Origin: a virus
Taxonomy: Duplodnaviria > Heunggongvirae > Uroviricota > Caudoviricetes
DNA: 6,146 nt
Reading direction: 5' to 3' (one strand)
IMG/VR virus record: IMGVR_UViG_2617270975_000012
Span: 1 to 6,146 of that record
Of the stretch, positions 1 to 6,146 are shown piece after piece; positions within the stretch are counted from its first letter, which is position 1, and the number at the start of each line of letters is the position of its first letter. Both the position numbers and the translations under genes were made by a program. The notes under the pieces are model-generated. The model searched no databases, was not told the origin of the DNA, and was given only the letters and a program-made list of their open reading frames with translations.

Positions 1-96
1 AAGGTGCACCTTACTCCGGCTCAGTTATCCATGCTTCTTGAAGGTATCAACTGGAAGCACCCGAAACGAACGGAACGCGCTGGAATCCGCATATAA
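1..96 (+). CDS. tnpB: IS66-family TnpB (orf2), C-terminal fragment; 5' end outside window
   Basis: Frame 1 is open from position 1 and translates KVHLTPAQLSMLLEGINWKHPKRTERAGIRI before TAA at 94..96. It ends 19 bp before the tnpC ATG, matching tnpA-tnpB-tnpC order. Family assignment is from recall of TnpB C-termini, not a search. Confidence 0.55.
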   Translation, partial: KVHLTPAQLSMLLEGINWKHPKRTERAGIRI

Positions 97-115
97 CCCG
101 TTGTAAAGTGAGGAT

Positions 116-1687
116 ATGGACACCTCACTTGCTCATGAGAACGCCCGCCTGCGGGCACTGTTGCAGACGCAACAGGACACCATCCGCCAGATGGCTGAAT
201 ACAACCGCCTGCTCTCACAGCGGGTGGCGGCTTATGCTTCCGAAATCAACCGGCTGAAGGCGCTGGTTGCGAAACTGCAACGTATGCAGTTCGGTAAAAG
301 CTCAGAAAAACTTCGTGCAAAAACCGAACGGCAGATACAGGAAGCACAGGAGCGAATCAGCGCACTTCAGGAAGAAATGGCGGAAACGCTGGGTGAGCAA
401 TATGACCCGGTACTGCCATCCGCCCTGCGCCAGTCTTCAGCCCGTAAACCGTTACCGGCCTCACTTCCCCGTGAAACCCGGGTTATCCGGCCGGAAGAGG
501 AATGCTGTCCTGCCTGTGGTGGTGAACTCAGTTCTCTGGGATGTGATGTGTCAGAGCAACTGGAGCTTATCAGCAGCGCCTTTAAGGTTATCGAAACACA
601 ACGTCCGAAACAGGCCTGTTGCCGGTGCGACCATATCGTGCAGGCACCAGTACCTTCAAAACCCATTGCACGCAGTTATGCCGGAGCGGGGCTTCTGGCC
701 CATGTTGTCACCGGGAAATATGCAGACCATCTGCCGTTATACCGCCAGTCAGAAATATACCGTCGTCAGGGAGTGGAGCTGAGCCGTGCCACACTGGGGC
801 GCTGGACAGGTGCTGTTGCTGAACTGCTGGAGCCGCTGTATGACGTCCTGCGCCAGTATGTGCTGATGCCCGGTAAAGTCCATGCTGATGATATCCCCGT
901 CCCGGTCCAGGAGCCGGGCAGCGGTAAAACCCGGACAGCCCGGCTGTGGGTCTACGTCCGTGATGACCGTAACGCCGGTTCACAGATGCCCCCGGCGGTC
1001 TGGTTCGCGTACAGTCCGGACCGGAAAGGTATCCATCCACAAAATCACCTGGCCGGTTACAGCGGTGTGCTTCAGGCCGATGCTTACGGTGGTTACCGGG
1101 CGTTATACGAATCCGGCAGAATAACGGAAGCCGCGTGTATGGCTCATGCCCGGAGAAAAATCCACGATGTGCATGCAAGAGCGCCCACCTACATCACCAC
1201 GGAAGCCCTGCAGCGTATCGGTGAACTGTATGCCATCGAGGCAGAGGTCCGGGGCTGTTCAGCAGAACAGCGTCTGGCGGCAAGAAAAGCCAGAGCCGCG
1301 CCACTGATGCAGTCACTGTATGACTGGATACAGCAACAGATGAAAACACTGTCGCGTCACTCAGATACGGCAAAAGCGTTCGCATACCTGCTGAAACAGT
1401 GGGATGCACTGAACGTGTACTGCAGTAATGGCTGGGTGGAAATCGACAACAACATCGCAGAGAACGCCTTACGGGGAGTGGCCGTAGGCCGGAAAAACTG
1501 GATGTTCGCGGGTTCCAACAGCGGTGGTGAACATGCGGCGGTGTTGTACTCGCTGATCGGCACATGCCGTCTGAACAATGTGGAGCCAGAAAAGTGGCTG
1601 CGTTACGTCATTGAACATATCCAGGACTGGCCGGCAAACCGGGTACGCGATCTGTTGCCCTGGAAAGTTGATCTGAGCTCTCAGTAA
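116..1687 (+). CDS. tnpC: IS66-family transposase TnpC (orf3), 523 aa
   Basis: Full-length ORF. N-terminal heptad-rich coiled coil/leucine zipper (aa ~8-90), CxxC...CxC zinc-finger-like motif (EECCPACGG...QACCRCDH, aa 130-171), and DDE-type core candidates ([26 protein letters not shown]). First in-frame ATG after a stop at 104..106; GAGG at 110..113. Confidence 0.93.
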
Positions 1688-1690
1688 ATA

Positions 1691-1717
1691 TCAATACGGT
1701 TCTGACGAGTCGCTTAC
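1691..1717 (+). repeat. IS66-family terminal inverted repeat (tnpC-proximal end)
   Basis: Last ~27 bp of the repeated block, directly after the tnpC stop; ends ...CGCTTAC (complement GTAAGCG). Repeat identity stops exactly at 1717. IR length is an estimate. Confidence 0.6.
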
Positions 1718-1723
1718 GGAGGA

Positions 1724-2074
1724 ATGGCAATATCTGCAGGTCGTCTGACACAGATGATAAGTGTTCTGAAGCCGGTGTTAACCCGTAATGCTGCCGGAGA
1801 AATGACGGAAGAATGGGTGTCATGCGGGAAAATTCATGCGGATATCCGTGGCAGGAGCAGCCGGGAGCGGATGCAGTCCGGTGCGGAAATGGCGCAGGCG
1901 GAAATCCGCATCTGGGTGCGCGGTCAGTCCGGCCGGGAAATCACGGCAGCGTCACGACTTCATGTGCTGAGTGGTCCATGGCGTGACCGGATCCTGAACG
2001 TTGTCGGGCTGCCCGTGCCGGATGCGACCGGCGGGCGTCTGGAAATTCTCTGTCGGCTGGGAGGGGAAAAATGA
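1724..2074 (+). CDS. Phage head-tail adaptor / head closure (stopper) protein, Phage_H_T_join-like, 116 aa
   Basis: N-terminal M..AGRL motif, central AQAEIRIWVR block and C-terminal LEILCR are typical of head-tail joining proteins. Size and position, directly upstream of an HK97-gp10-like gene, fit. GGAGG at 1718..1722 is only 1 nt from the ATG; in-frame stop at 1703..1705 prevents upstream extension. Confidence 0.72.
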   Translation: MAISAGRLTQMISVLKPVLTRNAAGEMTEEWVSCGKIHADIRGRSSRERMQSGAEMAQAEIRIWVRGQSGREITAASRLHVLSGPWRDRILNVVGLPVPDATGGRLEILCRLGGEK

Positions 2075-2517
2075 TCGAAACCCTGCTGGATTTTTCGGGG
2101 CTGGAGGACATCAGCCGCGATTTGCAGCTTCTGAGTGGTGCGGAAAATAACCGGGTGCTGCGTGAGGCAACCCGTGCGGGTGCGAATGTGCTGAAAGAAG
2201 AAGTGGTGTCACGGGCACCGGTACGCAGGGGAAAACTGCGCCGCAATGTGGTGGTCCTTTCCCGGCGCTCCCGCGATGGCGGGATGGAATCCGGTGTGCA
2301 TATCCGGGGTGTTAATCCGGACACCGGTAACAGCGATAACACCATGAAGGCGGATAACCCGCGCAATGCTTTCTACTGGCGGTTTGTGGAAATGGGGACC
2401 GTGAATATGCCACCGCACCCGTTTGTGCGCCCGGCATTTGATGTGCGCAGTGAACAGGCGGCACAGGTGGCGATTGCGCGGATGAACCGGGCCATTGATG
2501 AGGTACTGAGACGATGA
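2071..2517 (+). CDS. HK97 gp10-family phage tail component (tail completion / neck protein), 148 aa
   Basis: RAPVRRGKLRR and FVEMGT..MPP.PFVRPAFD motifs match the HK97-gp10 family signature. Start overlaps the upstream stop (ATGA at 2071..2074). Confidence 0.78.
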   Translation: MIETLLDFSGLEDISRDLQLLSGAENNRVLREATRAGANVLKEEVVSRAPVRRGKLRRNVVVLSRRSRDGGMESGVHIRGVNPDTGNSDNTMKADNPRNAFYWRFVEMGTVNMPPHPFVRPAFDVRSEQAAQVAIARMNRAIDEVLRR

Positions 2518-2858
2518 CGGAGGCGGATTTGTATCCTCATCTGGCGCATCTTGCCGGCGGGCAGGTGTACCCGTATGTGGTCCCCCTGCTGGATGGCAGG
2601 CCGTCGGTGGCGCTTCCGTGGGTGGTTTTCAGCCTGATTTCATCGGTGTCTGCGGACGTGATGGGCGGGCAGGCGGAGTCCTCAGTGTCGGTGCAGATCG
2701 ACGTTTATGCCGGGACTGTGACGCAGGCGCGTCAGATACGTCAGGACGCCCGTGAAGCCATAATGCTGCTGGCCCCGGGATCCGTCAGTGAAATGCAGGA
2801 CTATATTCCGGAAAACCGCTGTTACCGTGCAACCCTGGAGTTTCAGGTCACGGTGTGA
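2514..2858 (+). CDS. DUF3168-like phage tail terminator / tail completion protein, 114 aa
   Basis: LYPHL...VYPYVVP...PWVVFSLIS...VQIDVY...AREAI pattern resembles DUF3168 proteins found between gp10-like and major tail genes. ATGA overlap with the upstream gene at 2514..2517. Confidence 0.62.
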   Translation: MTEADLYPHLAHLAGGQVYPYVVPLLDGRPSVALPWVVFSLISSVSADVMGGQAESSVSVQIDVYAGTVTQARQIRQDAREAIMLLAPGSVSEMQDYIPENRCYRATLEFQVTV

Positions 2859-2876
2859 CTTTTTCTTTTTTTCTAC

Positions 2877-2908
2877 AAAACCCATACCCCGCCGCGTGCG
2901 GGTTTTTT
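2877..2908 (+). terminator. Putative intrinsic terminator/attenuator between the tail terminator and major tail protein genes
   Basis: A-tract 2877..2880, GC stem CCCGC (2888..2892) / GCGGG (2898..2902) with 5-nt loop, then TTTTTT at 2903..2908. Preceded by a weaker hairpin GTCAC-GGT-GTGAC (2847..2859) plus a T-rich run (2860..2873). Confidence 0.45.
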
Positions 2909-2914
2909 ATTATC

Positions 2915-2920
2915 AGGAGG
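2915..2920 (+). promoter_or_regulatory. Shine-Dalgarno (AGGAGG) of the major tail protein gene
   Basis: Perfect AGGAGG 4 nt upstream of the ATG at 2925. Confidence 0.6.
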
Positions 2921-2924
2921 CAGA

Positions 2925-3641
2925 ATGTCTGCTTTGTATGAACGCTCACAGCTGACGCAGGTGATGATTTCATCTGCCCCGGCGACTGCTGAAACTATGG
3001 ATAAGGCGGAATATCTGCGCCTGGACTGCACCATCAAGGAAGTCCAGTTCACCGCCGGTCAGAAACAGGATATTGATGTGACCACGCTCTGCTCCACAGA
3101 GCAGGAGAACATCAACGGTCTGGGGGCGTCGTCTGAGATTTCCATGTCGGGTAATTTTTATCTGAATCAGGCCCAGAACGCCCTGCGTGATGCCTATGAC
3201 AATGACGCGTTGTATGCGTTTAAGGTGCTGTTTCCGTCCGGTAAGGGCTTTAAGTTCCTGGCGGAAGTGCGTCAGCACACCTGGTCATCCGGTACCAACG
3301 GCGTGGTGGCAGCAACGTTTTCACTGCGTATGAAAGGCAAACCGGTGTCCTTTGTGGTACCGCTGGCGTTTGTGAAAAATCTGGATAAAACACTTACCGT
3401 GAATACAGGTGCGCTGCTGACAATGTCAGTCAGTGCCAACGGGGGAACGCCGCCGTATAAATACGCCTGGAAGAAGGATGGTCAGCCGGTTGACGGGCAG
3501 ACGACAGACACCTTCAGTAAGCCAGGTGCGCAGTCCGCTGATGCGGGGAAATATACCTGCGTGGTGACCGATTCGGCAGAGAAAGCACAGAGTGTGACGT
3601 CTGTTGAATGCACCGTGACAGTGAGCGCAGCCGCCGGATAA
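2925..3641 (+). CDS. Phage major tail (tube) protein with C-terminal Ig-like domain, 238 aa
   Basis: Position after the adaptor/gp10/terminator genes and before the chaperone pair; strong SD. C-terminal ~85 aa (nt ~3370..3638) has Ig-fold-like features (alternating beta pattern, W, Y.C in GKYTCVVTD), as commonly appended to siphovirus tail tube proteins. Confidence 0.72.
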   Translation: MSALYERSQLTQVMISSAPATAETMDKAEYLRLDCTIKEVQFTAGQKQDIDVTTLCSTEQENINGLGASSEISMSGNFYLNQAQNALRDAYDNDALYAFKVLFPSGKGFKFLAEVRQHTWSSGTNGVVAATFSLRMKGKPVSFVVPLAFVKNLDKTLTVNTGALLTMSVSANGGTPPYKYAWKKDGQPVDGQTTDTFSKPGAQSADAGKYTCVVTDSAEKAQSVTSVECTVTVSAAAG

Positions 3642-3655
3642 GGGGATGGGTCATC

Positions 3656-4030
3656 ATGAAAAAGGATCTGAAAACGCTGGCGCTGGCCAGACTGTCAGGG
3701 TTTCGTCATAAAACGGTGAAGGTGCCGGAATGGGGTAATGTCAGCGTGGTGCTGCGGGAGCCTTCGGCAGAGGCCTGGTATCTGTGGCAGGAAGTGCTCA
3801 ATGGTGATGGAGAGGATGACGATACCCTGTCGGTGGTGGCGAAAACCCGCCGTAACCTGGAAGCGGATGTGACGCTGTTCTGCGATGTCCTGTGTGATAC
3901 TGACCTGCAACGGGTGTTCACTCCGGACGACCGTGAGCAGGTGCTGGCCGTCTATGGTCCGGTACATGCCCGGTTGCTGCGTCAGGCACTGGAACTGATC
4001 GCTGATGCAGAGTCGGCCAGAAAAAAGTAG
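3656..4030 (+). CDS. Tail assembly chaperone (lambda gpG-like), 124 aa
   Basis: Start chosen at ATG 3656 (GGGGA at 3642..3646), not the ORF-track start 3608, which overlaps the major tail gene. Acidic small protein immediately after the major tail gene, ending in a slippery site followed by a -1-frame ORF, the hallmark G/GT arrangement. Confidence 0.7.
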   Translation: MKKDLKTLALARLSGFRHKTVKVPEWGNVSVVLREPSAEAWYLWQEVLNGDGEDDDTLSVVAKTRRNLEADVTLFCDVLCDTDLQRVFTPDDREQVLAVYGPVHARLLRQALELIADAESARKK

Positions 4031-4335
4031 CCCGCCCGGAAATTCGCTTTCTGATGCGACTTGCGCTCCGTCTGGGGCGCACCTTATCCGAACTGCGGCA
4101 CAGCCTGAGTGCGAGCGAGGCGATGATGTGGATGGAGTTTGACAGGGTGTCCCCGCTGGGTGATGAGCGCGGGGATATCCGTAATGCACAGATCGTGAAA
4201 GCGGTTTTCGGGGCACAGGGGATGAATGTTGCACTGAAGGACGCCATGCTCTGCTGGGGCGAGGATGAGGATAAGCCGGAGGTGGATCCGTTTGCGGCGC
4301 TGGAAGACGCGCTGAGCTTTGCAGCACAGTCATGA
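3656..4335 (+). CDS. Tail assembly chaperone G-T fusion via -1 frameshift (join 3656..4027, 4027..4335), about 226 aa
   Basis: The -1 frame after the slippery site is continuous with ORF-track 4054..4335 (MRLALRLGRTLSELRHSL..., gpT-like). Conserved G/GT frameshift arrangement of long-tailed phages. Confidence 0.62.
4021..4027 (+). other. Programmed -1 ribosomal frameshift slippery heptamer A_AAA_AAG
   Basis: Zero-frame codons AGA AAA AAG TAG at 4019..4030. The -1 frame from 4027 reads GTA GCC CGC CCG GAA ATT CGC TTT CTG ATG... with no stop through 4335. Confidence 0.65.
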
Positions 4336-4343
4336 ATGATGAG

Positions 4344-4364
4344 AACCGCTGAGGCGGTTTTTTT
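4344..4364 (+). terminator. Terminator-like hairpin downstream of the T segment
   Basis: Stem AACCGC (4344..4349) / GCGGTT (4354..4359), loop TGAG, T-run 4358..4364. Lies 9 bp after the G-T stop at 4333..4335. Confidence 0.4.
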
Positions 4365-4382
4365 ACGCCCGGAGAAAGGTGA

Positions 4383-4433
4383 ATGGCGACGTTACGTGAA
4401 CTGATTATCAAAATTTCGGCAAATTCACAGTAA
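4383..4433 (+). pseudogene. Truncated 5' end of a probable tail tape-measure gene (16 codons), interrupted by the IS66 terminus
   Basis: GGAGA at 4371..4375, ATG at 4383, MATLRELIIKISANSQ, then in-frame TAA at 4431..4433 supplied by the IS terminus starting at 4430. Identity as tape measure is inferred from position after G/GT only. Confidence 0.4.
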
Positions 4434-4456
4434 GCGACTCGTCAGAACCGTATTGA
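4430..4456 (-). repeat. IS66-family terminal inverted repeat (tnpC-proximal end) of the second copy
   Basis: Mirror of 1691..1717; GTAAGCG at 4430..4436. Confidence 0.6.
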
Positions 4457-4459
4457 TAT

Positions 4460-6031
4460 TTACTGAGAGCTCAGATCAACTTTCCAGGGCAACAGATCGC
4501 GTACCCGGTTTGCCGGCCAGTCCTGGATATGTTCAATGACGTAACGCAGCCACTTTTCTGGCTCCACATTGTTCAGACGGCATGTGCCGATCAGCGAGTA
4601 CAACACCGCCGCATGTTCACCACCGCTGTTGGAACCCGCGAACATCCAGTTTTTCCGGCCTACGGCCACTCCCCGTAAGGCGTTCTCTGCGATGTTGTTG
4701 TCGATTTCCACCCAGCCATTACTGCAGTACACGTTCAGTGCATCCCACTGTTTCAGCAGGTATGCGAACGCTTTTGCCGTATCTGAGTGACGCGACAGTG
4801 TTTTCATCTGTTGCTGTATCCAGTCATACAGTGACTGCATCAGTGGCGCGGCTCTGGCTTTTCTTGCCGCCAGACGCTGTTCTGCTGAACAGCCCCGGAC
4901 CTCTGCCTCGATGGCATACAGTTCACCGATACGCTGCAGGGCTTCCGTGGTGATGTAGGTGGGCGCTCTTGCATGCACATCGTGGATTTTTCTCCGGGCA
5001 TGAGCCATACACGCGGCTTCCGTTATTCTGCCGGATTCGTATAACGCCCGGTAACCACCGTAAGCATCGGCCTGAAGCACACCGCTGTAACCGGCCAGGT
5101 GATTTTGTGGATGGATACCTTTCCGGTCCGGACTGTACGCGAACCAGACCGCCGGGGGCATCTGTGAACCGGCGTTACGGTCATCACGGACGTAGACCCA
5201 CAGCCGGGCTGTCCGGGTTTTACCGCTGCCCGGCTCCTGGACCGGGACGGGGATATCATCAGCATGGACTTTACCGGGCATCAGCACATACTGGCGCAGG
5301 ACGTCATACAGCGGCTCCAGCAGTTCAGCAACAGCACCTGTCCAGCGCCCCAGTGTGGCACGGCTCAGCTCCACTCCCTGACGACGGTATATTTCTGACT
5401 GGCGGTATAACGGCAGATGGTCTGCATATTTCCCGGTGACAACATGGGCCAGAAGCCCCGCTCCGGCATAACTGCGTGCAATGGGTTTTGAAGGTACTGG
5501 TGCCTGCACGATATGGTCGCACCGGCAACAGGCCTGTTTCGGACGTTGTGTTTCGATAACCTTAAAGGCGCTGCTGATAAGCTCCAGTTGCTCTGACACA
5601 TCACATCCCAGAGAACTGAGTTCACCACCACAGGCAGGACAGCATTCCTCTTCCGGCCGGATAACCCGGGTTTCACGGGGAAGTGAGGCCGGTAACGGTT
5701 TACGGGCTGAAGACTGGCGCAGGGCGGATGGCAGTACCGGGTCATATTGCTCACCCAGCGTTTCCGCCATTTCTTCCTGAAGTGCGCTGATTCGCTCCTG
5801 TGCTTCCTGTATCTGCCGTTCGGTTTTTGCACGAAGTTTTTCTGAGCTTTTACCGAACTGCATACGTTGCAGTTTCGCAACCAGCGCCTTCAGCCGGTTG
5901 ATTTCGGAAGCATAAGCCGCCACCCGCTGTGAGAGCAGGCGGTTGTATTCAGCCATCTGGCGGATGGTGTCCTGTTGCGTCTGCAACAGTGCCCGCAGGC
6001 GGGCGTTCTCATGAGCAAGTGAGGTGTCCAT
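4460..6031 (-). CDS. tnpC: IS66-family transposase TnpC (orf3), 523 aa, second copy
   Basis: ORF translation is identical to 116..1687. Confidence 0.93.
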
Positions 6032-6050
6032 ATCCTCACTTTACAACGGG

Positions 6051-6146
6051 TTATATGCGGATTCCAGCGCGTTCCGTTCGTTTCGGGTGCTTCCAGTTGA
6101 TACCTTCAAGAAGCATGGATAACTGAGCCGGAGTAAGGTGCACCTT
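6051..6146 (-). CDS. tnpB: IS66-family TnpB (orf2), C-terminal fragment, second copy; 5' end outside window
   Basis: Mirror of 1..96. Confidence 0.55.
   Translation of the reverse strand, partial: KVHLTPAQLSMLLEGINWKHPKRTERAGIRI

Follow-up and report, generated by a model that had tools for sequence, protein, structure and literature searches.

Two right ends of the insertion sequence ISCro1 face inward across a 2,712-bp block of phage tail genes in the window, that is, the whole 6,146-nt stretch of DNA analysed here. A decaying prophage whose block is bounded by these two ends, with arms that were collapsed or trimmed, is likely to be the full explanation of the window (probability about 0.78). 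The inverted repeat as a whole is real, known and ordinary, and an IS-flanked prophage fragment of this kind is already known.

Geometry of the Inverted Repeat

Direct comparison of the window arms showed that positions 4430–6146 are the exact reverse complement of positions 1–1717, with 0 mismatches. The arrangement described in the original prediction, two reverse-complementary segments around a 2712-bp module, was thus confirmed, and nucleotide alignment of the two copies revealed no divergence over 1,717 nt. The first mismatch between the arms occurs at position 1718, and the unique centre spans 1718–4429 (2,712 bp). Automated repeat finding had returned an arm of 1,728 nt, an ungapped over-extension running 11 bases into non-matching sequence. 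A perfect inverted repeat of 1,717 nt is far beyond chance, and the IS itself is the only long inverted repeat in the window. The left inner junction, between positions 1717 and 1718, reads ...GAGTCGCTTAC/GGAGG, and the right inner junction, between 4429 and 4430, reads ...ATTCACA/GTAAGCGACTC; both are genuine junctions of an IS terminus with phage DNA.

ISCro1 Arms

ISCro1 belongs to the IS66 family; it was first described in Citrobacter rodentium and occurs widely in E. coli and on E. coli plasmids. The left arm (1–1717, plus strand) is the right-hand 1,717 bp of an ISCro1-type element, IS coordinates 983–2699 of 2,699 bp, and the right arm (4430–6146, minus strand) is the same 1,717 bp in the opposite orientation. 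The window covers just the right-hand 64% of each copy; the left 982 bp, with tnpA and most of tnpB, fall outside it. The arm differs from full copies in complete genomes by 1–2 mismatches in 1,717 nt.

Of the three-gene IS66 layout, the window holds the last 96 nt of tnpB (1–96, plus strand, the last 31 codons plus stop; 6051–6146, minus strand, in the right arm) and all of tnpC (116–1687, plus strand; 4460–6031, minus strand), whereas tnpA, tnpB and tnpC are all carried by the near-identical full copies L002, L003 and L015–L023. The complete tnpC gene encodes a 523-aa IS66-family DDE transposase of the N468 allele. All four IS66 Pfam domains are present in TnpC (LZ_Tnp_IS66, zf-IS66, DDE_Tnp_IS66 at 345 bits and DDE_Tnp_IS66_C), and it scores 476.6 bits against the NCBIfam equivalog NF033517, for which the cut-off is 180. 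The RefSeq name of the protein is 'IS66-like element ISCro1 family transposase', and 3,675 index blocks contain the exact sequence.

The right terminal inverted repeat (1691–1717, plus strand; about 4430–4456, minus strand, in the right arm) has an approximate extent of ~27 bp and ends ...GAGTCGCTTAC. Imperfect terminal repeats of the IS66 type, beginning with GTAA, are present: the reverse complement of the right end, GTAAGCGACTC..., is found at both inner junctions, and the left end, read in a full copy outside the window, begins GTAACCGGCTC.... The terminus was checked independently: two complete genomes carry the 2,699-bp element with identical terminal bases and with 8-bp target duplications on its flanks. 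Duplications of 8 bp accompany the same element in L002, L003, L026, L027, L030, L031, L034, L035, L036 and L037. An independent report of ISCro1 as 2,699 bp long with an 8-bp duplication agrees with the length found here (PMC12115866). Both the domain matches and the terminus agree with the earlier reading of the arms as IS66-family copies with GTAAGCG ends pointing inward around a phage tail block.

Phage Block Between the Arms

The 2,712-bp centre matches a lambdoid prophage of E. coli S1-IND-01-A (L001, 6001–8712) with 0 mismatches and in native gene order. Compared with the Stx1a-converting phage Stx1_14744 and phage YYZ-2008, nucleotide identity is 99.1–99.5% over the whole 2.7 kb. The block is conserved, with at least 80% coverage in 1,236 genomes, many of them at 99% identity or more.

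The order of a lambdoid siphovirus module is present on the plus strand: head closure, gp10-like, tail completion, major tail, G, T and tape measure. The head-closure (head completion) protein gene (1724–2074) was assigned from Pfam Phage_HCP, TIGR01563 and the RefSeq annotation in L001. It is followed by genes for an HK97-gp10-family morphogenesis protein (2071–2517; Pfam and NCBIfam matches, prophage annotation) and the tail completion protein gp17 (2514–2858; Pfam match, prophage annotation). The major tail (tube) subunit gene (2925–3641), identified from the prophage annotation and Pfam, has a C-terminal Ig-like domain; Ig_3, Ig_2, I-set and Phage_tail_2 matched at or above the Pfam cut-offs, and Phage_TTP_11 below its cut-off. 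A lambda G-like tail assembly chaperone gene (3656–4030; Pfam Phage_TAC_1, 1e-61, and prophage annotation) precedes the reading frame of tail assembly protein T (4054–4335; Pfam Phage_tail_T and prophage annotation). The frameshift of lambda G/GT is the model for a G-T fusion. Here, an A AAA AAG heptamer (4021–4027) lies just 5' of the G stop codon, and three-frame translation showed that the −1 frame, that of T, passes through it uninterrupted, with the G and T frames overlapping there. The heptamer is therefore a likely candidate for a programmed −1 frameshift site yielding a G-T fusion. The block closes with 47 nt from the start of the tape-measure gene (4383–4429), at which point the IS interrupts the gene; translation of the stub gives MATLRELIIKISANSQ and then a stop, running into the IS.

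IS Junctions and Effect on the Prophage

The left junction is intergenic, between the stop codon of the head-tail connector gene and the start of the head-closure gene. The 8 bp adjoining the left IS end, GGAGGAAT (1718–1725, plus strand), contain the head-closure ribosome-binding site and would be the target duplication if the left copy is a simple insertion. At the right junction the tape-measure gene is interrupted 47 nt in, after its first 16 codons. The adjoining 8 bp, AATTCACA (4422–4429, plus strand), are the duplication predicted for a simple insertion of the right copy; this junction is ambiguous by 2 bp, since the phage continues with GT, which are also the first two bases of the IS. 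With its tape-measure gene truncated, the prophage cannot build a tail. The window is best explained as part of a decaying lambdoid prophage of E. coli in which the IS broke the late operon and destroyed the tape-measure gene.

L002 and L003 also carry this IS within the tail module, in either orientation. Searches of 5,426 complete E. coli genomes, PLSDB plasmids, INPHARED phages, IMG/VR, GTDB representatives and JGI metagenomes turned up neither junction of the window.

Perfect Identity and Symmetric Ends

Both ends of the window lie at IS coordinate 983. In assemblies from NCBI, Logan and ENA, at least 10 independent draft contigs have their start at IS coordinate 982/983 and run out through the IS right end into different flanks; one assembly contributes three such contigs. 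The 31-aa partial tnpB product that marks a start at 983 was present in 60 index blocks, compared with 0, 2 and 0 for three control starts. No SNP at position 982 that could cause the recurrent stop was seen among the full copies compared. Because so many independent draft contigs start at the same coordinate, the arms are probably one collapsed repeat written twice. Most simply, they are a single collapsed multi-copy IS sequence placed at both ends of the contig and identical by construction; in both, reading would have started at the same IS end and proceeded inward to a shared stopping point. The window itself would then be a whole draft contig. Trimming to the maximal perfect repeat is another possible source of the symmetry.

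The 100% identity and the symmetric ends are best put down to the way the sequence arose; they carry little information, and the age of the copies is not readable from either. The proposal that such identity implies recent transposition or gene conversion is not supported, as coordinate 983 is a recurrent start of draft contigs and the arms are most simply identical by construction. A practical caution follows: a symmetric, perfect repeat of a multi-copy IS at the ends of a sequence may be a single collapsed repeat, and such end repeats are not evidence for recent transposition, gene conversion or fold-back.

History of the IS Pair

Inverted ISCro1 pairs enclosing 0.3–3 kb of DNA are numerous in complete genomes. 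In p2RM9088 (L031), the copies are 100% identical and 2.9 kb apart with right ends inward; in pO103_129_1 (L034), right ends also face inward, 0.75 kb apart; in L030, left ends face inward, 1.2 kb apart. Both duplications are matched in each of these three pairs, which identifies them as independent double insertions. By contrast, reciprocally swapped 8-bp flanks surround an inverted 574-bp fragment of an S49 peptidase gene in the CFSAN018748 prophage (L024) and an inverted 304-bp tssF fragment in STEC388 (L025), and these two are IS-mediated inversions. Inversions thus make up two of the seven informative inverted pairs in complete genomes. In line with the suggestion that inverted copies can serve to invert the segment between them, these two loci show inverted copies of this IS taking part in inversions.

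In the proposed history, two separate ISCro1 insertions into one E. coli lambdoid prophage would have left copies facing each other, with GGAGGAAT and AATTCACA as the predicted duplications. In a variant of this history, the segment may also have been flipped, through recombination of one copy with the other or in a single intramolecular transposition step, with an outcome indistinguishable in the window. An inverted 2.7-kb block relative to the rest of the prophage, with the 8-bp duplications swapped between the copies, is possible though unlikely. It could arise from a single resident ISCro1 transposing intramolecularly to a nearby target or from RecA recombination between inverted copies; the same IS end facing inward on both sides is the expected product, and the same IS gave this outcome in L024 and L025. 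However, three other inverted pairs, among them L031 and L034, the two complete pairs whose right ends face inward, have matched duplications and are plain double insertions. The inner junctions and the set of short-read contigs are the same under both histories, so short reads cannot separate them, and the window lacks outer flank. Two simple insertions are most likely; with two of seven informative pairs inverted, they are only the more likely history.

The single-step form of the inversion, in which intramolecular transposition of a replicative type by one ISCro1 flipped the 2.7-kb block, is a slightly weaker candidate again. The 304-bp (tssF) and 574-bp (peptidase) inverted segments are so short that two independent hits hardly explain them. 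To our knowledge, the transposition chemistry of the IS66 family is poorly characterised. If true here, a one-step inversion would be a clue to the mechanism of the family and, together with L024 and L025, would point to local inversion as a routine activity of IS66-family elements.

Other explanations of the window fare worse than two insertions. An assembly mis-join is improbable: real junctions from different molecules would have been linked by one collapsed block threaded between them, the sources being two near-identical prophages in one genome, or two strains or subpopulations, with one insertion each. The frequent presence of several lambdoid prophages in Shiga-toxin-producing E. coli counts for a mis-join, as do the high conservation of the tail block and the collapsed-repeat appearance of the arms. 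A second context would, however, create a branch point at either end of the block; assemblers usually break off there, yet the contig runs through both. Moreover, neither single insertion is present in any of the 5,426 complete genomes. Far less credible is a composite transposon, in which the phage block would travel as one unit with the two ISCro1 copies, mobilised from their outer (left) ends. Inverted IS pairs are in principle capable of this, Tn5 and Tn10 being the models, and two IS copies do bracket a passenger here, as the arm comparison and inner junctions show. In plasmid L032, umuC is interrupted by an ISCro1-traX-uilS-finO-ISCro1 block, but its outer ends lack an 8-bp duplication. 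The block of the window is identical in sequence to its native prophage position, its cargo has no selectable function, and the unit was found in no further context among the 5,426 E. coli genomes, PLSDB, INPHARED, IMG/VR, GTDB and JGI collections. The proposal that the segment could move as a composite element thus found no support, as neither junction recurs in the genome, plasmid, phage and metagenome collections searched.

A fold-back or palindromic artefact of sequencing or assembly, with no biological counterpart, comes last in probability. The ends are perfectly symmetric, and bases 1–12 are a perfect 12-bp palindrome, AAGGTGCACCTT, on which the window both begins and ends. Yet the arms never meet: 2,712 bp of unique, asymmetric, non-palindromic phage sequence lie between them, matching an intact prophage in gene order and in every base, and the IS terminus coincides exactly with both breaks. 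A simple fold-back, a concern raised with the original prediction, is thereby ruled out. A recombinase-driven invertible switch was likewise rejected: neither a recombinase gene of the Gin/Cin/Hin type among the window ORFs and Pfam matches nor short crossover sites were found, the window lacks a serine invertase gene, and no long inverted repeat other than the IS is present.

The biological weight of the favoured reading, a prophage fragment bounded by two ISCro1 ends, is small, as it adds one more case of IS-driven decay of a lambdoid prophage.

Comparison with Known Systems

The tnpB-tnpC layout, the GTAAGCG... terminus and the IS66-domain TnpC are common to the arms and the 2,699-bp ISCro1 element; TnpC residue 468 is N here and D in the other copies compared, although the N468 allele itself is common. 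The gene order of the block is that of the tail modules of long-tailed prophages of the lambdoid and Stx-converting type. In phages of the Stx1_14744/YYZ-2008 type, the head-tail connector gene adjoins the block upstream and a tape-measure gene of 3.2 kb follows it downstream, whereas in the window both continuations are replaced by IS ends. The pairs in L031, L034, L024 and L025 consist of two full, opposite copies around 0.3–2.9 kb of host or phage DNA, and L031 has the same geometry as the window; unlike in the window, their outer flanks are known and their history is readable, and the target sites are all different. The likeness to the Mu Gin/G and P1 Cin/C segments is only superficial and consists of tail-related genes between inverted repeats. 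In the window, the repeats are 1.7-kb transposon arms with no invertase gene, and tube and chaperone genes with no alternative coding ends take the place of the fibre segments of Mu and P1.

Structure of the inverted repeat

Direct base comparison of the two arms showed that positions 4430–6146 are the exact reverse complement of window positions 1–1717, with no mismatch over the whole length. Identity first breaks at position 1718, leaving a unique centre of 2712 bp (1718–4429); the arm length of 1728 nt returned by a repeat finder was an over-extension of the 1717 nt obtained by direct comparison. At the left inner junction (1717/1718), the sequence ...GAGTCGCTTAC is joined to GGAGGAAT, and at the right inner junction (4429/4430), AATTCACA is joined to GTAAGCGACTC.... 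The original prediction had given these coordinates and described the inverted arms correctly, and the feature is real. A fold-back artefact, which it had also raised, was excluded: the arms do not meet, the 2712-bp spacer consists of asymmetric, intact phage DNA, and both breaks coincide with the IS terminus to the base.

ISCro1 arms

Each arm contains a complete tnpC gene (523 aa) and the final 31 codons of tnpB. Profile searches of TnpC revealed four IS66 Pfam domains and a match to NCBIfam NF033517, and identical or near-identical proteins are labelled in RefSeq as 'IS66-like element ISCro1 family transposase'. To set the bounds of the full element, the E. coli S1-IND-01-A prophage (L001), in which this phage module is uninterrupted, was compared with two complete genomes that have ISCro1 inserted there, CFSAN027343 (L002) and ES5 (L003). 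The total length obtained was 2699 bp, with the left terminus GTAACCGGCTC... and the right terminus GTAAGCGACTC..., and the target duplications around ISCro1 in L002 and L003 were of 8 bp (GTTTCAGG and CACAGCTG). An ISCro1 insertion reported previously was likewise 2699 bp long with an 8-bp duplication (PMC12115866). The window arms correspond to IS coordinates 983–2699; therefore, the genuine right end of the element is at 1717/4430, and neither copy has its left 982 bp inside the window.

Residue 468 of TnpC (window positions 1517 and 4630) is N in both arms and D in the nine other copies compared, a single G-to-A change. Its use as a rare tag for these copies was rejected, since the N468 protein is widespread, with 3675 index blocks listing the exact sequence. 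Separately, a 1.8-kb group II intron was observed within tnpC of a 96%-identical IS66 variant, at IS coordinate 2487/2488 (L004, 1507–3330; L008, about 1505–3321). It carries RVT_1 and GIIM domains and matches the Rfam families group-II-D1D4-2 and Intron_gpII.

Phage tail module

The gene order in the 2712-bp centre is head-closure, HK97-gp10-like, gp17 tail-completion, major tail subunit with a C-terminal Ig-like domain, chaperones G and T, and the start of the tape-measure gene. The centre showed 0 mismatches to the E. coli S1-IND-01-A prophage (L001, 6001–8712); among Stx-converting and related lambdoid phages, the top-ranked ones showed 99.1–99.5% identity to it. The left junction falls in the gap separating the stop of the head-tail connector gene from the head-closure start, while the right junction cuts the 3.2-kb tape-measure gene, of which the first 47 nt, about 16 codons, are kept (MATLRELIIKISANSQ*). 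No tail can be built by this prophage. An A AAA AAG heptamer at 4021–4027 lies directly 5' of the G chaperone stop, and the −1 frame, that of T, stays open across it; this is the expected position of a programmed frameshift site, predicted here to yield the G-T fusion chaperone.

Rfam and tRNA scans of the window gave no matches, and the result of the promoter/terminator scan of the window was no better than that for shuffled sequence. At 4338–4368, in the gap that separates the T gene from the start of the tape-measure gene, a T-run follows a GC-rich hairpin (AACCGC-TGAG-GCGGTT); this feature is terminator-like and was not reported by the terminator scan.

L002 and L003 each have one ISCro1 copy in this tail module; the two sites are about 100 bp apart, and the copies are oppositely oriented. 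Within the interval equivalent to window 2840–2954 (L001, 7123–7237), one site falls in the final codons of gp17 and the other in the opening codons of the major tail gene. The module seems to have been struck repeatedly by ISCro1. Matches H1–H5 of the whole-window search had resembled partial matches to the window structure, but each of those inspected (H1 and H4) proved to be a single ISCro1 insertion at a different site, where gp17 adjoins the major tail gene. Two terminator-like hairpins (2845–2861 and 2888–2902) were noted in or beside the gap between these genes.

Origin of the symmetric ends

A look-up was performed with the 31-aa TnpB fragment expected from gene calling at the first base of the window. 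The contigs retrieved came from Logan and ENA as well as from NCBI draft genomes, and all ten contigs shown begin at IS 982/983, three of them belonging to one assembly (GCA_002218525.2). Nine of the ten were compared base by base and exit through the right IS end into different unique flanks. The peptide occurred in 60 index blocks, compared with 0, 2 and 0 for control peptides starting one codon further in, at tnpC codon 11 and at tnpC codon 101, respectively. The window therefore begins and ends at a coordinate where contigs terminate recurrently. An assembler entering a collapsed repeat from the same end would halt at the same point on both sides and write identical sequence twice. No contig of 6146 bp was among those retrieved, and the window may instead have been trimmed to the maximal perfect repeat, which would be just as harmless. 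The exact match of the arms and the symmetry of the ends are thus most likely products of assembly or windowing and weak evidence on biology; recent transposition or gene conversion, as had been proposed, cannot be deduced from 100% identity.

Several causes of the stop at IS 983 were considered. The outer edge of each arm is a perfect 12-bp palindrome, AAGGTGCACCTT (window 1–12 and 6135–6146; IS 983–994). A real fold-back at this palindrome was rejected, being absent from all complete genomes. No SNP was present at 982 among the copies compared (nearest variable sites 796 and 1072), which excludes a SNP fork for these copies, and a 600-bp query spanning IS 983 gave no sign of a mosaic boundary. 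IMG/VR proviruses hold truncated ISCro1 copies ending within about 40 bp of the window start coordinate, at IS 942 (L040 and L055, IS 942–2699, adjoining a cold-shock-like gene) or at about 978–983 (L090). These were also rejected as the cause, since they carry a difference at 977, which predicts a halt at 978 and not at 983. Our guess is that chimeric fold-back reads forming at the palindrome, made visible by the IS copy number, explain the stop.

History of the arrangement

The same IS end facing inward on both sides is the product of double insertion and of inversion alike. When the products of both histories were worked through, the 8-bp target sequences at the segment ends and the outer junctions were identical. 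Consequently, short reads cannot tell the two apart, and only linkage across a whole IS separates them. Complete genomes with ISCro1 pairs were used as analogues. Inspection of matches H6–H30 did not support uniformly right-ends-inward pairs: in some pairs the left ends face inward, in others the right ends do, and further matches are nested IS-in-IS insertions (L027, L035 and L037).

We consider double insertion likelier than inversion, at roughly 2:1. Under this reading, two simple ISCro1 insertions would have entered a native-order prophage, with the predicted duplications GGAGGAAT and AATTCACA matched per copy. Independent insertions with both 8-bp duplications matched were found in L031 (100% identical copies whose right ends face each other across 2.9 kb), L034 (same orientation, 0.75 kb) and L030 (left ends inward, 1.2 kb), which argues against the less probable alternative that the 2.7-kb block was flipped by an IS-mediated event. 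That alternative has its own precedents, as reciprocally swapped duplications mark ISCro1-mediated inversions in L024 (3004–8975; an inverted 574-bp fragment of a prophage S49 peptidase gene) and L025 (3001–8702; an inverted 304-bp fragment of tssF). The shortness of the spacers at these two loci points to local inversion in one step and away from a pair of independent insertions. This hints that ISCro1 may make local one-step inversions. The inverted pairs in L032 and L033 were assigned to neither the matched nor the swapped class.

Comparison with known mobile and invertible systems

The search for the junctions used exact 33–34-nt strings for IMG/VR, GTDB representative genomes and JGI metagenomes; for complete E. 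coli genomes, plasmids and phages, it used 120-nt queries together with the whole window. Neither IS/phage junction was found in 5426 complete E. coli genomes, plasmids, phages, IMG/VR, GTDB representatives or JGI metagenome contigs. Mobilisation as a composite element had been proposed; the block is identical to native prophage sequence, its junctions occur nowhere else among the collections searched, and nothing indicates movement. The one plasmid with a composite-like arrangement is p14EC029e (L032, 2019–9888), where umuC is split by ISCro1-traX-uilS-finO-ISCro1 with right ends inward. Despite this appearance, its outer 8-bp flanks do not match and form no duplication, and its history is therefore more complex.

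RecA-mediated flipping can act on inverted 2.7-kb repeats. Homologous recombination mediated by ISCro1 has been documented (PMC12115866). For a block already severed from its operon, flipping would be functionally silent. Local one-step inversion by ISCro1 is the sole mildly novel reading; otherwise, the window combines a known element (ISCro1), known behaviour and a known prophage module. It differs from a Gin/Cin-type switch, as it contains neither an invertase gene nor short crossover sites.

Follow-up and report, generated by a model that had tools for sequence, protein, structure and literature searches.

The 6,146-nt stretch of DNA analyzed here (the window) is best explained overall, and very probably correctly, by a clean ISCro1 insertion in the spacer between the genes Ad1 and Hc1 of an IS-decayed, Stx-phage-like prophage. 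On this explanation the window would hold 2,712 bp from the morphogenesis operon of a lambdoid Stx-phage-like (Pankowvirus-type) prophage, running from Hc1 to codon 16 of the tape measure gene, with an ISCro1-family element on either side, the two copies being inverted and their tnpC-proximal ends facing inward. The structure rests on a single sequence that reaches 1,717 nt into each IS, the outer flanks lying beyond.

The window is made up of three parts, namely the right-hand part of an IS (positions 1-1717), phage DNA (1718-4429) and an inverted IS arm (4430-6146). The left copy, on the plus strand, represents the right-hand 1,717 bp of a 2,699-bp element of the ISCro1 family (IS66 family) and matches at least eight full copies with 0 mismatches; its IRR terminus, ...GTCGCTTAC, ends at 1717. 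The second copy, on the minus strand, is the exact reverse complement of 1-1717 and turns its IRR end (GTAAGCGACTC...) towards the phage segment. Direct comparison showed that the arms diverge precisely at 1717/4430; arms of 1,728 nt returned by a repeat finder were rejected, the last 11 nt being an ungapped over-extension. The left copy begins with the 3′ end of tnpB, encoding an IS66 accessory protein (last 31 codons and stop, 1-96, plus strand, by alignment to full copies), and the TnpB_IS66 domain (PF05717) of full copies ends at the same point as this remnant. It is followed by tnpC (116-1687, plus strand, stop TAA at 1685-1687), which encodes a 523-aa DDE transposase, has the same orientation as the phage genes and matches all four IS66-family Pfam domains, PF03050 (E 4.5e-103), PF13817, PF13007 and PF13005. 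The remaining 30 nt of the IS end (IRR, 1688-1717, plus strand) are non-coding, with a best fold of -2.5 kcal/mol, and in these 30 nt neither a terminator hairpin nor an outward promoter was found by folding and a consensus scan.

The element is named ‘IS66-like element ISCro1 family’ by RefSeq/PGAP, and the exact TnpC protein was found in thousands of assemblies (3,675 blocks). In ten loci fetched around this protein the 1,717 nt were identical to the window. The copies in eight loci (L002-L008 and L011) matched positions 1-1717 with 0 mismatches and had a different flank in each case, directly after ...cgcttac. The left end of the full element reads GTAACCGGCTC..., which gives the IS length of 2,699 bp. 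The full 0-mismatch copies carry tnpA (PF01527), tnpB (PF05717) and tnpC, the three-gene organization of IS66 elements, and their termini form imperfect inverted repeats as in that family, the right end reading GTAAGCGACTCGTCAGAACCG as reverse complement and the left end GTAACCGGCTCATTTAAACCG; termini beginning with GTAAGCG or a similar sequence are reportedly a hallmark of the IS66 family. Direct repeats of 8 bp flank copies of the IS (AATCATTC in L003, TATATTCC in L005, ATACATCG in L006 and ACACTAAC in L007), and a target duplication of 8 bp is cited for IS66 (PMC6778807). One further copy (L004, 4895-4903/7603-7611) has a direct repeat of 9 bp instead of 8 bp, ATGAAAATC, and the copy in L002 (at about 5704) is cut 182 nt upstream of the position corresponding to window position 1 by the end of another IS66-family element (...GACGCTTAC). 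In a paper on E. coli ST131 (PMC8764528) ISCro1 is given as 2,824 bp, as against 2,699 bp for the element identical to the window (L003, 4904-7602); given these differing lengths, more than one element may go under the PGAP label ‘ISCro1 family’. The organization tnpA-tnpB-tnpC, the 8-bp target duplications, a TnpC with LZ, zinc-finger, DDE_Tnp_IS66 and IS66_C domains, and termini starting with GTAA(C/G)CG are all shared with ISCro1/IS679-type elements of E. coli and Citrobacter rodentium; the element itself is no different from these, and only the insertion site in the window is unrecorded in the collections searched.

At the left junction the stop of tnpC (1685-1687) and the IS terminus (1717) are followed by GGAGGA (1718-1723) and an ATG (1724-1726), with 36 nt between stop and ATG. 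The preliminary description of this DNA had placed the IS end at 1717, the ATG at 1724 and the stop of a co-oriented tnpC 36 nt upstream, and all of these positions proved exact. The boundary at 1717 was fixed in three ways, by the divergence of the two arms, by independent copies with different flanks and by the homology to uninterrupted prophages, which begins exactly at window base 1718. From there to 4429/4431 the sequence matches an uninterrupted prophage of E. coli S1-IND-01-A (H1) at 100% identity, and its identity to the Stx-converting Pankowvirus phages is about 99%; over 1718-4431, YYZ-2008, phi330, Stx1a phages and the S1-IND-01-A prophage showed 99-100% nucleotide identity. The same interval was covered to at least 80% in 1,237 of the 5,426 complete E. 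coli genomes.

The uninterrupted relatives define what the IS entered. Their native order is ...GTGTTA-TGA-GGAGGGAGGA-ATG-GCAATA..., where TGA is the stop of the gp6-like head-tail adaptor gene Ad1, and the native sequence TGAGGAGGGAGGAATG was seen in L001, YYZ-2008 and pSTEC411_1. The pre-insertion sequence, which the preliminary description had proposed to reconstruct from an uninterrupted prophage, is now known, because intact relatives read TGA-GGAGGGAGGA-ATG. The insertion point lies within the 10-nt Ad1-Hc1 spacer, 4 nt past the Ad1 stop and 6 nt before the Hc1 ATG, and on the phage side of the junction not one base was lost. Ad1 or a gp6-like connector lies directly upstream of Hc1 in L001, L022, L023 and L024. 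The start of Hc1 is annotated identically in four uninterrupted homologs, which runs against the notion that the gene might normally start elsewhere. The native sequences also show that only GGAGGA is left of the native leader at the IS end, this residual Shine-Dalgarno (SD) sequence (1718-1723, plus strand) being the 6 nt kept of the native 10-nt spacer.

The left junction looks like a plain insertion, with the break at the IS terminus and the phage side intact. From identical IS copies elsewhere, an 8-bp target site, GGAGGAAT, is predicted at 1718-1725 on the plus strand, and in a simple insertion the IRL end of the left copy would carry its duplicate. A simple left insertion would there show ...TGAGGAGGGAGGAAT joined to GTAACCGGCTC, that is, the Ad1 side with the 8-bp duplication followed by IRL. 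The predicted IRL junction of the left copy would in that case read GGAGGGAGGA-ATG-TAA, and the intact native SD would drive a start-stop mini-ORF at the far end of the IS. The reading frames on the two sides of the left junction are shared, tnpC and Hc1 lying in one frame (1685-1726) split by the TAA at 1685 and a TGA at 1703; an N-terminally extended or fused Hc1 was considered and is blocked by these two in-frame stops. Rfam returned no match in the window, and an RNA element at the junction was rejected; for a 71-aa antisense ORF across the junction no exact-protein record was found.

Since two IS copies border the phage segment, other histories were weighed. It is possible, though clearly less favored, that the 2.7-kb segment is flipped with respect to the rest of the prophage, by recombination between IS copies or by replicative transposition; two inverted copies 2.7 kb apart with both IRR ends inward have the geometry of a duplicative inversion, and two independent hops so close together would require local hopping. 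However, this geometry fits two simple insertions equally well, and all three scenarios give the same four local junctions, which is why an IS-flanked piece of this kind cannot be oriented from short reads. Two simple insertions would leave the junctions ...TGAGGAGGGAGGAAT joined to GTAACCGG... and ...CCGGTTAC joined to AATTCACAGTCATTCC.... If the segment is inverted, the head genes and the late promoter would not lie upstream of Hc1 in the same orientation. That one intramolecular replicative transposition both duplicated the IS and inverted the 2.7-kb segment seems to us quite improbable; to our knowledge, it has not been established by what chemistry IS66 elements transpose. If true, such an event would be natural evidence of a replicative mode in this family, and the block from Hc1 to the tape measure gene would be an IS-bounded segment able to flip and thereby cut three connector genes off from the late promoter.

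A deletion that left the IS in place, by IS-mediated adjacent deletion with a prophage remnant as its outcome, and removed the head region together with the upstream prophage and its late promoter, appears unlikely. No head gene is present in the window, the prophage is already degraded with its tape measure gene cut, and IS66 elements mediate large deletions by recombination (PMC6778807). Against this, positive evidence for a deletion is lacking, as the window just ends inside the IS, and the break falls exactly at the IS terminus with the phage side intact, as a plain insertion predicts. The IS had been described as replacing the upstream head region, which overstates the case: the break is in the 10-nt spacer, the phage side is complete and the window covers just 1,717 nt of the IS. 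Head genes may lie just beyond the 2.7-kb IS.

We consider it very unlikely that the window is an assembly artifact, either with real junctions that belong to different molecules or subpopulations or as a chimeric contig. The window does resemble a contig built from short reads, extending outward from a unique core into a repeat as far as a fork, and public assemblies repeatedly show contigs that stop where it stops. Both ends (1-12 and 6135-6146) fall on the same base inside tnpB, at the 12-nt perfect palindrome AAGGTGCACCTT. Short draft contigs that stop at that base, or 1 nt before it, account for the 60 blocks in which the 31-aa TnpB edge fragment was found; they came from several pipelines, and three of them from one assembly. 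A 30-aa TnpB fragment, as expected for a contig start 1-3 bases further in, gave no record (0 vs 60 blocks). A truncated or mosaic IS was not found to account for the window ends, other IS66 relatives sharing only about 14 nt there, and no truncated IS class was visible among the complete genomes. The window is thus probably a complete draft contig of this kind. Pooled reads may be all that lies behind the perfect identity of the two arms, which is therefore uninformative on the age of the insertions. Against an artifact, the core is one colinear 2,712-bp stretch that is 100% identical to a real prophage, and at both junctions the IS terminus is exact and the target plausible; exact IS ends on both sides are not what a chimera would produce.

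The idea that an IS-segment-IS unit carried the tail genes outside the prophage as a composite transposon can be set aside as extremely improbable: two IS copies with exact inverted arms do bracket a short segment with their transposable ends outward, like Tn5 or Tn10, but unlike these the unit has no selectable cargo, only a truncated, useless operon fragment, and no sign of past movement, neither junction being found in plasmids, complete E. coli genomes, phage records or metagenomes. The searches behind this statement covered 5,426 complete E. coli genomes, 72,556 PLSDB plasmids and the INPHARED phages, and also JGI metagenomes, GTDB representative genomes and IMG/VR, these last three with one degenerate pattern covering both junctions; neither junction occurred in any of these collections.

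The phage genes between the two IS copies can be assigned as follows, all on the plus strand. The gene at 1724-2074 encodes a 116-aa head closure (head completion) protein, Hc1, from its native start (PF05521, E 6e-18; phrog_25, E 9e-32). The preliminary description had labeled it ‘head-tail adaptor’, a name that older records use for Hc1 and that is now given to the upstream gene; PF05521 and phrog_25 identify the gene at 1724 as Hc1, and Ad1 is the gene upstream. In the intact relatives this Hc1 follows Ad1, as in the siphovirus connector module (Ad1-Hc1-neck-terminator). Downstream lie genes for an HK97 gp10-like neck or tail-completion protein (148 aa, 2071-2517; PF04883, phrog_5), a tail terminator (gp17/DUF3168; 114 aa, 2514-2858; PF11367, phrog_347) and the major tail tube protein (238 aa, 2925-3641; phrog_158, E 2e-116), the last with a C-terminal Ig-like domain (Ig_3 and I-set, residues about 149-227). 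In some phage records the Ig-like part of the major tail protein is split off or mislabeled as ‘Hoc-like head decoration’. The tail assembly chaperones G (3656-4030) and T (4054-4335) occupy 3656-4335 (PF06222, E 1e-61; PF06223), and a slippery heptamer, A AAA AAG, lies at 4021-4027 at the end of G, with the -1 frame open as a 226-aa G-T fusion. A programmed -1 frameshift giving a G-T fusion is conserved in long-tailed phages. The order Hc1, gp10-like, terminator, major tail, G/GT and tape measure is that of the intact Pankowvirus/Stx-phage module, which differs in having Ad1 directly upstream and a full tape measure gene of 1,080 codons.

The right end of the segment shows that the tape measure gene was destroyed by the right IS copy. 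What is left of it is a 16-codon remnant (MATLRELIIKISANSQ; 4383-4433, plus strand), compared with 3,243 nt and those 1,080 codons for the native gene in L001. Homology ends at 4429-4431, and the stop of the remnant, TAA, is supplied by the IS terminus GTAAGCG; the homology seems to reach 2 nt into the IS because the native sequence also continues with GT. The target site of the right copy in the insertion flank is predicted to be AATTCACA (4422-4429). Neither the second, inverted IS copy nor the cut in the tape measure gene had been part of the preliminary description. Because the tape measure gene is cut at codon 16, the prophage is tail-defective whatever happens at the left junction; we infer that it cannot build tails and is defective. 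As the second IS copy truncates this gene, expression of the Hc1 region is irrelevant to phage production.

We then considered what the left insertion would do to the translation of Hc1. The native leader is a tandem purine tract in which copies of GGAGG lie 5 nt and 1 nt from the ATG. The insertion would cut this tract between GGAG and GGAGGA, leaving a GGAGG 1 nt from the ATG, and the leader accordingly reads CGCTTACGGAGGAATG at the junction vs TGAGGAGGGAGGAATG in the native sequence. The unusually short SD spacing that had been pointed out is real as a 1-nt gap, but it is not a peculiarity of the gene: it is a native leftover, present because the insertion removed the GGAGG spaced at 5 nt and kept the native one at 1 nt. 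The computed duplex with the anti-SD at the 16S 3′ end was -9.5 kcal/mol at the junction vs -12.5 kcal/mol for the native leader, and the predicted unpaired probability of the ribosome-binding site was 0.49 vs 0.64. A spacing like that of the remaining site is said to be generally too short for efficient initiation. In addition, translational coupling of Hc1 to Ad1 would be lost with the insertion. Taken from these computed values, the translation of Hc1 is probably weakened by the left insertion.

With regard to transcription, the 2.7 kb of co-oriented IS would separate Hc1 from anything upstream, so that Hc1 mRNA would need transcripts that start in the IS or pass through it. No plus-strand sigma-70-like promoter site was found in 1-4500 by a consensus scan, which weak promoters could escape, and no terminator-like site was found before 2845. 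The 36-nt stretch from the tnpC stop to the Hc1 ATG folds weakly and would be no obstacle; because no terminator-like site lies between, transcription of tnpC, or transcription coming across the IS, would carry on into Hc1. The proposal that expression of the tail genes would depend on read-through is in keeping with these results, as no promoter or terminator was seen between tnpC and the ATG and the only source of mRNA in sight is transcription that arises in the IS or crosses it. An outward promoter, whether complete or a hybrid of an IS -35 with a flank -10, was absent from the consensus scan, and the hybrid promoter was rejected. The only sigma-70-like match in 1-4500 is on the minus strand at 1781-1754 (TTAACA, 16-nt spacer, TATCAT), within Hc1 and directed at the IS, one match compared with 1.9 expected by chance.

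Further downstream, and likewise absent from the preliminary description, scans and folds indicated two terminator-like sites, each a hairpin with a U-run, before the major tail gene (2845-2906, plus strand), and a hairpin with U7 before the tape measure gene (4341-4362, plus strand; fold -10.8 kcal/mol). Their position inside the tail operon implies a reliance on antitermination. In lambdoid phages, Q antitermination overrides such terminators. Read-through that is not antiterminated would end at 2845-2906, after three genes. To get beyond these sites it would have to be Q-modified late transcription from a late promoter that has stayed upstream in the same orientation, in which case Q antitermination would also take the polymerase through the co-oriented IS.

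A measured case of ISCro1 upstream of an operon comes from the afa/dr locus of E. coli ST131, where an insertion upstream of afaA reduced both its transcription and the activity of the promoter (PMC8764528). That insertion likewise lies upstream of an operon and cuts off native signals, but it is 440 bp upstream with a measured drop in afaA (PMC8764528), whereas the one in the window is 6 bp from the start codon, in the ribosome-binding tract. The afaA case gives no support for a strong outward promoter in ISCro1. If read-through from ISCro1 drives Hc1, this would be another example of IS polarity or read-through and no new principle.

IS elements accumulate in the late and tail genes of EHEC lambdoid prophages and give rise to defective prophages, for example in O157 with IS629, although the element in the window belongs to a different IS family from that of these IS629-ridden prophages. 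In complete genomes (H39, H56 and H70), other phage tail genes were likewise found with ISCro1-type ends beside them, and ISCro1/IS679-type elements are known to expand and are mostly located in mobile elements (PMC3072379). The left junction is most readily understood as a side effect of IS elements multiplying in a decaying prophage rather than as a regulatory device. For annotation, the value of the finding is that the gene should be named head closure Hc1, with a damaged leader, and that the tape measure gene is truncated. For the biology of the prophage, both the IS and the phage module it entered are known, and the case is one of ordinary prophage decay, with no new mechanism.

Follow-up and report, generated by a model that had tools for sequence, protein, structure and literature searches.

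The window, by which we mean the whole stretch of 6,146 nucleotides analyzed, contains a 2,712-nt phage segment (1718-4429, plus strand) with head-tail joining genes and a tail module, set between two inverted copies of an IS66-family insertion sequence. Its features are as follows, with the basis of each assignment in parentheses.

1-1717 and 4430-6146, opposite strands: 3′ parts of an IS66-family element, inverted copies (0 mismatches over 1,717 nt)
1724-2074, plus strand: head closure protein (Pfam Phage_HCP)
2071-2517, plus strand: HK97-gp10-like protein (phage module gene)
2514-2858, plus strand: tail completion/terminator protein (Pfam Tail_completion_gp17)
2888-2920, plus strand: terminator-like hairpin (2888-2902) and T run, then a ribosome-binding site, AGGAGG, at 2915-2920 (terminator scan and sequence reading)
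2925-3641, plus strand: major tail (tube) protein gene, 238 amino acids and stop (open reading frame, PHROG 158, RefSeq identity, homology to HK97 gp12 and BP-4795 ORF64)
2925-3344, plus strand: tail tube domain, residues 1-140, ending ...LRMKGKP (weak Pfam matches, Foldseek, invariant columns)
3345-3365, plus strand: inter-domain linker, residues 141-147, VSFVVPL (most length-variable stretch of the family alignment, where the 147-residue relatives diverge and stop)
3366-3626, plus strand: immunoglobulin-superfamily (I-set/C2-like) domain, residues 148-234 (Pfam and AlphaFold2 model)
3627-3638, plus strand: C-terminal tail of four residues, AAAG (seen only in the closest relatives, P0003, P0004 and P0006; most of the family lacks it)
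3656-4030, plus strand: tail assembly chaperone, G-like (Pfam Phage_TAC_1, E 1.1e-61, profile positions 1-124 of 124)
4054-4335, plus strand: T-like open reading frame (Pfam Phage_tail_T)
4383, plus strand: start of the tape measure gene, reading MATLRELIIKISANS (sequence reading)

The tail gene is one unbroken plus-strand reading frame (2925-3641) that runs from an ATG at 2925 to a TAA at 3639-3641. A first-pass annotation had described an Ig-like domain joined in frame to the C terminus of a major tail protein and had placed it at 3370-3638. The peptides that it quoted all lie inside the reading frame (LTVNTG from nt 3393, residue 157; GKYTCVVTD, residues 208-216; VECTVTV, residues 227-233). 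Its start coordinate needs correction: position 3370 is off frame by one base, the in-frame codons beginning at 3369 and 3372, and 3370-3638 translates with 7 stops. The gene follows the tail completion gene, precedes the G/GT chaperone pair and lies upstream of the tape measure gene, and both the order of the module and the genes flanking the tail gene are the same in HK97 and BP-4795. HK97 also has an annotated putative terminator at the position that matches the 2888-2902 hairpin. A second hairpin followed by a T run (AACCGC TGAG GCGGTT TTTTT) was noticed by eye at 4341-4366, between the T-like frame and the tape measure start, and was absent from the terminator scan; at the matching position HK97 carries terminator-flanked extra DNA (a moron).

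The identity of the carrier as a major tail protein, which the first-pass annotation had proposed, is borne out by a profile match, by the predicted structure and by homology. PHROG 158, "major tail protein," matches the product with an E value of 1.7e-116, and RefSeq has an identical protein under WP_001275441.1, "major tail subunit"; identity extends to a cluster of 3,419 sequences that bear the name [quoted passage not shown] The product is 68% identical over 234 residues to HK97 gp12 (NP_037706), annotated "major tail subunit," and 89% identical over 238 residues to ORF64 of the Stx phage BP-4795 (Q6H9U0). In DNA comparisons, 92 phage records match the gene at 90-99.9% identity, and almost all are E. 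coli Stx1/Stx2-converting phages. Pfam recognizes the tube domain weakly, through Phage_TTP_11 at 24.6 bits, under the 28.4 cut-off, and through a weak match to Phage_tail_2. By sequence, no solved structure was found for the tube family, the PDB matches being restricted to the Ig part. Foldseek with the full-length AlphaFold2 model, at a probability of 1.00 and E values of 1.5e-9 to 4e-5, recovered phage lambda gpV (7t4f, 8iyk, 7t2e, 8k36) and the YDC107 tail core (9mfe). The best hits were lambda gpV chains (7t4f, E 1.5e-9, 17% identity), which have the layout of tube plus Ig in common with the model. Confidence in the tube part of that model is moderate, with pLDDT of about 80-90 outside a loop at residues 46-68; by its position, this low-pLDDT stretch would be the counterpart of the long loop that lacks order in the monomers of tube proteins. 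Columns of the family alignment that are invariant within the tube domain extend up to K139. Taken with the model, these matches confirm the product as the major tail (tube) protein of an HK97-type tail module from a lambdoid siphovirus of the Stx-phage type.

The last ~85 residues, which had been described as Ig-like, form a domain of ~87 residues with an Ig fold, according to both Pfam searches and structure modeling. Membership in the Ig clan (I-set, PF07679; Ig_3, PF13927; Ig_2, PF13895) was judged by the curated Pfam gathering scores, which are exceeded by Ig_3 (E 3.9e-9, 37.3 bits against a cut-off of 30), Ig_2 (E 1.3e-8, 35.4 bits against 27), I-set (E 5.5e-8, 33.2 bits against 23.7, residues 149-227) and ig (E 1.2e-4, 22.8 bits against 21.8). 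Of the profile families that the first-pass annotation had named, the I-set and Ig families were thus matched and Big_2 (PF02368) was not: neither the whole protein nor the isolated domain gave a Pfam match to it at E<=1, and on this ground we rejected a Big_2, or lambda-type, assignment. Modeled alone, residues 145-238 give nine short strands that form an Ig sandwich, with a mean pLDDT of 96.7 and a pTM of 0.86, confidence dropping at the AAAG tail; in the model of the whole protein, pLDDT is 86-95 over residues 150-238. The domain is predicted to fold as a Greek-key beta-sandwich of two sheets, and it superposes on solved domains of I-set/C2 type. High-confidence structure prediction of the C-terminal residues therefore agrees with the profiles, and the two together confirm that the resemblance to Ig domains is not due to chance.

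The core signature of the superfamily (Trp in strand C, D-x-G-x-Y-x-C in strand F and a strand B Cys for the inter-sheet disulfide) is present in part. W182 and D206-A-G-K-Y-T-C212 (the motif D-x-G-x-Y-x-C) are present and nearly invariant across the family. The region of strand B (residues 165-172) contains no Cys, and the sole other Cys in the domain, C229, is in the last strand, the strand letters being those we infer for the strands of the model. Since there is no Cys in the strand B region, the canonical inter-sheet disulfide is impossible, which would fit folding in the bacterial cytoplasm. The closest PDB entries by sequence are 8zvi, a capsid decoration protein (E 3e-19), and 5lxk, the C-terminal domain of T5 pb10 (E 2e-17); tandem copies of the same module make up the phage tail proteins 9ncf and 9c2d, and the PHROG "Hoc-like head decoration" matches the module at 7e-37. 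[quoted passage not shown] This assignment corrects the natural assumption that the domain is a copy of the one on lambda gpV.

There is no stop or change of frame at the junction between the tube and Ig domains, and the chaperone gene (3656) begins 15 nt beyond the stop of the tail gene, so that the latter has no space to be extended by frameshifting. The direct fusion without frameshift that had been claimed earlier therefore stands, with a single continuous frame over 2925-3641. A hidden frameshift or a separately encoded Ig domain was considered and rejected, given that the frame is continuous and that in Ig-less relatives the chaperone gene directly follows the tail gene. Nor is the domain encoded in another frame and reached through a slippery site in the manner of SPP1 gp17.1*. 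The sole signal for programmed frameshifting in the module belongs to the chaperone pair, where the heptamer A AAA AAG at 4021-4027 lies just ahead of the G stop and the -1 frame from it is open into the T-like frame (..GQKKVARPEIRFLMRL..). From its sequence and position, this heptamer is the conserved G/GT programmed frameshift, downstream of the tail gene, and a G/GT frameshift is annotated at the equivalent place in HK97. An in-frame fusion is not unusual, since phage Ig-like domains are mostly encoded in frame (review, PMC9022992).

Frame changes within the Ig-coding part occur elsewhere in the family. Positions 3441-3445 of the window are a run of five G (AAC GGG GGA), and the P0008 variants (12 members) change frame exactly there, reading ...SANGERRRINTPGRR..., which is the frame of a 44-residue open reading frame at 3433-3567. 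These frame-shifted variants are probably sequencing errors or pseudogenes. Two Klebsiella relatives (P0094 and P0117) have a comparable change of frame in mid-domain, after ...WKK.

The architecture of tube plus Ig has well-described precedents. I-set Ig-like domains are recorded on the major tail proteins HK97 gp12, BP-4795 ORF64 and PY54 gp12 (Table 3 of PMC9022992, citing Fraser et al. 2006). HK97 gp12 and BP-4795 ORF64 have both the family and the two-domain in-frame architecture in common with the window protein, and the differences are merely allelic: the last ~44 Ig codons differ between the window gene and that of BP-4795, those of the window coming from a more divergent source, and HK97 gp12 lacks the four-residue AAAG. 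On these comparisons the architecture is already known, and the window protein is an allele of the HK97 gp12/BP-4795 ORF64 type. It thus carries little weight as a discovery, RefSeq already naming such proteins "major tail subunit" or "immunoglobulin domain-containing protein." Lambda gpV likewise joins an N-terminal tube domain in frame to a C-terminal Ig fold, but its Ig class is Big_2, as is that of T5 pb6, in contrast to the immunoglobulin superfamily here. The C-terminal domain of T5 pb10 (5lxk) is a homologous Ig module at 46% identity, and the strand C Trp and strand F DxGxYxC are common to the window domain, T5 pb10, 8zvi, 9d7z of phage Moo19 and the Hoc proteins of T4 and RB49. The carriers differ, T5 pb10 and the Hoc-type proteins being capsid decoration proteins whereas the window protein is a tail tube subunit. 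SPP1 gp17.1* provides another accessory C-terminal domain of Ig fold on a siphophage tube protein, one that is dispensable for infection; there it is an FN3 domain added by a +1 frameshift to about one subunit in four, whereas here it is an I-set domain encoded in frame on every subunit.

Relatives of the window protein indicate that the Ig domain is an optional cassette, since close homologs stop at residue 147 without it. These Ig-less proteins (P0099; P0100, with 767 member sequences; and P0110) are 147 residues long, have tube domains that are about 80% identical to that of the window, and end a few residues past the conserved ...LKGKP, at the domain boundary. In two phage backgrounds, with different protease genes, the chaperone gene begins about 8-9 nt past the 147-residue gene; with the chaperone gene so close, the Ig domain must be truly absent from these relatives and not encoded in another frame. 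Where the domain is present, it diverges faster than its carrier, with a mean pairwise identity of 52% versus 72% for the tube domain among 30 full-length relatives. It also moves between carriers: P0013 and P0017 have Ig domains that are 100% identical on tube domains that are 83% identical. Compared with BP-4795, dS stands at 0.09 for the tube domain and 0.14 for the first half of the Ig domain, and rises to about 3 (saturated) in the last 44 codons, a jump that implies a recombination breakpoint inside the Ig domain, near codon 190. In agreement with this breakpoint, the DNA match to a group of Stx phages ends at nt 656 of the gene. Linker and Ig domain together have a dN/dS ratio of about 0.2, compared with 0.18 in the tube domain; from the former value we conclude that the Ig domain is kept by purifying selection. 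At the level of sequence comparison, then, it is established that the domain is fused in frame, is dispensable within the family, evolves under purifying selection and is exchanged as a module. Phage Ig-like domains have been described as "promiscuous" in their distribution (PMC9022992 and other literature), and the family conforms to this description. A foreign composition of the Ig segment was considered and rejected, its GC content being 54.0% against 53.1% for the tube part.

Two further relatives of 237 residues (P0087 and P0090), with tube domains 71% identical, have a C-terminal domain (alignment columns ~165-258) that is about 30% identical and can be aligned from end to end. Its precomputed Pfam matches include no Ig family, and it lacks the strand F Cys and the DAG motif. 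From the alignment, we take it to be, in all probability, an Ig cassette that has diverged very far.

We think it likely that the role of the Ig domain is accessory adhesion, a role that would include adhesion to mucus as a special case. By analogy with lambda gpV, residues 1-140 would assemble into hexameric rings, stacked along the tape measure protein and enclosing it, and the Ig domain would hang from the seven-residue linker on the exterior of the tube, presumably projecting outward. With the fusion in frame, every subunit would bear an Ig domain, which would place six per ring along the whole tail. Many weak contacts with bacterial surface polysaccharide or with mucus glycans could then hold the virion near the cell and raise the efficiency of adsorption, and the building of the tube would proceed without the domain. 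Reviews describe the Ig-like domains of the lambda, T5, YSD1 and SPP1 tails as pointing outward and unneeded for tube formation, and present the weak binding of cell-surface carbohydrates by tail-tube Ig domains, as an aid to adsorption, as a proposal still to be verified; the carbohydrate adhesion mentioned in the first-pass annotation is this proposal. The literature examined yielded no measurements of binding or infection, either for this protein or for HK97 gp12.

The purifying selection on the Ig domain, comparable to that on the tube domain, would suit a domain that is mainly structural, whose outer contacts stabilize or stiffen the tail or help its assembly, with adhesion secondary or absent. 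Such a contribution is conceivable here because, in lambda, activity falls 100-fold when gpV is deprived of its Big_2 domain, and that domain takes part in a contact within the ring (review); lambda gpV is, moreover, the best full-length structural match to the window protein. We nevertheless consider a mainly structural role unlikely. Relatives with tube domains about 80% identical lack the Ig domain and have tail modules that are otherwise complete, which implies that the tube assembles without it, and the Ig class is other than that of lambda, with no match to Big_2. Capsid decoration proteins such as T5 pb10 carry the same domain, which in them points into solvent, and its faster divergence and its swapping between tube backgrounds would be unusual for a co-evolving structural interface. 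Together, the Ig-less alleles, the faster divergence, the swapping and a module common to solvent-exposed decoration proteins favor an accessory surface role over an essential structural one.

Accessory adhesion may also be considered with respect to where Stx-type phages encounter their hosts. An "adherence to mucus" model has been described for T4 Hoc, and by analogy the domain might act in the animal host, tethering these phages to glycans of gut mucus or epithelium and so increasing encounters with E. coli in the mucosa. We regard this as very unlikely to be a role in its own right, in that no tail tube Ig domain has direct evidence of mucus or epithelial tethering, the family is also found in prophages of the plant-associated Pectobacterium, Dickeya and Erwinia, where mucus is irrelevant, and the mucus reading is a special case of glycan adhesion and not a separate mechanism. 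The breakpoint near codon 190, the identical Ig domains on different tubes and the Ig-less alleles lead to a further suggestion, which seems to us quite improbable: that the Ig cassette on Stx-type phage tails is a swappable specificity module, recombination within and around it retuning which glycan (O-antigen, capsule or gut mucin) the tail binds along its length. If this were true, a swappable Ig domain would influence the sites at which Shiga-toxin phages persist and the E. coli strains that they reach. Returning to the hypothesis of accessory adhesion as such, the Ig-bearing, Ig-less and Ig-swapped alleles on near-identical tube domains form natural sets with which it can be tested.

The copy of the tail module in the window is disrupted by its flanks. 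The IS66 arms encode an ISCro1-like tnpC of 523 residues, with the terminal sequence ...GTCGCTTAC, and both arms end at the same position of the insertion sequence at the window ends. A repeat finder gave an arm length of 1728 nt, which we rejected in favor of direct comparison, by which the perfect repeat ends at 1717/4430. The left copy adjoins the ribosome-binding site of the head closure gene, and the right copy cuts the tape measure gene (4383-4429) after codon 15, where the intact gene of strain CFSAN027343 continues ...QSFQSELQ. Judging by this truncation, the copy of the tail module is defective and probably cannot make tails, and the tail gene of the window should not be read as part of a functional phage. 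Among the complete E. coli genomes searched, no record covered at least 80% of the window, and none contained the whole arrangement. The best "joined" genome matches, H26 and H29, were rejected, their IS66 being a different insertion, between the tail completion and tail genes. The arrangement may be a real prophage remnant bounded by insertion sequences or an artefact of a short-read contig.

The spacer between the tail completion and tail genes (window 2859-2924) is occupied in other E. coli genomes by a complete IS66 (tnpA-tnpB-tnpC), in either orientation (for example, L004 7148-9914 and L005 7142-9923). In strain ES5, the IS66 in this spacer gives the tail protein a different beginning (MSRLPQLTQ...). 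The spacer, with its terminator-like hairpin, may be a hotspot for insertion.

Follow-up and report, generated by a model that had tools for sequence, protein, structure and literature searches.

The question raised by this locus is whether the gene for a phage tail assembly chaperone and the short reading frame that follows it encode two independent proteins, or are joined by ribosomes that change frame at the end of the first, as in the G/GT chaperone pair of long-tailed phages, whose -1 frameshift was reportedly described by Levin in 1993 and by Xu, Hendrix and Duda in 2004. An earlier note, made from the sequence alone, had proposed such a frameshift at an A_AAA_AAG heptamer. Our analysis leads to the same reading, and we give a probability of about 0.9 to the locus being the programmed -1 ribosomal frameshift site of an HK97-type pair of tail assembly chaperones, analogues of G and GT. 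The site itself is already known: it was predicted (GeneTack in 2013, Sharma in 2014) and its frameshifting was measured at 7% in a reporter.

A prophage tail module between two insertion sequence ends

The window, that is the whole stretch of 6146 bp that was analyzed, consists of part of a phage tail module (2.7 kb, 1718-4429) placed between two inverted right ends of an IS66-family element (1-1717 and 4430-6146), which match each other perfectly over their full length and contain a complete 523-aa transposase each. The copy at 4430-6146, on the minus strand, is ISCro1/ISEc8-like (Pfam DDE_Tnp_IS66, E 4.5e-103), with the IS end GTAAGCG starting at 4430. Within the phage piece, genes for a head closure protein (1724-2074), an HK97-gp10-like protein (2071-2517) and a tail completion protein (2514-2858) precede the gene of the major tail subunit (2925-3641, plus strand), which displays a C-terminal Ig-like domain and was assigned from Pfam Ig_3/I-set matches, matches below the cutoff to tail-tube families and the RefSeq annotation; in the lambda model the T domain recruits this subunit (Atkins et al. 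2016, PMC5009743). It is followed by the chaperone gene G (3656-4030), by T (4054-4335) and by the tape-measure gene (from 4383), the same gene order being found in intact phages and prophages. Comparison with an intact prophage (L002) indicated that only the first ~16 codons of the tape-measure gene are left (4383-4429, plus strand), the rest being cut off by the IS at 4430.

Stx1a-converting phages share 99.6% identity with the phage piece, and 92 phage records, among them YYZ-2008, 2851 and further Stx-converting phages, are at least 95% identical to it; the source of the site is a fragment of a Stx-type lambdoid E. coli prophage. Intact prophages carrying a 100% identical fragment are present among the complete E. 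coli genomes, while the IS-phage-IS structure and either of the IS-phage junctions were absent from the 5,426 complete genomes searched. One superficially similar structure (H96) was rejected, as it corresponds to a different IS insertion in the tape-measure gene. The perfectly symmetrical ends of the contig suggest an assembly that met a repeat from both sides; in the contig as assembled the 2.7-kb fragment is flanked by inverted IS66-family copies, an arrangement that may be a product of the assembly.

Head genes and tail-tip genes are missing from the window and the tape-measure gene is truncated, thus this copy is unable to build tails and, its downstream tape-measure gene being destroyed, cannot be credited with a part in tail assembly. 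Since the module is an IS66-flanked fragment lacking an intact tape-measure gene, the frameshift signal that it carries is probably an intact relic, idle here.

Anatomy of the shift site and of the predicted fusion protein

The chaperone ORF (3656-4030, plus strand) encodes a zero-frame product of 124 AA that matches PF06222 (Phage_TAC_1, E 1.1e-61) over its full length as well as phrog_344, a tail assembly chaperone family. As the earlier note had stated, it ends in AGA AAA AAG TAG, and direct reading of the end of the gene gives GCC followed by AGA (4019-4021), AAA (4022-4024), AAG (4025-4027) and TAG (4028-4030), so that the heptamer A_AAA_AAG (4021-4027, plus strand) stands in X_XXY_YYZ register with the ORF and the zero-frame UAG stop, which ends G, lies directly 3' of it. 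The -1 frame is closed upstream by a TGA (4003-4005, plus strand), which confines a possible shift to 4006-4027, and is then open from 4006 to the TGA at 4333-4335, overlapping G by 22 nt and reading ...QKK VARPEIRFL MRLALRLGRT...; its first ATG, GTG or TTG is the ATG at 4054. No start codon being present in this frame before 4054, the linker VARPEIRFL (4027-4053, plus strand; GTA GCC CGC CCG GAA ATT CGC TTT CTG, with G 4027 read a second time) is translated only after a shift. It leads into the T segment of 93 AA (4054-4335, plus strand; PF06223 Phage_tail_T, E 4.8e-19; phrog_337), the C-terminal domain of a predicted GT fusion of 226 AA. The claim that the -1 frame runs open from the slip site through the downstream 93-aa ORF to 4335 is therefore correct, and so is, by translation, the junction ...ESARKK/VARPEIRFL... 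that had been predicted for the fusion.

Six in-register heptamer positions fit into the 22-nt overlap and A_AAA_AAG is the sole heptamer among them, by which alternative shift sites in the overlap were rejected. The chance of finding an in-register A_AAA_AAG in the overlap is ~2e-4, and ~0.03 for any X_XXY_YYZ heptamer. Nevertheless, we did not accept the heptamer as evidence on its own: across the six phage ORFs, in-register heptamers are no more frequent than chance predicts (821 positions hold 3 of them, where ~4 are expected at 0.0049 per position), and its evidential weight thus comes from its position and from its conservation in homologues. The window contains two copies of the string AAAAAAG (0.46 expected), a count reached by 14 of 200 shuffles.

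The conceptual GT fusion matched phrog_14766, a family of 224-aa "tail proteins", over positions 2-224 of 224 with 289 bits, and this end-to-end match indicates that such fusions are already annotated in some phage genomes. G from the window is 98% identical to ECs_1801 of the Sakai prophage Sp9 and 63% identical to gp13 of HK97, the structure of which has been solved (PDB 2OB9). A frameshift annotation of the kind given to HK97 gp14 is also found for gp69/gp69' of Burkholderia phage Bcep176, which carries GGA AAA AAG and whose chaperone is 36% identical to that of the window. All 11 aligned homologues, with identities as low as 35%, retain the last Lys of G.

Frameshifting by this very sequence has been measured. 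In E. coli a "Phage_TAC" cassette shifted frame at 7% +/- 0.79 (Antonov et al. 2013, PMC3711429, Suppl. Table S2), and we found that its 75 nt match positions 4001-4075 of the window exactly, ending in GTC TGG; the 7% refers to a 75-nt cassette placed between reporter genes, not to phage infection. It is one of two members of an HK97-like "phage tail assembly chaperone" cluster that were compared in that study in a GST-MBP reporter; the other, a cassette of the G_GGA_AAG type, gave 6% (Antonov et al. 2013, PMC3711429). Moreover, Sharma et al. 2014 (PMC4066793) defined a cluster A_AAA_AAG_25, cross-referenced to GeneTack cluster #10 and typified by ECs1801, a "tail assembly chaperone" extended from 124 to 226 AA, in which -1 PRF "can be safely inferred". 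A_AAA_AAG ranks among the most shift-prone heptamers in E. coli, yet on its own, in a neutral lacZ reporter context, it shifted at 0.29% (Sharma et al. 2014, PMC4066793). This compares with ~7% for the native 75 nt, although the two reporter systems differ and are not directly comparable, so that the gap may mean nothing.

Conservation of the junction and the rival explanations

Loci were gathered through the alignment of G homologues, 28 of them in species-representative genomes and 80 in viral contigs; a spurious Rubrobacteraceae match (L033) and a rearranged viral contig with the -1 frame open over 319 codons (L052) were left out. In each of the 78 usable IMG/VR loci and each of the 27 species-level genome loci, a T ORF of 94-103 codons lies in the -1 frame and a slip site that ends in A_AAG stands at the equivalent place. 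Among the 27 species-level loci the complete A_AAA_AAG is followed directly by the stop in 13 and by a stop 15-24 nt later in 3, while G_GGA_AAG, the lambda heptamer, is present in 4, the HK97-type CGG_GAA_AAG in 3, and A_AAG plus stop, without a heptamer, in 4 (Klebsiella, Raoultella, Silvania and Pantoea). A_AAG is retained in 27/27, and A_AAA_AAG in 13 + 3. A stop directly after the AAG codon was seen in 17 of the 27, and the run of A varies from 6 in the window to 7 in the Morganella- and Proteus-type homologues and 8 in the phi467-type. Judging from these alignments, the invariant core of the family is an AAG codon preceded by A, which would be read by tRNA-Lys and often stands just before a stop.

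With respect to G, the T ORF is in the -1 frame, in an open frame that overlaps the end of G, and has no SD-like sequence before its ATG. It could be argued that G and T are two independent proteins, T being made by reinitiation or translational coupling from the ATG at 4054, 24 nt past the stop of G, and the heptamer being incidental. This would agree with the ATG being the first start codon of the T ORF, with its Met being conserved in 46 of 48 distinct homologue junctions, and with the two CDSs annotated in most RefSeq and GenBank records. However, no SD sequence precedes 4054: in all 48 distinct junctions the stretch ahead of the conserved Met matches AGGAGG over 3 nt at most, and the Met itself gives way to Leu in two Providencia loci. 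Across the 48 junctions the linker has entropies of 0.67, 0.77 and 1.30 bits at the first, second and third codon positions of the -1 frame, the same third-position pattern as in G (0.75/0.61/1.48 bits) and T (0.74/0.56/1.23 bits), its Pro is invariant (CCN, with 1.42 bits at the third position) and F-L-M is conserved. This variability at the third position, together with the invariant Pro, indicates that the 27 nt upstream of ATG 4054 are translated in the -1 frame, in which no start codon exists between the closing TGA at 4003-4005 and 4054. Since 4028-4053 evolves as -1-frame coding sequence, the frameshift accounts for the otherwise gene-less interval 4031-4053, as had been suggested. Taking also into account that T keeps to the -1 frame in 27/27 species-level loci and that an identical sequence shifts at 7% in a reporter, we regard separate initiation of T as very improbable.

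The same protein, ...RKKVARPE..., would result if RNA polymerase slipped on the run of six A (4021-4026) and added one A, the transcript then being translated normally. The run is a homopolymer, extended to 8 A in the phi467-type and to 7 A in the Morganella- and Proteus-type homologues, the product would be identical, and the two routes are indistinguishable in the published reporter assay (Antonov et al. 2013, PMC3711429); for a different gene in the same reporter system a run of A7 gave 10%, and longer runs more (Antonov et al. 2013, PMC3711429). Efficient slippage in bacteria has been described, however, for runs of ~9 A or T (Atkins et al. 2016, PMC5009743), against A6 in the window. Homologues with G_GGA_AAG, CGG_GAA_AAG or GCA_AAG, in which 3-4 A are available, keep the -1 arrangement nonetheless. 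An alternative criterion for slippage of RNA polymerase is a shorter run combined with a hairpin in the nascent RNA. The G_GGA_AAG cassette shifts at 6%, about the level of the A6 cassette, which points to slippage of tRNA-Lys as the mechanism that both have in common, and A_AAA_AAG is among the most shift-prone heptamers in E. coli. Slippage in transcription is for these reasons a very unlikely source of the fusion. Mass spectrometry of the junction peptide, a check put forward in the earlier note, would be unable to separate both routes, because each of them yields ...RKKVARPE....

Finally, the two frames might be the remains of one continuous G-T gene that lost 1 nt in the homopolymer, through either a sequencing error or a mutation. 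Homopolymers are indeed prone to indels, and a few uninterrupted G-T proteins are found in the databases (P0001, 222 AA; P0002, 225 AA; P0004, 191 AA; P0101, 240 AA). These forms are rare, three of them being represented by a single sequence each and one by six, and their junctions are altered, with VARP deleted, a stretch in a different frame, or one Lys fewer; on both grounds they were set aside as rare indel variants. In contrast, the identical two-frame junction is present in 1,246 of 5,426 complete E. coli genomes and in 92 phage records, and the two-frame arrangement recurs in all the divergent homologues, which leaves an artefact or a decayed gene with hardly any probability. The identification of the pair as G/GT thus agrees with the gene order, the PF06222 and PF06223 domains, the phrog_14766 match, the annotation of HK97, the conservation of the junction and the published 7%.

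Mechanism, related systems and meaning for the family

For a programmed ribosomal frameshift at this site we infer how the tRNA moves, what the two products do in assembly and in what ratio they arise during infection. Most ribosomes translating the ORF at 3656-4030 would stop at the UAG at 4028 and release the 124-aa G, while a minority would move one base in the 5' direction at A_AAA_AAG (4021-4027). The single tRNA-Lys of E. coli would re-pair from AAG to AAA and, in the P site, from AAA to AAA; slippage of tandem tRNA-Lys, or of the one in the P site, appears to be the likeliest mechanism, giving a few percent of GT beside G. The shifted ribosomes would go on reading GTA GCC CGC... to the TGA at 4335, producing the 226-aa fusion with its lambda-T-like C-terminal domain. 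By analogy with lambda, many copies of G and few of GT would coat the tape-measure protein, the T domain would recruit the major tail subunit, and neither G nor GT would be present in the virion. In lambda, tail assembly needs both G and GT in a balanced ratio, and virions contain neither (Atkins et al. 2016, PMC5009743).

No stimulator of the shift was apparent. Folds of the single sequence downstream of the heptamer were no better than those of shuffled sequences (MFE z-scores of -0.74 and +0.63), and RNAalifold applied to 14 diverse junctions returned a consensus of -0.29 kcal/mol with 3 pairs and no covariation. Upstream, GATGCAGAGTCGGCCAG precedes the heptamer and contains no GGAG, GAGG or AGGA, and the sequences before the slip site differ among homologues, with no SD conserved. 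In agreement, SD was scored as absent for cluster A_AAA_AAG_25, and the ddG per nt of its predicted hairpin, 0.020, is below the threshold of 0.09 (Sharma et al. 2014, PMC4066793). A local hairpin, GCGCUCC-GUCU-GGGGCGC (4063-4080), was considered as stimulator and rejected: it lies 35 nt from the heptamer, it encodes the conserved ALRxGR motif, and it is cut off in the cassette that gave 7%.

These results bear on how far the site is dnaX-like. A signal of the dnaX type combines the heptamer with an SD-like element ~6-17 nt before it and a stable stem-loop a few nt after it, and E. coli dnaX shifts at ~50% into a shorter product, gamma beside tau. The window has the identical A_AAA_AAG, and the same shift-prone tRNA-Lys is involved; its shifted product, in contrast, is the longer one, at ~7%, and neither an SD-like element nor a conserved structure accompanies the heptamer. 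With no SD and no conserved structure, only the heptamer is shared with dnaX, and the site rather resembles the lambda G-T system without an evident stimulator.

Like the pair in the window, lambda G/GT lies between the major tail and tape-measure genes, shifts at a low level to -1 near the end of G, and has a T that belongs to PF06223. The two systems differ in the heptamer, G_GGA_AAG in lambda, and in the family of G, since in the Pfam scan the G of the window matched PF06222 alone and no lambda gpG family. The slip site of lambda is not known to be directly followed by the stop. A selected stimulatory hairpin is missing in both, with a ddG per nt of 0.020 for each of the two clusters (PMC4066793).

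HK97, the closest studied relative, has the same gene order, with T in the -1 frame, a comparable linker (VSTPGVKFLM, against VARPEIRFLM in the window) and a gp14, the extension of its chaperone, annotated as "translated due to a -1 frameshift". However, its slip site is CGG GAA AAG (GGGAAAAG), with only A_AAG in canonical register, its zero-frame stop comes 15 nt further on, and a moron gene, gene 15 (Gp15), is inserted between gp14 and the tape-measure gene. The nearest relative is ECs1801/ECs1802 of Sp9 in E. coli O157:H7 Sakai, with junction DNA identical over the stretch read, the same extension from 124 to 226 AA and the same gene order. Sp9 has the full tail module, whereas in the window the tape-measure gene is truncated and IS copies flank the fragment; at the site itself the two are essentially alike.

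We also considered, tentatively, that the stop directly after the slip codon (A_AAA_AAG_UAG) might be a selected part of the signal, a suggestion that we think has less than an even chance of being right, by some distance. The principle of "shifty stops" has been known since the 1980s. In such a case a stop that is decoded slowly would occupy the A site while tRNA-Lys rests on AAG in the P site, and the tRNA could slip to AAA. This would explain the 17 of 27 stops after AAG, the four lineages with A_AAG plus stop, and the ~7% as compared with 0.29%. It is counted against by the fact that the conserved T of the zero-frame stop is also the second base of the conserved -1-frame Val codon, and by the poor comparability of the two reporter systems. 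If true, the G:GT ratio would depend on the activity of release factors.

The G/GT frameshift is textbook recoding, and the biological interest of one more case is small; the practical point is annotation. Public records (RefSeq/PGAP and most phage GenBank entries) list a "tail assembly chaperone" and a "tail assembly protein T" as separate CDSs, and for this reason the 226-aa product is missing from protein databases. The gap concerns a very common EHEC prophage module, present in 1,246 of 5,426 complete E. coli genomes, and the invariant core A_AAG, read by tRNA-Lys, could guide the automated prediction of such frameshifts.

Insertion sequences bounding the prophage fragment

The right end of an IS66-family element (ISCro1/ISEc8-like) makes up both ends of the window, as two perfectly matching copies (1-1717 and 4430-6146) inverted relative to each other, so that position x mirrors position 6147-x; both copies encode a complete transposase of 523 aa. 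Enclosed between them is a 2.7-kb prophage fragment: the copy at 1-1717 adjoins the intergenic spacer preceding the head closure gene, while the copy at 4430-6146 interrupts the tape-measure gene at approximately codon 16. When 5,426 complete E. coli genomes were searched, no match was obtained for either IS-phage junction or for the whole IS-phage-IS structure. The arrangement is either a genuine remnant bounded by insertion sequences or an artefact of an assembly that entered the repeat from both sides.

Major tail subunit and hairpins in the tail operon

At its C-terminus the major tail subunit (2925-3641) has an immunoglobulin-like domain, which spans residues ~150-227 (Pfam Ig_3/I-set). 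Its annotated start varies, being 69 nt further upstream in the RefSeq record of phage YYZ-2008 (786 nt) than in the PGAP annotation of bacterial genomes (717 nt). In the spacer separating this gene from the tail completion gene, two terminator-like hairpins with T runs are found at 2845-2902, and putative terminators are annotated in equivalent places around the major tail gene of HK97. AAAAAAG occurs a second time in the window, on the minus strand at 2865-2871, where it is simply the complement of the T run of one of these hairpins.

Another hairpin, GAGAACCGC-TGAG-GCGGTTTTT (4341-4366; 9 pairs, -10.8 kcal/mol), lies after the stop codon of T (4335) and before the start of the tape-measure gene (4383), overlapping a run of seven T; the intact prophage (L002) has it as well. 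It looks like an intrinsic terminator within the tail operon; a consensus scan for terminators did not return it.

Slip-site variation and fused G-T proteins

Across the homologue loci (L003-L032), in each of which the junction falls at about 1860-1900, the frame arrangement is constant and the slip site depends on the lineage. Some loci have A_AAA_AAG with the stop codon directly after it or further downstream, others G_GGA_AAG or the HK97-type CGG_GAA_AAG, in which the heptamer is out of the canonical register; in Klebsiella, Raoultella, Silvania and Pantoea the slip site consists only of A_AAG with the stop directly 3' of it. A stop directly after AAG is the majority state (17/27 homologue loci).

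Proteins in which G and T form a single open reading frame are rare and come from metagenome and read-archive assemblies (P0001, P0002, P0004 and P0101). In P0001 the four-residue linker segment VARP is missing, with ARKK fused in frame to EIRFLM; P0004 has one Lys fewer, corresponding to an indel in the A run, and P0002 passes through a stretch of the third frame. The fusion in these proteins may be natural, or it may stem from errors in homopolymers.

The -1 frame of an IMG/VR contig (L052) remains open for 319 codons past the slip site, its product departing from T after about 20 residues, and a protein of 390 aa (P0011) combines a chaperone domain and a tape-measure domain. Both cases point to deletions joining adjacent tail genes in some prophage remnants.

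Follow-up and report, generated by a model that had tools for sequence, protein, structure and literature searches.

The stretch of DNA analyzed here (6,146 nucleotides in all, termed the window) consists of a block of phage genes enclosed by two inverted portions of one and the same insertion sequence. The central block (positions 1718-4429, plus strand, 2,712 nt) is a piece of a lambdoid morphogenesis module of the long-tailed Stx-phage type, which extends from the head-closure gene into the tape measure gene as far as codon 16, and all of its genes lie on the plus strand. The first of these encodes a head closure (head completion) protein (1724-2074; Pfam Phage_HCP, 6e-18), which carries the same annotation in the related prophage of NZ_CP145657.1. 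It is followed by genes for an HK97 gp10-like morphogenesis protein (2071-2517; Pfam HK97-gp10_like), a gp17-like tail completion protein (2514-2858; Pfam Tail_completion_gp17) and a major tail (tube) protein (2925-3641), the latter being annotated as the major tail subunit in the NZ_CP145657.1 prophage. The major tail protein has a C-terminal Ig-like domain, for which the Pfam models Ig_3, Ig_2 and I-set scored over their cut-offs, and the models Phage_TTP_11 and Phage_tail_2 scored just under theirs.

Downstream of the major tail gene are the tail assembly chaperone gene G (3656-4030; Pfam Phage_TAC_1, 1e-61) and the T part of the G-T frameshift chaperone (4054-4335; Pfam Phage_tail_T, 5e-19). 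A -1 slippery heptamer, A AAA AAG, could be read from the sequence at the 3' end of G (4021-4027, plus strand), and the T ORF follows 27 nt further on in the -1 frame, which corresponds to the conserved G/GT arrangement. An earlier, sequence-only reading of this DNA had placed the tape measure gene in such a G/GT context, and the two chaperone domains together with the heptamer bear this out.

GC-rich hairpins followed by T-runs were observed at 4344-4366, between T and the tape measure start, and at 2888-2911, between the gp17-like and major tail genes. The former is also seen in the intact relative described below, in which the block holding both hairpins is identical; since the intact relative carries them, both are phage-derived and unrelated to the insertion event. 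The hairpin at 4344-4359 was not flagged in a consensus terminator scan of the window.

On its left the block is bounded by the right-hand 1,717 nt of an ISCro1 element of the IS66 family (1-1717, plus strand), which starts at IS coordinate 983 and ends at 1717 with the IRR terminus ...GAGTCGCTTAC. This portion begins with the 3' end of tnpB (IS66 accessory protein; 1-96, plus strand), cut by the window edge, which aligns with the annotated tnpB end in the ISCro1 copy of E. coli 7/2 and is too short to have given a Pfam match. The whole of tnpC follows (116-1687, plus strand), encoding an IS66-family DDE transposase of 523 aa in which the DDE_Tnp_IS66 domain (4.5e-103) is accompanied by the zf-IS66, LZ_Tnp_IS66 and DDE_Tnp_IS66_C domains. 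On the right, a second, inverted ISCro1 copy (4430-6146, minus strand) is the exact reverse complement of 1-1717, with its IRR at 4430 and an identical 523-aa tnpC ORF at 4460-6031 (minus strand). The exact inverted repeat (1-1717/4430-6146) measures 1,717 nt; a repeat arm of 1,728 nt was discarded as an over-extension by the repeat search.

The assignment of these portions to ISCro1 is based on complete identity (100%) with E. coli copies that RefSeq annotates as "IS66-like element ISCro1 family". The reference copy, from E. coli 7/2, is 2,699 bp long, starts with GTAACCGGCTC, ends with the same terminus as the left-hand copy (...CGCTTAC) and lies between the two copies of an 8-bp target duplication, ACACTAAC; window positions 1-1717 are identical to its last 1,717 nt. 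Element length and duplication size agree with those of a published ISCro1 insertion (2,699 bp and 8 bp, respectively; PMC12115866), and terminal repeats of the form GTAAGCG... have been reported for the IS66 family (PMC12888890). Imperfect terminal repeats starting with GTAA(G/C)CG were found accordingly, as the IRR GTAAGCGACTCG in the window and the IRL GTAACCGGCTCA in the reference copy. The window retains the last 96 nt of tnpB and the whole of tnpC, where the identical reference copy has tnpA, tnpB and tnpC, and each window copy represents the right-hand 64% of ISCro1, cut at the same coordinate (983 of 2,699). Many E. coli genomes contain several copies of the element, the number of matching places per genome having a median of 2 and reaching 33.

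The feature of main concern is a short ORF that opens at 4383, directly downstream of the G/T chaperone pair, which is the position of the tape measure gene in the annotated relatives. Preceded by ggagaaaggtga, in which a candidate Shine-Dalgarno (SD) motif, GGAG (4371-4374), lies 8 nt 5' of the ATG, it reads ATG GCG ACG TTA CGT GAA CTG ATT ATC AAA ATT TCG GCA AAT TCA CAG TAA and encodes the 16-aa product MATLRELIIKISANSQ. The IS terminus (GTAAGCG..., the complement of which ends at 1717) starts at position 4430, and the coding sequence is broken after nucleotide 47, with the in-frame stop (4431-4433) directly after the break. The truncated tape measure gene on the plus strand (4383-4433) is composed of 16 codons and a TAA that is completed by the IS terminus. 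The placement of the SD and ATG, and of the IS terminus at 4430, had been given exactly in the sequence-only reading.

An ORF of 16 codons is statistically meaningless on its own, and this one acquires its meaning through homology, because the 2,712 nt that end at 4429 are identical to an intact prophage. Positions 1718-4429 match 6787-9498 of NZ_CP145657.1, the chromosome of E. coli S1-IND-01-A, at 100% identity. The operon in that chromosome proceeds from the terminase, capsid, portal, connector and head closure genes through gp10, gp17, the major tail gene, G and T to the tape measure gene, and then to M, L, K, I and J. The CDS annotated there as "phage tail tape measure protein" begins at the equivalent of 4383 and encodes 1,080 aa, with the Pfam domains Phage_HK97_TLTM (7e-90), TMP_3 (1e-57) and Tape_meas_lam_C (5e-18). 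The DNA is thus identical up to the break, and the ATG of the stump is the annotated tape measure start. The comparison with intact related prophages, which had been proposed as a check, gave a clear answer in that the NZ_CP145657.1 prophage runs straight through the break into a full tape measure gene.

The comparison was extended to 11 loci, comprising NZ_CP145657.1 and ten others fetched via the head-closure protein. The tape measure-position products in the ten further loci were mostly of 1,079-1,088 aa, a few being broken. A mismatch between the 16 residues and the N-terminus of tape measure proteins had been named as one finding that would overturn the truncation; the same 16 residues form the N-terminus of the tape measure-position ORF in all of the loci fetched (11 of 11). 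Several related prophages of complete genomes thus have broken tape measure genes of their own, in the form of products of 448 and 620 aa, of 1,006 and 76 aa, of four pieces and of 872 aa; at least some of these may reflect assembly frameshifts rather than real decay.

The block is common. More than 1,200 complete E. coli genomes and 92 phage records carry the 2.7-kb block with at least 80% of the query covered, the phage records being mostly Stx1a- and Stx2c-converting phages together with phage YYZ-2008. Its identity to the prophages of many E. coli genomes and to the Stx1a/Stx2c-converting phages is at least 99%, and in every match listed the alignment ends at window position 4431, on reaching the IS.

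Across the break, the intact gene reads ...TCA CAG TCA TTC CAG TCG..., encoding MATLRELIIKISANSQSFQSEIQRAS..., and G4430 and T4431 are identical in the ISCro1 terminus and in the uninterrupted phage gene. Since both bases are common to the two sequences, strict IS specificity is confined to the AA of the stop codon. The description of the TAA as IS-derived therefore needs qualification: the stop does lie at the IS, and its T is shared with the intact gene. None of TMP_3, Phage_HK97_TLTM and Tape_meas_lam_C is present in the 16-codon stump, and the first domain of the intact protein begins at residue 83; because the ORF ends before any tape measure domain, it is a gene fragment and not a functional member of the family. 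Taken together, positions 4383-4433 very probably represent the 5' end of a lambdoid tape measure gene that was cut by ISCro1, and the original contention that an IS truncates this gene after 16 codons is upheld by the coincidence of the break with the ISCro1 terminus and of the ATG with the first codon of the 1,080-aa tape measure CDS of a prophage of 100% identity; no observation spoke against the truncation as such.

The left junction (1717|1718) is intergenic. The intact phage has here the TGA of the head-tail connector gene and then GGAG|GGAGGAATGGCA; in the window, the IS terminus is joined at the bar, at a distance of 4 nt from the connector stop and of 6 nt from the ATG of the head-closure gene, and the SD GGAGGA is kept. 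Both ends of the block abut the same IS end (IRR), and the two copies are oppositely oriented. Since both joins fall exactly on the IS terminus, each is taken to be a genuine transposition junction and not a chimeric one. An origin of the break from a fold-back or chimeric artefact was rejected, as both breaks lie exactly on the terminus defined by the duplication-flanked reference copy. The left-hand IS probably uncouples the block from late-operon transcription through the head genes, i.e., it is likely to be polar.

The two-junction structure is that of a single sequence. With a 91-nt query for each junction, no place in 5,426 complete E. coli genomes reached a query coverage of at least 80%, and neither junction was found as an exact string in the GTDB representative genomes or the JGI metagenomes; in IMG/VR, the exact string of the right junction alone was searched and not found. 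Among 72,556 plasmids and 50,697 phage records, only intact phage modules or separate IS matches were detected, with no join of IS and block. When the head-closure protein was looked up by exact match, the longest contigs showed nothing but intact prophage contexts, and the sole ORF of at least 30 aa to span a junction (1608-1823, minus strand) had no record in the exact-protein look-up. Since the junctions were not found in the collections searched, the insertion appears to be strain-specific, and its exact junction could serve as a strain-specific marker.

The host element would be an E. coli prophage of the lambdoid type that combines a head-completion module resembling that of HK97 with a tail resembling that of lambda, the same module as in the long-tailed Stx1a/Stx2c-converting phages. 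In the proposed course of events, an ISCro1 element (2,699 bp) would have transposed into its tape measure gene, with the IRR joined after coding nucleotide 47, and the terminus GTAAGCG would both regenerate codon 16 (CAG) and supply the in-frame TAA. Owing to this stop, the intact SD and ATG could yield only a 16-residue peptide, and the gene would be inactivated. A second, identical ISCro1 in the opposite orientation would have joined via its IRR 6 nt upstream of the head-closure ATG, leaving the 2.7-kb block of head-completion, tail-tube and chaperone genes bracketed by two inverted IS copies.

The tape measure protein (of the lambda gpH type) is essential for siphovirus tails, which in its absence are neither initiated nor measured. 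On this ground the prophage copy is presumed to be tail-defective in cis. The previous assertion that the tail module cannot make a complete tail can be kept in this form, i.e., as a defect in cis deduced from what is known of gpH-type proteins. The further point, that the window shows no distal tail genes after the stump, is correct and carries no weight, since the window ends inside both IS copies and the absence of flanking phage genes is uninformative.

The window as such is compatible alike with two simple insertions, with a local or intramolecular hop, and with an IS-mediated rearrangement that left an isolated remnant. An inversion of the block by recombination between the IS copies would be invisible, because the same contig would result. 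Two simple insertions of ISCro1, or else a local hop, would most likely account for this structure, and the remaining prophage would then lie beyond the IS copies. In one comparable case, that of E. coli TB354 (NZ_AP038814.1, locus 7026-9724), an ISCro1 with one mismatch in 2,699 nt lies between the tail genes L and K and is flanked by a 9-nt direct repeat, AGTAAATCC, versus 8 nt at the E. coli 7/2 copy. By analogy with TB354, where the tail genes continue past ISCro1, the rest of the tape measure gene may lie about 1 kb past the window end. If two simple insertions took place, the outer junctions ...GTGTTATGAGGAGGGAGGAAT|GTAACCGGCTC and ...GAGCCGGTTAC|AATTCACAGTCATTCCAGTCGG are to be expected in an otherwise complete prophage. 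With the 8-bp direct repeat that would then surround each copy (GGAGGAAT and AATTCACA, respectively), the left outer junction would read ...GTGTTATGAGGAG GGAGGAAT|GTAACCGGCTCATTTAAACC and the right outer junction ...GGTTTAAATGAGCCGGTTAC|AATTCACA GTCATTCCAGTCGGAGATCC, followed by the rest of the 1,080-codon gene.

The alternative that retains most weight, though the odds are clearly against it, is that the 2.7-kb block is all that is left of the prophage at this locus, the head genes and the other tail genes having been removed or relocated by IS-mediated deletion, inversion or recombination with ISCro1 copies elsewhere; this would be the strong form of the cryptic remnant proposed in the sequence-only reading. 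Two IS copies do bracket the block, with no other phage DNA visible in the window; homologous recombination and deletions between copies of ISCro1 have been described (PMC12115866); and many E. coli genomes have several matching places (median 2, up to 33). However, the missing flanking genes are uninformative in a window that ends inside the IS copies, and in the one comparable case inspected (TB354) the insertion is a simple one, with the phage continuing on the other side.

The ends of the window also bear on the integrity of the sequence. With both of them cut at IS coordinate 983, the stretch as a whole resembles a short-read contig, which suggests either that the window is a repeat-bounded contig or that it was set by the repeat itself. 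On this basis the two junctions could originate from different near-identical prophage copies or subpopulations that were threaded together through the shared 2.7-kb repeat during assembly, and E. coli strains often harbor several prophages that share this module at 99% identity or more (three such loci were found in one genome). This explanation is nevertheless improbable, as each junction coincides exactly with the canonical IS terminus, whereas chimeric joins would not. Moreover, each junction being a genuine transposition product, the truncation at 4430 stands whichever molecule bears the left junction.

Joint movement or flipping of the two inverted ISCro1 copies with the phage genes between them, in the manner of a composite transposon or invertible cassette, is remote in the extreme. 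An inverted pair of IS copies whose like ends point inward around a cargo does recall the geometry of Tn5 and Tn10, but neither junction was found elsewhere in the collections searched, so the unit has not been seen to move. The cargo is colinear, on its inner side, with the phage context from which it comes, and no selectable function is evident for it. Even when the product of a one-step intramolecular IS66-family transposition is counted alongside the composite transposon, a mobile or invertible cassette of some kind is still a very improbable account of the bracketed block. The transposition mechanism of the IS66 family is poorly defined, and a one-step intramolecular event, if true, would bear on it.

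With insertion of ISCro1 into the tape measure gene as the preferred reading, the significance of the locus is principally one of annotation. The prophage copy is best described as tail-defective, with a tape measure pseudogene interrupted by ISCro1, and the 16-codon ORF should not be listed as a gene. Inactivation of a prophage structural gene by an IS is a textbook type of event. Judged by sequence identity, all components are known at 99-100% (ISCro1 and a common E. coli lambdoid tail module), and only the particular junction seems to be unrecorded. The locus is one more case of the well-documented erosion of E. coli lambdoid prophages by IS elements, of little import beyond annotation.

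In comparison with its closest known counterparts in long-tailed lambdoid E. coli prophages and Stx-converting phages, for example the NZ_CP145657.1 prophage, the Stx1a-converting phage Stx1_14744 (LC567821.1) and Enterobacteria phage YYZ-2008, the truncated gene shares the position after G and T, the SD, the ATG, the first 47 nt and the 16 codons, and the upstream 2.7 kb of these phages are 99-100% identical to the window. In contrast, their tape measure ORFs extend for 1,079-1,088 codons and include TMP_3, Phage_HK97_TLTM and Tape_meas_lam_C, whereas that of the window is limited to 16 codons. With respect to ISCro1 itself, the likeness consists of 1,717 nt at 100% identity, the IRR terminus and the TnpC domain set; the full element comprises tnpA-tnpB-tnpC, an IRL and an 8-bp duplication, while the window copies end before tnpA, the IRL and the duplications.

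The TB354 prophage resembles the window in having the same IS inside a lambdoid tail module, but its insertion is single and intergenic with the phage continuing on both sides, whereas that of the window is intragenic and the window ends inside the IS. Another ISCro1 match was observed to adjoin a phage tail fibre gene, and ISCro1 recurs in prophage tail regions.

A tail defect in cis of the kind proposed here need not render the element inert. Among the lambdoid prophages of E. coli O157 Sakai, defects include frameshifts, deletions and IS insertions, the last of these in nu1 of Sp4 for example, and some of the defective Sakai prophages can still be packaged and transferred when sibling prophages assist (PMC2669165). 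Defective prophages can in this manner be complemented by, or recombine with, their siblings (PMC2669165). As in Sp4, an IS would here inactivate a lambdoid prophage gene that is essential for morphogenesis or packaging; the Sakai case, however, involves nu1 and a different IS, in contrast to the window, in which ISCro1 interrupts the tape measure gene and two inverted copies bracket 2.7 kb.
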